Source of the DNA: Bacteroidales bacterium
GTDB lineage: Bacteria; Bacteroidota; Bacteroidia; Bacteroidales; GCA-2748055
Assembly: GCA_021738565.1 (NCBI GenBank)
Contig: JAIPBT010000017.1
Location: forward strand, 15,950 to 79,949
DNA length: 64,000 nt
Reading direction: 5' to 3'
Shown one piece after another: positions 1 through 64,000 of the stretch. The notes beneath the pieces were generated by a model. That model was not told the DNA's origin. It ran no database searches and saw only the letters and a program-made list of their open reading frames with translations. The number at the start of each line of letters is the position of its first letter. Positions within the stretch are counted from its first letter, which is position 1. The position numbers and the translations under genes were made by a program.

Positions 1-1
1 G

Positions 2-187
2 AACCGACCTTGTTTTCAGGAGATCTTCATAGGCATCACTTACCTCAAGGAATTGTTTAGCTGCATCCGGGGAATTGTTCTTATCCGGATGGTATTTCTT
101 GGCGAGTTTCCTGTATGCTTTCTTTATTTCATCCGTATCAGCTCCAGGTTGAACTCCCAGTGTTTCATATGAAACTAATGAAGCCAT
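2..187 (-). CDS. J-domain (DnaJ-like) protein, N-terminal part; runs off the window start
   Basis: Manual translation, absent from the ORF track: [57 protein letters not shown], with the HPD motif. TAAATTTG promoter box at 212-219 on the minus strand. Confidence 0.9.
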
Positions 188-336
188 GGTGTTAAACAGC
201 GATACCTACAGCAAATTTAGTGTTTTATTTTCAATGGTCAGATTGGTCGCCATATAAACATGTTCGTTCAACTACCCTCTATGGTTGCCGCAGATACTGT
301 ATTGATCATATACAGGAAGGAGAAAGTGTCACACTG

Positions 337-373
337 AAAAAGGCTGCCTGCAAATGAATAGCAGACAGCCTTT
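337..373 (-). terminator. Rho-independent terminator on the minus strand
   Basis: Minus-strand stem GGCUGUCUGC/GCAGGCAGCC (one G-U pair) followed by UUUUU. The same position would be a C-A mismatch on the plus strand. Confidence 0.75.
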
Positions 374-401
374 GAAACGCACCTTAAACCTAAACTTAAA
401 C

Positions 402-476
402 CTAAATCCTGTTTTTATTTTTTCTTGTCTTTCTTAACTTTTTTTCTTCTTTTTCAACAGTCACTTCAACTTCCAT
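402..476 (-). other. 24-codon small ORF or gene remnant inside a ~150-nt transcription unit
   Basis: MEVEVTVEKEEKKLRKTRKNKNRI*, between a TAGATTTG box (491-498) and the terminator at 337-373. Confidence 0.35.
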
Positions 477-490
477 TTCATTGTACAATG

Positions 491-582
491 CAAATCTACA
501 CCGCAAAAGCGTTACTAAGCCTTAACAGATGTTAAAGATTGTTAAGTTGTTGAATAAACTGTTTCTGCATCAATTATCTTTG
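491..582. promoter_or_regulatory. Divergent Bacteroidota sigma-A promoters with phased direct repeats
   Basis: TAnnTTTG at 491-498 (minus) and 575-582 (plus). GTTAC/CTTAA/GTTAA/GTTAA at 511, 521, 531 and 541. Confidence 0.6.
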
Positions 583-586
583 TGGT

Positions 587-2161
587 ATGAGTAAAAAAGT
601 ATTGTGGATATTGACCATTGCACTCAGTGCAGCAATGGCCGGGCTGGTTATTGTGCAGATTACCTGGGTGAACAATGCCCTTGAGCTGAATAGCAAGCAA
701 TTTCAACAATTGGTAAATACAACCCTGATGGAAGTGTCGGATCAACTTGATCATTATTATGCCTCCTCAAAAATGAAAAAGGTAATCAGGGAAAAGGATG
801 CAGATCACCAGGAGATTGAATGGACCGTTGAAATCGATAAAGAAGAGACTCCGGCAATTAAATTCAATCAGAAGAAATCAGACAATATGCAAATTGCCGG
901 TCAGCAAGATGAGGGAACCGGAGATCGCATGGTTGAAATGCTGGCAGATACACTTGTTGTAATAATTGACACGAATTCCGGGACAGCCGAAACATTGCAT
1001 ATCAGACAATATCATGAGCTTGAAAGCAGGAAGAAGCTGGAGGAATCCATCAGGGAGAAGGAAATATTGGTAACTACGGTAATGCAGGCCATGTTGCTTG
1101 AAAATGTACCTTTTGAAGAGAGGGTGGAACAGCAATTGCTTGAGAAAATGCTGCATAAGAATTTCATGGACAGGGGCATCAATCTCGGGTATGAATACGC
1201 TGTGGTCAGAAACAACAGCAATTTGATCTATGAATCTGAAAATTTCAGTAAGGATACCGATCATTATTATTTCAGGAGCGGTTTAATGGGAGATCAGTTT
1301 CCGGATAAGAACGATACATACCTCTACCTGTATTTCCCGGGTCAGAAGGCGCTGGTGAGGGGTTCACTGGGTTTTTTGGGTATATCAACGTTGTTTCTGA
1401 CTTTCCTGATGATCATTTTATTTTCATTTGCATTGTATGTGATTTTTCGTCAGAAAAAACTTTCCGAGATCAAGAATGATTTTGTCAATAACATGACGCA
1501 TGAACTTAAAACCCCGATATCAACCATTAGTCTTGCATCTCAAATGCTGAGTGATCAGAGCATTCCTGCAGAAAGGAAAAACACGGGTCACATTTCCACC
1601 ATCATACAAACAGAGAGCAAGCGTCTTGGGTACCAGGTTGAACGGGTCCTTCAAATGGCCGTGCTTGACCAGGGGCATCTCGTGCTGAAGAAGGAGCATA
1701 TTGGTTTGAAGGAGATTGTAAGCAATGTAGTGCAAAACTTTAAATTGCAGGTGGAAAGCAAGAGCGGAAGCCTGGAATTGATAGACAATTCATTATCAGA
1801 TGGTATTGTTGGAGATAAGGTACATATTACCAATGTACTTACCAACCTTATTGACAATGCGATAAAGTACTGCAGGGACAAGCCGAAGATAGCTATCCAG
1901 CTTGAAAATGAGGAAGACCTTTGGTTTGTATTAAAAGTAAAAGATAATGGCGTTGGCATCAGCAAGGAAAATCAAAAGAAGGTATTTGACAAGTTTTTCA
2001 GGGTCTCCACCGGAAATTTGCATGATGTTAAGGGGTTCGGACTCGGGCTTAGTTATGTAAAACTGATCGTGGAGCAGCATGGTGGCACAATTAAACTAGC
2101 CAGTGAATTGAATAGGGGCACACAATTTGAAATAAAACTACCTTTGTTTAAAGAAAATTAA
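587..2161 (+). CDS. rprX: Sensor histidine kinase, RprX-like
   Basis: Two TM segments, H-box NNMTHELKTP, N-box NLIDNAIKY, G-boxes DNGVG and GFGLGL; adjacent to an RprY-like regulator. Confidence 0.85.
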   Translation: MSKKVLWILTIALSAAMAGLVIVQITWVNNALELNSKQFQQLVNTTLMEVSDQLDHYYASSKMKKVIREKDADHQEIEWTVEIDKEETPAIKFNQKKSDNMQIAGQQDEGTGDRMVEMLADTLVVIIDTNSGTAETLHIRQYHELESRKKLEESIREKEILVTTVMQAMLLENVPFEERVEQQLLEKMLHKNFMDRGINLGYEYAVVRNNSNLIYESENFSKDTDHYYFRSGLMGDQFPDKNDTYLYLYFPGQKALVRGSLGFLGISTLFLTFLMIILFSFALYVIFRQKKLSEIKNDFVNNMTHELKTPISTISLASQMLSDQSIPAERKNTGHISTIIQTESKRLGYQVERVLQMAVLDQGHLVLKKEHIGLKEIVSNVVQNFKLQVESKSGSLELIDNSLSDGIVGDKVHITNVLTNLIDNAIKYCRDKPKIAIQLENEEDLWFVLKVKDNGVGISKENQKKVFDKFFRVSTGNLHDVKGFGLGLSYVKLIVEQHGGTIKLASELNRGTQFEIKLPLFKEN

Positions 2162-2165
2162 TGGA

Positions 2166-2864
2166 ATGACTGAAATAAAAACAAGGATCCTGCTTGCAGA
2201 GGATGATGAAAATCTGGGATCACTTTTACAGGAGTACCTGCAGGCCAAGAATTTCCATACCGATTGGGTGACCAATGGGGATAAGGCCTTCAGGTATTTT
2301 GAGCAGTATCACTACGACCTGTGCATATTTGATGTAATGATGCCGATAAAGGACGGTTTCTCACTTGCAGCCGATATCCGGATGATCAACAGTACCATTC
2401 CCATTATTTTCCTCACGGCAAAATCGATGAAAGACGATGTACTGGAGGGCTTTTCCATAGGAGCTGATGATTACATTACGAAGCCTTTCAGCATGGAGGA
2501 GTTGCTTTTTCGCATAGAAGCAGTGTTGCGCAGGACCAGGGGCGAAAAGAATTCAGAACAGCATCATTGGAAAATCGGCAAATTCGATTTCGATGTAAAA
2601 AAGCAGCAATTGATGCTGGGAGATCATGTTCAGAAATTGACTACAAAGGAATCGGATTTGCTCAACCTGCTATGCAATAACATGAACCAGGTACTGGAAA
2701 GAAATTTTGCTTTGAAAGCGATTTGGATCGATGACAGCTATTTCAATGCAAGGAGCATGGATGTATACATTACCAAGCTCAGGAAATACCTGAAGGGGGA
2801 CCCGTCGGTGCAGATCATCAATGTGCATGGCAAGGGTTATAAATTGGTTGTGGATGAAAAATAA
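2166..2864 (+). CDS. rprY: OmpR-family response regulator, RprY-like
   Basis: Receiver motifs EDD, DVMMP and KPF; winged-helix WIDDSYFNARSMDVYITKLRK, closely resembling Bacteroides RprY. Confidence 0.9.
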   Translation: MTEIKTRILLAEDDENLGSLLQEYLQAKNFHTDWVTNGDKAFRYFEQYHYDLCIFDVMMPIKDGFSLAADIRMINSTIPIIFLTAKSMKDDVLEGFSIGADDYITKPFSMEELLFRIEAVLRRTRGEKNSEQHHWKIGKFDFDVKKQQLMLGDHVQKLTTKESDLLNLLCNNMNQVLERNFALKAIWIDDSYFNARSMDVYITKLRKYLKGDPSVQIINVHGKGYKLVVDEK

Positions 2865-2889
2865 AGCCACCCTGATGGAGAGTGGCCTT
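2864..2889. terminator. Hairpin between convergent rprY and exbD
   Basis: AAAGCCAC...GTGGCCTT inverted repeat. Confidence 0.45.
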
Positions 2890-2924
2890 ATAATCTATGC
2901 ATTAGTAGCGTGTTGTGGGGCTGA

Positions 2925-3419
2925 CTAACGGCCCTGTTCTGCGTAATCCTTTCGGGCCGAATAGTTTATGATCAGTGCTTTTGCTCTTCGCAGTGCCTGC
3001 TTTACATCGTCGACTTTTCCCATAGGTATGTCCTCATCGATCCTTAAAGACATTACCATTTTGTTCTTATCGACTTCAGGCAATGCTTCACGTTCGAAAA
3101 GAACAAAATCCTGAACGGTCTCGGTAGGAATACCCTCATCGTTTATGAGTTTGTCGTTTAGCTGGATCAGTGGTTCCGTTCCGTACATGCCCTGTAATCC
3201 ACGGTTGGGCCTCCCTATGTAAATATAGCTCACAAGTGATTTTTGTTCCAGTTTCTTAACTTCAGAAACTTCAGGAATCTTTATCTGCACCTGCACTTCA
3301 GTTTCCCTCATGGTAGTGGATACCATGAAAAAGAAAAGAAGCATGAAGATGATGTCGGGGAGGGAAGATGTATTGATCTTCTGTGCCCCCTTTCCTTTTT
3401 TTCTTCTGAATTTAGACAT
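2925..3419 (-). CDS. exbD: ExbD/TolR family biopolymer transport protein
   Basis: INTSSLPDIIFMLLFFFMV TM segment with the conserved Asp. Confidence 0.9.
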   Translation of the reverse strand: MSKFRRKKGKGAQKINTSSLPDIIFMLLFFFMVSTTMRETEVQVQIKIPEVSEVKKLEQKSLVSYIYIGRPNRGLQGMYGTEPLIQLNDKLINDEGIPTETVQDFVLFEREALPEVDKNKMVMSLRIDEDIPMGKVDDVKQALRRAKALIINYSARKDYAEQGR

Positions 3420-4054
3420 TAGTTGAGCCCTCCAATATTTTTAGGTTCTGCTTCAGAAATATTCATCTTGTATCTATCCCTTATCGCTTCAGCAATCTCT
3501 TTTTCTGTTGGATTGTTCATATTCAGGTCGTCAAAATCCTTCCCGAAATACAACTGGCAGAAATCCTGTCGCAGCTGGTTGACTGCTGCCACCAGTTCAT
3601 TTTGCACTTTAAGGTATTTTTTATACGTGGTTGACCTGTCATTTTGAAGGGAAATAACACCCTTGGAAACCGATCCCACCCATAATCCATTGGGTGGCAA
3701 TAGGGGTGATGAGCCAGGAGGAAACTGTATTTCCTTTGTTACTTTCTCGGGAAGGGTCTTGTCGTTTGTGGGATTTGTAAAGAATTCCATGACGATATCT
3801 TTTAACTCATCCACCCTCGTTCCAAATTGACCCCCTACCATCAACTGGTCATTCCTGTTGATCAAAACTACAAGTACGTTCCGTTTGTTTACTTTGACTT
3901 CTTCTTTCTGCTCATCCTCCGGTATGGGAGGTAAAAGTCTGGTAAGCCCGGTATCAACATCCATTGTAGTGGCAACCAGGAAGAAAATCAGCAACAGGAA
4001 AGCAATATCTGCCATTGATCCTGCATTTATTTCTTGTAATTCTCTTTGTGCCAT
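3419..4054 (-). CDS. exbD: ExbD/TolR family protein, second paralog
   Basis: EINAGSMADIAFLLLIFFLV; 1-nt stop/start overlap with the downstream paralog. Confidence 0.9.
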   Translation of the reverse strand: MAQRELQEINAGSMADIAFLLLIFFLVATTMDVDTGLTRLLPPIPEDEQKEEVKVNKRNVLVVLINRNDQLMVGGQFGTRVDELKDIVMEFFTNPTNDKTLPEKVTKEIQFPPGSSPLLPPNGLWVGSVSKGVISLQNDRSTTYKKYLKVQNELVAAVNQLRQDFCQLYFGKDFDDLNMNNPTEKEIAEAIRDRYKMNISEAEPKNIGGLN

Positions 4055-4108
4055 TGGATTCCGTTTTAAAGGAAACTCCGGGCAAATGACCGGAATTCCC
4101 CTGACATA

Positions 4109-4786
4109 TTATTTGAATAAATTAGCAATTTCGAAGTAGAGTATGGATACTATTGCAACACCGAATATGATATAGGTTGTGAACAAACCTGTACCGATCC
4201 ATCTCAGGGCAACAGGGTCTGTATTATCTGTACCTGTATACCCGAGGATATCGATTGATGCATCGGAGGCAAAAGCAAAATAAGATAAAAGGATCAGCAC
4301 GACTGCACCTGTCAGCACGGCCAGTAATCTTATGATTGCTTTTACATCGGTAACAATATTTACCAATGGGAACAATACAGCTGCAATTGCGGCCAGGGCC
4401 AACAATATGTAGGCCCATTTAAGTGCATAATCGGTTCTTTTATAAACCATTAATTCCCAACCAGACAGGTGGTCCCTGAGATCGATTTCCACCGTGGGAG
4501 GAACTTCCTCAACTGCAGCTGCCACAACTGCCGAGTCAGTTTCAGCAACCTCTGTGGAATCTGTTTCGGCTGTCATGCCAAGACTGTCAACAGCGGTACT
4601 GTCTGCTTTAGCAGGGGCTTCCTCTGGCTGGTCCTCAACTACGCCTTCCGTAGTGAGCTGCTCAACTCTTGCCTCCAGTTCATCGATATCGACGGTCCTG
4701 GGAGAGACGTAAAAGAACAATATGACCACCAGTGAAATAACTGCAACCACATACAAAGTGATTGTTGATATTTTAGAGTAAGACAT
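4109..4786 (-). CDS. Hypothetical membrane protein in the exbB-exbD operon
   Basis: N-terminal TM, long acidic Ala/Thr/Glu-rich segment, then about three further TM segments. Confidence 0.8.
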   Translation of the reverse strand: MSYSKISTITLYVVAVISLVVILFFYVSPRTVDIDELEARVEQLTTEGVVEDQPEEAPAKADSTAVDSLGMTAETDSTEVAETDSAVVAAAVEEVPPTVEIDLRDHLSGWELMVYKRTDYALKWAYILLALAAIAAVLFPLVNIVTDVKAIIRLLAVLTGAVVLILLSYFAFASDASIDILGYTGTDNTDPVALRWIGTGLFTTYIIFGVAIVSILYFEIANLFK

Positions 4787-4797
4787 AGCCTTATGTT

Positions 4798-5619
4798 TTA
4801 TTTTTTAAGATTGTACTTTACCAACATATCAACGAGTGAGATGGAAGCATCTTCCATTTTGTTGACGATGGAATCAATCTTTGAAATTAAATAGTTATAG
4901 AAAAACTGCAGAATGATTGCGACGATAAGTCCTGTTACTGTGGTAATCAGCGCAATTTTAATACCGCCCGCAACAACCGTGGGAGATACATCACCCTGTT
5001 CCTGGATCTTATCAAACGCCTTGATCATACCGATTACTGTTCCCATGAAACCAAGCATAGGGGCAACAGCAATGAACAGTGATATCCAGGACAGGTTTTT
5101 CTCCAGCAGTCCCATCTGAACACTGCCATAAGATACAACCGACTTTTCAACCACATCTATGCCTTCATCTGCCCTGTCAAGACCCTGGTAGAAGATACTG
5201 GCAACCGGACCACGGGCATTTCTGCATACCTCTTTGGCTGCATCCACGCCTCCTGATTCGAGCGCTTCCTCAACCTCAAGCAGGAGCTTTTCCGTATTGG
5301 TTGTAGCAAGACTCAGATAAATAATCCTTTCAAAGGCGAGTGCAAGACCAAAGATCAGGGTCATTAGAACAGCGCCCATAAAACCGGCGCCACCCTCAAT
5401 GAACTTGGTCTTTAAGTTTGTATGCATAACACTTAAACCACCTTGCTCTTCCTCTTCAGGAGCCATTGTCTCCCCTGCAGGGGTTTGGGTAGCCATTGTT
5501 TCGGCAACCTGGGTGGTATCATCAGCAGCAAGCGTATCACCTTCAGCTTCCTGCCCGAATACAGATGCTCCCATCATAAGCATCCCGAAAACCGCTATCA
5601 ATGCAAATAGTTTTTTCAT
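4798..5619 (-). CDS. exbB: MotA/TolQ/ExbB proton channel protein
   Basis: APMLGFMGTVIGMIKAF and GGIKIALITTVTGL motifs; N-terminal signal peptide. Confidence 0.92.
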   Translation of the reverse strand: MKKLFALIAVFGMLMMGASVFGQEAEGDTLAADDTTQVAETMATQTPAGETMAPEEEEQGGLSVMHTNLKTKFIEGGAGFMGAVLMTLIFGLALAFERIIYLSLATTNTEKLLLEVEEALESGGVDAAKEVCRNARGPVASIFYQGLDRADEGIDVVEKSVVSYGSVQMGLLEKNLSWISLFIAVAPMLGFMGTVIGMIKAFDKIQEQGDVSPTVVAGGIKIALITTVTGLIVAIILQFFYNYLISKIDSIVNKMEDASISLVDMLVKYNLKK

Positions 5620-5680
5620 TGTTGTTAATGTTTGTTAAACTTTTAATTATTAAACGTTAATTAATTTAATGTGTTGTGTT

Positions 5681-5777
<97 letters not shown>

Positions 5778-5894
5778 ATGTGTTATGGTTCGTACCCTGT
5801 TGTTTGTTAAACTGTTAAAGAACGCCGATCCTCTAAATTACTGAATTGTAAAGAGAATCGCGGCGCAAATTACAAAAAAAAAATAAAAATACTC

Positions 5895-6929
5895 TTAGTG
5901 GATCGTTATTTCTCCTTTGAGGGATTTATTTAAAAGCATTTTAATCTCTTCGTCCCTAAGTTGCTGTGCCAGCAGTATCATTAACTTGGTTGCAGCAGCT
6001 TCAGTAGTAATGTCATAGCCGCTTACAACACCTGCTTCCAGCAAGGTCCTGCTTGTCTCATACCTTCCAAGTTCCACACTGCCCCTGCTGCATTGTGTCA
6101 CATCCAGCAATATGATATTGCTGTCGACAGCTTTTTTTATGCGGCTTGTGAACCATTCGGCCGAGGGAGCATTTCCGGCGCCATAAGTTTCAAGTATGAC
6201 TGCCCTCAGGTTTTTCATGCCAAATACAACATCCATGTATTTCCTGTTGATCCCGGGGAACAATTTCAGGATCGTGATCTGATCGGAGAATTCTTTATGA
6301 ACGACCAGTGGTTCGATCACCTGTGGATGCCTGATGAATTCCCTGTTAAAAACAAGTTCAACTCCGGCGCGTGCCAGGTAGGGATAATTGGCCGACTGAA
6401 ATGCATTGAAATGCTCGGCATTTACCTTGGTGGTCCTGTTTCCCCGGTACAATTTACTTTCAAAATAGACACACACCTCCGGGACCATGGGTTGACCGTT
6501 CTCAGATGCTGCGGCTATTTCAATGGCTGTGATCAGATTCTCTTTGCCATCCGTACGAAGTATACCGAGCGGCAATTGTGCCCCGGTAAAGATCACGGGT
6601 TTGGCAAGGTTTTCAAGCATGAAGCTCAGGGCAGATGCTGAATAGGCCATTGTATCTGTCCCGTGCAGGATCACAAAACCATTGTAATCATTGTAATTAT
6701 TCTCAATGATCTCAGCAATCCGTATCCAGAAACCAGGATGGATGTCCGAGGAGTCGACCGGGGATTCAAACTGGATGGTCTCAATGTTGAATGTAAATCG
6801 CTGCAATTCCGGTATGAGGTCACTTACTTCAGAGAAGTCGAATGGTGTCAATGTGCCTTTGACGGGATCCTTGATCATTCCAATGGTCCCCCCGGTATAT
6901 ATAAGCAATATTCCTTTATTATCAATCAT
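5895..6929 (-). CDS. ansA: L-asparaginase type I
   Basis: YTGGTIGM, HGTDTMAY and ETYGAGN motifs. Confidence 0.93.
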   Translation of the reverse strand: MIDNKGILLIYTGGTIGMIKDPVKGTLTPFDFSEVSDLIPELQRFTFNIETIQFESPVDSSDIHPGFWIRIAEIIENNYNDYNGFVILHGTDTMAYSASALSFMLENLAKPVIFTGAQLPLGILRTDGKENLITAIEIAAASENGQPMVPEVCVYFESKLYRGNRTTKVNAEHFNAFQSANYPYLARAGVELVFNREFIRHPQVIEPLVVHKEFSDQITILKLFPGINRKYMDVVFGMKNLRAVILETYGAGNAPSAEWFTSRIKKAVDSNIILLDVTQCSRGSVELGRYETSRTLLEAGVVSGYDITTEAAATKLMILLAQQLRDEEIKMLLNKSLKGEITIH

Positions 6930-6931
6930 TT

Positions 6932-7711
6932 TCAGAATGCATGTTTGAAGAGTTCCCTGGCGTTTTTCGTAGTTACATCAGCAATATCTTCAATGCCCAG
7001 GTTGTATATGTCGGCCAATCTCGCCGCCACTTCTGTCAGATATGAGCTTTCATTTCTTTTTCCCCTGAAAGGTGTAGGTGCCAGATAAGGCGCGTCTGTT
7101 TCAATCAGAATATGATCTTTGGGTATCTTTTTTACAGTTTCGGAAAGTCCCGAATTTTTAAAAGTTACAATTCCGTTTATACCTATTAAGAAACCATAGG
7201 ACAGTATTTTTTTTACATGCTCACTGCTGCCCGTAAAACTATGGAAAACGCCTTTTAATCCTGGTGTAAATTCTTCATCAAGCACATCAAAGATCTCTTC
7301 AAAGGATTCCCTTGCATGTATTACTACAGGAAGATCAAGTTTTTTGGCCCATTGTAGCTGGATCTTGAACGATTCTTTCTGTTCTCTGACAAATGTTTTG
7401 TCCCGGTACAGGTCAATCCCGGTTTCTCCTATCGCAACATAATCATTGCTGTTCAGATGTTCATAGGCAGCGTCAAGCTCTTTCCTGAAATCCTCCTTGA
7501 CTGATGTTGGATGAAGTCCCATCATTGGAAAACAGACACCCGGGTATTGAGCACAGAGACGGTGCATATCGTCAATGGTGGAACGGTCGATATTTGGAAG
7601 CAATACCCTTTCGATACCCTTTTTTGAAGCACGTTCCATAACCTGTGCAATATCGTTACGAAAAGCTTTCAAATAGAGGTGTGCATGTGTATCGGTAAAA
7701 TCATTTAACAT
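6932..7711 (-). CDS. tatD: TatD family nuclease
   Basis: DTHAH, GETGID, HSFTG and ETDAPYL motifs; TAAGTTTG box at 7719-7726. Confidence 0.93.
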   Translation of the reverse strand: MLNDFTDTHAHLYLKAFRNDIAQVMERASKKGIERVLLPNIDRSTIDDMHRLCAQYPGVCFPMMGLHPTSVKEDFRKELDAAYEHLNSNDYVAIGETGIDLYRDKTFVREQKESFKIQLQWAKKLDLPVVIHARESFEEIFDVLDEEFTPGLKGVFHSFTGSSEHVKKILSYGFLIGINGIVTFKNSGLSETVKKIPKDHILIETDAPYLAPTPFRGKRNESSYLTEVAARLADIYNLGIEDIADVTTKNARELFKHAF

Positions 7712-7775
7712 AGCAATGCAAACTTAATCAATCTTCAGGTGAAAAAAATAGTTATGCAGCAGCCATCAAAATAAA

Positions 7776-7804
7776 CCAGTCCTGGTATTTTGCCAGGACC
7801 GGTT
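7776..7804. terminator. Hairpin downstream of gdhA
   Basis: AACCAGTCCTGG...CCAGGACCGGTT inverted repeat. Confidence 0.55.
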
Positions 7805-7871
7805 GGTATTGTCTTTTTAATGTTGGTCAATTTGTGGGCAACAATTTTCCATACCATGCCCCAGGGACTTT

Positions 7872-9308
<1,437 letters not shown>

Positions 9309-9315
9309 TTACTTA

Positions 9316-9504
9316 GTGCCTGTCCATAATGTCCGTTTGCTGCGTTACGCTCGTCGGGAAATTGCTCATCCCGATAATATATCGGGATTCCGCATTTCCC
9401 GACTTCGCAACCGACAAACGATACGTTTTGAGCTCATGACCGCAGGGAATAACCCTTGCAAACGAACATTATGATCCAGCCACTCCAACTTTATTGACAG
9501 GCAC
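9316..9504. mobile_element. MITE-like element with terminal inverted repeats
   Basis: GTGCCTGTCCATAA / TTATTGACAGGCAC ends (13 of 14 match), TACTTA directly repeated at 9310-9315 and 9505-9510, nested internal inverted repeats, no ORF. Confidence 0.75.
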
Positions 9505-9618
9505 TACTTATGCAGCTGATTTGTATTTACTGCTGTCCTTTTGAATTCCGTTGTTCACCCCTATGTGAATGGAGTAAGGTGATTAAATGCACAGCATTTC
9601 CATGATTCGGCAGGGAAT

Positions 9619-10746
9619 TTATGGATGGTCGGCACTTTTGATCCTGACTGCGGGTTTGTAAAGGTTTCCAGGCAGAACCGTGATCCAGTTCTGAAATTCC
9701 ATTTGCAGAAGGTTGCCTGCCAGCTGACTTATCGGGATGCCGGTCCTGATGCTGAGGATCTCCTGCCCAAGCCCCGGTTCTTCGGTCAGCGTTTTTAAGA
9801 TGTTTCTTTCTTCAGGACTTAAGGGTTGGTTGAGGATGTTTCCCTGAAGTTCGGGCTGATTGCCGGAAGGTTCCCATCCCAGCTCTTCCAGTATATCCGC
9901 AGCATTTTCAACAAGGGCCGCAATGTTTTTCCTGATCAGGTGGTTGCAACCGGCAGAATAGCGGTCGGAAGACCTGCCGGGTATTGCAAAAACTTCACGG
10001 CTGTATGAAGATGCAATTTCAGCGGTTATAAGCGCTCCTCCCTTTTTGGCCGATTCAACAATGAGCGTGGCTTCAGAAAGCCCGGCAATGATCCTGTTCC
10101 TGCGCAGAAAGTTATTTCTTTCTGGTTTCACGGACGTTTGAAAATCTCCCGCCAGGGCTCCCTGTTTCATGATGCGGGCCGCGATATCGGCATGGGCGGA
10201 AGGATAAACTGTGTGCAGGCCATGCGCGAGTATGGCGAATGTATCCAGCCCGTTCTCAAGGGCTGCCCTGTGAGCAGTAACATCTATACCGTACGCCAAC
10301 CCGCTGATGATGACCAGCTCCGGGAATTCAGCGGCCAGCTCTGAAATAATGGTGCGGCAAATCTCCCGCCCGTAAGTTGTGGCTGTCCGCGTACCTACGA
10401 TACTGAGAAATTTTGACCTGTGGAAATCCGGTTTCCCCCTGTAAAACAGGAGCAGCGGACCATCATCACAGTTTTTAAGGCGCCATGGGTAGCCTTCATC
10501 CTGGTAATAGACACAAGAGATGTTGTACTTGTCCATTTGCTCCATCTCTTTTTCAGCTGCCAGGATATAATCGCCGCCAGATAAATGTTGGGCAAGGTAT
10601 TCACCGATCCCCGGTATTTTTTGCAGTGTTGACCTCTTTTCAGTAAAGACTTCCCTGGGCGATCCGACATACGCGATGAGTTTCTTGGCTGTGATCGCTC
10701 CTACCTTCGGGATCAGGGTCAATGCGATTTGATATTTCAGGTCCAT
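9619..10746 (-). CDS. dprA: DNA-processing protein DprA
   Basis: SIVGTR, SGLAYGID, FLRRNRIIAGLS and GGALITA motifs. Confidence 0.95.
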   Translation of the reverse strand: MDLKYQIALTLIPKVGAITAKKLIAYVGSPREVFTEKRSTLQKIPGIGEYLAQHLSGGDYILAAEKEMEQMDKYNISCVYYQDEGYPWRLKNCDDGPLLLFYRGKPDFHRSKFLSIVGTRTATTYGREICRTIISELAAEFPELVIISGLAYGIDVTAHRAALENGLDTFAILAHGLHTVYPSAHADIAARIMKQGALAGDFQTSVKPERNNFLRRNRIIAGLSEATLIVESAKKGGALITAEIASSYSREVFAIPGRSSDRYSAGCNHLIRKNIAALVENAADILEELGWEPSGNQPELQGNILNQPLSPEERNILKTLTEEPGLGQEILSIRTGIPISQLAGNLLQMEFQNWITVLPGNLYKPAVRIKSADHP

Positions 10747-10861
10747 TCATTTTAAAGAAATAGATGATTTTTCAGTTATACAGGAGACCACCCGATAATG
10801 AAAAGGCGCTTCTGCATGTTAATATGCCGGCGTTGGAAAATATCGTATTGCAGGGTTGATT

Positions 10862-11344
10862 TTATTCTTTTCGGCTGTATTTTAACAGTGCTTGTTTGAG
10901 TTTTTTGCGGTCATCTTTGTTCACCGCAGACAAGCTGATGGGGGGATATTTGGCGATTTTGTTCCTGTAAACCTGGTACAGTTCCAGCTTTTCTTCCATA
11001 CCAAAAAAGAATTTTTTGGCTTCAAATTTCACAAAGTGCTGTTTTGGAATTTGTAGTGAATTCTTCTTGCTGTTGAAGAACCCTACCGGATAATACCTAA
11101 AGTTAAGCACGTCTCCGGCATCATCAAAATAGAAATAATAGGGATTGCGCATTACTCCTACGACACTGATAATGATGAATATCAATGATATGGCGATAAT
11201 AAGCATATACTTGGTGTTCAGGGATCCGGGATCATCAAACAATTTGAGGAACATGATCACGATCACCGAGGCTGTGAAAAGAACAGTAATGATCATCTTT
11301 CTCAGCCAAATACGGTATATATTGCGCTGGTTGTCAATCTTCAT
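10862..11344 (-). CDS. Hypothetical membrane protein (2 TM plus soluble domain)
   Basis: 160-aa ORF, co-oriented with its neighbours, two hydrophobic segments. Confidence 0.7.
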   Translation of the reverse strand: MKIDNQRNIYRIWLRKMIITVLFTASVIVIMFLKLFDDPGSLNTKYMLIIAISLIFIIISVVGVMRNPYYFYFDDAGDVLNFRYYPVGFFNSKKNSLQIPKQHFVKFEAKKFFFGMEEKLELYQVYRNKIAKYPPISLSAVNKDDRKKLKQALLKYSRKE

Positions 11345-11380
11345 TGTACGGCAGGTTGATCAGACAAATGTACGAAATTC

Positions 11381-12544
11381 TTATCTCTTCCTTCGCTGTT
11401 TTTCCTGTTTCAATAATTTCAGCTCCCTGCTTGTCTGTCCCTTTACAGAAGTGTTCTCTTCCGCCCTTCTCATCAGGTAGGGCAATACGTATTTCACCGG
11501 ACCGTAAGGAACATATTTTGCCACGTTAAACCCCTCTTTTGCAAGATTGAAGCTGATGTGGTCACTCATGCCGTATAGTTGCGAGAACCAGCAGCGGTTG
11601 TCATCTCTCGGGATTTTTAGTTCGTCCATCAGTTCTGCCATGTAGCGGCTGCTCTCCTCGTTATGGGTACCGTTGAAAACGGCAAAATCGTCAATGTTCT
11701 CCAGGGTATATTTTAGGGCCAGGTTGTAGTCACGGTCGGTGGCATCTTTATCGGGTTGAATGGGATCTTCATACCCCATCTGTTCGGCCCTTTCGCGCTC
11801 CTTTTCCATGTAGGCACCCCTCACAAATTTTGCACCGATGTAAAATTTACCGTTCCTCGCTGTCTCATGATCTTTTTTCAACCTCTCCATCCTGTCGTGC
11901 CGGTACATTTGGTAAGTGTTGAAAACAATGGCCTTTTCCTTGTTGTATTTTGCCATGTTCTCCATAACCTCCTGGTCGATGAACTCCTGGTACCAGGAAT
12001 CTTCTGCATCTATCATTATCGGGATGCTGTGCTTAAATGCCCTTTCACACAATTTACCAACCCTTTTCCTGAATTTTTCTCCTTCATGCAAACTGTCATT
12101 GTCAGGATCTTCTGAAGAACTCAGTACCTCAAGGGCCGAACTTTTAGCAAAAGCGGTAGGTTTAAAGACAGTGAAAGGAATGTTCTCATTGGTGGCCGCA
12201 TGATCGATCACCTTCAGGGTCTCCTCCAGTGCCTGGTTGATCGCACTCTCTTCTTCGGATCCTTCAACAGAGTAGTCGAGGATTGAATACACACCTCCCT
12301 CCCGGAGTTTGGTAATAACCGGCTGACAGTCATCTATAGTTTCGCCCCCGCAGAATTGCGCGTAAACCGTGGGTTTTACGATCCAGTTGATGGGAAACCT
12401 GATCGTGGATGCTATTTTTATAAGCGGATTGGCAATTTTTACCAGCCATGGATAGGATATCACTTTATACATGAAAAACGCCCGCCGGATATCATGGTCG
12501 GTTTTTATTGCAAAAGCGGTATTTGTATTATTAAAATCGATCAT
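11381..12544 (-). CDS. Monofunctional proline dehydrogenase
   Basis: QFCGGET, IDAEDS, KFVRGAYMEKER, QLYGMSD and YLMRRAEEN motifs. Confidence 0.93.
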   Translation of the reverse strand: MIDFNNTNTAFAIKTDHDIRRAFFMYKVISYPWLVKIANPLIKIASTIRFPINWIVKPTVYAQFCGGETIDDCQPVITKLREGGVYSILDYSVEGSEEESAINQALEETLKVIDHAATNENIPFTVFKPTAFAKSSALEVLSSSEDPDNDSLHEGEKFRKRVGKLCERAFKHSIPIMIDAEDSWYQEFIDQEVMENMAKYNKEKAIVFNTYQMYRHDRMERLKKDHETARNGKFYIGAKFVRGAYMEKERERAEQMGYEDPIQPDKDATDRDYNLALKYTLENIDDFAVFNGTHNEESSRYMAELMDELKIPRDDNRCWFSQLYGMSDHISFNLAKEGFNVAKYVPYGPVKYVLPYLMRRAEENTSVKGQTSRELKLLKQEKQRRKR

Positions 12545-12736
12545 ATTCAGAATCAGGATTTAATTTCGGACTGCAATTTAACATGTTCTTCGCAGATGCA
12601 GAATAAGTTTTAAAACATTTCAATTATTTTTGGAACTCGCTGGTTGTTGTTGGTAAGGGGGGCGACGAAGATCCGGACAGGTGTTCGCTGGTGCGAATGT
12701 TAGGGCGGATGGTGATAATAGTATATATTTGAAAAT

Positions 12737-13978
12737 ATGGGTAACGGATCGGATATTATCAGGGTGAAAAGACCGGAAAAAGCATTGAATGCATCGGTGG
12801 TATTGCCTGCATCGAAGAGTATTTCGAACCGCTTGCTCATTATTCGCGCGCTTGCCGGTAACAAGGGCAATGTAACCAACCTTTCCGAAAGTGATGATAC
12901 AAGGGTAATGCTTGAAGCGCTTGCTTCTGACGATCCGGTGAAGGATGTCGGGCATGCCGGTACAACGATGCGCTTCCTTACAGCATATTTCAGCTGCAGG
13001 CCCGGCAAAGTGAGAATGACAGGATCTGACCGGATGAAGGAGCGGCCGATCGGACCACTGGTGGATGCCCTCCGGGACCTGGGTGCAGAGATCCGGTACA
13101 CTGAAAATGAGGGGTTCCCTCCACTGGAGATCTCCCGTGGCAGGATGACCGGCGGGGAGGTACATATCGACGGCGGTATCAGCAGTCAGTTCATCAGTGC
13201 ACTACTGATGATTGCTCCTGTGCTGGAGCGGGGGATGACACTGCATTTAACAGGGGAAGTGGTATCTGAACCATATATCAGCATGACACTTTCACTGATG
13301 GGATCATGCGGTGCGGTGTTTTCGCGTGAAGGCAATACCATTGCAGTAAAACCCGGTGGCTACAGCATGGGAGAATATGCGGTGGAGTCTGACTGGAGCG
13401 CGGCGTCTTACTGGTATGCCATGGCTTTGCTTGAGAATCACTGCCAGGTTAGGCTTTCATACTTTGAGGAGGAGAGTCTGCAGGGCGACAGTTCACTGGT
13501 TGATATTTTCCACCGGCTCGGACTGGTGAGTGATTTCAGGGGAAAAGAGGTGATGCTCAACAAACTGGTGAACCTGCATCCGGGGATGTTCGAGCATGAT
13601 TTCACCAGCTCGCCCGACCTGGTGCAGTCAATGGCGGTGGCGCTCTGCATGGCAGAGATCCCTTTCCGGTTTACCGGTACGCAGACATTGCGGATCAAGG
13701 AGACCGACCGGATCCGGGCGCTTCAGCAGGAACTAAAAAAACTGGGGTATGTGCTGGAATCAGACGAGCGCGGTTCGTATCTCTCCTGGAACAAACAATA
13801 CTGTACACCCGAAGAGAATCCGGTAATTGAAACCTACCACGATCACCGCATGGCCATGGCATTTGCACCGGTGGCTTTGGTGAAAGGGGAGGTGCTGATC
13901 AAAGATCCCATGGTAGTGACAAAATCTTATCCCGGTTTTTGGGAAGATATGAAAAAAGCGGGGTTCAGAGCGGAATGA
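12737..13978 (+). CDS. aroA: 3-phosphoshikimate 1-carboxyvinyltransferase (EPSP synthase)
   Basis: PASKSISNR, SSQFISALL, KETDRI and DHRMAMAF motifs. Confidence 0.96.
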   Translation: MGNGSDIIRVKRPEKALNASVVLPASKSISNRLLIIRALAGNKGNVTNLSESDDTRVMLEALASDDPVKDVGHAGTTMRFLTAYFSCRPGKVRMTGSDRMKERPIGPLVDALRDLGAEIRYTENEGFPPLEISRGRMTGGEVHIDGGISSQFISALLMIAPVLERGMTLHLTGEVVSEPYISMTLSLMGSCGAVFSREGNTIAVKPGGYSMGEYAVESDWSAASYWYAMALLENHCQVRLSYFEEESLQGDSSLVDIFHRLGLVSDFRGKEVMLNKLVNLHPGMFEHDFTSSPDLVQSMAVALCMAEIPFRFTGTQTLRIKETDRIRALQQELKKLGYVLESDERGSYLSWNKQYCTPEENPVIETYHDHRMAMAFAPVALVKGEVLIKDPMVVTKSYPGFWEDMKKAGFRAE

Positions 13979-14041
13979 TCCGGCAGGGCCGTGGATGGTG
14001 AATCAATTCACTGAAAACATATAAATATGGTGAAAACGTTT

Positions 14042-14176
14042 TCATTCCGGGTACTGCCGGTCTACATTCCCTGCCAACAACCCTGCAACGGAAATATCTT
14101 CGTTCAGGTCTGCCCAGTGAATCCCAATACCATTGCCTATGAACCGGAAATTGTTTAATTGGGATGGCGTTGCTTT
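14042..14176 (-). pseudogene. C-terminal fragment of a DUF2442-like protein
   Basis: Manual translation KATPSQLNNFRFIGNGIGIHWADLNEDISVAGLLAGNVDRQYPE*; no in-frame ATG before an upstream TAG at 14237-14239. Confidence 0.6.
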
Positions 14177-14441
14177 CTTCTCCCTTATTCCACAATTGTC
14201 TGCAAGATCTCCGGAAGCTGTTTTTTCAGGAGGTTGCTAAAAACCCGTTTCTGGTCTTTGGTGAGTTTTAAGGGAATATTAATAATGGCCTTTGTTCCCT
14301 GGAAGGCGATGGTAAAGTCATCCTCCGGATTGTCGGCTTTTTGAATCTATTTCAATGAAGTTGACAAGTATTTCATTTTCATAACCGATATTTTCAAAGG
14401 TTATCACATTTATACAGAGAGGAAAAGATCATAATTATTGC

Positions 14442-14736
14442 CCCGGGTCCTTCCTCGAGGTTCGGCGGAGCTCATTATTACATATGGGAAAAGGGTAGGA
14501 CTATCCCGGGTCTTTCGACTCGAGGTTCGGCGGAGCTCACCTCTTCGCTCAGGAACCGGTCTTTATTGTTAGGAACCGATCTCGACAAGCTCGATCTCCC
14601 ACCTCACACCCCAACCCGCCGGTTCCTGAGCCTGTCGAGGGACCGCTCATTACCGCACTGTCTCCCCGTCTCCCCGTCTCACAGTCTCCCCGGTTCCTGA
14701 GCGCAGTGCCGAGCCTGCCGAGGTACAAGCCGAAGG
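14442..14736. repeat. Cluster of REP-like palindromic repeats, partly nested
   Basis: CTCGAGGTTCGGCGGAGCTCA twice; CCGGTTCCTGAGC twice plus inverse GCTCAGGAACCGG; GATCTCGACAAGCTCGATC; four 8-mers of type CnGTCTCC at 14658-14689. Confidence 0.8.
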
Positions 14737-14843
14737 AATATCGAATATCGAACAAGGAATGTAGAATGATGAAGTGGCTTATCAAAGCAGCAATTCACAA
14801 TTGAAACATTACTTCTATATTCGACATTCGATATTCGAAATTC
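14736..14843. repeat. Inverted pair of heptamer tandem arrays
   Basis: GAATATC-GAATATC-GAACAAG-GAATGTA-GAATGAT-GAAGT, 35-bp spacer, then ACTTC-TATATTC-GACATTC-GATATTC-GAAATTC. Confidence 0.8.
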
Positions 14844-15144
14844 GCTCTGGCCCCTGGCATATATATATTTATTTAGCTATATAAATATATATATTTACTA
14901 ACCATCTGAATACCAAATAGAAAGATCGTTTTTTTGGGATTTATTATTACCGGCAGGTCTCTCCAGTCAAATCGGGAAGTCATTTGGCTGATCAGCGGTT
15001 TCACGGCAAACTGCATTTCAATTCTTTTAATTAATTTTGCTGGCCGACTGGTGTAATATTCTGAAGGCAATTAAGCTTCAGATTTATATTGTAATACAGT
15101 TTTACAGCCACCCTGGCTTTTTGACTGAAAAAAATCCTTCAGGG

Positions 15145-16539
15145 ATGACAAAGAAAAAGTTGTATGTAGAAACGTATGGATGCCAGATGAATGTGGTTGA
15201 TTCGGAGGTTGTGGTGGCCATACTGCAGCAGCAGGATTACGAGGTCACCGACCGTATGGATAAGGCCGATCTCATCCTCGTCAATACCTGTTCCATACGC
15301 GAAAATGCTGAACAGAAAGTAAACCAGAGGATCAGGGAATTCGGCAGGCAGAAGAAAAAGAACGTCAACCTGGTAGTCGGTGTAATAGGATGTATGGCGG
15401 AATTGTTGAAGGACAGGTTGTTGGAAGAGGAGCGATCTGTAGATCTTGTGATCGGACCGGATGCATACAGGCAGTTGCCGGAACTGCTTCAGGAAGTGGA
15501 TAACGGGCAAAAAGGGATCAATACCATTCTTTCGCTTGAAGAGACCTATGCAGATGTCAGCCCGGTTCGGCTGGATAAGAACCATGTTTCCTCATTTGTT
15601 TCGATCATGCGCGGATGCAATAATTTTTGCGCCTATTGTGTGGTGCCATTTACAAGGGGAAGGGAACGCAGTCGTGATCCGGAAACCATTGAGAGAGAGG
15701 TAAGGGAATTGTATGAAAAGGGTTACAGGGAAGTTACCCTGCTGGGGCAGAATGTAAATTCATATCACTGGGAAGAGGCGGCACCCGGAGCAGTGAAGCA
15801 TTCAGGCAATCAATCATTTGGAAACGAGAAAGACAATAAGAAGAATCCAGCGGTTTTGCATTTCGAGGACCTGCTTGAAAGAATTGCCAGCATAGCGCCA
15901 GATCTTCGAATAAGGTTTGCCACATCTCATCCCAAGGATCTGTCTGACAGGTTGTTGCAGACCATGGCGAAACACCCCAACCTGTGCAGGAGCATCCATC
16001 TTCCGGTTCAGTCGGGAAGTACGGCGGTATTGAAAAGGATGAAACGCGGATATACAAGGAAGATGTACGAGGAGAGGGTGAGATCGATCAGAAAATACCT
16101 GCCGGAGGCCACCATTTCCACCGATATCATAACAGGATTTTGTGGTGAAACTGAAGAGGAGCACCGGGAAACACTGGACCTGATGAAATGGGCAGGATTT
16201 GATTTTGCCTACATGTTCAAATACAGTGAGCGACCGGGTACCTATGCAGCGAAAAAGTACGTCGATGATGTTCCTGACACAGTCAAGAGAAGGCGGTTGA
16301 ATGAAATTATTCAGTTGCAGGGTGAGATGTCTCTGGAAAGCAAGAAGCAGGATGCAGGCAAGGAATTTGAGGTGCTTGCTGAAGGGCCTTCAAAAAAATC
16401 ACCTGACGACCTTGTGGGACGTACCAGTCAGAACAAGGTGGTCGTTTTTGGGGCAAACGGATTAAAACCGGGACATTATGTGCATGTCAGGGTGACCGGA
16501 TGCACTTCCGCTACATTATTCGGGGAAGTTATTGGCTGA
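15145..16539 (+). CDS. miaB: tRNA methylthiotransferase MiaB
   Basis: ETYGCQMN, NTCSIRE, radical-SAM GCNNFCAYC, C-terminal TRAM domain; start at MTKKKL. Confidence 0.96.
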   Translation: MTKKKLYVETYGCQMNVVDSEVVVAILQQQDYEVTDRMDKADLILVNTCSIRENAEQKVNQRIREFGRQKKKNVNLVVGVIGCMAELLKDRLLEEERSVDLVIGPDAYRQLPELLQEVDNGQKGINTILSLEETYADVSPVRLDKNHVSSFVSIMRGCNNFCAYCVVPFTRGRERSRDPETIEREVRELYEKGYREVTLLGQNVNSYHWEEAAPGAVKHSGNQSFGNEKDNKKNPAVLHFEDLLERIASIAPDLRIRFATSHPKDLSDRLLQTMAKHPNLCRSIHLPVQSGSTAVLKRMKRGYTRKMYEERVRSIRKYLPEATISTDIITGFCGETEEEHRETLDLMKWAGFDFAYMFKYSERPGTYAAKKYVDDVPDTVKRRRLNEIIQLQGEMSLESKKQDAGKEFEVLAEGPSKKSPDDLVGRTSQNKVVVFGANGLKPGHYVHVRVTGCTSATLFGEVIG

Positions 16540-16608
16540 ACATTGCATGGTGGTACTGCAAAAATGATTTATTCTTCGTTATAAAGCCACATAAAATAGC
16601 CATATATT

Positions 16609-16944
16609 ATGAATGAAAAAGTACATGAATTTCGTAATTACAGGGAGGAGATGAACCGCCGGTTGCTTGAAGCGGACAACAAGGTTATCAAACGCATCTT
16701 CAACCTGGATACCAATGCATATACCGATGGTGCGTTATCAGCCAAAGTAAAGGAGATGCTGGGACTGGCAACTTCCATGGTTTTGCGATGCGACGATTGT
16801 ATCAAGTACCATCTTGAGAAATGCAAGGAGCATGGGGTCAGTACAGAGGAGCTTATGGAAATTTTTGCTGTAGCCAACCTGGTGGGGGGAACCATCGTTA
16901 TTCCGCATACAAGGCGGGCGGTGGAATACTGGGACCTGCTTTGA
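16609..16944 (+). CDS. Carboxymuconolactone decarboxylase / AhpD-like protein
   Basis: KEMLGLATSMVLRCDDCIKYH with CxxC. Confidence 0.85.
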   Translation: MNEKVHEFRNYREEMNRRLLEADNKVIKRIFNLDTNAYTDGALSAKVKEMLGLATSMVLRCDDCIKYHLEKCKEHGVSTEELMEIFAVANLVGGTIVIPHTRRAVEYWDLL

Positions 16945-16956
16945 AATACCAGCGGA

Positions 16957-17307
16957 CTAATCGTCCAGTTCCATGATGATTTTTTCCCTGACTTCGAGCG
17001 GGGGGATGATATCGAATTTTTCTTTTGAATCGGTCAATTCAAACAACTCATGCACCTCATCGCCTATATTGCACAATTGAAACACGGAACCTTTTGCCTG
17101 TGCTATCTCCTTTGCCTTTTGAAGTGTTTGGAACCCTTTTGTATCAATGAACCGGATTCCTTCAAGGTTAAAAATAACGGTTCTCCCGGATACACTCACA
17201 AGATTGTTTAATTGCTCGCTGATGAGTTCAGAGAAAAGGGTGTTTAGTTTGTTTACCTGGAACAGAGAAACGATGAATTTGTTTTCTTCCTTTGCAATTT
17301 TTAACAT
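16957..17307 (-). CDS. STAS-domain anti-sigma-factor antagonist-like protein
   Basis: VIFNLEGIRFIDTKGF...LCNI...VHELFELT pattern. Confidence 0.8.
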   Translation of the reverse strand: MLKIAKEENKFIVSLFQVNKLNTLFSELISEQLNNLVSVSGRTVIFNLEGIRFIDTKGFQTLQKAKEIAQAKGSVFQLCNIGDEVHELFELTDSKEKFDIIPPLEVREKIIMELDD

Positions 17308-17516
17308 ATCAACTTCCTGGTTTTCTGAATATATACGGTACGAATTTATTAATAGTTTAAAGGAATAGAATGATGCAGATATTTAATTTTCCACATATTT
17401 GCGTTTTTGTTAACAATTATTGATTTTTGCGGTTGCCAGAGACAGAAAGTTGGATCATTTCAGCAGGCCCGAAATTAGATCTGTTACAGCCTTATTAGGT
17501 ACCAGAAGACGCGGGG

Positions 17517-19310
17517 TCATTGTTTCCTGCCGGAAGTTCGGGTTTCAATTTTTTTCAGTTCTTCTTTCTTAACCTCAAGGAACAATTCTTCGAGCTGCTC
17601 TTCAGCAATAGAACTGGGCGAGTCGATCATTACATCCCTGCCTGCGTTGTTCTTGGGGAACGCGATCGTATCCCTGATCGAATCAAGGCCGGCAAACAGT
17701 GCCACCCAGCGGTCAAATCCAAACGCTATGCCACCATGCGGCGGAGCGCCATACCTGAATGCCCCCATAAGAAAACCAAACTGTTTTGCTGCTTCTTCGC
17801 GCGTGAATCCAAGGTTGTCGAACATCTTTTGTTGCAGGTCTTCATTGTGTATTCTTATGGAGCCTCCACCGATCTCTACCCCGTTGATCACAAGGTCGTA
17901 AGCTTTTGCCCGAACTTTCCCGGGATCGCTGTCAAACAATTCCAGATCCTCTTCATAGGGCCGGGTGAATGGATGGTGCATGGCATAATAACGGTTTGTT
18001 TCCTCGTCCCATTCAAGCAACGGGAAATCAACCACCCAGAGTGGTCTGTATGCTTTGGGATCCATCAGGTTAAGTTTTCTGCCCATTTCAAGTCTCAGTT
18101 CTCCCAGGGCCTTCCTGGTTGATTCTGTTTCGCCTGCAAGAATGAGCATCAGGTCACCAGGTGCGGCACCCATTGCATCTGCCCATTTTTGCAAATCATC
18201 CGGGGAATAGAATTTATCGACAGATGATTTGAATGTGCCGGCCTCATTGTATTTTACATATACAAGTCCCCTGGTTCCTATCTGCGGTTTTTTAACATAA
18301 TCGGTAAGTTCATCCAACTGTTTCCTTGAATAATCTGCACAGCCGGTTGCCACGATCCCGCTTACATACTCAGCGGAGTCAAATACCTGGAATCCCTTTC
18401 CTTCTGTATGTTCCTTTAAATCCTTTATTTCCATCCCGAAGCGGGTATCCGGTTTATCGCTTCCAAACTTTCTTAAGGCTTCATCGTAAGGCATGCGGGG
18501 ATATTTATCATTAATTTCAACCCCCATGATCGACCGGAAAAGGTGGTTAGACAGTCCTTCAAAGGCATCAAGAAGATTATCCCTGTCAACGAAGGACATT
18601 TCACAATCGATTTGTGTGAATTCAGGCTGGCGGTCAGCCCTAAGGTCTTCATCCCTGAAGCATTTTACGATCTGGAAATATTTGTCAAATCCCGCTACCA
18701 TCAGCAATTGCTTGAAAGTCTGAGGCGATTGCGGCAATGCATAGAATTGTCCGGGGTTCATTCGTGAAGGCACCACAAAATCCCTGGCGCCTTCCGGTGT
18801 TGATTTTATGAGGACCGGCGTTTCCACTTCAATGAAATTCTCCCCGCTGAGGTAATTCCTTATTTCCATGGCCATCCTGTGCCTGAGCTCAAGGTTTTTG
18901 CGTATCACCTGGCGGCGCAGGTCCAGGTAGCGGTATTTCATACGCAGTTCGTCACCGCCATCTGTTTCTGTCTCAATTGTAAAAGGAGGTACTTCAGAAC
19001 TGTTGAGTACATGCAATGTATCCACCAGTATTTCAATCTCCCCGGTAGGCAGTTTAAGATTTTTATTGCTGCGTTCGGCAACATTACCTGTGATCTGGAT
19101 GACATACTCACGTCCCAGTTTCCGGGCTTTCCTACAAAGTTCGCCATCTTTTTCCATATTGAATACCAGCTGGGTGATTCCATACCGGTCGCGCAAATCT
19201 ACAAAAGTCATGCCTCCCAGGCCCCTTGATTTCTGTACCCAGCCACTGAGCGTCACATTTTTACCAGCATGGTTGATATTCAGTTCTCCGCAAGTATGTG
19301 TTCTGTACAT
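17517..19310 (-). CDS. aspS: Aspartate--tRNA ligase
   Basis: [35 protein letters not shown] and [11 protein letters not shown] motifs. Confidence 0.97.
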
Positions 19311-19384
19311 TTCTTATTGAATTTATTCAGTAAATTGCCAATCTTATTTTATAATGCGAAAATATAAAGAATTATCGACCTGTT

Positions 19385-19834
19385 ATGACATATCCCATCT
19401 TCTCTGATGAATATTTTATGAATGAAGCTTTGAAAGAGGCCCAAAAAGCATATGAAGCAGATGAAGTTCCGGTAGGGGCCATCGTTGTCTCAGACCAGCG
19501 CATCATTGCTCGTGCATACAATATGACAGAAAAACTGGGTGATGTTACGGCGCATGCTGAAATGATCGCACTTACGAGCGCTTCTAACTATATTGGATTT
19601 AAGTATTTGGTTGATTGTGCTTTATATGTAACCCTCGAACCTTGTCTGATGTGTGCAGCAGCATTAAAATGGGCACAACTCGGCAGACTTGTATTTGGTG
19701 CTTCGGATGATAAGGCAGGATACCATACCATCGAATATCCTGTTCTGCATCCCAAAACAGAAATAAAATTCGGTATACTTGAACCGGAATGCAGCGAGCT
19801 GCTGAAAGATTTTTTCAGGAGCAAACGTCGGTGA
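19385..19834 (+). CDS. tadA: tRNA adenosine deaminase (TadA family)
   Basis: EVPVGA, HAE and TLEPCLMC motifs. Confidence 0.88.
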   Translation: MTYPIFSDEYFMNEALKEAQKAYEADEVPVGAIVVSDQRIIARAYNMTEKLGDVTAHAEMIALTSASNYIGFKYLVDCALYVTLEPCLMCAAALKWAQLGRLVFGASDDKAGYHTIEYPVLHPKTEIKFGILEPECSELLKDFFRSKRR

Positions 19835-20025
19835 TTTTCCATTTTGGACGGGATCAAGGAATGCAGTATTCCTGAGAATCACTGAATGTATATGTTTTAC
19901 CGATTTATTATCACTGTTCACCGATTTTCATTTAACGGTATGCAATATCTGTATTAATATTGCATTGGATACTATAGGATGGCTGAACAATAATTCTCGG
20001 TATTTATAATATTAATCAAAAAAAA

Positions 20026-20559
20026 ATGAAAATGGGAACTGGTTTATTTTGGGGTGCATTGCTCCTGATCGCAGGAATTGTACTAATAATTAAAGTGATT
20101 TTTAATATTGAGATCCCTGTATTTAAAATACTTGTTGGTATTTTCTTCATCTTTATCGGTCTGAAGGTCCTTTTTGGCCGGGTACTCATACCCGAGGGAA
20201 AAATAGGTCCGGAGGAGACCATATTCAATGAAAGAATTTACGATGAACCGCAGAATGGAAAGGAATACAGCGTGATTTTCGGAAAAGGCGTTTATGACTT
20301 TACAAATGTTGATCTTAGCCAGGGAAATTTCAATGTGAAGATCAGTACTGTTTTTGGCGGTACGGTCATTAAGATCGATCAGGAGATGCCTCTAAAAATT
20401 GAAGCTGACGCTGTTTTTGCAGGCGCAGAATTGCCAGATGGCAATACCGCTGTATTTGGTTCATCAAGCTATGCTACAGAAAGTTACAGAAGGGACTCAA
20501 GCAGTCTGAACATCAAGTTGGACGTGGTATTTGGCGGGGCACAGGTGCTGAGGAAATAA
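20026..20559 (+). CDS. LiaF-like membrane protein with a C-terminal beta-repeat domain
   Basis: Two N-terminal TM segments, then repeated VIFG/VFGG/VFAG units. Confidence 0.65.
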   Translation: MKMGTGLFWGALLLIAGIVLIIKVIFNIEIPVFKILVGIFFIFIGLKVLFGRVLIPEGKIGPEETIFNERIYDEPQNGKEYSVIFGKGVYDFTNVDLSQGNFNVKISTVFGGTVIKIDQEMPLKIEADAVFAGAELPDGNTAVFGSSSYATESYRRDSSSLNIKLDVVFGGAQVLRK

Positions 20560-20616
20560 TGATTTCCATAAATCCGCCTCTTTTTCTAATTTTGTGGCAA
20601 AACAAATTACCGGGTT

Positions 20617-21360
20617 ATGTCAGGACACAGCAAATGGTCAACCATCAAAAGAAAAAAAGGAGCGAACGATGCCAAAAGGGGCAAGATTTTTACAAAGCTG
20701 ATCAAAGAAATCACCATTGCAGCTGAATTGGGTGGGGACGATCCCGAAACCAATATCCGGTTGCGTTCTGCTGTTCAAACGGCAAAAGGCATGAATATGC
20801 CCAAAGACAATATTCAGCGGGCAATAAATAAGGCAAACAAAGACTCTTCGAGTTTTGAAGAGGTTACTTATGAAGGTTACCTTCAACATGGTATTGCCGT
20901 TTTTATTGAGTGCATGACCGATAATAACAACCGGACCGTCAGCAATATCAGGTCCATATTTTCCAAACGTGGGGGAAGCCTGGGAACCAATGGTTCACTT
21001 TCATTCCTGTTTGATCGAAAAGGTATTATTACGGTTCCACAAGGTGACCTGGATCCTGAGGAATTTGAGCTTGAGATCATCGATGCCGGGGTGGAGGAGA
21101 TTGAATTGAACGATGACATGTTCCTGATCACCACGGCACTGGAAGATTTTAACAATGTTCAGAAGAAGCTGGAAGAAATGGGAATTGAAACAGAAAGTGC
21201 TGAGCTTCAAAGAATACCAAATGACACGAAAGAACTTCCGTTGGAGGATGCGGTGCAGATTCTGAGGACCATAGAGGAATTCGAAGACGATGATGATGTT
21301 CAGAATGTATTTCACAACCTGGAGGTAACCGAAGAGGTCATGGCCGGGATGAAGGAGTGA
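20617..21360 (+). CDS. yebC: YebC/PmpR family protein
   Basis: MSGHSKWSTIKRKKG, YEGY, TDNNNRT and DDDDVQNVFHN motifs. Confidence 0.95.
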   Translation: MSGHSKWSTIKRKKGANDAKRGKIFTKLIKEITIAAELGGDDPETNIRLRSAVQTAKGMNMPKDNIQRAINKANKDSSSFEEVTYEGYLQHGIAVFIECMTDNNNRTVSNIRSIFSKRGGSLGTNGSLSFLFDRKGIITVPQGDLDPEEFELEIIDAGVEEIELNDDMFLITTALEDFNNVQKKLEEMGIETESAELQRIPNDTKELPLEDAVQILRTIEEFEDDDDVQNVFHNLEVTEEVMAGMKE

Positions 21361-22060
21361 ACCCTTGATTTTCCGGGTTCTGTTTTTCTTTTTTAAGTCC
21401 CCAGTTGATCAGCCTTACACCGATTATAAGCAAACCTGTCCACAATATTGCCAGTGCTGTGGTCATCAGTATATGACCCATGTTGATCCATGTAAAGGCA
21501 ATGACAACCGGACCGGCAAGGAAAGTGACCGATTGTCCGAAAAAGGGCAATTTCAATTCTCCGTACCCGGAAACACACAAGACAGTTGCATAAGCTCCAA
21601 ATGCAGTGATCCCGCTCATGAGAAGGAATTTTATCTGTTTTACAATGGTAAGGATCGTGTTGATTATTTCATCATCGGGTGCGGCCAGTAAATCGTTTTT
21701 GTCCTGCGCGATTTTTATGATCTCAAGTTCATTGATTCCAATAATGAAAAATGCAAAGGCCACGTATAGGATCATGGCGCCATTGAAGATATGGATACCT
21801 TTCTGAAACCTTTGAAAGAAAACCAGGTATACAGGGAGGTAAATCAGGTTGACACTTCCGGTGATCAACCACAGAATGGCACTGATCTTCAGCCTTCCAA
21901 GACTGTCGAGCATGAAATCGATATCATCCCCAATGTTCCCATGTGGTGTGGAAAAATTAAAACTCAACAGGAATGCCAGTAAGAATGAAATGATCGACAG
22001 GGTCAGAAAAAATCCTGTGATGATCTCAATCTTCCGGAATCTGCTTCGTTTTATAGACAT
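21338..22060 (-). CDS. Hypothetical multi-pass membrane protein (DUF4386-like)
   Basis: About six hydrophobic segments; family assignment is tentative. Confidence 0.6.
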   Translation of the reverse strand: MSIKRSRFRKIEIITGFFLTLSIISFLLAFLLSFNFSTPHGNIGDDIDFMLDSLGRLKISAILWLITGSVNLIYLPVYLVFFQRFQKGIHIFNGAMILYVAFAFFIIGINELEIIKIAQDKNDLLAAPDDEIINTILTIVKQIKFLLMSGITAFGAYATVLCVSGYGELKLPFFGQSVTFLAGPVVIAFTWINMGHILMTTALAILWTGLLIIGVRLINWGLKKEKQNPENQGFTPSSRP

Positions 22061-22141
22061 ATGGCGAATGTAATTAATATTTTAACTGAAAATCTTAACC
22101 GAACACAATTTTAGTTATTTTTGAGACACGATATTGAGCAT

Positions 22142-22597
22142 ATGAGGTACATTATCCTGGGTTTGTTTCTTGTATTGGGAGTGGCAGAAGTTTACGCACA
22201 AAGCGGTAGCCGTGGTGTACGGTCAGTAGATGCTTTGCAGAGTTTGAGGGAAAAGGAGATCGAGGGAAAATTGACACTGAAGCTGGATTCACTGATCGAA
22301 GATAACTATAACAAACACCTGGTGCAAAGCAGCAAGAAAACAGGAGTGAAGGGCTGGAGAATAAGGATCTTTTCTGACAATGGTTTCGGAGCAAAGGAAA
22401 ACCAGAAACGTGTGAAAGCCAATTTTCTTTCACTTTTTCCTGAAATATCCACCCACGACAGGTACGAGGGATCCTATTATAAGATATATGTGGGTGATTT
22501 CAGAACGAAACGTGAAGCTTTAGAGCAGTTGGAATCGATCAGAAAAAAATTCCCGGATGCCTTTATTGTTGAAGACAATATTATTATCGAGGAGTAA
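22142..22597 (+). CDS. Exported SPOR-domain protein
   Basis: Signal peptide from MRYII; GWRIRIFS...YKIYVGDFRTKREA...FPDAFIV. Confidence 0.85.
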   Translation: MRYIILGLFLVLGVAEVYAQSGSRGVRSVDALQSLREKEIEGKLTLKLDSLIEDNYNKHLVQSSKKTGVKGWRIRIFSDNGFGAKENQKRVKANFLSLFPEISTHDRYEGSYYKIYVGDFRTKREALEQLESIRKKFPDAFIVEDNIIIEE

Positions 22598-22621
22598 ATT
22601 CTCATTTTTCTGCATTGGCAT

Positions 22622-24523
22622 ATGAGTGATGAAATTAAACACAAGTGCGGGATAGCACTGATCCGTTTACTGAAACCCATTGAGTATTATCAGCTTAAAT
22701 ACGGGACCTGGAAATATGGTTTGCAGAAGCTGTATCTGTTGATGGAGAAGCAGAGGAACCGGGGACAGGATGGTGCCGGCCTGGTGAGTCTTAAATTTAA
22801 TGTTGCCCCCGGCCAGAAATATTTCAGCAGGTACCGGTCATCAGACAGCGATGCCATCAATGATATTTTCAAGCAGGTATATTCACAATTCAAAAAGGCT
22901 GAAAGAAAGTATCCCGGGTCATTCGATGATGCCAACTGGGCAAAAAACAACCTTCCTTTTGTATCGGAACTCTACCTGGGACATTTGCGGTATGGTACAT
23001 TTGGTAGCAATGCTTCCGAGAACCTGCACCCTGTAATGCGGCAAAACAACTGGAAAGCCAGGAACCTTGTTATAGCCGGGAACTTCAACCTTACCAATGT
23101 GGATGAGCTTTTCAACACACTTGTGGAGCTCGGACAATCACCCAAGGATTATAACGATACGGTTACCGTCCTTGAGAAAATAGGGCATTTTCTGGATAAG
23201 GAAAACCAGCAGTTGTTCGACAAATATAAGTCGGGAGGATATTCGAACCGTGCCATAAGCGACAGGATATCTGAAAATTTGAACGTGGCGAATATCCTGG
23301 CTGAAGCATCAAAAAGATGGGATGGAGGCTATGCCATTGCAGGGATGATCGGGAATGGGGATGCCTTTGTAATGCGTGACCCGTGGGGGATCAGACCTGC
23401 CTATTATTACCACGATGATGAAATTGCACTTGTAGCGTCGGAAAGGCCAGTTATACAAACTGTTATGAATCTGAAAGCCGACCAGGTTAAAGAAGTTGAA
23501 CCCGGTAAGGCCATTGTAATCAGGAAAGATGGCCAGGTGACACAGGAAACAGTCCGTGAACCATTCGAAAGGAGATCATGTTCCTTTGAAAGGATCTATT
23601 TTTCAAGGGGAAGTGATCGCAGCATCTACAAGGAGCGAAAAAAACTGGGAGAATTGCTTGTGCCCCCGATTGTGGAGGCGCTTGACGGTGATCTGGAAAA
23701 CACCGTTTTCTCATTTATTCCAAACACAGCTGAATCGGCATTTTACGGTATGGTTGCCGGTATAGAAGACCTGCTGATCGATCAGAAGATCAGGGAGATC
23801 AGGGCCGCCAACGGAACGCTTGAAGACGAGGAACTGGCAGCGATCATTTCCAGGCGCCCACGCGTGGAAAAGGTAGCCATAAAAGACATTAAGCTCCGTA
23901 CTTTCATTGCCCGGGACAAAGGCCGTAAGGACCTGGTAAATCATGTCTATGATATTACCTATGGGACGATCAGGAGGGGAGTTGATAACCTGGTGATCAT
24001 TGATGATTCCATTGTGAGAGGAACAACGTTGAAGCAAAGCATCATAAAGATCCTTGACAGGCTTGGGCCGAAACGAATTGTGGTGGTATCATCCTCTCCG
24101 CAGATCAGGTACCCGGATTGTTACGGTATTGATATGGCCCGGCTGGGAGATTTTATCGCTTTCCAGGCCGCGATTCAATTGCTGAAGGACGTTGGCAAGG
24201 AAAGTGTGATCAATGAGGTCTATAAGAAATCTGTTGCGCAAAAACACGAACCCAAGGAGGAGATCGTTAATTATGTGAAAGACATATACAGTCATTTTAC
24301 GGATGAACAGGTCTCCGATAAAATTGCCGTTCTGCTGAAGGCCCCCGAGGTTGAATCTGAGATAAAGATCGTATATCAAAGTATTGAAAATCTGCATATT
24401 GCCTGTCCTAATGACCTGGGTGACTGGTATTTCACGGGCAATTATCCCACCCCGGGCGGAAACAAGGTGGTCAATACTTCATTTATCAATTACATCGAAG
24501 GGATCAGTGCTCGTGCTTATTGA
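22622..24523 (+). CDS. purF: Amidophosphoribosyltransferase, long Bacteroidota type
   Basis: N-terminal CGIA, RGQDGAG, GHLRYGT, CSFERIYFSR and PRPP loop IIDDSIVRGTT. Confidence 0.92.
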   Translation: MSDEIKHKCGIALIRLLKPIEYYQLKYGTWKYGLQKLYLLMEKQRNRGQDGAGLVSLKFNVAPGQKYFSRYRSSDSDAINDIFKQVYSQFKKAERKYPGSFDDANWAKNNLPFVSELYLGHLRYGTFGSNASENLHPVMRQNNWKARNLVIAGNFNLTNVDELFNTLVELGQSPKDYNDTVTVLEKIGHFLDKENQQLFDKYKSGGYSNRAISDRISENLNVANILAEASKRWDGGYAIAGMIGNGDAFVMRDPWGIRPAYYYHDDEIALVASERPVIQTVMNLKADQVKEVEPGKAIVIRKDGQVTQETVREPFERRSCSFERIYFSRGSDRSIYKERKKLGELLVPPIVEALDGDLENTVFSFIPNTAESAFYGMVAGIEDLLIDQKIREIRAANGTLEDEELAAIISRRPRVEKVAIKDIKLRTFIARDKGRKDLVNHVYDITYGTIRRGVDNLVIIDDSIVRGTTLKQSIIKILDRLGPKRIVVVSSSPQIRYPDCYGIDMARLGDFIAFQAAIQLLKDVGKESVINEVYKKSVAQKHEPKEEIVNYVKDIYSHFTDEQVSDKIAVLLKAPEVESEIKIVYQSIENLHIACPNDLGDWYFTGNYPTPGGNKVVNTSFINYIEGISARAY

Positions 24524-25529
24524 ATTTGAACCTTTTGTATAATGCGTTCAGTTTGGTATTCCTGATGCTGATGTTGCTTATCCTCCTCAGGTTTTTGGGT
24601 ACGTAATTTGAAAGGTGTCTTTCTACTTTACTCTTGTACAGATCATTGACCGTGATCATGATCCCTGTCTCCTCAACATCCCCAAAGCTGTGGTTCAGAA
24701 CGGTTCCGAATGACCTCATTGAGGGAGAAAGACTCATGTATGCATTGATGAGGGGAGGAATGGTTTCTCCCAGTGCCCTGACTTCCCGGGAAAGTATTTT
24801 GTAGTCTTCAATATAATCCTTCCCTGTGAATATTGAATTCAGTTTGTCCTGGTCGGTCACGACCCTGAGCGGTTCCCTGGGTACAACAAGCTTGTCTTTG
24901 TCGGGAAAGTGTTTGTGGAGAAAGAACAGGATCATATCCCTTGCTTCCTGGTGGTAGTGCAGGTACATGGTCACTTTACCGAAGAAATATTTTGTATCAG
25001 GGTGATCCAGTACCAGTGTTCCGAGTCCATCCCATAAATTATCAAGCGAATACAGACCTTTTCTTTTTAAATTGGTAGATTGATACATCGGTTGAACAAA
25101 TGATCTGCCCAGTTCGATCATGTGCGGAAGATAGTTTTTCCTGAATTCATCTGAAAAATTAAACAGTTTTGAAGTTGCAAGTCTCTTTTCTCCTATATCG
25201 CTGCTGCATGTATTTGAATTACAGATCAGGAACCTGTAACCGCCAAGGATTTCCTGCTGATCAGGGTCCCACACGATCAATTGCTCATATGCATTTTCCC
25301 CGGTATCGAAATCATCCAGGTCGCAATCCTTGCCTGTGCCTCCACCGGCCGTCCGGAAAGCCACTTCGCGGAGGCGGCCGATTTCCCTTAAGACGTTGGG
25401 AGCGTTGTTCCCGTTAATGATATAGAGCAGGTTGCCCGCTTTATTGGTCTTGCGAACAAAGCGATCTCCTGTTAATTCTTCGAGAATGAGTTTCCGGTTA
25501 ATTGGAGGAATGATGCGTTGCATGTTCAT
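24504..25529 (-). CDS. glsB: GNAT-fold N-acyltransferase, GlsB/ChoA-like (glycine lipid synthesis)
   Basis: EIGRLREVAFR, QLIVWDP, IELGRSFV, LDNLWDGLG and PPLINAYM motifs; paired with a PlsC-like gene divergent from mraZ, as in Bacteroides. Confidence 0.75.
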   Translation of the reverse strand: MNMQRIIPPINRKLILEELTGDRFVRKTNKAGNLLYIINGNNAPNVLREIGRLREVAFRTAGGGTGKDCDLDDFDTGENAYEQLIVWDPDQQEILGGYRFLICNSNTCSSDIGEKRLATSKLFNFSDEFRKNYLPHMIELGRSFVQPMYQSTNLKRKGLYSLDNLWDGLGTLVLDHPDTKYFFGKVTMYLHYHQEARDMILFFLHKHFPDKDKLVVPREPLRVVTDQDKLNSIFTGKDYIEDYKILSREVRALGETIPPLINAYMSLSPSMRSFGTVLNHSFGDVEETGIMITVNDLYKSKVERHLSNYVPKNLRRISNISIRNTKLNALYKRFKFNKHEH

Positions 25530-25544
25530 AGCTGGTACATATTA

Positions 25545-26408
25545 TTAATCTTCCATAAACGACTGTTCGATATTGTTTTCAAGCCTGTAACAGTGTTGTT
25601 TCATTTTTTCGGCCCATTCAATGGGTTTGTAACGCTTGTCAAATGTTTTGTAACCGACAGGCTTTCCGATTTTTATATTATAATGCCCGTTCCTGTGTTT
25701 AAAGGTTTCTCGCGGCAGGAGGAACATCTCCAGGTTTGACTTGATGCCCAGTTTTTTCCGGAGATTGGCAATTTTGTAAAAGAAATCAGAACACCTTCCG
25801 GAAAAGTGAATGGGGATTATATCCCGTTTGTACTGAACAGCCTTTGTAATAAAGTTTTTCTTCCATTCAGGGTCCTCAATCTTACCTTTTTTTCTTCTTG
25901 ATACCAGGCCGGCAGGGAATGTCATCACATGGTTTTCAGATCGAAAAATCTCATCAATCCGTTTCACGTTTTCCATTGCCTGGACGCCATGTTTGTTAAC
26001 AGGTACAAATATACCATCCATATTCTTTATATTCAAAAGGATATCATTAACAAGCACTTTGTACTTCCTGTTGTATCTTTCCCCAATCTCTCTGATCAGC
26101 AAAACCCCGTCAAATCCACCCAGGGGATGGTTGGAAACGAAAATGAACGGTCCCCCTTGCGGCAGGTGATGTTCCCCTTCCAGGTCAACGGTCACATCAA
26201 ACATCTCGATGGAGGCATCCGCAAATTCAAAATCCCGCTTATCTCCGTGCAGCCTTAATATCTCGTTGATGTAATCAAGCGCCAGCATGTTGTGTATGAA
26301 TCGATAGATAAATCCGGGTATCAGCGGTGCCAGACGAGGATTCTTCTCCTTAAAGACATCCTTGATATCAATGGGCCTGATCGGTTCATTTGTTTGCTTA
26401 CCTGTCAT
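25545..26408 (-). CDS. glsA: PlsC-like O-acyltransferase, GlsA-like
   Basis: NHPLGGFDG and FPAGLVSR motifs; operon with the glsB-like gene. Confidence 0.75.
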   Translation of the reverse strand: MTGKQTNEPIRPIDIKDVFKEKNPRLAPLIPGFIYRFIHNMLALDYINEILRLHGDKRDFEFADASIEMFDVTVDLEGEHHLPQGGPFIFVSNHPLGGFDGVLLIREIGERYNRKYKVLVNDILLNIKNMDGIFVPVNKHGVQAMENVKRIDEIFRSENHVMTFPAGLVSRRKKGKIEDPEWKKNFITKAVQYKRDIIPIHFSGRCSDFFYKIANLRKKLGIKSNLEMFLLPRETFKHRNGHYNIKIGKPVGYKTFDKRYKPIEWAEKMKQHCYRLENNIEQSFMED

Positions 26409-26532
26409 TTTTCCTGGCTTAAGTATTTGACCTCCGGAAGGGCAAAATTACCAAAAAATACAGAAACATACCCAAATAATTGAAACGGCTGATGAACAGT
26501 GAGATGTTTTAATAGGTATAAAAGTTATTAAC

Positions 26533-26570
26533 AAAGTGGGAAAAAGTGGGGCAAAATGGCATAAAGTGGG
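26533..26570 (+). promoter_or_regulatory. MraZ-binding (dcw) boxes
   Basis: AAAGTGGG, AAAGTGGG, AAAATGGC, AAAGTGGG at exact 10-bp spacing upstream of mraZ. Confidence 0.88.
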
Positions 26571-26609
26571 AATTTTTGTATAAATTTACCTCTTAATTAT
26601 AGAACAGGC

Positions 26610-27074
26610 ATGATCATTTTCATCGGGGATTATACGGTTAGGCTTGACGCCAAGGGGCGGCTCTCTTTTCCATCTGCATTCAAGCGGCAGATGAAGGATG
26701 CAGCCGGTGAAGGCTTTGTACTTAAGCGGGATGTATTTGAGAAGTGCCTGATACTGTATCCCATGGAAGAGTGGGAGAGACAAAATGCCATGATCAGGAA
26801 AAAAACGAATCCTTACAATAAAGAGCATGCGAGGTTTCTGAGAATGTTTTACTCGGGCACAGCGGAACTGTATCTGGATGCAAGCAACAGGATGCTGGTT
26901 CCCAAAAGATTGCTGGATGTTGCAGGAATACGTGATGAAGTGGTGCTTGCGGGACAGTCCGGACGCATCGAGTTATGGGCTGCTTCAGCGTATGAAAAAG
27001 TGAGCAGGGCAGATGAGGATTTTGCTGCTATGGCAGAAAAAATATTAGGTGGATCATCGAATGAACCAGAGTAA
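26610..27074 (+). CDS. mraZ: Transcriptional regulator MraZ
   Basis: LDAKGRLSFP and LDASNRMLVP motifs; first gene of the dcw cluster. Confidence 0.95.
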   Translation: MIIFIGDYTVRLDAKGRLSFPSAFKRQMKDAAGEGFVLKRDVFEKCLILYPMEEWERQNAMIRKKTNPYNKEHARFLRMFYSGTAELYLDASNRMLVPKRLLDVAGIRDEVVLAGQSGRIELWAASAYEKVSRADEDFAAMAEKILGGSSNEPE

Positions 27075-27075
27075 T

Positions 27076-27975
27076 ATGGCTTACCACAGGCCTGTGTTAT
27101 TGAATGAAAGTATAGATGGATTGAATATACAACCAAAAGGAGTCTACATCGACCTTACTTTTGGAGGTGGAGGTCACGCTCTCCGTATACTGGAAAATCT
27201 GGATAAAAAAGGCAGGCTCATTGCATTTGACCAGGACCCTGATGCAGGGAAAAACATTCCCAACGACAAGCGTCTCATTTTTGTGCAGTCAAACTTTCGC
27301 TACCTGAGAAATTTTTTGAGGTATCATGAAATATCAATTGTGAACGGGATACTGGCTGACCTGGGTATTTCATCATACCAGATTGACCAGCCGGAAAGGG
27401 GATTTTCCTTCCGCTCCGATGCTCCGCTGGATATGAGGATGAACCCCGCTTCAGGAAAAAATGCTGTTCATGTGATCAATGATTACAGTGAAAAGGATCT
27501 CAACAGGATATTCAGGCAATACGGGGAGGTAAAGAATGCAAGCCGGGTGGTGAAAGCGATCATTAAAGCCAGGGAACAAAAGCCGGTCAGATCCAGTTCG
27601 CAGCTTGCAGAAGCATTGAAAGAACTGGCTCCCGGAGACAAAAGATCAAAATTCTTTGCAAGGATCTACCAGGCTGTCCGGATTGAAGTGAATGATGAGA
27701 TGGGAGCATTGAAGGATATGCTGTTGCAGACAAGTCAAATCATGTCAAAGGGAGGAAGACTTGTGATCATTACCTACCATTCCATAGAAGACAGGTTGGT
27801 AAAGAATTTCATGAAAACGGGAAATACCGAAGGGGAGTTGAAAAAGGACTTTTTTGGCAATCCTGAAACTCCCTGGAAACTGGTCAACAGGAATGTGATT
27901 GTTCCTTCTGAGAAGGAATGCCTTGAAAACAAACGGGCACGAAGTGCGAAACTTCGGGTCGCAGAAAGAATATAA
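27076..27975 (+). CDS. rsmH: 16S rRNA m4C1402 methyltransferase
   Basis: HRPVLL, DLTFGGGGH, DLGISS and RARSAKLR motifs; start may instead be 27061. Confidence 0.96.
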   Translation: MAYHRPVLLNESIDGLNIQPKGVYIDLTFGGGGHALRILENLDKKGRLIAFDQDPDAGKNIPNDKRLIFVQSNFRYLRNFLRYHEISIVNGILADLGISSYQIDQPERGFSFRSDAPLDMRMNPASGKNAVHVINDYSEKDLNRIFRQYGEVKNASRVVKAIIKAREQKPVRSSSQLAEALKELAPGDKRSKFFARIYQAVRIEVNDEMGALKDMLLQTSQIMSKGGRLVIITYHSIEDRLVKNFMKTGNTEGELKKDFFGNPETPWKLVNRNVIVPSEKECLENKRARSAKLRVAERI

Positions 27976-28353
27976 ATGAACAGGGACAGGCGGAACATAG
28001 AATTTGACGAGCGTAAAGAGGAAAGAGGAAAGCAGTTTACTTTCCGTAGCCTTATCGACGGAAATGTTTTGACGCAGAAATCCGTTCAAAAACAGGCTCC
28101 CTATCTTGTTTTGCTGGTGATCATATCCCTGCTGATGATCGCCAACCGGAACCATGCAGAAAAACTGGTGATCCGGACAAATGCCCTGCAGACTGAGGTA
28201 AAAGAACTGCGATCTCATGCCATAACAACCTCCTCGGAACTGATGAAGGTGAGCAGGCAGACAACTGTGGAGGTAATGGTAAAATCGCGGGGGCTTGGTT
28301 TGGAAGAGAACAGGGAGCCATTAAAGAAGCTAACAATTGAAGAGAACAACTGA
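27976..28353 (+). CDS. ftsL: FtsL-like cell division protein
   Basis: Single TM plus coiled coil, between rsmH and the PBP gene. Confidence 0.8.
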   Translation: MNRDRRNIEFDERKEERGKQFTFRSLIDGNVLTQKSVQKQAPYLVLLVIISLLMIANRNHAEKLVIRTNALQTEVKELRSHAITTSSELMKVSRQTTVEVMVKSRGLGLEENREPLKKLTIEENN

Positions 28354-30470
28354 TGTCGTTGAAAAGAGACATATTGACCCGGGTCAGCCTGGTATACTTT
28401 GTAATGGTATTGTTTGCCCTCGCCATACTTGGTAAGTTGTTTTATCTGCAACTGGTTGATAAGGATCGTTGGCAACGGGCAGAGACCAGCAGTATTACCT
28501 ATAGGACCATTGAGCCCAACAGGGGAAACATCTATTCCACGGAGGGAAGATTGCTGGCCGTTTCAGTTCCCTATTACGAGATCAGGATGGATATGAAAAG
28601 CGAGGCGTTTACCCGCGGTATCTTTGATCGCAATGTAGATTCTCTTTCCATTAAACTCGCGGAAATGTTCGGGGACCATCACTGGACCTATTACAAGCAG
28701 AATCTTGTAAGGGCCAGGGAGAAAGGGAACCGTTATTACCTTGTAAAAAGTGACATTACGTATGATCAGCTTCAGCAGTTAAAGGAATTTCCAATATTCC
28801 GGTTGGGCAGGTATGAAGGAGGAACCATTTTTATTCAGCAGAACCGGCGGATCAGACCGCATGGACTGCTTGCTGCCAGGACCATAGGCTATACGATGCA
28901 AGGGGACATTGGTAATGTGGTTGGTTTTGAAGGGGCCTACGACAATGAGCTTTCAGGCGTGGAAGGATACCGCCTGATGCAAAAGATACCCGGAGGCAAC
29001 TGGATGCCTGTGAATGACAAAAATGAGATTGAACCCCGGGACGGATATGATATTGTAACAACCATAGATATAGAATTGCAGGATGCAGCTGAATATGCGC
29101 TTTTGATGCAGCTGCAAAAACATGAAGCAGACCATGGTTCCGTGGTTGTGATGGAGGTCGGGACCGGCAAGGTGCGTGCGATTGCCAACCTGGGTAAAGC
29201 GGAAGACGGTGAGTACCGGGAAGATTACAACTATGCCATAGGTGAAAGCACGGAACCCGGTTCAACATTCAAACTGGCTTCTGCAATAGCGCTGCTTGAG
29301 GACGGACTGGTGGATCCGGAGGATATTGTTGATGTAGGTGAAGGTGTGGTCTATTACAACGACCTGCGCCTTGAAGACAGTGGAGCTGAAGGCCTTGGAA
29401 AGATCTCTTTCCGCAAGGCATTTGAAGCTTCATCCAATGTGGGAATTTCAAAGTTGGTAAATGAGCATTATGGCAAGAAGCCATCAGCATTCATTGACAG
29501 GCTATACCGGTTGGGACTGAACAGGAAGCTGGGGATCGAGATCAAAGGTGAAGGCACCCCCGACATAAAATATACCGACAGCCCATTCTGGTCAGCCGTT
29601 TCATTACCAATGATATCAATCGGCTACGAGGTCCGCCTTACACCCCTGCAAATGTTGACATTTTACAATGCCATAGCAAATGACGGCAAGATGGTGAAGC
29701 CTCAGTTCATTGAAGAGATCCGTGACCATGGGAAGACGATCAGGGAATTCGACAAGGAGGTGATCAATCATAAGATCTGTTCCGACAAGACACTCGGTAC
29801 AATAAAAGAGATGCTTGAAGGTGTTGTTGAGACAGGTACCGCGAAAAACCTGCGCAATTCCTATTACAAAATTGCAGGAAAAACAGGCACCTGTCAGATC
29901 GCTGACGCAAAACACGGGTACACCCAGGGAAGGTACCAGGCCTCATTTGCTGGATATTTCCCTGCCGGGGACCCCAGGTATTCGTGCATCGTGGTGATAA
30001 GTTCTCCCTCCAGGTTGGTTTACTACGGCAACCTGGTTGCAGGTCCGATCTTTAGGGAGATTACGGATAAAATATATGTACAGGACCTGAACATGCAGCG
30101 TGAAGAAAGAAGGGAGATCCTGGCAACGGATCATTCGGTTCCCTACTCAAAAAGCGGGTACACCCCTGAATTAAAGTCCTCCCTGGATTACCTGGGCATC
30201 CCTTACGAATTCAGTAACGATGAGTCTGAATGGGTAAGAACCCGGAGTACCGGTGCAAACATATTGCTGCGAAGCTCAGATGTCAATTCATTGTATCTCC
30301 CTGACGTGAAAGACATGGGGGCAAAGGACGCTGTGTTCCTGCTGGAGAATTTGGGATTGGAGGTTCATTTGAATGGACGGGGCACTGTCAGAGCACAGGT
30401 CCCCCTGCCAGGTACTTTGCTGAGAAATGTAAAGCAGGTTGAACTTAAAATGAGTATTACAGAAGGATGA
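28353..30470 (+). CDS. ftsI: Class B penicillin-binding protein with PASTA domain
   Basis: EPGSTFK, SSN and KTGT motifs. Confidence 0.93.
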   Translation: MSLKRDILTRVSLVYFVMVLFALAILGKLFYLQLVDKDRWQRAETSSITYRTIEPNRGNIYSTEGRLLAVSVPYYEIRMDMKSEAFTRGIFDRNVDSLSIKLAEMFGDHHWTYYKQNLVRAREKGNRYYLVKSDITYDQLQQLKEFPIFRLGRYEGGTIFIQQNRRIRPHGLLAARTIGYTMQGDIGNVVGFEGAYDNELSGVEGYRLMQKIPGGNWMPVNDKNEIEPRDGYDIVTTIDIELQDAAEYALLMQLQKHEADHGSVVVMEVGTGKVRAIANLGKAEDGEYREDYNYAIGESTEPGSTFKLASAIALLEDGLVDPEDIVDVGEGVVYYNDLRLEDSGAEGLGKISFRKAFEASSNVGISKLVNEHYGKKPSAFIDRLYRLGLNRKLGIEIKGEGTPDIKYTDSPFWSAVSLPMISIGYEVRLTPLQMLTFYNAIANDGKMVKPQFIEEIRDHGKTIREFDKEVINHKICSDKTLGTIKEMLEGVVETGTAKNLRNSYYKIAGKTGTCQIADAKHGYTQGRYQASFAGYFPAGDPRYSCIVVISSPSRLVYYGNLVAGPIFREITDKIYVQDLNMQREERREILATDHSVPYSKSGYTPELKSSLDYLGIPYEFSNDESEWVRTRSTGANILLRSSDVNSLYLPDVKDMGAKDAVFLLENLGLEVHLNGRGTVRAQVPLPGTLLRNVKQVELKMSITEG

Positions 30471-31918
30471 AATTGAGCCAACTCATACAACACCTTGATG
30501 TAATCGGTATCAAAGGAGATACGGAAAGGGAGGTCTCTGCTGTAACATTCAATTCCAGGGAAGCCGGAAAGGACACTCTTTTTGTTGCCATCCGGGGATA
30601 TTCAGCTGACGGGCATGATTTTATTGACCAGGCAGTATTGGCGGGAGCAAGCGTGGTGATCTGTGAAGATTTACCAGCGGAGATAAGAGAAAAGCATACG
30701 TATATCAGGGTTCCGGATTCACGGCTCGCCTTATCCCTGTTGGCATGTGCCTGGTATGGCCATCCTTCCGGGGAGATTAAACTGGTTGGGGTTACCGGGA
30801 CCAATGGAAAAACGACCATAGCCACCTTATTATATAAGGTCAATACCGGCCTTGGTTTCAAGGCCGGTATTTTATCAACCATCGGGGTGATCATCGATGG
30901 TCAATCTTACCCTGCTTCCCATACCACTCCGGATCCTTTAGAGATCAATCAAAGGCTCAGGAAAATGGTGGATGCAGGATGCAACTATTGTTTTATGGAA
31001 GTGTCGTCCCACGCGCTCAGTCAGCACAGGACAGGTGGGCTGGCATTCACTGGTGGGATATTCTCAAACATAACACACGACCACCTTGATTACCATAAAG
31101 ATTTCAGGGAATACCTTGAAGCAAAGCGGTCATTTTTTGACCGGCTGGGGGAGGATGCATTTGCCATCAGCAATGCAGATGATAAGAATGGAAAGGTAAT
31201 GCTGCAAGGATGCAGGGCCGGGAAATATCTCTACAGCCTGCAAAGTATGGCCGATTTCAGGGGGAAGGTTATGGAGGTTGATTTTGCGGGCATGCGAATG
31301 GAGATCGATGGAAAGGAACTATGGGTAAGACTTATAGGAAGATTCAATGCATACAATGTCATGGCAGTATATGCTGCATCAGTGCTGCTGGGGCATAACA
31401 GGGAAGAAATAATGAAGGAGATCAGCAATGCTTCTGCAGCAGAAGGACGGTTTGAGACCATTCGGGGCAAGCAGGGGATTATTGCAGTGATCGATTATGC
31501 CCATACCGATGATGCTGTTAAAAATGTTCTGGAGACCATACATGAAATCAATAGGGAAGGCAGAAAGATAATAACGGTTATAGGTGCAGGAGGAGACAGG
31601 GACAGATCAAAGCGGGCAAAAATGGGGGCTGTTGTTGTACGGTTCAGTGATAAGGTAATTTTTACATCCGATAATCCCCGGTCTGAGGATCCATTGGCTA
31701 TCATGAATGAAATGGAGCATGGAGTCCCGGGGGAAAGAAGGTCAGACATACTTAAAATTGCCGACAGGGAAGAAGCCATAAAAACTGCCTGCATGCTTGC
31801 TGAACGTGATTCGGTTATCCTGGTGGCAGGAAAGGGGCATGAGAAATACCAGGAGATCAAAGATGAGCGTCGGCACTTTGATGATAAAGAAGTTGTTACA
31901 AAATATTTAAAACAATAG
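30467..31918 (+). CDS. murE: UDP-MurNAc-tripeptide synthetase (mDAP-type)
   Basis: [20 protein letters not shown] and GKGHE motifs. Confidence 0.96.
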
Positions 31919-31922
31919 GATA

Positions 31923-33173
31923 ATGTTTTATCACCTGTTTGAATACCTGAACAGTTATGATATTCCCGGTGCTGGGATGTTCCAGTACATCTCATTCAGG
32001 GCTGCCATGACTGTGATTACTTCGTTGCTGATCGCGCTGTTCCTCGGGAAAAGGGTCATTCGATTTCTGCAGCGAAAACAGATCGGGGAATCAGTCAGGG
32101 ATCTCGGACTGGATCAGCAGGTGCAGAAACAGGGCACTCCCACCATGGGAGGCATTATCATTATAATATCCATCGTTATTCCGGTGCTTCTCTTTGGGAA
32201 ACTCGACAATGTTTATGTGATCCTGATGCTTGTTACCACTGTATGGCTTGGATTTGTCGGTTTTCTGGATGATTATATCAAGGTATTTAAGAAGAACAAG
32301 GAGGGGCTGAGAGGAAAATTTAAGATCATTGGTCAGGTTGTACTCGGACTGCTTGTCGGTGTCACTTTCCTTCTTAGTGATGATGCAGTGATCAGGGAGC
32401 GGATACCGGTAGAAGAAAATGTTGCCGGGGAATATAATAACCTTCCGGTGGTCAGGAACAATGAAGGGAATGAATTTTATATCCTTGATCATAAAACGCC
32501 ACTTACGACCATTCCATTTGTAAAGAACAATGAATTCAATTATACTTGGCTGGTCTGGTTTGCCGGAAAGAATGCTGAAAATATTGTCTGGATAGTGTTT
32601 GTGCTGGTAGTGATCTTTATTGTAACAGCAGTTTCGAACGGTGCAAACCTGACCGACGGTCTGGATGGACTGGCCACAGGGTCAGCTGCCATAATCGGAA
32701 CTACGCTGGGGATCCTGGCTTATGTCTCGGGCAATACGATCCTTACTGATTACCTGAACATCATGTATATCCCGAATGCCGGGGAACTGGTAATATTTGC
32801 GGCTGCTTTCATAGGAGCTGCAATTGGTTTTCTTTGGTACAACTCCTATCCGGCCCAGATCTTTATGGGTGATACCGGGAGTCTTTCTATAGGGGGTATT
32901 ATAGCTGTTTTTGCTATTGTGATAAGGAAAGAGCTATTGATACCGATCCTCTGTGGCATCTTCTTTTTTGAAAGCCTGTCAGTAATACTTCAGGTAAGCT
33001 GGTTCAAACATACAAAGAAGAAGTTCGGTAAAGGACGGCGGATCTTCCTTATGGCGCCTGCACACCATCATTACCAGAAAAAAGGATACGCTGAGCCAAA
33101 AATTGTTTTGAGGTTCTGGATCATCGGGATATTACTGGCCGTGGTAACAATAGTAACATTGAAAATAAGATAA
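31923..33173 (+). CDS. mraY: Phospho-MurNAc-pentapeptide transferase
   Basis: [23 protein letters not shown] and APAHHH motifs. Confidence 0.97.
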
Positions 33174-33179
33174 TATCAT

Positions 33180-34526
33180 ATGGAGAAAAGAAAATGTATC
33201 GTAATTCTTGGAGCCGGAGAGAGTGGAACCGGTTCAGCCGTACTTGCCAAACAACAGGGATTTGATGTCTTTGTTACGGATTCTGGTAAAATAAATCCGA
33301 AATACAAGGATATCCTGAACGAACATCAGATACTGTATGAAGCAAACGGACATACTGAAAGGCAGATCATCAATGCGGATGAGGTCATAAAAAGTCCCGG
33401 CATTCCCGAAAGTGCACCCATTATGAAATCAATCAGGAAACGGGAAATACACGTGATCTCGGAAATTGAATTTGCAGGCAGGTACACCAGTGCAAAGAAA
33501 ATTTGTGTGACCGGAAGCAATGGAAAAACTACAACCACATCCCTCATTCACCATATGCTTCGGAAGGCAGGGTTGAATGTTGGTATAGCAGGAAATGTGG
33601 GCAGGAGTTTTGCCATGCAGGTGGCAGAAGAGAATTACGACTATTATGTCCTTGAACTGAGCAGTTTTCAACTGGATGGTATGTATGAGTTCAAGGCCGA
33701 TATCGCAATCCTGCTCAACATTACTGCCGATCATATGGACAGGTATGATTACAATATGCAGCATTATGTGGACTCAAAGTTCAGGATCACTCAAAATCTT
33801 ACAGAGGAGGACTATTTTGTTTTCTGCTCTGATGATGAAATTACAATCAAGGAACTTGAAAAGATCGTTTCAAGGGCGGTTCAGCTGCCTTATGCATACG
33901 AGAAAAAGCCGGATGATGTGGCCTGGGTCGACAAAAAAGAGAAGATGCATATTGAATTTGATGACGTTGATTTTTCCATGTCCGTTCATGAACTGGCGCT
34001 CAAAGGCAAACACAATACATACAACAGTATGGCGGCAGGTATTGCCGGCAATGTATTAAAGATCAGGAATGAAGTTGTAAGGGAGGCCTTGATGGATTTC
34101 CAGGGAATAGAGCACAGGTTGGAAAAGCTGAATATGATCCATGGTATCAATTTTATAAATGATTCAAAGGCCACAAATGTTAATTCATCCTGGTATGCGT
34201 TAGAGAGCATCAGGGGAGATATCATATGGATCGCGGGCGGAGTTGACAAGGGTAATAATTACAGCGAACTGGAAAACCTGGTAAGAGGTAAAGTAAAAGC
34301 GATCGTCTGCCTGGGTAAAGACAACAGGCGTTTGTTCGAGGCTTTTGAGGACAAGGTTGAGACCATGGTTGAATCAGGGTCAATGATGGAAGCTGTTAAG
34401 TCGGCCTATTACCTGGCATCCAAAGGGGATACTGTATTGTTATCTCCGGCCTGTGCCAGCTTTGACCTTTTTGAAAATTTTGAGGATAGGGGAAGACAAT
34501 TCAAAGCAGCTGTAAGAGAGTTATAG
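33180..34526 (+). CDS. murD: UDP-MurNAc-L-Ala--D-Glu ligase
   Basis: TGSNGKTTT, ELSSFQL, NDSKATN and SPACASFD motifs. Confidence 0.97.
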   Translation: MEKRKCIVILGAGESGTGSAVLAKQQGFDVFVTDSGKINPKYKDILNEHQILYEANGHTERQIINADEVIKSPGIPESAPIMKSIRKREIHVISEIEFAGRYTSAKKICVTGSNGKTTTTSLIHHMLRKAGLNVGIAGNVGRSFAMQVAEENYDYYVLELSSFQLDGMYEFKADIAILLNITADHMDRYDYNMQHYVDSKFRITQNLTEEDYFVFCSDDEITIKELEKIVSRAVQLPYAYEKKPDDVAWVDKKEKMHIEFDDVDFSMSVHELALKGKHNTYNSMAAGIAGNVLKIRNEVVREALMDFQGIEHRLEKLNMIHGINFINDSKATNVNSSWYALESIRGDIIWIAGGVDKGNNYSELENLVRGKVKAIVCLGKDNRRLFEAFEDKVETMVESGSMMEAVKSAYYLASKGDTVLLSPACASFDLFENFEDRGRQFKAAVREL

Positions 34527-34532
34527 TATAAT

Positions 34533-35732
34533 ATGATGACGTTTAGGCAATATATCAAGGGTGACAGGATCATATGGGCGGTGATCCTTATACTCTTTGT
34601 CATATCCCTTCTTTCTGTTTACAGTTCAACCGGATCACTTGCATACAAGAAGATGTCGGGGGATACCATGTATTACCTTTTTCGTCAGTTTAAATTCATA
34701 ATGCTGGGTTTGCTCACCATCGTTGGCGTGCATCTCATTCCATTCAGGTATTTCAACTGGATTTCAGGCATCGCACTCTTTATTGCCGTTCCTCTTTTAC
34801 TGTACACCCTGATCTACGGCAAAGACCTGAATGAGGCGAGCCGCTGGCTGTATATACCCGGTATGGGGAACAGGACTTTTCAGCCATCAGAATTTGCAAA
34901 GGTTGCATTGATCCTCTATATCGCCAGGGTCCTTTCAGCAAATCAGTTTGACATAGACAATTTCAAAGGGGTGTTTTTAAAGCTGATCATAGCCATTTCA
35001 CTGGTCTGCATTCTAATCCTTCCCGCGAATTTGTCCACAGCAGCGATCATATTCGGAGTGTCGTTTATTTTGCTTTTTGTAGGCAGGGTTCCAGCCAGGT
35101 ACCTGATGCTGGTCGTATTGACAGCAGTTGTGGGATTGGGACTTTTCCTGCTTGTTTCATCGGCGATGAGTAGTGAAGGGCGCATCAGTACATGGAAGAC
35201 CAGGATTGAAACTTATGTTTCAGGCGAAGGAGATAATTTCCAGGCAACCCAGGCAAAGGTTGCCATTGTACGTGGCGGACTGCTTCCGAACGGACCGGGA
35301 ACGAGTACCCAGAGAAACCTGCTTCCCCATCCCTATTCAGATTTTATTTTCGCCATTATAATTGAGGAATATGGTTCGATCATAGGTGGACTGATGTTGA
35401 TCATTCTCTATTTGTGGTTGCTTTTCAGAACCGGCGTCATCGTTCGCAGGAGCAAGAGCACTTTCGCGGCATTCCTTGCATTCGGACTTGCCCTGGGGCT
35501 GGTTTTCCAGGCCTTTGTAAACATGGGCGTTACCGTGGGATTGTTGCCTGTGACCGGACAAACTTTGCCACTTGTGAGTATGGGAGGTACATCGGTAATA
35601 TTCACCAGTGTTTCACTGGGCATGATTCTGAGTGTCAGCTGGGGTGTGAAAAAGGAGATAGAAATGGAAGAGTTACTGGAATCAGAAGTGAATGAACAAA
35701 CAGGTAATGAAGAAACCGGACAGGACATATAG
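34533..35732 (+). CDS. ftsW: SEDS peptidoglycan glycosyltransferase FtsW
   Basis: FQPSEFAK, SDFIFAII and GQTLPLVSMGGTS motifs. Confidence 0.95.
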   Translation: MMTFRQYIKGDRIIWAVILILFVISLLSVYSSTGSLAYKKMSGDTMYYLFRQFKFIMLGLLTIVGVHLIPFRYFNWISGIALFIAVPLLLYTLIYGKDLNEASRWLYIPGMGNRTFQPSEFAKVALILYIARVLSANQFDIDNFKGVFLKLIIAISLVCILILPANLSTAAIIFGVSFILLFVGRVPARYLMLVVLTAVVGLGLFLLVSSAMSSEGRISTWKTRIETYVSGEGDNFQATQAKVAIVRGGLLPNGPGTSTQRNLLPHPYSDFIFAIIIEEYGSIIGGLMLIILYLWLLFRTGVIVRRSKSTFAAFLAFGLALGLVFQAFVNMGVTVGLLPVTGQTLPLVSMGGTSVIFTSVSLGMILSVSWGVKKEIEMEELLESEVNEQTGNEETGQDI

Positions 35733-36825
35733 GGTCATTATTGGAGGCGGTGGAACAGGAGGCCATGTGTTTCCTGCGATCTCCATAGCCAACGCACTTC
35801 GCCAGATGCTGGATGAGGTTGAATTCCTGTTTGTTGGTGCAAGGGGAAAGCTTGAGATGGAAAAGGTTCCTGAAGCAGGATACCGCATTGAAGGATTACC
35901 GGTAGCCGGTTTTCAGAGGAGGATCACCTGGAAGAACATCACCTTCTTTTTTAAGCTTTTACAAAGTATGCGACTGTCAAAACGCATCATAAGAAATTTC
36001 AGGCCTGATGTTGCTATAGGTGTTGGTGGATATGCAAGTGGACCAATCCTAAGGGCTGCGATCAGGAAGCAGGTGCCGGTAATCCTGCAGGAACAGAACT
36101 CGTATGCCGGTGTTACGAACAGGATCCTGGCCCGGTCGTCGGAGAAAATTTGTGTTGCTTTTGATGGTATGGAAAAATATTTTCCCAAAGAAAAGATCGT
36201 GTTTACGGGCAACCCTGTCAGGCAGGACCTGCTTTTACCGGCTGAGGAAACGAAAGCCAGCTATGCACATTTCGGATTGAAAGAGGACAAAAAAGTTATT
36301 TTATTAATAGGAGGAAGCCTTGGTGCCGGGTCAATGAACAGTTGTATGATGCGGAACCTTGAAAAGTTGAGAAGGTCCGGAATACAACTTTTGTGGCAAT
36401 CGGGCAAGTATTACCATGAAAAGGCGGGGGAGGCCCTGGATGTCAGCGGAGCCGGTAACATTGTCCTGTTGCCATTTATAAGGGAAATGAACCGGGCATA
36501 CCAGGTTGCTGATTTGATCATTTCAAGGGCCGGGGCAGGTACCATTTCAGAATTGTGTTTGGTGGGTAAACCGGTAATCCTGGTTCCCTCACCCAATGTG
36601 GCAGAGGACCACCAGATGAGGAATGCACGCTCCTTGTATGACAGGAATGCGGCGGAGGTTGTGCCTGATAAGGATGCAGAGAAGGAATTGGTTGACATGG
36701 CACTGCAATTGATCGGCGATAAGAAAAAAATGGAAATTCTGGCAGGCAATATATCAACACTGGCGATTCCTGATGCAGCACAGAAGATTGCTGCTGAAGT
36801 AATTAAAATAATGGAGGAACGGTAA
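35692..36825 (+). CDS. murG: Lipid II GlcNAc transferase
   Basis: GGGTGGHVFP, GGYAS, GGSLGA and RAGAGT motifs; start may be 35707. Confidence 0.96.
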   Translation: MNKQVMKKPDRTYRVIIGGGGTGGHVFPAISIANALRQMLDEVEFLFVGARGKLEMEKVPEAGYRIEGLPVAGFQRRITWKNITFFFKLLQSMRLSKRIIRNFRPDVAIGVGGYASGPILRAAIRKQVPVILQEQNSYAGVTNRILARSSEKICVAFDGMEKYFPKEKIVFTGNPVRQDLLLPAEETKASYAHFGLKEDKKVILLIGGSLGAGSMNSCMMRNLEKLRRSGIQLLWQSGKYYHEKAGEALDVSGAGNIVLLPFIREMNRAYQVADLIISRAGAGTISELCLVGKPVILVPSPNVAEDHQMRNARSLYDRNAAEVVPDKDAEKELVDMALQLIGDKKKMEILAGNISTLAIPDAAQKIAAEVIKIMEER

Positions 36826-38192
36826 TGTGGAGTAACCTCGATAGTGTATATTTTATTGGGATAGGAGGCATTGGGATGAGTGCCCTGGCAAGATTTTTCA
36901 GAATACGAGGGAAAAATGTTGCTGGATACGATCGTGTATCAACTTCCCTCACGGATCAACTGGCGAGGGAGAAAATTGATATTCATTTTATTGACAATAC
37001 TTCATTGATCTCAGCTGAATTCAAGGATCCCGAACGTACACTCGTAATTTATACGCCTGCTGTACCCGAAAAACACAGGGAACTTAATTATTTCAGGCAG
37101 CATGGATTCAGGGTGATAAAACGCTCTTTGGCACTGGGTGAAGTTTTTAACTCAGGCAAAGGCATTGCGGTTGCAGGTACGCACGGAAAAACTTCGGTTT
37201 CTACAATGCTGGCCCATATCATGTCTGAGTCGGGACACGGATGCAACGCCTTCCTGGGTGGTATATCAAGGAATTTTAACAGCAACCTGCTGACACATCC
37301 CAATTCAGACACGATTATTGCAGAAGCTGATGAATACGACAGATCGTTTTTGACCCTGTATCCTGATATTGCTGTAATCACTTCTATGGATGCCGATCAT
37401 ATGGATATTTATAAATCGAAGGAAAAACTGGTGGAGGGTTTTGAAACCTTCGTGAATCAGATCAGGGAAAAAGGCAAACTGATCCTTAAGTACGGTGTGA
37501 ACATGAAGGTCCCGGATCATCTGAGCCTGTTCACATACGCTGTTAATAATCCGAAAGCAGATTACCATATTCTGAACCTTGAGCTCGTTGATTACAGGTA
37601 TCAGTTTGCAGTTAAAACACCCAGAAATATTTTTAAAGCAACATTGGGTGTACCCGGTTATATAAATGTTGAGAATGCACTTGCAGCGATTGCTGCTGCT
37701 GATCAATCGTCGGTTCCCCTGGAACACATTGCTACCGCATGTGAAAGTTACAAAGGGGTAAAACGGCGTTTTGAAATCCTGGTGAATACAGGGAGAAAAA
37801 TTTATATCGATGACTATGCACATCACCCCGAGGAACTGAGCGCATTTATTAAATCAGTGAAGGAATTGTTCCCGGGAAAGAAGGTCACAGGTATATTTCA
37901 GCCACACCTGTATTCAAGAACAAGGGATTTTGCAGTTGAATTTGCAGAGAGCCTTTCCCTGCTTGATGAGCTGATATTGCTGGATATTTATCCTGCACGC
38001 GAAGAACCTTTACCGGGCATATCATCCGATATCATATTTCAATATGTGAACTTGAAGGAAAAGGTCCTGGTTCGAAACGAACAATTGATGTCGGTACTGC
38101 GGGAACGTGATCCGGAAATATTGCTTACCATGGGGGCAGGAAATATCGACAGGTTGGTTGAACCCCTGAAAAACTGGATGGAAACTAAATGA
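36825..38192 (+). CDS. murC: UDP-MurNAc--L-alanine ligase
   Basis: GIGGIGMSALA, GTHGKT, DDYAHHP and FQPHLYSRT motifs. Confidence 0.97.
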   Translation: MWSNLDSVYFIGIGGIGMSALARFFRIRGKNVAGYDRVSTSLTDQLAREKIDIHFIDNTSLISAEFKDPERTLVIYTPAVPEKHRELNYFRQHGFRVIKRSLALGEVFNSGKGIAVAGTHGKTSVSTMLAHIMSESGHGCNAFLGGISRNFNSNLLTHPNSDTIIAEADEYDRSFLTLYPDIAVITSMDADHMDIYKSKEKLVEGFETFVNQIREKGKLILKYGVNMKVPDHLSLFTYAVNNPKADYHILNLELVDYRYQFAVKTPRNIFKATLGVPGYINVENALAAIAAADQSSVPLEHIATACESYKGVKRRFEILVNTGRKIYIDDYAHHPEELSAFIKSVKELFPGKKVTGIFQPHLYSRTRDFAVEFAESLSLLDELILLDIYPAREEPLPGISSDIIFQYVNLKEKVLVRNEQLMSVLRERDPEILLTMGAGNIDRLVEPLKNWMETK

Positions 38193-38971
38193 AAATTAAA
38201 CTGAGACATATTGTAACCTGGTTGTTGCTGATCTCATGGTTTGCAGTCATTACCGGATTTGTTTCAAACAGCAATGCCAGGGTCATATGCAAGGAAATGT
38301 CCATATCAATCTCAGATTCAACGAATATTCGGTTTGTAACTACGGGGGAAATCAGGAATATGCTAAAAAATTCTGCTTTCAGTATACAGGGATATCCCGC
38401 AGAGGAAATTCTGACACGGTCGCTTGAACAGATGCTTGAGACCAATTCCTACATTGAGAATGCAGAGGTGTATATCAATGTTGAAGGAGATCTTTTTGTG
38501 GATATAGACCAGAGGAAACCACTTATGCGCGTAATGTCGGTTAATGAAACAGGTTATTTTATCGATCATGACGGGGTTGTGTTGCCCCTTTCAGGGGGTT
38601 ATACACCCAATGTTATGCTTGTAAACGGTCATATTGACTTTCCGTTGTATACAGATGGGGCTGGCATAACCAGGGTTGATCCGGACAATGATAAGGAGCT
38701 GGAATACCTGACAGGTTTTGCCCGTATGATCAGTGGTCATCCTTTCTGGAAGAACCAGATTGTCCAGGTATACAGAAGTGCGAACGGTGAATTTGAATTG
38801 ATTCCCAGGGTGGGAGCACACCAGATCATTTTTGGATCGATGGGCCATTACGCTGAAAAACTAAGAAACCTTGAAGCCCTTTATGAACAGGGGTTTAAAA
38901 GATACGGATGGAATACGTATGATAAGATCAATTTGAAATATGAAAATCAGATAATTTGTACAAAACGTTAA
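38189..38971 (+). CDS. ftsQ: FtsQ/DivIB-like protein
   Basis: N-terminal TM, POTRA-like region, INLKYENQIICTK end; lies before ftsA. Confidence 0.85.
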   Translation: MKIKLRHIVTWLLLISWFAVITGFVSNSNARVICKEMSISISDSTNIRFVTTGEIRNMLKNSAFSIQGYPAEEILTRSLEQMLETNSYIENAEVYINVEGDLFVDIDQRKPLMRVMSVNETGYFIDHDGVVLPLSGGYTPNVMLVNGHIDFPLYTDGAGITRVDPDNDKELEYLTGFARMISGHPFWKNQIVQVYRSANGEFELIPRVGAHQIIFGSMGHYAEKLRNLEALYEQGFKRYGWNTYDKINLKYENQIICTKR

Positions 38972-38975
38972 TATT

Positions 38976-40298
38976 ATGGCTCAAAAAAACCGAATCGTTG
39001 CTGCAATAGATATTGGAACAACGAAAATCGTCAGCCTCATCGGACGATTAAATGAACAAAACAGGCTCGAAGTTCTCGGGATCAGCAGATCTGCCTCAAA
39101 AGGAGTTAAACGCGGGGTTGTCCTGAATATTGAAGAAACCGTAAATGCAATTCAGAATACAATTTCAGAAGCCCAGGAGCAATCGGGCTTAAAATTCGGA
39201 GAAGTATTTGTGGGAATAGCAGGCCAACATATAAAATCGGTAAGGAACCGTGGATATGTGAACCGAGATTCTTACGAAGATGAGATCACGAAAGATGACC
39301 TTCTTGCGCTCATAGATGATATGTATAAGATCCCTGTTGAAGTTGGAGAGGAGATCATTCATGTATTGCCACAGAATTATATCGTGGACAATGAGACGGG
39401 GGTTAAAAATCCGGTTGGTATGTTTGGGAAACGGCTCGAAGCAAATTTTCACATTGTGATCGGACAAATATCATCTGCACGCAATATTGAAAAATGTATA
39501 AAAAGGGTGGGACTGGAAGTAAAACAACTGATCCTGGAACCGCTGGCGTCCAGTGCGGCCGTGCTGACCAATGATGAAAAGGAAGCCGGGGTTGCACTGG
39601 TGGACATTGGCGGTGGAACAACAGATGTCGCTGTGTATTATGACGATGTGATCAGGCATACGGCTGTCATTCCCTTTGGGGGCAATGTTGTAACAAGGGA
39701 CATCAAGGAGGGATGTTCCATATTACAGCGGCAGGCAGAATCTCTTAAAATCCAGTTTGGATCCGCCCTGGGTGATCTTGCCAATGAGGATAAGGTCGTT
39801 ACCATCCCTGGTATTTCCGGTCGTGACCCAAAGGAAATAAGCTTTAAGAGCCTGGCCTATATCATTCAGTCGCGGATGGAGGAAATAATTGATGCGGTGG
39901 TTTATGAAATTGAGAATTCGGGATACATGGATAAGTTGAGTGCGGGCATCGTACTTACCGGCGGCGGATCCATGCTTAAAAACCTTAACCAGCTGGTTAA
40001 ATTCAAGACCGGCCTGGATGTGAGGATCGGATATCCCAATGAAAGCCTTGCCCCGGATACACCTGAGGAGATCAACCAGCCCATGTACAGCACTTCACTG
40101 GGCTTGTTGCTGAAAGGACTTGAGATATACGAACAGAACAAGGAATCTCTTGATGTGGAAAAAATGGATACTGAAAACCCGGAAGAGGTAGAAGATCTTG
40201 GCAAGAAAAAAGTAAAGGACCGGCTCAGGGGAGGGAAATTAAGAGAGAGTCTTAAAAAACTGAGCGATATATTTGATGAGATAGATGTTAAAATGTAA
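38976..40298 (+). CDS. ftsA: Cell division protein FtsA
   Basis: DIGTTKI, DIGGGTTD and VLTGGGS motifs. Confidence 0.97.
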   Translation: MAQKNRIVAAIDIGTTKIVSLIGRLNEQNRLEVLGISRSASKGVKRGVVLNIEETVNAIQNTISEAQEQSGLKFGEVFVGIAGQHIKSVRNRGYVNRDSYEDEITKDDLLALIDDMYKIPVEVGEEIIHVLPQNYIVDNETGVKNPVGMFGKRLEANFHIVIGQISSARNIEKCIKRVGLEVKQLILEPLASSAAVLTNDEKEAGVALVDIGGGTTDVAVYYDDVIRHTAVIPFGGNVVTRDIKEGCSILQRQAESLKIQFGSALGDLANEDKVVTIPGISGRDPKEISFKSLAYIIQSRMEEIIDAVVYEIENSGYMDKLSAGIVLTGGGSMLKNLNQLVKFKTGLDVRIGYPNESLAPDTPEEINQPMYSTSLGLLLKGLEIYEQNKESLDVEKMDTENPEEVEDLGKKKVKDRLRGGKLRESLKKLSDIFDEIDVKM

Positions 40299-40333
40299 AA
40301 GATTCTTATTGTTTCATATTAAAACAGAGAACC

Positions 40334-41773
40334 ATGAGTGATGATATTCTGAATTTTGATCTGACCCCTGAAAGATCATCGATCATTAAAGTGATTGGGG
40401 TAGGCGGTGGAGGTAGCAATGCTGTGAATCATATGTACCATCGGGGAATCAAGGATGTTAATTTTGTTGTTTGCAATACCGATGCCCAGGCTCTGGACAA
40501 CAGTCCTGTTGCAGTGAAATTACAGCTTGGAGCATCACTTACACTGGGAAGGGGCGCCGGAAGTAAACCTGATATAGGAAAGCAGGCCGCTTTGGAAAGC
40601 ATTGATGCTGTTAAGGAAATACTGGAGGCCAATACCAGCATGGCATTTATAACTGCTGGTATGGGAGGGGGAACAGGTACAGGGGCCGCACCCGTTATAG
40701 CCAAGGCTGCTAAAGAAATGGGGATATTGACGGTAGGCATAGTTACCATTCCATTTGGATTTGAAGGACCCGACAGGATCAATTACGCTATTAAGGGGAT
40801 CAATGAACTCAAAGACTATGTTGATTCCCTGCTTGTAATCAATAATGAAAAATTGCGGGAGGTTCATGGGAACCTTACATTGAGTGATGCCTTTTCTAAG
40901 GCCGATGATGTGCTTGCAACAGCAGCAAAAGGTATTGCTGAGATCATTACAGTGCACGGTTATGTTAATGTTGATTTTGCAGATGTTCAGACAGTTATGA
41001 TCGATAGTGGGGTAGCGATCCTGGGATCTGCCAGTGCAGATGGGGAGGACAGGGCTGTTAAGGCCATTGAATCAGCACTTGCATCGCCCTTGCTGAATAA
41101 CAATGAAATTACCGGTGCAAAAAGCATCCTTTTGAATATAACTTCCGGTAAAAAGGAGATTACCATGGATGAAATATCTGAAGTTACAGACTATGTGATC
41201 AATTCTTCATCAAAGGATACTACCCTGATATGGGGCATGGGTTATGATGAGGGATTGGGAGAAAAGATCAGTGTGACGATCATTGCCACTGGTTTCAAAA
41301 TGAATAATATCCATGAATTATATGTTGGAAAGAAACATGTTGATTTTGTTCCGCTCAGGGACAATGACGGGAATGTGACTGAAACTGGCCCCGTGACAAA
41401 TCCACGCCAGCAGCAATTTAAGTTTGATTTGCCGGAAGACGGCAAGCCGGAAGAATACATCCTTTACGATCAGAGTGAAACTGACAAAACCGGAGATGAT
41501 GAGAATAGCAAAAGGCTTACCGATCGCGTCCGTAATTTAAAGGAAACCCATGAACGTCTCAAAGAAGCAGGATACAGCAAGGATAAAAAGGATAATGAAA
41601 TTGAGGAGCTGGAAAATGTTCCGGCTTACGTTCGCAAAAAGTTGAAACTTGACCCAAATAAACACTCGGAAAATGAAGAGGTTTCCAGGTACCGTCTGTC
41701 GGATAATAAGGATGATGAAGATGGGCCCAGACTCAGGCCTGACAATTCCTATTTACATGACAATGTTGACTAA
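40334..41773 (+). CDS. ftsZ: Cell division protein FtsZ
   Basis: GVGGGGSNA and GMGGGTGTG motifs; Bacteroidota-type C-terminus NSYLHDNVD. Confidence 0.98.
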   Translation: MSDDILNFDLTPERSSIIKVIGVGGGGSNAVNHMYHRGIKDVNFVVCNTDAQALDNSPVAVKLQLGASLTLGRGAGSKPDIGKQAALESIDAVKEILEANTSMAFITAGMGGGTGTGAAPVIAKAAKEMGILTVGIVTIPFGFEGPDRINYAIKGINELKDYVDSLLVINNEKLREVHGNLTLSDAFSKADDVLATAAKGIAEIITVHGYVNVDFADVQTVMIDSGVAILGSASADGEDRAVKAIESALASPLLNNNEITGAKSILLNITSGKKEITMDEISEVTDYVINSSSKDTTLIWGMGYDEGLGEKISVTIIATGFKMNNIHELYVGKKHVDFVPLRDNDGNVTETGPVTNPRQQQFKFDLPEDGKPEEYILYDQSETDKTGDDENSKRLTDRVRNLKETHERLKEAGYSKDKKDNEIEELENVPAYVRKKLKLDPNKHSENEEVSRYRLSDNKDDEDGPRLRPDNSYLHDNVD

Positions 41774-41803
41774 AACAGCAATGCTGCTGGTAAACTGATC
41801 TGC

Positions 41804-43933
41804 CTATCTGCCGTAGAATACCTCCAGCCTGTTGTCTTCAATGTCAGCATTTTCCATCATGGTGTTGTATGCCTCATATCCGGTTCTTGACTGTATGGCA
41901 TTGTTCAGGCGCATTTTAATAGAAGCAGTGCGTGCCGTGTTGGTACCTTGTTCCCGGTTGGTAACACTGATAACAAATACACTGTTTTCTCCAATGTATG
42001 GACCGGACATGGTTTCCGGAGGAAGATGCATGGATGCTCCCACAATATAAGGTTCCATTCCAATACCGGTAACATACGCATTTGCATATTGTACCTGGCT
42101 TGCTTCTTTCACTTGCAGGTTCTCCGATGATGCAAGTGCAGTAAGGTCACCTGTATTTTCCATTTTTTCAGCCAACCGCTCTTTTATGACCTCTCCTTTT
42201 TTCTGTTTTTTCACAGCAAGTTCAATTTCTGTTCTCACAGATTCAAAGTCTTCGTAACCTTGCTCCTTTACATCGGTTAATGCTGCGACAATATACCGGT
42301 CGTTGATACTGAAGATGTTGCTTATATCACCTTCTTCAGCATTGTAGGCCCAGCCAATGATATTGACAGGGTTTTCAAGTCCGGCGATTGTTCGCTGGTC
42401 CTTCGAAATGTCAGGCACGATGCGCGGATCAAGACCGTATTCCCTTGCCTGCTCTTCAAATTTTGACAGGTTGGTTGACTTTCCCCTGAACTTAACGGCC
42501 CTGTTGTAGATCTCCTGGTCTGTTTCATTGCTCGGGATAACACGGTGGACAACAGTGGCAACCTGGTATTTTCTTACCGGTCTGCTCTGTGATTCAATTC
42601 TGATGATATGCACCCCGTACCTGGTTGTTGCAGTGACAAGATCACCGCTTTTGTTTTCAAAACAGGCATTATTGAATGTTTGTTCCATGGTGCCTTCCGT
42701 AAACCATCCAAGATCACCTCCAATATTCCTGTTGCTTTCATCAGCAGAGTATTCCCTGGCAATGGCATTAAAATTTCCGCCGTTTTCAATCACTGTGAAA
42801 AGACTGTCTGCAATTTCTTCTGCACGCTGAATATCTCCAACGATGGAATAGCCAATAAGGATGTGCCGTGCTCTTACAGAATCGGGACGAAGGTCGGTGT
42901 CGCTGATCCTTGAAAGTTTGTAGGCATCGTTTTCATAATAGGGTCCGAATATGGATCCGTGTGGCATAGTTAAGAGAGAATCCTTTAAAATTGGCTGTAT
43001 TTCATTAAAGTTGTAATACATGTTGTCAAAAGGTACATCCGATACACTGTTCACATATGAGACAAGGTCCTCATTGTCTGTCCTCCTAAATTCATCTTTG
43101 GTCTGGATGGTCCATAATTCAGCATTTGCATCATCCTCTTCACTCGGCAGAACATCGAATGTAACATATTCTATGGTCCTTGCCTCATCGGATTTATATG
43201 ATTCAATATTGTCCCTGTAATACGATTTCAGGTCCGCCTCTGTAAATGAGATCTCATCATCAGGGATGTCTGAGAAATTTTTTGCAATGTAATTAAAATC
43301 AACCCGTTTGTCATTTTCAGTCTTGTAGTCATTTATATCCAATGAATTGGGCCTCAGTCCTTTATTGATCAGGGTGATGTATTTTTGATTCATTCTCTCC
43401 TCCATGATCTCATTTTCAATAAATCTCCACCTTTCCCTTTCCTCGGCATACTCTTCCCTGTCAAGTGAATTAAAATAATTTCTCATGATGAACAGATTGA
43501 ATTCTCCGGTCTCTGGATTTGAGAACATCTGGCGCACAATTGGGTGAGGTTCGCTAAAAGGTGCGGTTGAATTTCCAGTTCCCGACTGATCACCAACAAC
43601 CATCGCTTTTAGTTCATCGGTACTAACCTCTATGCCCAATTGTTTGTAGGATTTTCCCATGACAGATTTTCTTATCATCCTGCGCCAGGTTTCATTTTCA
43701 ATTTGTTGTTCAAGCTGTGGATCAAGGTTTTCACCATAATTCATCTTGTAAAAATTGATCAGGGTATTCTGTTCCTGCCGGTAATCTTCAATGCTGTATG
43801 AGTTCCCGTTGATCTCTGCAACTTCGTTGCTGGGTTTGATATTGAAATCAGTGAAAATAAACCCGATCATTGCGACGCCGATCGCCGCCATAACAAGCCC
43901 TGCTCGTCTTCTAATCTTCTCAAGAGTTGCCAT
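41804..43933 (-). CDS. ppiD: PpiD-like membrane-anchored chaperone (SurA N-terminal plus parvulin domain)
   Basis: MATLEKIR plus TM; VRARHILI, GGDLGWF and YGVHII parvulin motifs. Confidence 0.85.
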   Translation of the reverse strand: MATLEKIRRRAGLVMAAIGVAMIGFIFTDFNIKPSNEVAEINGNSYSIEDYRQEQNTLINFYKMNYGENLDPQLEQQIENETWRRMIRKSVMGKSYKQLGIEVSTDELKAMVVGDQSGTGNSTAPFSEPHPIVRQMFSNPETGEFNLFIMRNYFNSLDREEYAEERERWRFIENEIMEERMNQKYITLINKGLRPNSLDINDYKTENDKRVDFNYIAKNFSDIPDDEISFTEADLKSYYRDNIESYKSDEARTIEYVTFDVLPSEEDDANAELWTIQTKDEFRRTDNEDLVSYVNSVSDVPFDNMYYNFNEIQPILKDSLLTMPHGSIFGPYYENDAYKLSRISDTDLRPDSVRARHILIGYSIVGDIQRAEEIADSLFTVIENGGNFNAIAREYSADESNRNIGGDLGWFTEGTMEQTFNNACFENKSGDLVTATTRYGVHIIRIESQSRPVRKYQVATVVHRVIPSNETDQEIYNRAVKFRGKSTNLSKFEEQAREYGLDPRIVPDISKDQRTIAGLENPVNIIGWAYNAEEGDISNIFSINDRYIVAALTDVKEQGYEDFESVRTEIELAVKKQKKGEVIKERLAEKMENTGDLTALASSENLQVKEASQVQYANAYVTGIGMEPYIVGASMHLPPETMSGPYIGENSVFVISVTNREQGTNTARTASIKMRLNNAIQSRTGYEAYNTMMENADIEDNRLEVFYGR

Positions 43934-44070
43934 TAATTCCGTATTTCAGTTATTGTATACAATCAATTTTTTTGAGCGTACGAATATAGTAATAATAGGT
44001 CGAAACAAAAAAGATGCATCGATTAAAAATGGGGTGTATCAGGGTAAAATAGAGGGAAATATAAATCGGT

Positions 44071-45342
44071 TCATGATTCATCATTCACCGTAAGTTCAAC
44101 AAGCTCGATGCGGTTTGCACTTACTTTATTAATTTTCATTATAAGCCGGTCGATCTGGATGGTTTCATTGAGCCCGGGGATGTTATTCAAGTGATAAATA
44201 ATGAAGCCGGCAAGTGTATCATATTCTTCTGATTCCGGGATTTCCAGTTGGTAGGTTTCGTTCAGGTAACCTGTTTCAAGCCTTCCTGAAAGCATGTAGG
44301 TGTGATCGTTGATCCTTTGTTCAATAAGATCGATTATATCATGTTCATCCTGTATTTCCCCGAAAATTTCCTCGATCACATCTTCAGTGGTGATCAGACC
44401 GGAAGTCCCTCCAAATTCATCCACAACCACCGCAATGCTTTTGTTGTCTTTGATAAACGACTTCAGAATTTTATTTACCGGCAGCGTTTCGGGCACTACC
44501 GGCAGCGTTTTCAGGAAATTTCCAATGTGCTCCGGATTCTGGAACATGTCCTTGGAATTGACGTAACCAATCACATTGTCTATGGTGTTCCTGTATATCA
44601 GTATTCTGCTAAGGCCGGTTTCTGTAAATGCATCAACCAGCACCTGCACGGGACTTTCAATATCTACAGATACAATTTCAGTACGGGGGATCATACAATC
44701 GCGAACCTTAAGGTTGGAAAGTTCCAGCGCATTCTTAAATATTTTAAGGTCCTGTGTTTCAGATTGCCCGGTACCCTCTTCCTGGTTGCTTTCCTTAACA
44801 AGATGGTCCAGGTCCACTTTCCCAAACACTGTCTCTTGTCCCATGTCAGCCATACTGACTTTGAAGATGTAGCGCATAGTAAAATTGGATATCCCGATTG
44901 AAAGCCATGATACGGGATACAATAGGACATAAAATATAAGCACAGGAATTGAAAAAATACGAAGGGCTCCATTGGGATTGATCCTGAACAATGTTTTGGG
45001 CAGGAATTCAGCAGTAAGCAATATGAGCAGGGTAGAGATAATGGTCTGCAAAATAAGTACCAGGACTGCAGAATCGGTATGAAGCAGGTTGATGATGGGC
45101 TGCTCGAGTTGCCTGGCAATCACTATGCCGTATATAACCAGGGCGATGTTATTACCAACCAGCATGGTTGCGATATACCTTGCCGGATTGTTGGTAAAGA
45201 CCTTAACGATCCCGGAGGCAAACAATTTGTGTTTTTTTTCAATCTCGATCCGGAGTTTATTGGATGTCAGGAATGCAATTTCCATGCCCGAAAAAAATGC
45301 TGAAAACAGCAAGGCCAGGAATATGATGATCAGGTTGAACAT
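44071..45342 (-). CDS. CNNM/DUF21-CBS-CorC family membrane protein (HlyC/CorB-like)
   Basis: SAFFSGMEIAF, EFLPK and VVDEFGGTSGLITTEDVIEEIFGEI motifs. Confidence 0.92.
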   Translation of the reverse strand: MFNLIIIFLALLFSAFFSGMEIAFLTSNKLRIEIEKKHKLFASGIVKVFTNNPARYIATMLVGNNIALVIYGIVIARQLEQPIINLLHTDSAVLVLILQTIISTLLILLTAEFLPKTLFRINPNGALRIFSIPVLIFYVLLYPVSWLSIGISNFTMRYIFKVSMADMGQETVFGKVDLDHLVKESNQEEGTGQSETQDLKIFKNALELSNLKVRDCMIPRTEIVSVDIESPVQVLVDAFTETGLSRILIYRNTIDNVIGYVNSKDMFQNPEHIGNFLKTLPVVPETLPVNKILKSFIKDNKSIAVVVDEFGGTSGLITTEDVIEEIFGEIQDEHDIIDLIEQRINDHTYMLSGRLETGYLNETYQLEIPESEEYDTLAGFIIYHLNNIPGLNETIQIDRLIMKINKVSANRIELVELTVNDES

Positions 45343-45343
45343 T

Positions 45344-45526
45344 CTATTTGTCGGATAAGCGTATTTTTCTTCTTCTTAAATACATGACAAACGCAAGCAA
45401 TGCAAAAAGGAAGTAATACCAGCTTTCTGAAATTTCGCTGTTTACGGTTGCATCCACGCCTATAAACAATAACAAACCGCCCATAACAAACCAGACGATC
45501 TCAAGTATTACACCGGCTTTATTCAT
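45344..45526 (-). CDS. Small two-TM hypothetical protein
   Basis: 60 aa, two TM segments and a basic tail; exactly fills the gap between lptC and the CBS gene. Confidence 0.75.
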   Translation of the reverse strand: MNKAGVILEIVWFVMGGLLLFIGVDATVNSEISESWYYFLFALLAFVMYLRRRKIRLSDK

Positions 45527-46079
45527 CTTCTTTAACTTTTACAACTCCTTTGGAACCGATCAACGTGTAGTCGGTCATGGACTGGTTGGATCTGAAACCA
45601 TTCTGACCGTAAAATGTTCCGTTTTCATTCACGATTCTTGTATATGTATTTGAGTATATCTCTTCTTTTTCCTCGTTCCAGAAAAGTTCTTCAGTGTCAA
45701 GTTCCTCTCCGGTCTTGTAATTGCGAGCGATTACATTTCCGGTTGCATGCCAAAGCTTTTCATCGTTATAATATTTTGCATAATTTGCACTTATTTCAGA
45801 TTCAACATTGAGTGAATCGTCATAAAAAAATACAGTAAGTCCCTGTGGAAATTCGGTATATGGCTTCTCCGCAGCACTATATTGTTTAAGTTCACTGGCG
45901 ACCATTTTTACTTTGACCATTGCGGAGTCGCTGTATATGACCTCAATTTCTTCTCCGATAAGATCGGGATAGGTTTCGCTATCATTAAGAAATTGGATCT
46001 TTTCAATATCGTTTTCACACGCAGTCTGCAGTAAAACAATTGTAAGTAGAGGAAGCAATCTTGCGGCGAACCTTTTCAT
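45519..46079 (-). CDS. lptC: LPS export periplasmic protein LptC-like
   Basis: Lipobox-like LQTAC, EFPQGL and LDTEELFW beta-jellyroll pattern; start at MKRFAA. Confidence 0.8.
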   Translation of the reverse strand: MKRFAARLLPLLTIVLLQTACENDIEKIQFLNDSETYPDLIGEEIEVIYSDSAMVKVKMVASELKQYSAAEKPYTEFPQGLTVFFYDDSLNVESEISANYAKYYNDEKLWHATGNVIARNYKTGEELDTEELFWNEEKEEIYSNTYTRIVNENGTFYGQNGFRSNQSMTDYTLIGSKGVVKVKEDE

Positions 46080-46125
46080 TACCTTTTGCGAACGATAGTG
46101 CATAAGGGTGTCATATGAATAAAAG

Positions 46126-46184
46126 ACTGTCAGCAAAGTTAATGAAGTCCTGGATTAAATAAAACAGGATTCTTTACTGACAGT
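46126..46184. promoter_or_regulatory. Intra-operon hairpin overlapping a candidate internal promoter
   Basis: ACTGTCAGCAAAG / CTTTACTGACAGT arms with inner TCCTG/CAGGA; TAACTTTG on the minus strand at 46134-46141. Confidence 0.45.
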
Positions 46185-46201
46185 TTCAATGTTAATATCA
46201 T

Positions 46202-47548
46202 CTATTGTTTTCTGGTCCTGACTGTGGTGTATTCGTTGATGCAGCCTTTGACATGATAAGAATCTCCTTCCTTCAGGGTTCTGAAGAAACAGGTTTCACT
46301 GTCGGGATACTGACTTGCATAATCATTGATGCGCTTGTTCGCTACGTCAGCGACAGTGGCATCAGAATTTTTTGCCTTGATATATTTATCTGCAGCTGCC
46401 CAGAAAGCTGTTCTTTGTTCGAATTCATCACTGAGGTTTGTCCTGCTTTCGATGTACAGATCCCCAAGTAAAATGTAGGCCTCACCGTAACCGGAATTGT
46501 TTTTTATAGCTTCTTTTGCATATTCAATGGCCTTGCAAACATTGTTGAGAACCCTGGTTACCTGAGCCAGTTCATAATAGTAATGTGCCATTGTTTCGTT
46601 ATCAGCCTCACCTGAAACTGCTTCTTCATAGTACCTCACGGCTTTGTCGTAATTTTCCTTTGCAACCAGCAGACGGGCCAGTTTATAGGCTGATTCATGG
46701 GAAGGATCTATAAAGTATAGCTGTTCAGAAGCTTTGACATACATGTCCGATCTGTCACAACCACTCGTATAGTAAAAGTCAATCATCTTATTCAGGAAAT
46801 CCTCATCTTCTTTGTTCTCTTCAAATTTTGGCGAGTAATAGTCATTCAGCGCCTGGCATGTAAGTATCCCTTCATTGAGCATGAATTCATCAACGGTTTC
46901 TTTTGCCCTGAGAAAGCGCCTGTTATTTGGGTTCTTATTCAATTTGTTGTCTATGATCTCACTGGTAGTGAAATAATCACTGATCGCCTGGTCCTGCTCA
47001 ATGATACCTGTTTTATTCAGCGAAATACTTGCATTAACAAACAATATCAGGATCGCGTCACGTGCACCGTCAGGATCCAGTTCTATACTTCGTCCGAGAT
47101 ATTCGTAGGCTTCCTCTATTGATTCAATTTTGTCTTTTCTGTACCTCAGTATGTCTGTTGCTTTCCGGCCCAGCACATTGGCTTCGTCATCGAAATATTT
47201 CATCCGTTGGTCGTAGATGATCATGATGGTATCCACATACTTGTCAACCAATTCGGGATTTTTCCCCCCGGAAAGAAACGTTTTGTACATATTCACCCCA
47301 TGTACATACATATTCAGACTTGATGCAGGACATTCAGCAAACACCTTTCTCCATGACTTAATGGCATCATCATAATTGTTATGCTTATAGAATTCTGAAT
47401 ACAACGACAGGTTCATAAGACAGTTGATGCTATCCTCCCCGTGTCCGTATTTGGAGCCATCTTCCACCCCTTTTTGGGACATTAGAGGAATTGTAAGTAT
47501 GAATGCCAGGGCAATAAATAATATTGACTTAAGTCCTGAAGTTTTCAT
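46202..47548 (-). CDS. Exported tetratricopeptide-repeat protein
   Basis: Signal peptide and TPR-like helices such as AYILLGDLY. Confidence 0.85.
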   Translation of the reverse strand: MKTSGLKSILFIALAFILTIPLMSQKGVEDGSKYGHGEDSINCLMNLSLYSEFYKHNNYDDAIKSWRKVFAECPASSLNMYVHGVNMYKTFLSGGKNPELVDKYVDTIMIIYDQRMKYFDDEANVLGRKATDILRYRKDKIESIEEAYEYLGRSIELDPDGARDAILILFVNASISLNKTGIIEQDQAISDYFTTSEIIDNKLNKNPNNRRFLRAKETVDEFMLNEGILTCQALNDYYSPKFEENKEDEDFLNKMIDFYYTSGCDRSDMYVKASEQLYFIDPSHESAYKLARLLVAKENYDKAVRYYEEAVSGEADNETMAHYYYELAQVTRVLNNVCKAIEYAKEAIKNNSGYGEAYILLGDLYIESRTNLSDEFEQRTAFWAAADKYIKAKNSDATVADVANKRINDYASQYPDSETCFFRTLKEGDSYHVKGCINEYTTVRTRKQ

Positions 47549-47574
47549 ATCAAAAGAATTTTCTTATCAAATAA

Positions 47575-48882
47575 TTAATCAAATTTTCTTTTATAGAACC
47601 AAAGATCGTGCAAAGTTACATTAAATGATAGAATACCATAATTTTCCTTTACCAAATTATTCTCTGTCGTACCCCTTGTGCCTAATGTAAAAGCAACATT
47701 CAATGACGATTTGGTTTTTCCTATTGGGAAACCTACTCCAAATGTCATGCCATAATCATTAAGTTGGTATTTCCCGACTTTAACGTATGAATCCTTGTAA
47801 AATCCACCCAGTCTGTAACTTATAAGATTGTGATATCCCCTGAAAGCTTCAAAATCGGGAATGAACTCGATGCCTGCATGTATGGATCTTGTGTTGGCAA
47901 GGTCGAATCCTTCAGCCGATAAAGCACTGTTGTTTACCGTTTCCCAGTCCTGCATATAGTAATCTCCGGTTATCGTCAGTTTGTTGGGAATTCCGAAAGC
48001 AATTCCGACACCTGTTTTTGCAGGTACCGTTATTGTTTCTTCAGTCTTGTCACTTACTATATCCACGACATTGGAAATATATACTGAATCAATGTAAGAG
48101 GATCTTCCGGGGAATTTATTTGTGATGGTTTGGGTGAAAGCTGAATTTAGATTGGTCTGAAGGTCATATATGCCGCCCAGGGTAAAGAAAAATTTATCGG
48201 CTATTACCTCTTTATACATTATACCAAAGCCAAAATAGGTATGGCTCAGATCGATCTCATCGATTGCATATGTTTCTGCAAACCCCCTGTTCCTGGGAAA
48301 CTGCATAGACCTTTCGCGGTTGATATTGCCAAGCAGGTAATTCATATTTACACCAAGTGAGACCCTGTTGAACAGCTCTACCGATGCACCGAGGAAATAT
48401 TTTAGTATTCCTCCGTCCCCATTGAAATAGAGGTCAATTGCATCTCCTGTACCGAGTTCATCGTATTCCTGTTTGATCTTGTATCCTACCGAACTGTATG
48501 GAACAATTCCTGTTCCCAGTGCAAAATATTTGCCTATGGGAGCTGAGAAAGCGAAATGATCCAGATTCACGTTGGTCCAGGTAGTCGAAAGGTCTGTTGT
48601 GTTATACTGGTTTCGGTAGGTATTTATTCCAAAATCAAGTAAGACCGACATGCTGTCCCTGGCCGCGTAGGCAGCAGGATTGAGGTAGTTTAACTTCGAA
48701 CCGTCCCTGATGGCTATACCGGTACCCCCCATGGCCTGGTTCTGACCAAAACCTCCGTGTGAAAGATCACCAAGTCCGAACCTGGTATAGGGTGAATATG
48801 TATTGAATTGAGAATTAACAGTAAGGGAAAAAAGCAAGAAAATACAACCCAGAATACTAATTCTTGTTCGTCTGTAACGCAT
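47575..48882 (-). CDS. Outer-membrane beta-barrel, FadL/OMPP1-like
   Basis: Signal peptide, SPYTRFGLG, MGGTGIA, NPAA, alternating beta-strands and an aromatic C-terminus. Confidence 0.75.
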   Translation of the reverse strand: MRYRRTRISILGCIFLLFSLTVNSQFNTYSPYTRFGLGDLSHGGFGQNQAMGGTGIAIRDGSKLNYLNPAAYAARDSMSVLLDFGINTYRNQYNTTDLSTTWTNVNLDHFAFSAPIGKYFALGTGIVPYSSVGYKIKQEYDELGTGDAIDLYFNGDGGILKYFLGASVELFNRVSLGVNMNYLLGNINRERSMQFPRNRGFAETYAIDEIDLSHTYFGFGIMYKEVIADKFFFTLGGIYDLQTNLNSAFTQTITNKFPGRSSYIDSVYISNVVDIVSDKTEETITVPAKTGVGIAFGIPNKLTITGDYYMQDWETVNNSALSAEGFDLANTRSIHAGIEFIPDFEAFRGYHNLISYRLGGFYKDSYVKVGKYQLNDYGMTFGVGFPIGKTKSSLNVAFTLGTRGTTENNLVKENYGILSFNVTLHDLWFYKRKFD

Positions 48883-49603
48883 TGTAATCTAAAATTCTGT
48901 TTAATCCTATAAGGTTCAGATGCGAAACCACAAAGATGCTATTTTTTAGCCTTTTATCAAAAGAATTTGCATCCCCCCCGGTTAAAACCACTTTAAGATC
49001 TTTGTAATCAAGTTTGAGTGCATCCATGTAACCGTTGATTTCAAAAATCAAACCATTGACAACCCCTGAGATTATTGCTTCATCTGTTGATTTTCCCAGA
49101 AGGTTAACCTGGTTTTCATCAAGCTCCAGCATTGGCAAACGGTTTGTGAATTTGTGCAATGCCCTGAAGCGCATCTGCAATCCCGGGGAAATATTTCCTC
49201 CCAGGTATTCGCCACCTGAAGTTACAAGGTCAAATGTTATTGCAGTTCCTGCATCTATTACCAGAACGTCGTTCTCAGGGAAAATAGTATGTGCACCTGT
49301 TGCGGCTGCTATCCTGTCATATCCGAGCGTCTCCGGGGTTTTGTAATGACTGGTCAGGGGCAGGGGGGTTGAACTGTTCAATTCAAGGAAAATGTCAAAG
49401 GTGGTTTGCAGGTAATCTATAAGTTCCCTGGAGTGGTTGGTTACACTGGAAAAAATAACTCCCCGTACATCTTTATAACTGTTTATAAAATATGCAATTT
49501 CTTTGTTTGAGATTTTTTCCGATATTACACTTTCAATTATATCAGTTCCCTTGCAGACTGCAATTTTGCAGTTGGTATTGCCCATGTCAATGACAAGGTT
49601 CAT
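48857..49603 (-). CDS. coaX: Type III pantothenate kinase
   Basis: IDMGNT, LGYDR, IDAGTAIT and LTGGD motifs; start may be 49621. Confidence 0.93.
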   Translation of the reverse strand: MNLVIDMGNTNCKIAVCKGTDIIESVISEKISNKEIAYFINSYKDVRGVIFSSVTNHSRELIDYLQTTFDIFLELNSSTPLPLTSHYKTPETLGYDRIAAATGAHTIFPENDVLVIDAGTAITFDLVTSGGEYLGGNISPGLQMRFRALHKFTNRLPMLELDENQVNLLGKSTDEAIISGVVNGLIFEINGYMDALKLDYKDLKVVLTGGDANSFDKRLKNSIFVVSHLNLIGLNRILDYNALQTNKN

Positions 49604-49623
49604 ATGTTTGCCTTTGTACATAA

Positions 49624-52600
49624 TTATTGATCTCCGTGGTTTAGCACCTTCATTATTCCTATGGTTTCAGATATGCCTGATATTTTATTGACCCGCAAGC
49701 TCAACCTGTCATTTTCCTGTCGCATCCTGAACAACCCCGGGTTTTTCTGAACATTTTCTATTACCCGGCTGAAAACAGGAGAACGATAAAATGGCGAATT
49801 CGGATTTGCTACAAAGTACGTGATCAATGTATTATTTTTCAAGACCATTTTTTCAACACCTGTTTGCATCGCGATCCAACGCAGTTCCACAACCTGAAGC
49901 AGGGCTTCTGCTTCGGGAGGTAGTGGTCCGAATCTGTCGGTAAGCATGTTCCTGAAATCTTCAAGTGCTTCATGATCGTTGAGATCGTCAAGTTCGCGAT
50001 AGAGGTTCATCCTTTCTGTGATGCTGGACACATATGATTCGGGCAGTAACAGTTCAAGATCTGTATCCACGTGGCAATCCTGGATGAATTTCCTGTCATC
50101 TGATTCTGTTCCTCTCTTTTGATCATCCAGCAGATCCGGGTAACTCTCTTCCCTGATCTCCCTGATGGCCTCGTTCAGGATCTTGTGGTATGTTTCAAAA
50201 CCAATATCAGCAATAAATCCGCTTTGCTCAGCGCCAAGCAGGTTGCCGGCCCCCCTGATATCAAGATCCTGCATGGCGATGTTGAATCCGCTTCCCAGGT
50301 CGGAATATTCTTCAATGGCCTTCAGCCTGCGGCGTGCTTCAGGTGTCAATAACGTGATGTTTGGAGCGAACAGGTAGCAGAATGCTTTCCTGTTTGATCT
50401 TCCTACACGGCCGCGAAGTTGATGCAAATCACTCAGTCCGAAATGATGGGCATTGTTGATAACGATCGTATTGGTATTGGGTATGTCAAGTCCTGACTCG
50501 ATGATAGATGTGGCAATCAGTACATCATGATCGCCATTCATGAATTCAAGCATGACCTTCTCCAGGGGCCTGCCGTCCATCTGGCCATGGGCCACAACCG
50601 ATCTTATCCCGGGCACAAGCTTGTCTACCAATAGTTTTACTTCTCCAATGTTCTGAACCCTGTTGTGGATGAAGAAGACCTGTCCTCCGCGACTGACCTC
50701 ATATTCTATTGCCTCCCTGATGATCTCCTCGTTAAACTGATGCAGTTCTGTTATGATCGGATGCCTGTTGGGCGGTGGTGTGTTAATGATGGAAAGATCC
50801 CTTGCACCCATCAATGAAAATTGAAGGGTACGTGGTATCGGTGTGGCAGTAAGGGTCAGGGTATCCACATTCACCTTGATTTTTTTTAGCTTTTCTTTTA
50901 CTGCTACACCGAATTTTTGTTCTTCATCAATAATGAGTAATCCAAGGTCTCTGAATTGAATAGATTCACTCACAAGTTTATGGGTTCCGATAATGACATC
51001 AAGGGTCCCGTCTTTAAGCCGGTTGTAAATTTTCTTCTGATCGGAAGTGGACCTGAAACGGCTGATGTAATCGACAGAACAGGGGAATTCATTCAGCCTG
51101 CTCTTAAAGGTATTGTAATGCTGGAATGCCAGTAGGGTTGTTGGAACAAGCACAGCCACCTGTTTGCTGTCGCTCACTGCTTTGAATGCAGCCCTGATGG
51201 CTACTTCGGTTTTCCCGAATCCCACATCTCCGCAGACAAGCCTGTCCATGGGAAAATCAGCCTCCATGCCGGTTTTGAAATCTTTTGTGGCCTTCACCTG
51301 GTCGGGAGTGTCTTCATACATAAAAGAAGCTTCAAGCTCCCGTTGAAGATAAGTGTCCGGTGTAAAAGAAAACCCCTTCTGTTCCCTTCTTTTTGCATAA
51401 AGGTTGATAAGTTCCCCTGCAATGTCCTTTACCTTGCTCTTGGTCCTTTGTTTCAGTTTTTGCCAGGCCCCCGTTCCAAGCTTGTAGATTTTCGGTTCCT
51501 TTCCCTCTTTTCCTTTGTATTTTGATATTTTGTGCAGGGAATGAATATTAACGAAAAGGACATCATTGTCCTTGTAAACCAACCTTACAGCTTCCTGGTT
51601 TCTTCCGTTCACACTGATCCTCTCCAACCCTCCGAATTTGCCGATTCCATGGTCAACATGCACTATGTAATCTCCCGGATTAAGCCCCGACAGTTCTTTG
51701 ATGGATAGCGCCTCCTTTTTGTTGAACCTGTCGTGAAGTCTGAATTTGTGGTACCTTTCAAATACCTGGTGGTCCGTGTAAATGGCAACATCAAGGTCGG
51801 TATCGGTGAATCCCTGATGCAGGCTTGTCAATACCTGGTTGTATTTGACTTCCGGGTTGATCTCGCTGAAAATGGCAGTCAGTCTTTCAAGCTGACCTTT
51901 ACTTTCTGAAAGGATATAATTCGTTAAACCTTTTGTTTCAGTGTTCTCAAGCAATACTTTTGAAAACAATTCAAAATCCTTGTTAAACCTCGGTTGGGAA
52001 GAAGTATTGAATTGCAATGTTCTGTGCGGCGGGAACAGGTGGGGTCTTGAGAATTCAATGATTGTGAAATTTGCCAGTTTTTCCCTTATCTGTGAAGCAT
52101 GAACAAGCAACTCCTCCTTTGGAAGGCTTCCTTCCAGGTCCTTTTCAATTACAGTACGGGTGTATACTTCCTCTATTTGAGCAAGTATCATTTCCAGGTC
52201 GTCTGTCCAGATGGTGGCGCCGGCAGGGATATAGTCAAGAAATGAAACCCTTTTTTCGCCGAGTTCTTTTTCCCATTGAACATTGGGTATGACGGAAACA
52301 CGGTTCAGCTGGTTTTCTGAACGCTGTGATTCAACATCAAATGTCCTTATGGAATCTACTTCATTCCCAAAAAGATCGATCCTGTATGGCCGGGAAGATG
52401 AATAGGAGAAAACATCAACAATGCCGCCGCGGATGGCGTACTGTCCGGGTTCATAAACAAATTCAACGGGCTTGAATGAATAGGTTTCCATTACTTCCGC
52501 GAGGAAGTCAAGGGATATGTTTTCGCCTTTTTTGATCTCAAATGTATGCCTTCCCAGTTCGGCCCTCGTTAATACCTTCTCCAGCAGTGCTTCTGCATAG

Positions 52601-52962
52601 GAGATAATGAAACTTGAAACCCTTTGCTCATTGAGTCTTTTCAGGGTCTGTGTCCGGGTGATTATATTGGCTTCATCGGTCTGACTGTATTGTACCGATC
52701 GCTTGTAGGAAGATGGAAAAAAGAGCGTTCTGTCAGGAGTCTTTTCCAGGTTAACAAGGTCGGTATAAAAATATGCAGCATCCTCCTTGTCATGAAAAAG
52801 CGCAAGATGATTTCCCTTTGTTTCGGAAACCACAGCCTGGAAAAGTGTTGTAACGGATGATCCTGAAAGTCCTTTCAGATGAAGAACGGACCGGTTTTTT
52901 TCAGCGATCATGCGGACAATTTCACCTGTATGGGGGTGTGCGTTATAGGGATTCTGAAACAT
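49624..52962 (-). CDS. mfd: Transcription-repair coupling factor
   Basis: UvrB-like N-terminus, VHVDHGIG, GDVGFGKTEVA, DEEQ and QLRGRVGRS motifs. Confidence 0.97.
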   Translation of the reverse strand: MFQNPYNAHPHTGEIVRMIAEKNRSVLHLKGLSGSSVTTLFQAVVSETKGNHLALFHDKEDAAYFYTDLVNLEKTPDRTLFFPSSYKRSVQYSQTDEANIITRTQTLKRLNEQRVSSFIISYAEALLEKVLTRAELGRHTFEIKKGENISLDFLAEVMETYSFKPVEFVYEPGQYAIRGGIVDVFSYSSSRPYRIDLFGNEVDSIRTFDVESQRSENQLNRVSVIPNVQWEKELGEKRVSFLDYIPAGATIWTDDLEMILAQIEEVYTRTVIEKDLEGSLPKEELLVHASQIREKLANFTIIEFSRPHLFPPHRTLQFNTSSQPRFNKDFELFSKVLLENTETKGLTNYILSESKGQLERLTAIFSEINPEVKYNQVLTSLHQGFTDTDLDVAIYTDHQVFERYHKFRLHDRFNKKEALSIKELSGLNPGDYIVHVDHGIGKFGGLERISVNGRNQEAVRLVYKDNDVLFVNIHSLHKISKYKGKEGKEPKIYKLGTGAWQKLKQRTKSKVKDIAGELINLYAKRREQKGFSFTPDTYLQRELEASFMYEDTPDQVKATKDFKTGMEADFPMDRLVCGDVGFGKTEVAIRAAFKAVSDSKQVAVLVPTTLLAFQHYNTFKSRLNEFPCSVDYISRFRSTSDQKKIYNRLKDGTLDVIIGTHKLVSESIQFRDLGLLIIDEEQKFGVAVKEKLKKIKVNVDTLTLTATPIPRTLQFSLMGARDLSIINTPPPNRHPIITELHQFNEEIIREAIEYEVSRGGQVFFIHNRVQNIGEVKLLVDKLVPGIRSVVAHGQMDGRPLEKVMLEFMNGDHDVLIATSIIESGLDIPNTNTIVINNAHHFGLSDLHQLRGRVGRSNRKAFCYLFAPNITLLTPEARRRLKAIEEYSDLGSGFNIAMQDLDIRGAGNLLGAEQSGFIADIGFETYHKILNEAIREIREESYPDLLDDQKRGTESDDRKFIQDCHVDTDLELLLPESYVSSITERMNLYRELDDLNDHEALEDFRNMLTDRFGPLPPEAEALLQVVELRWIAMQTGVEKMVLKNNTLITYFVANPNSPFYRSPVFSRVIENVQKNPGLFRMRQENDRLSLRVNKISGISETIGIMKVLNHGDQ

Positions 52963-52997
52963 ATCTCTTTAAAACAGCATGCAAACTTAAAGAAAAA

Positions 52998-53103
52998 TAG
53001 TGTCAGAAAGAAAACTCATATTGTTTAGCTGTGCTTGATTAGAAAGCGAAAAGAGCATCCCGATAGCTATCGGGAAGCTATTGTCGTTTTCTTGTAAGCA
53101 CTA
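52998..53103. mobile_element. Short TA-flanked miniature element, copy 1
   Basis: TAGTGTCAGAAAGAAAAC ... GTTTTCTTGTAAGCACTA imperfect ends; first 60 nt match 63852-63911 at 57 of 60; central palindrome TCCCGATAGCTATCGGGA. Confidence 0.75.
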
Positions 53104-53115
53104 TATATTTGTTTT

Positions 53116-54093
53116 ATGGAAAAGTCTCAGTTCATAAAGCTCTGTAACTCCTGGGCAGGAGAAGGAAAAACTTTTCTCTTTGTAATCGATTATGAACTGA
53201 ATGATTTTTACATATCCCTGACAGGCGATATTGATGAACGCTATGTTATTTATGCAATACCCGGGTATCAAAATGCCGTGAAAGCAGATTCTGAGAGGGA
53301 AAGAAAAGATTTCACATTTGAGATGCATCCGGTAAATTACGAAAGGTACAGGGAAGCCTTTGAGCTTGTAAAAAGAAATATATTTCACGGAAATTCCTTC
53401 CTGCTCAACCTTACATTTCCCACAGGAATCACAACGGATCTTACGCTCCGGGAGATATTTGACCGCAGTACGGCGAAATACAGACTCTGTTTTATGGACC
53501 GGTTTGTAGTATTCTCCCCTGAAACATTTGTAAGAATAAGTGATGATGCGATTTCCTCCTATCCAATGAAGGGAACCATTGATGCGGCTTTACCGGATGC
53601 CGAAAGGATCCTTTTGAACAACCAAAAAGAGAGATGGGAACACAATACCATCGTGGACCTGATCAGGAACGATCTTTCCATGGTATCCAAAAACGTGTCG
53701 TTAAAAAAATTCCGGTATATTGACCGTATTTCCACCAACAGGAACCAATTGCTCCAGGTAAGTTCAGAGATCAGGGGTGAACTTGAACCGGGCTGGAAAC
53801 AACGCCTCGGGGATATCCTGCTGAAGATGCTTCCTGCAGGATCCATTTCCGGGGCCCCGAAAAAGAAGACTTTAGAGATAATTGCAGAGGCAGAAGGTGC
53901 CCCCAGGGGGTATTTTACAGGAATTTTTGGCATCTTTGACAGGAACAGGATGGACAGTGCAGTGATGATCCGCTACATTGAAAAAACAGATCGCGGCCTT
54001 CAGTTTCGGAGTGGGGGAGGAATAACGGGTCACAGCGATCCGCAATTGGAATACAAGGAAATGCTCGATAAAGTATATGTTCCCATTATTTGA
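53116..54093 (+). CDS. pabB: Aminodeoxychorismate synthase component I, short form
   Basis: SPETF, PMKGTI, EHNTIVDLIRNDL, PAGSISGAPK and SGGGIT motifs. Confidence 0.9.
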   Translation: MEKSQFIKLCNSWAGEGKTFLFVIDYELNDFYISLTGDIDERYVIYAIPGYQNAVKADSERERKDFTFEMHPVNYERYREAFELVKRNIFHGNSFLLNLTFPTGITTDLTLREIFDRSTAKYRLCFMDRFVVFSPETFVRISDDAISSYPMKGTIDAALPDAERILLNNQKERWEHNTIVDLIRNDLSMVSKNVSLKKFRYIDRISTNRNQLLQVSSEIRGELEPGWKQRLGDILLKMLPAGSISGAPKKKTLEIIAEAEGAPRGYFTGIFGIFDRNRMDSAVMIRYIEKTDRGLQFRSGGGITGHSDPQLEYKEMLDKVYVPII

Positions 54094-54676
54094 AACCATA
54101 AGGATAAGAGAGGGTGTTCCGCAGCATCTTGAGTGGCACCAAAAGCGGCTTGACCGTTCATTTCATCTCTTCTTTAAAATGAAGAGGGCCCCGGTGCTTG
54201 CAGAAGTGATTCGCGTTCCGGAAGAATACAGGCGGGGAACTGTCAAATGCAGGTTTTTTTATAACCGTGGGGCATATGAATCTGATTTCTCTCAGTACAC
54301 TCCACTCTCAGTCAATTTGCTTAAGGCAGTAAAATGTGATTATATCGATTATTCAATGAAATTTACCGATAGGTTTATACTGGAACAACTATTGGAAAAA
54401 CGGGAGGACTGTGATGACATACTTATAATAAAGCAAAGCGAAATTACAGACACGTCCTATTCCAACATTGCATTTTATGATGGCAGGGAATGGCTTACAC
54501 CTGCAAACCCGCTTCTGGAAGGAACGTGCAGGAGCAGGCTGCTGTATCAAAATAAAATAAGGGAAAAAGTTATCACTTTGAAGGACTTGCAGGGATTCAA
54601 TTCATTCAGGCTGATCAATGCCATGCTGGATTTTGATCAACAGGATCCCAGGCCCGTATCGAATATTATTCATTAA
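54077..54676 (+). CDS. pabC: Class IV aminotransferase-like aminodeoxychorismate lyase
   Basis: LFETI, HQKRL, TDTSYSN and LLEGTCR motifs; overlaps pabB. Confidence 0.8.
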   Translation: MFPLFETIRIREGVPQHLEWHQKRLDRSFHLFFKMKRAPVLAEVIRVPEEYRRGTVKCRFFYNRGAYESDFSQYTPLSVNLLKAVKCDYIDYSMKFTDRFILEQLLEKREDCDDILIIKQSEITDTSYSNIAFYDGREWLTPANPLLEGTCRSRLLYQNKIREKVITLKDLQGFNSFRLINAMLDFDQQDPRPVSNIIH

Positions 54677-54688
54677 AAACATACCACA

Positions 54689-55675
54689 ATGAAGAATTTT
54701 ATATTTCTGCTGGCTTTTGCCTCTGTTTTTTGCAGCTGCAGCCGGCTCGCAAATGAATCTGAAAAACGGATACCTGTGATCCTTGACACGGATGCAAACA
54801 ATGAACTGGATGACCAGCATGCAATCGCCTATATGCTGACAAACCAGGATGTTTTTGACATTGTTGGTATAACGGTCAATTCTACAAAAAACGGAGGACT
54901 GATCGATAATCATTATACAGAGGCGGTCAGGATTCTGACACTGTTCAACGAACAGGAAAATATCATTGTGAAGCGGGGAGCAGATGCTGCCTTCGACAGG
55001 ATCAGGGGCAGAATGGATTCGGGAGATTATGACGGGAAAGATGCCGTTGAATTCATTATTGAGAAAGCCAGGGATTTTAAAGACGGAAAACTCGTTTTGT
55101 CGCCCATTGGAAAGCTTACAAATATCGCTCTCGCCATCCAAAAGGCGCCTGACATCATGGACCGTGTGACGATCATCTGGCTGGGATCGAATTATCCGGA
55201 TCCCGGAGAATACAACCTGGTAAATGATACTGCTGCATTAAATTACATTCTGAACCAGGATGTTCATTTTGAGATGGTCACTGTAAGTTATGACCGTGAG
55301 ACAGGTACTACCGCTATCCGTGTTTCATTGCCTGAAATTGACTCTGTGATGCCTGGTAAAGGGCCTGTTATTGAGGGATTTATCACCGGTCGCCATGGCG
55401 GTACTTTCAATAATTTTGGAGATTATTCAGTAAACCTGTTTCATCATATTGACCTGTATGGAGACCCCCCTTCAAGGTCATTATTTGACGTAGGGGCGGT
55501 TGCAGTTTTGAAAAATCCGGGATGGGCAGAATCAAGAAAGATTCCTGCTCCTTACTATGATTCTGCAGGATGGGTCGATCAGCCGGACAATTACCGGGAG
55601 ATCATACTCTGGGAAAATTTTAACAGGGACAGCATTGTCAATGACCTGTATCGTTCTCTTCTGCAGACCGAATAA
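54689..55675 (+). CDS. Nucleoside hydrolase (IUNH family), predicted lipoprotein
   Basis: Signal peptide with VFCSC; ILDTDANNELDD, GKLTNIALA, EYN and LFD motifs. Confidence 0.85.
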   Translation: MKNFIFLLAFASVFCSCSRLANESEKRIPVILDTDANNELDDQHAIAYMLTNQDVFDIVGITVNSTKNGGLIDNHYTEAVRILTLFNEQENIIVKRGADAAFDRIRGRMDSGDYDGKDAVEFIIEKARDFKDGKLVLSPIGKLTNIALAIQKAPDIMDRVTIIWLGSNYPDPGEYNLVNDTAALNYILNQDVHFEMVTVSYDRETGTTAIRVSLPEIDSVMPGKGPVIEGFITGRHGGTFNNFGDYSVNLFHHIDLYGDPPSRSLFDVGAVAVLKNPGWAESRKIPAPYYDSAGWVDQPDNYREIILWENFNRDSIVNDLYRSLLQTE

Positions 55676-56678
55676 TATCATACACACCATTTACCCAGTT
55701 GTCGCTGGCATTCAGGCTTTGAGCCATGACGAAGTTTTTGCCTCCTGAGGCGATGAAAAGATCATGGTATTCCATCTCTATTTCTATGGTTGTTTCCAGA
55801 CAGTCTGCAACAAATGAGGCAGGTACCACAAGTATATTTTTGACCCCTGCTCTGGCGAGTTCAACAAGTCTTCTGTCAGTGAAGGGCTTCAGCCAGTTTT
55901 TTGACAGCCTCGACTGAAAGGAGGTTGAGTAATTGTTGACTGCAAGTTCCAATTTTCTGGCCATTATCCGGGTCGTTTCATAGCAGGATGCGCGATAGCA
56001 TTCTTTGCCGTGGTCGGGCATTATATCCGGACAGCTACAGGTGTGGACCGGTATCCCGGGGTGGCATTTTTGAACCTGTCGCAGGGGAAGTCCGTGGTAG
56101 GAGAACAAAACATGATCGAATGTCTTCAGATCGTAACGGACCAAATTCTGATGCCATGATTCGATAAATGCGAGGTGATCATAGAACTGATCGATAAACC
56201 TGACCGGACCTTTGTAACCAAGATCTTTTGTTTTTTCTGCAACCAGTTTTTTTACCGAACCCGTGGTGGAATCAGCAAACTGTGGGTATAACGGTAAAAT
56301 ACTTAGAGGACCAGGTTCGTTGCGCATGTATTCGTCAAGGAACTTTTCAAGCGAAGGTTCCCCGTATCTCATTAAGCCATGGATCTCCACATGACCGCCT
56401 GTTTTCTTCTCCAGTTTTTCAGCAAGTTGTTTCAAATGAAAAAGTAAAGGTGAACCTTCGGGTTTCCATAGCAAATGGTATTTTTTTGCAGATTGCGGAG
56501 CCCTGAAGGGTACGATGATGAAATTTACGAGTGCCATGCGGAGCAATGGCCGAATGTCGATCACAAGGGGATCATTCAGAAATTCCCGCAGGTATTTTCT
56601 GACCTCTTTTTTTGCCGGGGAAGCAGGGGTTCCGACATTTACAAGTATCCAGGTTTCCTTCTTATCGGTTTTTTTCAT
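55638..56678 (-). CDS. hemH: Ferrochelatase (protoporphyrin type) with Cys-rich insertion
   Basis: LVNVGTP, YLREFLND, LPLYPQF, FSYHGLP, FQSRL..WLKP and FVADCLET motifs. Confidence 0.95.
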   Translation of the reverse strand: MKKTDKKETWILVNVGTPASPAKKEVRKYLREFLNDPLVIDIRPLLRMALVNFIIVPFRAPQSAKKYHLLWKPEGSPLLFHLKQLAEKLEKKTGGHVEIHGLMRYGEPSLEKFLDEYMRNEPGPLSILPLYPQFADSTTGSVKKLVAEKTKDLGYKGPVRFIDQFYDHLAFIESWHQNLVRYDLKTFDHVLFSYHGLPLRQVQKCHPGIPVHTCSCPDIMPDHGKECYRASCYETTRIMARKLELAVNNYSTSFQSRLSKNWLKPFTDRRLVELARAGVKNILVVPASFVADCLETTIEIEMEYHDLFIASGGKNFVMAQSLNASDNWVNGVYDIIRSAEENDTGH

Positions 56679-58041
56679 TCAATATTTGTTGTGCAATCTC
56701 ATAACCCTGTTTTACCCGGTCAGCCATTCCAATGCCATCCCTGATGTTTCCTCCTAAGAAAAGCCCGGGATGCTCAGATTCAATTTTACTGATGGCTGAT
56801 AACCTTTCCCCGGAGGTTATGTCATACTGCGGAATGGCATGTTTGTATCGAAATATGTTCAATATATCCGGATTGCTGTTTTTTTGTCCAAGCATCTCAC
56901 TGATCTCATTTAAAACTGTTTTTTGAATTTCATCATCTTCCTTTTCAAACAATTCGGGGTGTTTTATCCCACCAAGGAATACTGATAAAACGGCACCTCC
57001 TTCCGGCGCCCTGTTATTGAATATCGACGAAGTGAATAACACGCCCAGTACCTTTCTTTTTTCTTTTGAAGGAACCAAACCTCCGAATGCATCAAGAGGG
57101 ATGCCGTTCCATTTCCTATAGCCTGCGACTACCTGTATCACTTTTGCATAGGGAAGTGTTTCCACCGGTTTCAGTTCATCTTCCTCTATGAATTTCAATA
57201 TACCTTTTAACTCTTTTGCACCCGTGGCAGTGACCAGGTATTTTGAATGCAGGCTGTATTCCCGGTTGTGGGCAGAAAAAGAAGTCACATAGTTTGTATC
57301 AGCATGATCAATTTTAATTTCAGAAGCATTCAGATAGATGTTTTCAGATCCCGTGACACCTGCCATGGCATCGGTAAGTTTCTGTAACCCGCCTTTTACG
57401 GAGAAAACCTCCCTGGTTGCTCTTTTTGTAAGTTCATCCTTTGGCTCTTTTCGTTTTTTTATGGATCCGCCTATAAAGCTTCCGTAATTTTGTTCCAACC
57501 GGTACAATTTCGGCAGCGCGTAGCGCGTAATCAACTGGTCCGGATATCCGGCATAGATCCCTGAAATAAAGGGATCAACTGCATAATCAAGGTAACTTTT
57601 TCCCATCCTCCTTTTTACAAGTCCTGCCACAGTTTCATCGGGATTCGTGCCCCTTTTCCTGAAGGGTTCTGCAAGGATCCGAAATTTGTCTTTGGGTGTA
57701 AACAAAGGGGTGCTTACAGCTGAAATCAATCCCGAAGGCAGGGCATGCCATTTACCACTCTTCCAAATCCATCGCTGCTTCCCTTTTTGATTGGCAAATT
57801 CAGGTATGGCAAGTCCGTCCAGGTCATCAAAAAGTCTTACAAGCTCAAATGTGGAGTATACCCCCGTATTGGGACCGGCCTCATAGATAAAACCATCTTT
57901 CCGTATGGTTTGAATAACACCGCCGGTTCTATCATTTTTCTCAAGTACGGCAATTTTTTTCCCGGCTTTCTTCAGGTAGAATGCTGCTGTTAGACCCGTT
58001 AAGCCGCTGCCAATTATAGTAATGTCAATATTGGTATTCAT
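56662..58041 (-). CDS. hemY: FAD-dependent protoporphyrinogen oxidase, HemY type
   Basis: IIGSGLTGL, GGVIQT, EAGPNT, SGIYAG, FGGLVP and AIPQY motifs. Confidence 0.92.
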   Translation of the reverse strand: MNTNIDITIIGSGLTGLTAAFYLKKAGKKIAVLEKNDRTGGVIQTIRKDGFIYEAGPNTGVYSTFELVRLFDDLDGLAIPEFANQKGKQRWIWKSGKWHALPSGLISAVSTPLFTPKDKFRILAEPFRKRGTNPDETVAGLVKRRMGKSYLDYAVDPFISGIYAGYPDQLITRYALPKLYRLEQNYGSFIGGSIKKRKEPKDELTKRATREVFSVKGGLQKLTDAMAGVTGSENIYLNASEIKIDHADTNYVTSFSAHNREYSLHSKYLVTATGAKELKGILKFIEEDELKPVETLPYAKVIQVVAGYRKWNGIPLDAFGGLVPSKEKRKVLGVLFTSSIFNNRAPEGGAVLSVFLGGIKHPELFEKEDDEIQKTVLNEISEMLGQKNSNPDILNIFRYKHAIPQYDITSGERLSAISKIESEHPGLFLGGNIRDGIGMADRVKQGYEIAQQILNEKNR

Positions 58042-58044
58042 TTT

Positions 58045-59430
58045 TCAAAGCGCTTTGGAATATTTGTTAACCTGTTCCTTGTACTCCGGGTCAAGAGATG
58101 CTGCAATATTTCTTATGAACATGGATCCCGTTTCTGTTATCAGAATTGATTCATCGTCATATTCAATGAGTCCATCCTGTTCAAACCCGGACAACAAATC
58201 CTGATCATAACGGATGACGTTTTTGAGCTTTTCCATGGCAATGTTCAAATTTTTTGTCATTGACGACCATTGTATTTTTTTATTGCACATGAGATGGGTG
58301 ATCACTTCTCGGGTTATGATCTGATCGTCAGTGACTTCAAGTCTCTTTTCAACCGGACTTCTGTTTCCAATTATTAAATTAATATATTTTTCAACCGATT
58401 TTGTATTCTGCAAATAGACCTTTTCAAGCTGGCTGATCGCTGAAACACCGAATGCATAAACCTGGCCCGTGTTCTGCCTGGTGCAATAACCCTGGAAATT
58501 TCTGTGCAGTTGATTGTTCTTCAATGCATTGTACAATTCATCATCTTTGCTGACGTAATGGTCAAGTCCGATGGGCTGGTAACCTTTTGAAGTCAGCACA
58601 TTGTATCCGGCAAGGAACATCTTCGTTTTCTCTTCGGCCCCTGGCAATCCCCTTTTTTCAAGAATTTGCTGGTGTTTTTTAAGCCACGGGACATGTGCAT
58701 AAGAGAAGGTTACCATCCTGTCGGGGTTCAAAGCTGCGGCCTGTTCCATGGTTTCAGTAAAACCGGCAACATCCTGTCCCGGAAGTCCATAAATAAAATC
58801 CAGGTTGATTGCAGCTTTACTGTTTTTATTCCGTACATAAGAAATAAGTTCATTCAGAGGCAGGGCGCTTGGTTCCCTGTTCACTCCGGCAAGCACATCG
58901 GTATTTAGATCCTGGATTCCAAAACTGAACCTGTTGAAGCCATGGGTTATTAAATGATCGATATAATCTTTGTCCAGGTATGCCGGATTGGTCTCTATCG
59001 CAATTTCTGCATCTAAGGCGAAATTAAATTTCTTTTTAAAAAACTCTACGATACCGGTGATCTTTTCGGAAGGGATGGAATTTGGAGTGCCACCTCCGAA
59101 GTGGACCTGAGTTACCAGTCGCTTCTTATCAATATGGTCGGACACCATTTCTATTTCGCACATCAGCGCACTGATGTATGCTTCAACTTCATTATTGCTT
59201 CTCAGGGTACAGGCATTGCATCCGCAGTAAAAACAAATTTTCCTGCAAAAGGGAATATGAACATACAATGCAATGTGACGCGGGTCCCAATTGTTTGACA
59301 TATCCACAAACATTGTATGATCCTTGTTCCCTGCCTGATCAATAAAATGGTTGGCGGGTGGATAACTGGTGTAACGCGGTACAGGTATGTTGTACTTTTC
59401 AAGTAGTATTACCGGTATATTCATATTCAT
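58045..59430 (-). CDS. hemN: Oxygen-independent coproporphyrinogen III dehydrogenase
   Basis: PRYTSYP, HIPFCRKICFYCGC, GGGTP and RNFQGY; these mark true HemN, not HemW. Confidence 0.95.
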   Translation of the reverse strand: MNMNIPVILLEKYNIPVPRYTSYPPANHFIDQAGNKDHTMFVDMSNNWDPRHIALYVHIPFCRKICFYCGCNACTLRSNNEVEAYISALMCEIEMVSDHIDKKRLVTQVHFGGGTPNSIPSEKITGIVEFFKKKFNFALDAEIAIETNPAYLDKDYIDHLITHGFNRFSFGIQDLNTDVLAGVNREPSALPLNELISYVRNKNSKAAINLDFIYGLPGQDVAGFTETMEQAAALNPDRMVTFSYAHVPWLKKHQQILEKRGLPGAEEKTKMFLAGYNVLTSKGYQPIGLDHYVSKDDELYNALKNNQLHRNFQGYCTRQNTGQVYAFGVSAISQLEKVYLQNTKSVEKYINLIIGNRSPVEKRLEVTDDQIITREVITHLMCNKKIQWSSMTKNLNIAMEKLKNVIRYDQDLLSGFEQDGLIEYDDESILITETGSMFIRNIAASLDPEYKEQVNKYSKAL

Positions 59431-60626
59431 TTCTTTTTTGGCATGGCATACAAAATAACAAACATAGTAACCAGTCCCAGCAAAGCTTCCAGTCCGAACA
59501 ATCCTCTGTAGCCCAGGGCATCAGCAATTTTTCCACTGGAAACAGCAATTGCAAGACTGCTGAGGTGTGTGATCACAATCTGTATTGTAAAATCTGTTCC
59601 TGCAGCACCCTGGCGTACCACGTCCATGGATGTTGTGTAAATAATTACAGACGAGGATCCATAAGTGGCCCAAACGAAACATATTCCAACATATATCAAT
59701 GTGAGTGCAGGAGATTGTATGCCAGACATCCACCAGAAATAAATTGCTGTTGAAATTCCCAGGGACGTCAGAAGGATCATTGCCTTGTTTCTGCCTGTCT
59801 GCCTGATTAGCAGACCGGCCAGGATGGCACTTATTGTGGCAACCGAGGTGCCAATGATGCCTGACATGAATCCTATTTGTTTGATATTGTATCCAAGGTC
59901 AACAAGATACGGTTTCAACATGGTGAGAACTCCTATGAAACCGGAGTAATAAAAGACCAGTATAAGGACGCGTTTGGGTATCCCGGGCATATTGAAGAAC
60001 CTTCCGATTTCACGAACTGATACCCGGTACCCCTCTTTCTTTTCAATGGTTCGATCTGTTTTATAGAACTGAAGGGGTATGATAGCAAACACAACAAACG
60101 CAGCCAGCATGAAGAGAAATACAGACCATCCGAAAAAACTGTATGCAATCAATAAAACACCGGTACCGATCAGGGCACCAACAAAACTTCCGGCCGTTTG
60201 CATACTGTTTCCAACCCCCCTTTCATTCTTCCTGAGGATCATGATAGCAAAAGCATCTGTCGCAATGTCCTGCGTTGCTGAGGCCGTAAAGGCCACAATC
60301 ATAAGAGCTACAATGAACTTGAAATCAGTCTGAAGGTTTAAAAATGCAATGCTGCAGATCACCACTGCATAAAACATTTCAGAAAGGACGATCCATCTTT
60401 TCAGGTCCTTTGAATTCCTTGATGAATTATCCACAAGGGGCGCCCAAAGGAATTTTATAATCCATGGCAGCTTCACCAGTTGTAACAGTCCGATAGATTC
60501 CAAAGAGTAATTTTCCTGGCGCATGATCACTGGCACCACCGTTGAAAAGAAGCTCATCGGAACAGACTGGGCGATATAGAGGCTAAAAAGTGTTGGAAAC
60601 TTGGTCCAGTTTTTTGATGCGGTCAT
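59427..60626 (-). CDS. MFS permease, AmpG/RhtX/FptX family
   Basis: SLYIAQSVP, LPWIIKFLWAPLVD, ASATQDIATDA and AGTDFTIQ motifs; about 12 TM segments. Confidence 0.88.
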   Translation of the reverse strand: MTASKNWTKFPTLFSLYIAQSVPMSFFSTVVPVIMRQENYSLESIGLLQLVKLPWIIKFLWAPLVDNSSRNSKDLKRWIVLSEMFYAVVICSIAFLNLQTDFKFIVALMIVAFTASATQDIATDAFAIMILRKNERGVGNSMQTAGSFVGALIGTGVLLIAYSFFGWSVFLFMLAAFVVFAIIPLQFYKTDRTIEKKEGYRVSVREIGRFFNMPGIPKRVLILVFYYSGFIGVLTMLKPYLVDLGYNIKQIGFMSGIIGTSVATISAILAGLLIRQTGRNKAMILLTSLGISTAIYFWWMSGIQSPALTLIYVGICFVWATYGSSSVIIYTTSMDVVRQGAAGTDFTIQIVITHLSSLAIAVSSGKIADALGYRGLFGLEALLGLVTMFVILYAMPKKK

Positions 60627-62734
60627 CAGAATTCATATCTAAGATTAAGCCCAAAGCACAGGGGTTTTCCGGTTTGAACATATTGATTTCCAAGTGCCTG
60701 AAAATAAAAGGCATCATACTCTGTTCCAAGCAGGTTCTTTCCCCAGAATTCAAGACCCATATTGTTTTTGTGAAAAGAGATCTTGGCATCCAGGAGTCCA
60801 TAAAAACCGGTTTTAAATGAATTCTCTTCATTCCAGTAGATATCTCCCAGACCACGGTACATTGCATTGAATCCAATTTTGTCCAGGAAATTGATCCCAT
60901 TCATTCTGAAATACCTTTTAACGATCACATTCACTGTGTGTTTTGGAATGTATGGAATGTAATTGCCCGTGTGGTCTGTTTCATTATCCACTTTGTGTTC
61001 TGTGAAAACTGCATGTGTAAATCCGTAAGACAGGGCAGGGATGAATCCTTTTATCGCCGCTGTTTTTATGGAAATTTCACCTCCTTTGCTTACAGATTTG
61101 CCGGCATTTTTCAGCAGGGAGCCGGGTGCAGGTGTATTGTCCTTATAAAATGCAGGCTGGTATATCTGCTGGTTTTTCCAGTCAATATAGAAAAGCGAAA
61201 TGTCTGTATAAAGGAAACTGTTGAAAAGGACGGACTTAAATCCTGCTTCATAGCTCCAGCTGAATTCAGGATCAAAGAAAAGGTCCTCATCCTTGTAGAA
61301 TGTTGAGTTGAATCCGCCGGTTTTATAACCTTTTGCAACTACCGCATAAATGCTGCTCCTGTTCAATTTGTAGTTTGCTGCTATTTTGGGAAGGATCTCC
61401 ATATAGGTAAGATCCGGATAGGTTGTATCAGCCATATTGACCATGTTGCCTGACCGTAAGATGTCGTAGGTGTAGTCAAGAATGTCCTGCTCAAAATCGA
61501 ATCTTATCCCTGCCGTTAGTGATAGGTTTTCAACCAGGAAATCATCTAATGTCGATTGGTGAAATACTGCAGCACCGGAAATTGTCTTGTCATATTTCTT
61601 AAATACAGTCACATCCCTCTGGTATATATCGACATCCACATGTTTATCGAATCTCTGCATGAATCCATAGGCACCGAAAAGCCAGTTGTACCTCTTATGG
61701 CTGGGGGAGCGGATGATTAACTCCTGGGAAATCATATGTTGTCGCTGTTCCTGGACGACAAAGTAGGCAGAATCCGGTGTGAAGTCCTGGTCAATGTTTT
61801 GTTGATCATCAAGGTATTGATAGGCAGTGGTGGCAACAAGCTCAACATTATCCCCGGAAAAATTGACAACCAATGCATCAGAGAACAGGGACCTGTTATA
61901 GGAACTGGGCTGGTTGTAATTGATGTCATTCGGGATCATAAGCGAATCATTGAGAATGGCATAGGGATAGCCACCTTCGCGGCTCTCTTCAAATGATACA
62001 ATATGCTCCACACGAAGCCGGTCAGTTATTTTCCAGGTCAATTTATTCCTGAGACCGAAAGAATGGGCCTTGTCTACCTGGTCGTTGAGGAAACTGTTGG
62101 TGTAAAAGCCATCCCTGTAACTGTAATTCATTGATATAGAATAACCAAAATTTTCTCCGGCCTTATTGTAGTGTCCCAGGTTGGCTGCAATATTGCCGTA
62201 ATTACCTGCTGAAAGAATCATTCTTGTACCCTGGTAATGCAGGGGAGACCTGGTGATGACATTGATTATTCCACCCATTGCATTCCTCCCATACAGTGTG
62301 CCCTGGGGGCCTTTAAGGATCTCAATTCTTTCTACATCAAAAAAATCGAAATCATAGGCGGCTTTTTCAAAATAAGGAACATGATCAACATACAATCCAA
62401 CGGAAGGACTGTTGATTCTTGAACCAATACCGCGGATGTATACAGGTGATGTTAGTTTTGAGCCGTAATCCGGCATAAAGAAACCGGGAGCAATGGCGGT
62501 GAGGTCGTTTAAGGACTGTACTTCATTTTCACTGATCGTTTTGGAAGATACCATATTGACAGTTGCAGGCATCTTTTTCAGGGTTAGGTTGTTTTTTGAA
62601 GAGCTGATTTGAATTTCTTCCAGGTGAAGTTCAGGAACTTCAGTACTGTCGGTAAGTATTATTACCTCCTGTGCATAATTGTTCTGAATGACCATCTGCA
62701 TTAGCAGGATCATGAAAATATATTTGATTTTCAT
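60626..62734 (-). CDS. TonB-dependent receptor (siderophore/porphyrin class, not SusC)
   Basis: Signal peptide, TonB-box-like LEEIQIS, plug YIRGIG and VERIEILKGPQGTLYGRNAMGGIIN, GYKTGGFN, terminal Phe. Confidence 0.93.
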   Translation of the reverse strand: MKIKYIFMILLMQMVIQNNYAQEVIILTDSTEVPELHLEEIQISSSKNNLTLKKMPATVNMVSSKTISENEVQSLNDLTAIAPGFFMPDYGSKLTSPVYIRGIGSRINSPSVGLYVDHVPYFEKAAYDFDFFDVERIEILKGPQGTLYGRNAMGGIINVITRSPLHYQGTRMILSAGNYGNIAANLGHYNKAGENFGYSISMNYSYRDGFYTNSFLNDQVDKAHSFGLRNKLTWKITDRLRVEHIVSFEESREGGYPYAILNDSLMIPNDINYNQPSSYNRSLFSDALVVNFSGDNVELVATTAYQYLDDQQNIDQDFTPDSAYFVVQEQRQHMISQELIIRSPSHKRYNWLFGAYGFMQRFDKHVDVDIYQRDVTVFKKYDKTISGAAVFHQSTLDDFLVENLSLTAGIRFDFEQDILDYTYDILRSGNMVNMADTTYPDLTYMEILPKIAANYKLNRSSIYAVVAKGYKTGGFNSTFYKDEDLFFDPEFSWSYEAGFKSVLFNSFLYTDISLFYIDWKNQQIYQPAFYKDNTPAPGSLLKNAGKSVSKGGEISIKTAAIKGFIPALSYGFTHAVFTEHKVDNETDHTGNYIPYIPKHTVNVIVKRYFRMNGINFLDKIGFNAMYRGLGDIYWNEENSFKTGFYGLLDAKISFHKNNMGLEFWGKNLLGTEYDAFYFQALGNQYVQTGKPLCFGLNLRYEF

Positions 62735-62834
62735 TGTATTGGAGTTTTAAAATGAATGAATTTTTCATGATATAAATGCCCATTCAGGTCATTTGTGTCA
62801 TGAATTCATAATGTTGAATGTTATACCCGGAGTT

Positions 62835-63176
62835 TCAGGCGGAGGGTGGAGGGCGGGAATAAAGGCAGTTCAGAAAAGGTGCCCGCGGAATCAGACATTC
62901 TATTATAGGTACTTTAAAACGCGAAAGGAGAGATTGTACACGGAACTCCCGGTTTGCTGCTGGTTCAGCGCTGTAGTTGAAATAATGAAAAGTGTTGTGC
63001 TTCTGAATTTTTTCATCAGAAGCATCGGTGAGCTTAATATTTTTAGCAATTAGGCGGTCATTGACATCATCGTCTGCACCAGCCTTCATAATGGTATGAA
63101 AGCCAATGTAGGCCCCATAGAACATTGCTATGAGTATATAGGGCAGGTGTGTTGAAAATAGACCGACTGTGAACAT
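62835..63176 (-). CDS. Hypothetical leader protein with N-terminal TM and C-terminal RPPP motif
   Basis: 113 aa, hydrophobic residues 1-26, ends LYSRPPPSA*; stop lies 100 nt upstream of the receptor start. Confidence 0.75.
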   Translation of the reverse strand: MFTVGLFSTHLPYILIAMFYGAYIGFHTIMKAGADDDVNDRLIAKNIKLTDASDEKIQKHNTFHYFNYSAEPAANREFRVQSLLSRFKVPIIECLIPRAPFLNCLYSRPPPSA

Positions 63177-63372
63177 TGCTTCCTGTTTTCAAATGCAAAG
63201 AAAACATATTTTCTTTCAATAAAAAAGTTGATGTACAGTCAGTTTCTTTAATTTAAAAAGATTCTACCTAAAAAGATATATTTTAAATCAGATTGCTTTA
63301 TTTAAAATAAATTATTTAACTTGACCGGAGAATGATGGATATCAGGGAATGGTCCCTGAAAAGAATTGAAAC

Positions 63373-63771
63373 ATGGAAACATTACATATTGAAGGAACTT
63401 ACAGAACTCCCACCATATCATTGAACCCGGATGATGGTATCCTTAAGATCATGGGCAGGTCAAATCCTGAAAATGCAAGGGAATTCTATACCCCGGTTCT
63501 TAACTGGCTGGATGAATACATTACCCTGCCGGCCGAAAGGACAGACCTGCGTGTGAACCTGGAACATTTTAATACCAGCAGTTCAAAATTTCTTATGGAG
63601 ATTTTTCGAAGAATCCGTTACCTGGCTGATAAAGACAAGGCTTTTAATGTGAAGTGGCTGTATGAGGAAGATGATCTTGAAATGCTTGATACAGCTGAAG
63701 CATATGAGATGATGACGGGCCTCAGATTTGAAAAGATAAGCTATCCGGAAGGTGAAACACCGGATATTTGA
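63373..63771 (+). CDS. SiaC / DUF1987 family regulatory phosphoprotein
   Basis: TPTI, GRSNPENAREFY, FNTSSSK and WLYEEDD motifs. Confidence 0.88.
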   Translation: METLHIEGTYRTPTISLNPDDGILKIMGRSNPENAREFYTPVLNWLDEYITLPAERTDLRVNLEHFNTSSSKFLMEIFRRIRYLADKDKAFNVKWLYEEDDLEMLDTAEAYEMMTGLRFEKISYPEGETPDI

Positions 63772-63851
63772 TGTGCACCATTGAAATTCGCCCTTTGCCC
63801 GTTTACTCCTACCCACAGGTTTCAAACAATTGCTACTTTTGTATTCATAAC

Positions 63852-64000
63852 TAGTGTCAGAAAGAAAACTCATATTATTTAGCTGTGCTTGATAAGAAAG
63901 CGACAAGAGCAAGGCCTGCGATGACTGAAGAACAGGAGTTTACTGATCGTAAATGACTGTTTTGAAGTCGAGCATAACGCAGCTATTGGCGTTTTCTTGC
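63852..64000. mobile_element. ERIC-like miniature element, copy 2 (cut by the window end)
   Basis: Same 60-nt left arm and AGCTATTGnCGTTTTCTTG right arm as 52998-53103; core CAGGAGTTTAC-TGATC-GTAAATGACTG. Confidence 0.75.

Follow-up and report, generated by a model that had tools for sequence, protein, structure and literature searches.

The window analysed here, a 64,000-nt stretch of a lake-water Bacteroidales bacterium (GCA-2748055; assembly GCA_021738565.1, contig JAIPBT010000017.1, positions 15,950 to 79,949 of the forward strand), holds a run of five minus-strand genes. These encode a TonB-dependent receptor with plug and barrel domains (62734..60626, 702 aa), an MFS permease of the AmpG/RhtX/FptX group (60626..59427, 399 aa, MFS_1), HemN (59430..58045, 461 aa, TIGR00538), a HemY-type protoporphyrinogen IX oxidase (58041..56662, 459 aa, TIGR00562) and the ferrochelatase HemH (56678..55638, 346 aa, PF00762 and TIGR00109). 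According to the ORF listing, the junctions from the receptor to HemH consist of a 1-nt overlap, a 4-nt overlap, a 3-nt gap and a 17-nt overlap, HemN being the enzyme gene that adjoins the permease. A preliminary description of this DNA had reported the same genes and junctions, in exact agreement with the listing, as a five-gene operon; the five genes stand, but their number has to be raised, since the receptor is preceded, at a distance of 100 nt, by a sixth conserved gene. This gene, recognized from the ORF listing and its homologues, is a small minus-strand ORF (63176..62835, 113 aa), and a spacer of 100 nt (62735..62834) runs from its stop codon to the start codon of the receptor. Upstream of it, the ORF layout leaves an intergenic region (63177..63372), the presumed promoter region for the minus strand, which is shared with a divergent SiaC-like gene; a sigma-70-type promoter scan is uninformative for Bacteroidota. 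Our literature search found no description of a receptor-permease-HemN-HemY-HemH operon.

All three enzymes score above the NCBI equivalog cut-offs, and the operon houses the only HemN, HemY and HemH copies of the genome. HemN reaches 451 bits against TIGR00538 (cut-off 325), aligns end to end with Escherichia coli HemN (1olt, 311 bits) and retains the CxxxCxxC and GGGTP motifs, while scoring under the cut-offs of the HutW (180 vs 400) and HemW (148 vs 205) profiles; its sole other paralogue in the genome, on contig C74, is 27% identical. HemY (TIGR00562, 269 bits vs a cut-off of 98) scores higher against the protoporphyrinogen oxidases of tobacco (198 bits) and Myxococcus (169 bits) than against Bacillus subtilis HemY (138 bits). 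Likewise, HemH (PF00762, 276 bits; TIGR00109, 203 vs a cut-off of 125) matches the protoporphyrin ferrochelatase of humans better (E = 4e-18) than it does coproporphyrin ferrochelatases (E = 9e-5 and 1.5e-4). Thus, judged against solved structures, HemY and HemH resemble the protoporphyrin branch (PgoX/PpfC) more than the coproporphyrin branch (CgoX/CpfC).

The genome, which is 98.5% complete, contains no ALAD/HemB, no porphobilinogen deaminase (HemC) and no glutamyl-tRNA reductase (HemA), and none of its URO-D matches comes near the cut-off expected of a true HemE (best, 92 bits vs 303). This is the gap that a salvage role calls for. The earlier observation that hemA to hemE are absent from the window also holds, all HEM4 and URO-D-like matches of the genome lying on other contigs. 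With the early enzymes absent, HemN, HemY and HemH have no internal substrate; heme is nevertheless still needed, as the genome encodes subunit I of the heme-dependent cytochrome bd.

The two transporters are less sharply classified. The receptor lies under every NCBIfam receptor cut-off, including those of the siderophore (135 vs 223 bits) and hemin (66 vs 317 bits) subfamilies, and the solved structure closest to it is FyuA (4epa, a full-length match at E = 5.5e-28); no receptor paralogue was found in the genome at E < 1e-15. The permease, also single-copy, has RhtX/FptX (165 bits vs a cut-off of 356) and AmpG (148 vs 350) as its top NCBIfam matches and AmpG (8zgz, E = 4e-25) as its best solved relative. 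Since both proteins fall under the siderophore-family cut-offs, the label 'RhtX/FptX-type' that had been given to the permease holds as a resemblance and not as family membership. A TonB-dependent receptor with an AmpG-like permease is a known layout for the import of intact small organic chelates, and we predict that the receptor is an outer-membrane importer of a tetrapyrrole precursor and the permease its inner-membrane counterpart. The nearest named relatives of the pair have ferric siderophores (FyuA, RhtX/FptX) or muropeptides (AmpG) as cargo and not porphyrins, which we counted against porphyrin-precursor import.

We assessed the conservation of this arrangement in 80 loci that carry permease relatives, using as denominators the loci with enough flanking room. 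A receptor ends at most 800 nt upstream of the permease in all 73 loci with at least 2300 nt of upstream sequence, and the permease is followed by HemN in 65 of 67 loci, HemY in 58 of 60 and HemH in 35 of 56. Across these 80 loci, the linkage persists down to 43% permease identity and is kept amid wholly different flanks, so that the receptor-permease-hem arrangement, found across Bacteroidales as had been anticipated, is far beyond chance. HemH is the member most often absent (21 of 56 loci), and no canonical ferrochelatase was found in two complete carrier genomes. When 68 ORFs from the flanks of 23 of the 80 loci (up to three per side, leader-like ORFs left out) were searched for Pfam domains, no further conserved partner and no conserved reductase in cis emerged, indicating that the module is self-contained.

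We then compared the distribution of the permease with that of HemB in 401 sampled Bacteroidales genomes, 57 of which carry a permease orthologue, 50 without HemB and 7 with it. Over the entire sample the enrichment is weak (50/327 HemB-negative vs 7/74 HemB-positive genomes), and a strong association emerges only when the comparison is limited to HemY-positive genomes: among these, the permease occurs in 48 of 55 that lack HemB but in 5 of 62 that have it (odds ratio 78, Fisher p = 3e-19, related genomes not being independent). Counted by genus in the same genomes, the ratio of those with to those without the permease is 35/7 for HemB-negative and 5/47 for HemB-positive. In 40 of the 48 permease-bearing, HemY-positive and HemB-negative genomes the permease lies within 4 kb of HemY, whereas in the 21 of 62 HemY- and HemB-positive genomes where HemY lies within 10 kb of HemB, the permease is never present (0/21). 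The expected enrichment where the early pathway has been lost is therefore seen among HemY genomes, and such tracking of HemB loss is predicted by a salvage role and not by a role in iron supply. The module is, however, not confined to auxotrophs: two (G121 and G353) of five HemB-positive carriers checked also have HemE, and their sole HemY adjoins the permease, so that the operon's enzymes can take part in de novo heme synthesis there. In a phylum-wide sample of 401 genomes, the permease was found only in the window's genome and three other Bacteroidales. In the Bacteroidales sample it is missing from the three same-family genomes, making its distribution patchy.

Taken together, these results lead us to favor, with fair but far from full confidence, the explanation that the six-gene operon serves to take up a metal-free intermediate from late in the heme pathway, probably coproporphyrinogen III, that other organisms have produced, and to turn it into heme. 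The absent early pathway and the conserved linkage agree with the original proposal that the receptor and permease import an externally made tetrapyrrole which the cell finishes to heme, the substrate being deduced. HemN acts on coproporphyrinogen III and, given that HemY and HemH are of the protoporphyrin-branch type, coproporphyrinogen or coproporphyrin III is the most likely cargo. The precursor would be carried through the outer membrane by the receptor and through the inner membrane by the AmpG-like permease, after which HemN would decarboxylate it to protoporphyrinogen IX, HemY would oxidize this to protoporphyrin IX, and HemH would insert the iron. If oxidized coproporphyrin III is the available form, a reductase is needed, and the flank scan showed none conserved in cis, which speaks against this reading. 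The suggestion that HemY itself runs reductively finds no favor in the HemY tree, where the operon sequences interleave with HemY of heme prototrophs. HemY normally uses O2, which is awkward for strict anaerobes and was counted against the import-and-finish reading.

Several other explanations were weighed against the same data. The cargo of the receptor and permease may instead be an iron chelate, either a siderophore or a xenosiderophore, destined for the ferrochelatase, the porphyrin precursor entering by an unlinked route. Among solved structures the receptor is closest to the yersiniabactin receptor FyuA, the top NCBIfam matches of both transporters are siderophore families, and ferrochelatase does require iron; yet both scores are far under the family cut-offs, the iron-using HemH is retained in the cluster less often than any other member (35 of 56 loci) while HemN directly adjoins the permease in 65 of 67, the flank scan turned up no conserved gene for siderophore synthesis, for a reductase or of the Fur type, and a supplier of iron has no reason to track HemB loss (48/55 vs 5/62). 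We thus hold this to be unlikely. Import of protoporphyrin IX or heme itself, with HemN and HemY kept for another reason, strikes us as a rather poor prospect, since both enzymes would then be useless, yet they stand intact by the permease in 65/67 and 58/60 loci, and HemH is the most frequently missing member. Excerpts from three papers do describe growth of Bacteroidales on heme or on protoporphyrin IX plus iron (PMC6460266, PMC4696147, PMC12094164), and the receptor matches the hemin-receptor subfamily over its full length; that match is weak, however, at 66 bits against a cut-off of 317, and neither a hemophore nor a CobN-like dechelatase was found in cis, nor HmuY in the genome.

It is very improbable that the operon is a plain late heme pathway with transporters that are unrelated passengers or exporters of excess porphyrin. 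Although two of the five checked HemB-positive carriers, genomes with both HemB and HemE, have no HemY besides that of the operon, the linkage holds in 73/73 and 65/67 loci despite wholly different flanks, HemB is missing in 50 of 57 carriers, a TonB-dependent receptor is an import device, and in prototrophs HemY has early hem genes, not these transporters, for neighbors. Chu/Hut operons, in which a TonB-dependent receptor is joined to a HemN-like radical SAM enzyme, would make our 'HemN' an enzyme of the ChuW/HutW type, which opens the ring of imported heme and so releases its iron under anaerobic conditions, but we give this hardly any credence: HutW is the second-best NCBIfam match (180 bits), yet the protein clears the equivalog threshold for HemN (451 vs 325), fails that of HutW (180 vs 400) and aligns with E. 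coli HemN along its entire length, HemY falls in the same orthologous group as prototroph HemY, and HemH is a canonical ferrochelatase.

The sixth gene may add regulation to the import-and-finish operon. Its product starts with a hydrophobic segment (MFTVGLFSTHLPYILIAMFYGAYIGF...), continues with a variable middle part and ends in ...YSRPPPSA directly before the stop codon, and homologues occupy the equivalent position upstream of the receptor in other loci. Of the 71 loci with 500 nt or more of upstream sequence, 45 have an ORF of ~110-130 aa that closes with R[PGA]PP and a further 2-4 residues; no such leader was found in the host-associated loci (L070-L087). Excerpts from two papers describe a class of RAPP-like arrest peptides, RPPP being among the RAPP-like sequences looked for, and say that CruR, a RAPP-bearing uORF, regulates the TonB-dependent transporter BfrG in Bordetella (PMC10987492, PMC12992588). 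Like the leaders ApdA, ApdP, the SecM type and CruR, the gene is a short reading frame placed closely ahead of the gene to be regulated, with an N-terminal membrane or signal segment and a conserved Arg-x-Pro-Pro a few residues before the stop; it differs in having RPPP and not RAPP or RGPP. From these sequence features, it probably serves the operon as a translation-arrest leader of the RAPP-like kind, and ribosome arrest on its RPPP ending would likely tune receptor expression. As for RNA structure, the fold of 62715-62900, which contains the spacer, gave z = -1.66, no consensus structure emerged across 13 aligned spacers, and no pairing was found in the window between the leader end and the receptor start (-3.3 kcal/mol).

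Of the known systems, FyuA/YbtX (yersiniabactin), FptA/FptX (pyochelin) and RhtA/RhtX (rhizobactin 1021) have receptor and permease as operon neighbors. They share with our operon the side-by-side placement of a TonB-dependent receptor and a 12-helix MFS permease from the AmpG/RhtX/FptX group, and a cargo that is a small organic molecule imported intact. Here, in contrast, both proteins lie under the cut-offs of those families, heme enzymes and not siderophore synthesis or release genes are found in cis, and the distribution tracks HemB loss. Chu/Hut operons similarly combine a TonB-dependent receptor with a HemN-family radical SAM enzyme, but the enzyme here reaches the cut-off of HemN and fails that of HutW. 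The classical late pathway (HemN, HemY/HemG/HemJ and HemH) uses the same enzymes, with equivalog cut-offs passed; it differs in that our genome lacks the steps preceding coproporphyrinogen III and that HemY, which lies near HemB in 21 of 62 prototroph Bacteroidales, is here placed behind a receptor and permease. Trypanosomatids such as Leishmania keep only the last three heme enzymes, implying coproporphyrinogen uptake; as in our genome, coproporphyrinogen oxidase, protoporphyrinogen oxidase and ferrochelatase are present where the early steps are missing. They are eukaryotes with other enzyme types, and we know of no transporter linked to them. Finally, the Hmu (HmuYRSTUV) and Hus (HusA/HusB) systems of Porphyromonas and other Bacteroidota likewise serve TonB-dependent uptake of external tetrapyrroles in heme auxotrophs, and excerpts from a review put forward, as a 'theoretical hypothesis', that Hus might import coproporphyrinogen III or protoporphyrin IX for HemN, HemG and HemH (PMC12094164). 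In contrast to these systems, the operon described here comes without a hemophore or a CobN-like dechelatase, in a genome where HmuY was not found, and combines an inner-membrane MFS permease with the finishing enzymes, HemY and not HemG among them, in the same operon.

ORF listing of the window recovered the tightly coupled set of five co-oriented minus-strand ORFs previously described, running from receptor to HemH at 62734..55638, together with their junctions (in gene order, a 1-nt overlap between receptor and permease, a 4-nt overlap, a 3-nt gap and a 17-nt overlap), and Pfam and NCBIfam searches confirmed the five products as a TonB-dependent receptor, an MFS permease, HemN, HemY and HemH. 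While these five genes are real, the preliminary description missed a sixth, i.e., a 113-aa leader ORF (63176..62835, minus strand) located 100 nt upstream of the receptor. Around the operon, a gene encoding a SiaC-like regulatory phosphoprotein lies divergently at 63373-63771 on the plus strand, and a plus-strand gene group at 53116-55675 encodes PabB, the synthase for aminodeoxychorismate (455 vs 275 bits), a PabC-like aminotransferase of class IV that scores under the cut-offs and a nucleoside hydrolase, whose gene shares the last 38 nt of its 3' end with that of hemH, encoded on the other strand. In L009, the locus of a close relative, a SiaC-like gene occupies the equal position (4857-5261) and a nucleoside hydrolase is also found downstream; this shared arrangement is local synteny, outside the module. 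Of note, a search for sequencing runs containing the whole 64-kb stretch gave one, a lake water metagenome by its label and possibly the source, and no RNA run.

No hemA-hemE gene had been seen in the window, and whole-genome family searches extended this picture to the assembly (3.98 Mb, rated 98.5% complete), where no ALAD/HemB, porphobilinogen deaminase or glutamyl-tRNA reductase was found. The URO-D family gave six matches, the best of which scored 92 bits, far below the HemE cut-off of 303; these matches lie on contigs C77, C45, C20, C17 and C44 (C77 has two, separated by ~650 bases) and, as in Bacteroides thetaiotaomicron, probably represent relatives of the methyltransferase type. HEM4 was represented by one orphan gene, on another contig than the window's. 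The same early-pathway pattern was obtained for the control, B. thetaiotaomicron, which is a heme auxotroph. Comparing the five operon proteins with the genome by tblastn established that the operon encodes its only HemN, HemY, HemH and permease, the other relatives being a HemN paralogue of 27% identity and a 72-residue match to the HemY N-terminus on contig C20. The genome also encodes cytochrome bd subunit I; with the early genes absent and heme needed, it thus holds three intact enzymes that have no internal substrate and whose product is required. HmuY (PF14064) had no match in the operon or elsewhere in this 98.5%-complete genome, and did match in the B. thetaiotaomicron control.

The substrate of HemN is coproporphyrinogen III. 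The operon's HemN passes the curated NCBIfam equivalog cut-off over the whole protein (451 vs 325 bits) and stays under those of HemW (148 vs 205 bits) and HutW (180 vs 400 bits), a relevant distinction since a paper from 2026 warns that some Bacteroidota proteins called HemN are in reality HemW (PMC13096392). Its residues 7-453 align with residues 10-447 of E. coli HemN (1olt, 311 bits), and the radical SAM CxxxCxxC (HIPFCxKxCxYCgCN) and GGGTP motifs are retained. HemY carries Amino_oxidase and NAD_binding_8 domains, with an N-terminal FAD-binding fold, and exceeds the TIGR00562 cut-off (269 vs 98 bits); against solved enzymes it scores 198 bits with the plant PgoX (1sez), 169 with that of Myxococcus (2ivd) and 138 with B. 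subtilis HemY (3i6d), a similarity ranking that alone leaves substrate preference unfixed. HemH matches PF00762 (276 bits, cut-off 27) and TIGR00109 (203 bits, cut-off 125), and by similarity only is closer to human PpfC (E 4e-18) than to CpfC-type chains (9e-5 and 1.5e-4). As HemY is nearer to protoporphyrinogen oxidases and HemH to protoporphyrin ferrochelatase, the enzymes likely act in the classical order, HemN, HemY and then HemH. The coproporphyrin-dependent branch (CgoX, CpfC and a decarboxylase) is less likely, judging by similarity to solved structures.

The preliminary description had also raised the idea of a HemY running in reverse, as a reductase of oxidised coproporphyrin, a function that might predict a diverged, operon-type HemY clade. 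In a tree of 62 operon-linked sequences and 20 sequences from prototrophs, the two groups were interleaved, with 9 changes by parsimony and at least 3 forced by well-supported branches. We therefore reject such a clade, and nothing points to a HemY specialised for the reverse reaction.

The receptor comprises a Plug domain (PF07715, residues 52-156) and a 22-strand barrel (PF00593, residues 244-668), and scored under the cut-off of every named NCBIfam receptor subfamily it was compared with, including the siderophore (TIGR01783, 135 vs 223 bits) and heme (TIGR01785, 66 vs 317 bits) subfamilies. Its best solved relative is FyuA, with a full-length match (E 5.5e-28); other receptors match in the plug only. 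The permease had been described as RhtX/FptX-type, and this is indeed its best NCBIfam family (TIGR02718), in keeping with its position beside a TonB-dependent receptor, yet its 165 bits do not reach the cut-off of 356. Neither do its 148 bits against AmpG (TIGR00901, cut-off 350), which is still its best solved relative. By sequence, the permease is a relative of RhtX/FptX and AmpG and a member of neither. In three genomes of one genus (G003, G268 and G370), the permease match is split (residues ~7-197 and 202-393) within a single, longer open frame of 450-508 aa, which points to extra sequence inserted into the central loop.

The linkage between transporter and hem genes is kept in relatives. 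When the permease was searched for across prokaryotes, with each species represented by one genome, 80 loci were obtained (43%-79% identity to the query), all from Bacteroidales or unclassified Bacteroidota apart from a single contig assigned to Chloroflexota and two records with no label but 'metagenome'. Using tblastn of the five window proteins on these loci, and taking as denominators the loci with room for each gene, we found that the receptor gene terminates no more than 800 nt upstream of the permease gene in 73/73 loci, HemN follows the permease in 65/67 (in the exceptions, L078 and L079, HemY comes directly next), HemY follows in 58/60 (all but L074 and L083) and HemH in 35/56. Pfam searches of 68 ORFs around 23 loci (up to 3 ORFs per side, excluding leader-like ORFs) recovered no further partner conserved across loci and no conserved siderophore genes near the permease, the flanks varying by locus, and no reductase was found in cis among these ORFs. 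In this respect, the module stands as a unit complete in itself. The sole recurrence, in 2 of the 23 loci, was a DUF4491 tandem pair just upstream of the leader (L067, 4517-5126; L078, 4723-5336). As to the contig binned as Chloroflexota (L039, 5.4 kb), it carries a receptor, a permease and an RPPP leader, and its label is probably a binning error, because the permease there is 67% identical to that of the window.

Many Bacteroidales cannot make heme yet retain the last enzymes of the pathway. In a sample of 401 Bacteroidales genomes, one per species and many of them draft assemblies, the permease was present in 57 (42 of 237 genera), HemB in 74 and HemY in 117. Among the HemY-bearing genomes, the module is nearly confined to those that have lost the early pathway: the permease was found in 48/55 HemB-negative genomes, within 4 kb of HemY in 40 of those, vs 5/62 HemB-positive ones (odds ratio 78; Fisher p 3e-19, a value overstated by the non-independence of relatives). 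Counted by genus, the permease was present in 35 and absent from 7 on the HemB-negative side, vs 5 and 47 on the HemB-positive side, and of the seven HemB-negative genomes without it, five are from genera that have another sampled HemB-positive genome. In 21 of these 62 HemB-positive genomes, at most 10 kb separates HemY from HemB, and none of the 21 has the permease. Thus, the neighbours of HemY are early hem genes in prototrophs and the receptor-permease pair in auxotrophs. The enrichment anticipated in the preliminary description is therefore strong among HemY-bearing genomes but weak over all genomes (50/327 HemB-negative vs 7/74 HemB-positive), because most HemB-negative Bacteroidales are without HemY too.

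Seven permease carriers have HemB; of the five checked, two (G121 and G353) also have HemE and the other three have none. In these two genomes, where the sole HemY adjoins the permease, the enzymes are able to work in de novo synthesis, which would make import optional. At E <=1e-60, a phylum-wide sample of 401 genomes contained the permease orthologue only in the window's genome and three other Bacteroidales, with none in ~390 genomes of other orders. Within the family to which the window belongs, three genomes were sampled and all are without the permease, the distribution of which is accordingly patchy. Ferrochelatase was looked for in five carriers: HemH is directly after HemY in two, elsewhere in one, and absent from two complete genomes. 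The latter (G252 and G356, each a single contig) have the permease beside HemY, with no Pfam ferrochelatase match anywhere, and the B. thetaiotaomicron control gave none either; in these lineages, the last step may fall to a chelatase that has yet to be recognised.

From gene content and distribution, on which all our statements about transport are based, we infer that the receptor and permease would import a late precursor, probably coproporphyrinogen III, which the HemN adjoining the permease is predicted to decarboxylate. Uroporphyrinogen would be unusable because there is no HemE, and PPIX or heme is unlikely as cargo since HemN and HemY would then be pointless. Moreover, that no reductase is conserved in cis favours the porphyrinogen, rather than the oxidised form, as the molecule crossing the membranes in low-oxygen habitats. 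In Bacteroides ruminicola, papers on tetrapyrrole use are said to have reported that porphyrinogens could replace heme.

The main rival explanation is that the pair imports an iron chelate, as its layout, by analogy, resembles that of siderophore receptor-permease pairs, which carry intact small organic chelates. However, iron-chelate import leaves unexplained why the pair abuts HemN, why HemH, the member that uses iron, is the most dispensable one, and why the pair tracks the loss of HemB. Coproporphyrinogen III import is directly testable, as cultured carriers exist, including Mariniphaga sediminis SY21, Marinilabiliaceae JC040 and Hoylesella nanceiensis DSM 19126.

The window's leader begins MFTVGLFSTHLPYILIAMFYGAYIGF and ends YSRPPPSA, and its homologues occupy the equal position in relatives: of the 71 loci with 500 nt or more of upstream sequence, 45 have an ORF of ~110-130 aa that terminates 2-4 residues after an R[PGA]PP motif, and none was found in the host-associated loci L070-L087. 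In alignment, the hydrophobic N-terminus is conserved (MFxxGxFSxxxPY...), the middle is variable and the FS-RPPP end is near-invariant. These features fit a RAPP-like pattern, i.e., an N-terminal hydrophobic segment and R-x-P-P a few residues before the stop, and the ORF is likely a RAPP-like arrest-peptide leader; sections of two papers describe this arrest class, with RPPP among the motifs looked for (PMC10987492, PMC12992588).

As to how such a leader might act, 13 aligned leader-receptor spacers had no consensus structure, the window stretch containing the spacer gave an unremarkable single fold (z = -1.66), and spacers compared with mononucleotide shuffles gave weak evidence of folding (mean z = -1.67, 18/43 below -2). 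In 8/41 loci (L013, L038, L015, L014, L067, L066, L009 and L079), vs 2% of non-cognate pairs, the leader 3' end pairs with the receptor start region at -10 kcal/mol or lower. This pairing would fit a stalled ribosome unmasking the receptor start elsewhere than in the window, where it is absent. With no conserved spacer structure, an unremarkable fold and no pairing in the window, we claim no mechanism of regulation for it. A promoter and terminator scan, run with a sigma-70 consensus unfit for Bacteroidota, gave counts at or below shuffle expectation.

Full-text search found no description of this operon. Parts of two papers put forward, as an untested hypothesis, that HemN, HemG and HemH of P. 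gingivalis could work on coproporphyrinogen, possibly via Hus (PMC12094164, PMC13096392), and the role of auxotrophs' late enzymes is still presented as hypothesis in sections of reviews that name no heme-precursor importer. The module is a concrete and widespread candidate for such an importer, with its receptor and permease tied to HemN, HemY and HemH. A fuller reading, which we put forward tentatively and consider the less probable outcome, is that of a dedicated coproporphyrinogen III import-and-finish system: it would be the first porphyrinogen importer to be named, the heme source of ~1/7 of Bacteroidales species and the reason why auxotrophs keep their late enzymes, and its switch would be an RPPP arrest peptide anchored in the membrane and reporting on tetrapyrrole or membrane status. 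If the proposed role of the module were confirmed, a porphyrinogen would have its first named importer, and the communities of lakes, sediments and the gut would be seen to share heme intermediates as well as heme itself. It would also suggest a simple medium supplement with which uncultured Bacteroidales might be grown, and a tetrapyrrole system would join the short list of operons under RAPP-like arrest peptides.

Compared with known systems, the receptor and permease are laid out as in the siderophore pairs FyuA/YbtX, FptA/FptX and RhtA/RhtX. The Hmu system, in contrast, has the HmuY hemophore with the HmuR receptor, while the operon described here is without HmuY. Finally, the leader shares its anatomy with RAPP-like arrest peptides, among them CruR, which the same sections of the papers on this class describe as a RAPP uORF that also precedes a TonB-dependent transporter (PMC10987492, PMC12992588).

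Follow-up and report, generated by a model that had tools for sequence, protein, structure and literature searches.

Leader peptides that sense a ligand by arresting the ribosome have been proven for copper (CruR and CutF) and for protein-export activity; none was found for heme in the literature searched, a coverage that stopped short of subscription papers and preprint supplements. CruR of Bordetella pertussis (Bp2923, DUF2946/PF11162; PMC9426467, PMC12992588) is encoded by an upstream ORF whose product has an export or membrane segment at its N-terminus and, at conserved spacing, a proline arrest motif placed a few residues ahead of the stop codon; the ORF has a C-rich 3' end with a Rho site, and a TonB receptor lies downstream. 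CruR stalls in vitro (PMC12992588), and shortage of the ligand turns its operon on. CutF of Rhodobacter capsulatus is another DUF2946 member with copper as ligand, in which the ligand induces the stall (bioRxiv 10.1101/2025.02.05.636593). A GTDB survey of 2025 (PMC12992588) described RAPP- and RGPP-ending upstream ORFs as enriched before TonB receptors across Gram-negative bacteria and pointed out that it is still open where the releasing signal comes from. Its extraction was confined to RAPP and RGPP; neither RPPP nor heme comes up in its main text, and the supplementary files other than file 10 gave no match to RPPP, heme, HmuY or hemA. In the same work, ApdP carrying RPPP kept its arrest in B. 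subtilis (2.4 units versus 1.9 for the wild type) and, partly, in E. coli; overall, ApdA and ApdP tolerated RPPP partly to almost fully. RPPP has also been described as the strongest XPPP staller without EF-P (PMC4176338), and a stall at LPPP in E. coli may depend on EF-P being absent (PMC10987492).

The leader family described here, identified in a 64,000-nucleotide stretch of DNA from a Bacteroidales bacterium (the window, meaning the whole stretch analysed), is best read as working like CruR and the RAPP class, and not as a member of DUF2946 or of the Sec-monitoring peptides. It shares with CruR the architecture of the ORF, the conserved spacing, the TonB receptor downstream, a C-rich 3' end that resembles the CruR Rho site and, as far as can be inferred, the polarity, which would be opposite to that of CutF. 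In contrast to CruR, its tail is mostly RPPP, its operons are concerned with heme and not copper, its hosts are Bacteroidales and not Proteobacteria, and it has no conserved CxxC; the CxxC found about 45 residues ahead of the motif in CruR and CutF is absent from the window ORF, and a CxxC anywhere occurs in 5 of 70 members. With a limit of E 0.1, no match to PF11162 turned up among 57 members, and the window ORF gave none either. With SecM, ApdA, ApdP, ApcA and the RQH family (PMC10987492, PMC12992588) the leaders have in common the R-x-P-P tail and, by prediction in many members though not at the window locus, a leader end that may pair with the next start region. Unlike these peptides, they show no sequence homology to them, precede heme genes and not secA, secDF or yidC, and have no charged signal-peptide n-region (Lys or Arg ahead of Pro12 in 0/70). 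The likeness to the upstream ORFs of the GTDB survey lies in small ORFs before TonB receptors and in the RAPP or RGPP tail of 11 of the 70 members.

The leader ORF and the operon behind it

In the 64-kb window, the leader ORF (62835-63176, minus strand) starts at an ATG and encodes 113 aa, with MFTVGLFSTHLPYILIAMFYG at its N-terminal end and RAPFLNCLYSRPPPSA directly ahead of the stop codon. The ATG of the TonB receptor lies at 62734, leaving a gap of 100 nt, as the first-pass annotation of this DNA had stated; the start of its span at 62735 takes in this gap. AlphaFold predicts helices at residues 3-8 and 11-44, kinked at Pro12 and followed by coil, with pLDDT of about 95 over residues 11-30. 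The best 19-residue stretch has a hydropathy of 1.57 (family median 1.88). Two features of RAPP-class arrest peptides are found in this small leader protein: a putative N-terminal membrane or localisation segment, and a C-terminal motif of the R-(A/G)-P-P-like kind, present as the variant RPPP and not as canonical RAPP. Searches against Pfam and NCBIfam gave no family above cut-off, and membership of DUF2946 or any other family of these catalogues was rejected for want of matches. In the ESM Atlas the leader adjoins unnamed Bacteroidota clusters (score 0.97), and the nearest named entry, SecM_small (0.93), is a lead only. A divergent SiaC-family gene (63373-63771, plus strand) has the 196-nt region upstream of the leader in common with it.

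Table 1. Coordinates of the leader, its parts and flanks, and the genes that follow it in the window
Feature	Position	Strand	Basis
Promoter box, Bacteroidota -7-like, one mismatch to TAnnTTTG, 20 nt ahead of leader ATG	63196..63203	-	box scan
Leader ORF, 113 aa, Bacteroidales family without catalogue entry	62835..63176	-	no Pfam/NCBIfam match above cut-off
N-terminal module (residues 1-31), a short and a hydrophobic helix with a kink at Pro12; putative membrane anchor and sensor	63084..63176	-	column conservation, AlphaFold
His10 codon, not conserved	63147..63149	-	His 16/70, Tyr 11/70, other 43/70
Linker, sequence variable, length conserved, predicted unstructured beyond residue 44	62856..63083	-	spacing, AlphaFold
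RPPP codons 108-111, putative arrest motif, two residues ahead of stop	62844..62855	-	R-[PAG]-P-P in 60/70
C-rich stretch at leader 3' end, 33 C/16 G; candidate Rho loading site	62815..62914	-	base composition vs genome ORF ends
Intergenic region, 100 nt, predicted internal hairpin (about 62752-62812), no TAnnTTTG box	62735..62834	-	folding, box scan
TonB-dependent receptor, 702 aa; closest solved relative FyuA pesticin receptor (E 4.5e-68)	60626..62734	-
MFS permease, RhtX/FptX- and AmpG-like, scores below cut-offs, best with RhtX/FptX	59427..60626	-
HemN	58045..59430	-	TIGR00538 451 bits, cut-off 325
Protoporphyrinogen oxidase, HemG/HemY type	56662..58041	-	TIGR00562 269 bits, cut-off 98
Ferrochelatase HemH	55638..56678	-	TIGR00109 203 bits, cut-off 125; PF00762

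Downstream of the leader the genes for the receptor, the MFS permease, hemN, hemG and hemH follow in this order, separated by a few bases or overlapping, and the stretch 55638-62734 forms a candidate porphyrin salvage module. The genes hemA, hemB, hemC and hmuY were not found in the host genome (98.5% complete), and therefore the operon is most likely the heme route of the cell, finishing an imported late porphyrin, a substrate suggested by gene order only. Heme auxotrophy occurs in Bacteroidota (PMC13096392). The host genome also carries rho, efp (coding for EF-P) and cytochrome bd. DUF4491, considered as an obligatory partner of the leader, was not found in it. Elsewhere, DUF4491 genes adjoin the leader in several families (L018, 718-1050; L020, 388-714; and others), and at L203 (764-1364) two DUF4491 copies lie directly ahead of a receptor-hemN-hemG operon without leader.

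Conservation of the leader family

A single-sequence protein search with the leader returned one relative. Of the 25 best orthologous receptor loci from 61 genomes, 21 (the window's own counted) have the same leader ahead of the receptor, one has a different leader and three have none. Forty further regions yielded 23 full members, two cut by contig ends, seven His-rich leaders from other families and eight unrelated sequences. With a few near-duplicates and one false match dropped, the set comprised 70 members, a lower bound for a family of at least this size, and its counts are not independent, the loci being related by descent and the numbers inflated by related genomes. Outside the Bacteroidales no member was found among 401 genomes of the phylum (weaker profile) or 361 of the class; 20 weak matches were inspected and rejected.

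Across the 70 members, conservation is confined to the hydrophobic N-terminal segment and the proline tail, as the proposal of the first-pass annotation would require. The N-terminal register MFxxGxFSxxxPY, followed by a helix, is carried by Gly5 (63 of 70 members), Phe7 (53), Pro12 (64), Tyr13 (54) and Tyr20 (46). The tail reads RPPP in 49 members, RGPP in 6, RAPP in 5, RPPT and NPPP in 3 each, KAPP in 2, and KPPP and LPPP in one each; R-[PAG]-P-P is present in 60/70 and R-x-P-P missing from 10/70, and the stop codon follows 1-4 residues past the tail in 60/70. The earlier assignment of this tail to a known arrest type is supported, as RPPP interchanges here with the proven arrest motifs RAPP and RGPP. 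The distance from Pro12 to the Arg of the tail averages 98.2 residues (sd 4.3, range 86-109, n = 70), and the linker past the helix is net acidic in 53/70. The family tails make use of every one of the six Arg and four Pro codons, and among 11 genus members pN/pS is 0.23 in N-terminus and tail versus 0.79-0.94 in the linker, whose segments were compared ungapped so that its values may be inflated; the tail motif is thus conserved at the peptide level.

In the host genome, R[PAG]P[PT] falls within the last 21 residues of 1 of 3174 ORFs of at least 150 aa and 4 of 2857 ORFs of 90-140 aa, and its presence in the leader is more than chance. Many members had been chosen with the tail in view, and therefore a control profile was built from N-terminal residues alone (31 residues of 21 position-defined leaders) and run against 24,064 frames with a threshold of 15 bits. 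It revealed 31 new ORFs at or above this threshold, all of 100-135 aa, of which 28 end in R[PAG]P[PT] and three in NPPP or KPPP, in a control that was not fully blind, as the searched loci came from receptor or leader matches. A variant leader with HISC replacing Pro12-Tyr13 stands ahead of a stand-alone receptor in one genus (L026/L215, L131, L135/L220).

Genes downstream of the leaders

The proposed link of the leader to heme genes extends to the family: hemN, hemG or hemH lies downstream of 32 of the 70 members, seven lead hemA-hemC-...-hemB-hemL-hemE operons (GlutR confirmed in 5/5 tested) and six lead hmuY-receptor loci (HmuY confirmed in 6/6). A receptor and MFS gene follow 11 members whose flank is too short to show more, and a salvage-type receptor without a hem gene in view follows seven, two of them at short flanks. 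Other receptors follow four members; the three tested resemble hmuY-adjacent receptors (best scores 278-316 bits) and not the salvage receptor (47-55 bits). The contig end cuts off the context of the remaining three. The expectation that members always stand ahead of a TonB receptor had to be given up, with seven leading hemA operons and one directly preceding an MFS gene.

Counted over 85 receptor-homologue loci, the leader is present at 22 of the 47 with hemN or hemG versus 4 of the 38 without; L160 and L178, weak or distant leader cases, fall below the threshold of this count. Neither this family nor the second leader family described below was found at 19 of the 47 salvage operons. Longer receptor paralogues (L159, L167, L172) have other genes upstream in place of the leader, which from their likeness we take to be of hemerythrin type and/or LuxR-type regulators.

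Promoter, RNA pairing and Rho

A strict TAnnTTTG box, which we assume to be the Bacteroidota -7 consensus, lies within 60 nt upstream of the leader in 25 of 68 loci and upstream of the downstream gene in none of the 68. At the window locus a promoter-like box precedes the leader and the gap (62735-62834) has none, as the earlier proposal of a leader controlling the receptor required; a separate receptor promoter in the 100-nt gap was rejected on the absence of this box.

In 14 of 66 loci the predicted pairing of the last leader codons with the start region that follows them outdoes their pairing with 95% of the start regions from other loci, versus 0-2 of 66 in four shifted controls. When a stall footprint is modelled, opening the start site costs at least 2 kcal/mol less in 22 of 56 loci, versus 2 of 56 with a shifted footprint. 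These footprint and pairing signals in the relatives suggest that stalling would mean ON. At the window locus itself no helix masking the start codon was found (pairing rank 0.62; the footprint changes opening from 5.3 to 4.5 kcal/mol). RNAalifold over nine genus loci, on a poor alignment, gave no consensus structure, and the search for structured RNA or a riboswitch in 54000-64000 gave one chance Rfam match only. No intrinsic terminator was found in the gap, and one weak stem lies inside the ORF (62880-62897; one found, shuffles 0.3±0.6). The end of the window leader ranks at the 99.85th percentile for C-richness among 2048 ORF ends of the host genome and holds 24 C versus 15 G once the RPPP codons are removed; with tail codons excluded, C exceeds G at the leader end in 58 of the 70 members. 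This composition points to Rho control as the more likely readout at the window locus, in place of start-codon unmasking.

Heme status as the probable signal

The leader is very probably an arrest-type element acting in cis. Its anatomy, the selection on both ends, the fixed spacing and the head position in three types of heme operon are directly supported. We favour, with moderate confidence, the reading of a RAPP-class arrest leader that responds to heme status and in which the stall is the ON state, because RPPP-ending peptides of membrane type precede heme synthesis and uptake genes across the Bacteroidales. When heme is scarce, the ribosome would pause at RPPP and the heme-finishing genes would be kept on. 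As in ApdA, ApdP and CruR, the ribosome would stall with the third motif codon in the P site and the fourth in the A site, by which time the N-terminal module, about 98 residues away, would presumably have left the ribosome and entered the membrane. The pull that frees the stall would come from heme, which would bind the Met1...Pro12-Tyr13 module or act via a heme-loaded partner. The ON state would be read out through unmasking of the next start codon in many relatives and, more likely at the window locus, through shielding of the C-rich Rho site. EF-P, present in the host genome, may relieve plain RPPP pausing.

The common thread of three otherwise unrelated kinds of operon, for porphyrin salvage, for de novo synthesis led by hemA and for uptake with hmuY, would be heme shortage, which we infer as the trigger because it is common to synthesis, uptake and salvage; iron shortage would fit uptake and not synthesis. 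No conserved His, Cys or metal-binding motif was found in the 70 members (CxxC in 5, CP in 7) and Tyr13 is replaced in 16/70, therefore no invariant heme ligand is evident. Judged by column conservation, Met1 and Tyr13 would be the best-conserved ligand candidates.

The lack of an invariant ligand residue also favours an arrest leader that senses heme indirectly, in which the nascent chain would be inserted or translocated more slowly (Sec, YidC, proton-motive force) once respiration that depends on heme fails, comparable to SecM, MifM and VemP. The net acidic linker of 53/70 members and the cytochrome bd of the host agree with this explanation, as does the description of known RAPP peptides as monitoring substrates (PMC10987492). 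A generic insertion monitor, however, would not need the strict Met1-Phe2-Gly5-Phe7-Pro12-Tyr13 register, and in none of the 67 members whose downstream gene could be seen was this gene secA, secDF or yidC, which makes indirect sensing unlikely.

A small membrane protein acting after release, or a constitutive, signal-free pause that serves coupling or mRNA stabilisation, appears rather improbable. A partner could bind to the conserved N-terminal helix, the host genome codes for EF-P and no switch helix is predicted at the window locus, all of which would suit such a role; it is opposed by the first or near-first place of the leader in unrelated operons, by the stall-type tail 1-4 residues ahead of the stop in 60/70, by a linker that keeps its length and not its sequence, and by the covariation of the leader end with downstream start regions.

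That the arrest leader responds to iron or some other metal, with a siderophore being imported by the receptor and the MFS permease, is in our judgement quite improbable. The closest solved relative of the receptor is FyuA, the permease scores best with RhtX/FptX, and CruR and CutF sense a metal, yet seven members lead de novo hemA operons and no metal-binding motif is conserved; moreover, a lack of iron should reduce the synthesis of porphyrin and raise uptake, whereas a lack of heme calls for synthesis as well as uptake. The ligation of heme or metal by His10 in the membrane segment, as the first-pass annotation proposed, is very improbable and was rejected: His (16/70) and Tyr (11/70), the latter also a possible heme ligand, are the commonest and second commonest residues of this column, but 43/70 members have neither and all 10 other genus members have Tyr.

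Other leaders at heme and metal loci

Six salvage operons (L204, L206, L207, L212, L214, L163) carry a second, non-homologous leader with an RGPP or RAPP tail, in which a His closes the hydrophobic segment (NFHQH-like). Its profile matched 31 of 351 Bacteroidales genomes. All tails at the 30 loci inspected (L312-L341) are RGPP or RAPP, and 20 of these loci precede a secreted, T9SS-tailed protein of about 415 aa, which matches HmuY in 9 of 11 tested cases (6 above cut-off). Homology of the two families was rejected, as they have nothing in common past the tail. Two distinct N-termini with one tail class in one slot lead us to argue that the tail is the functional core of both families.

His-rich leaders with RGPP, RAPP or RPPP ends were also observed, mostly before heavy-metal efflux-like or TonB genes (L271, L273, L275-L277, L279, L286, L301). 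Contig C71 of genome G000 holds a 139-aa Cys/His-rich ORF (89894-90313, plus strand) with RSPP near its end, 232 nt before the gene of a 1283-aa membrane protein that is presumably a CusA-type efflux pump; this ORF is another candidate metal-sensing arrest leader.

Implications for heme homeostasis in Bacteroidales

We tentatively propose, as a possibility that falls short of even chances, that nascent peptides which sense heme govern its homeostasis in the Bacteroidales, in hemophore uptake and porphyrin salvage as well as in synthesis. Heme would bind co-translationally to a membrane module of the form Met1...Pro-Tyr, which has neither His nor Cys, and the RPPP stall would thereby be freed, and an unrelated His-bearing module of NFHQH type with an RGPP or RAPP tail would have evolved independently to do the same job.

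The family extends the catalogue of arrest motifs to RPPP, left unextracted by the RAPP survey (PMC12992588), and, for the question of the releasing signal, supplies a definite ligand candidate along with numerous natural variants. Shared regulation marks the FyuA-like receptor and its MFS partner as the probable porphyrin importer of heme-auxotrophic Bacteroidales.
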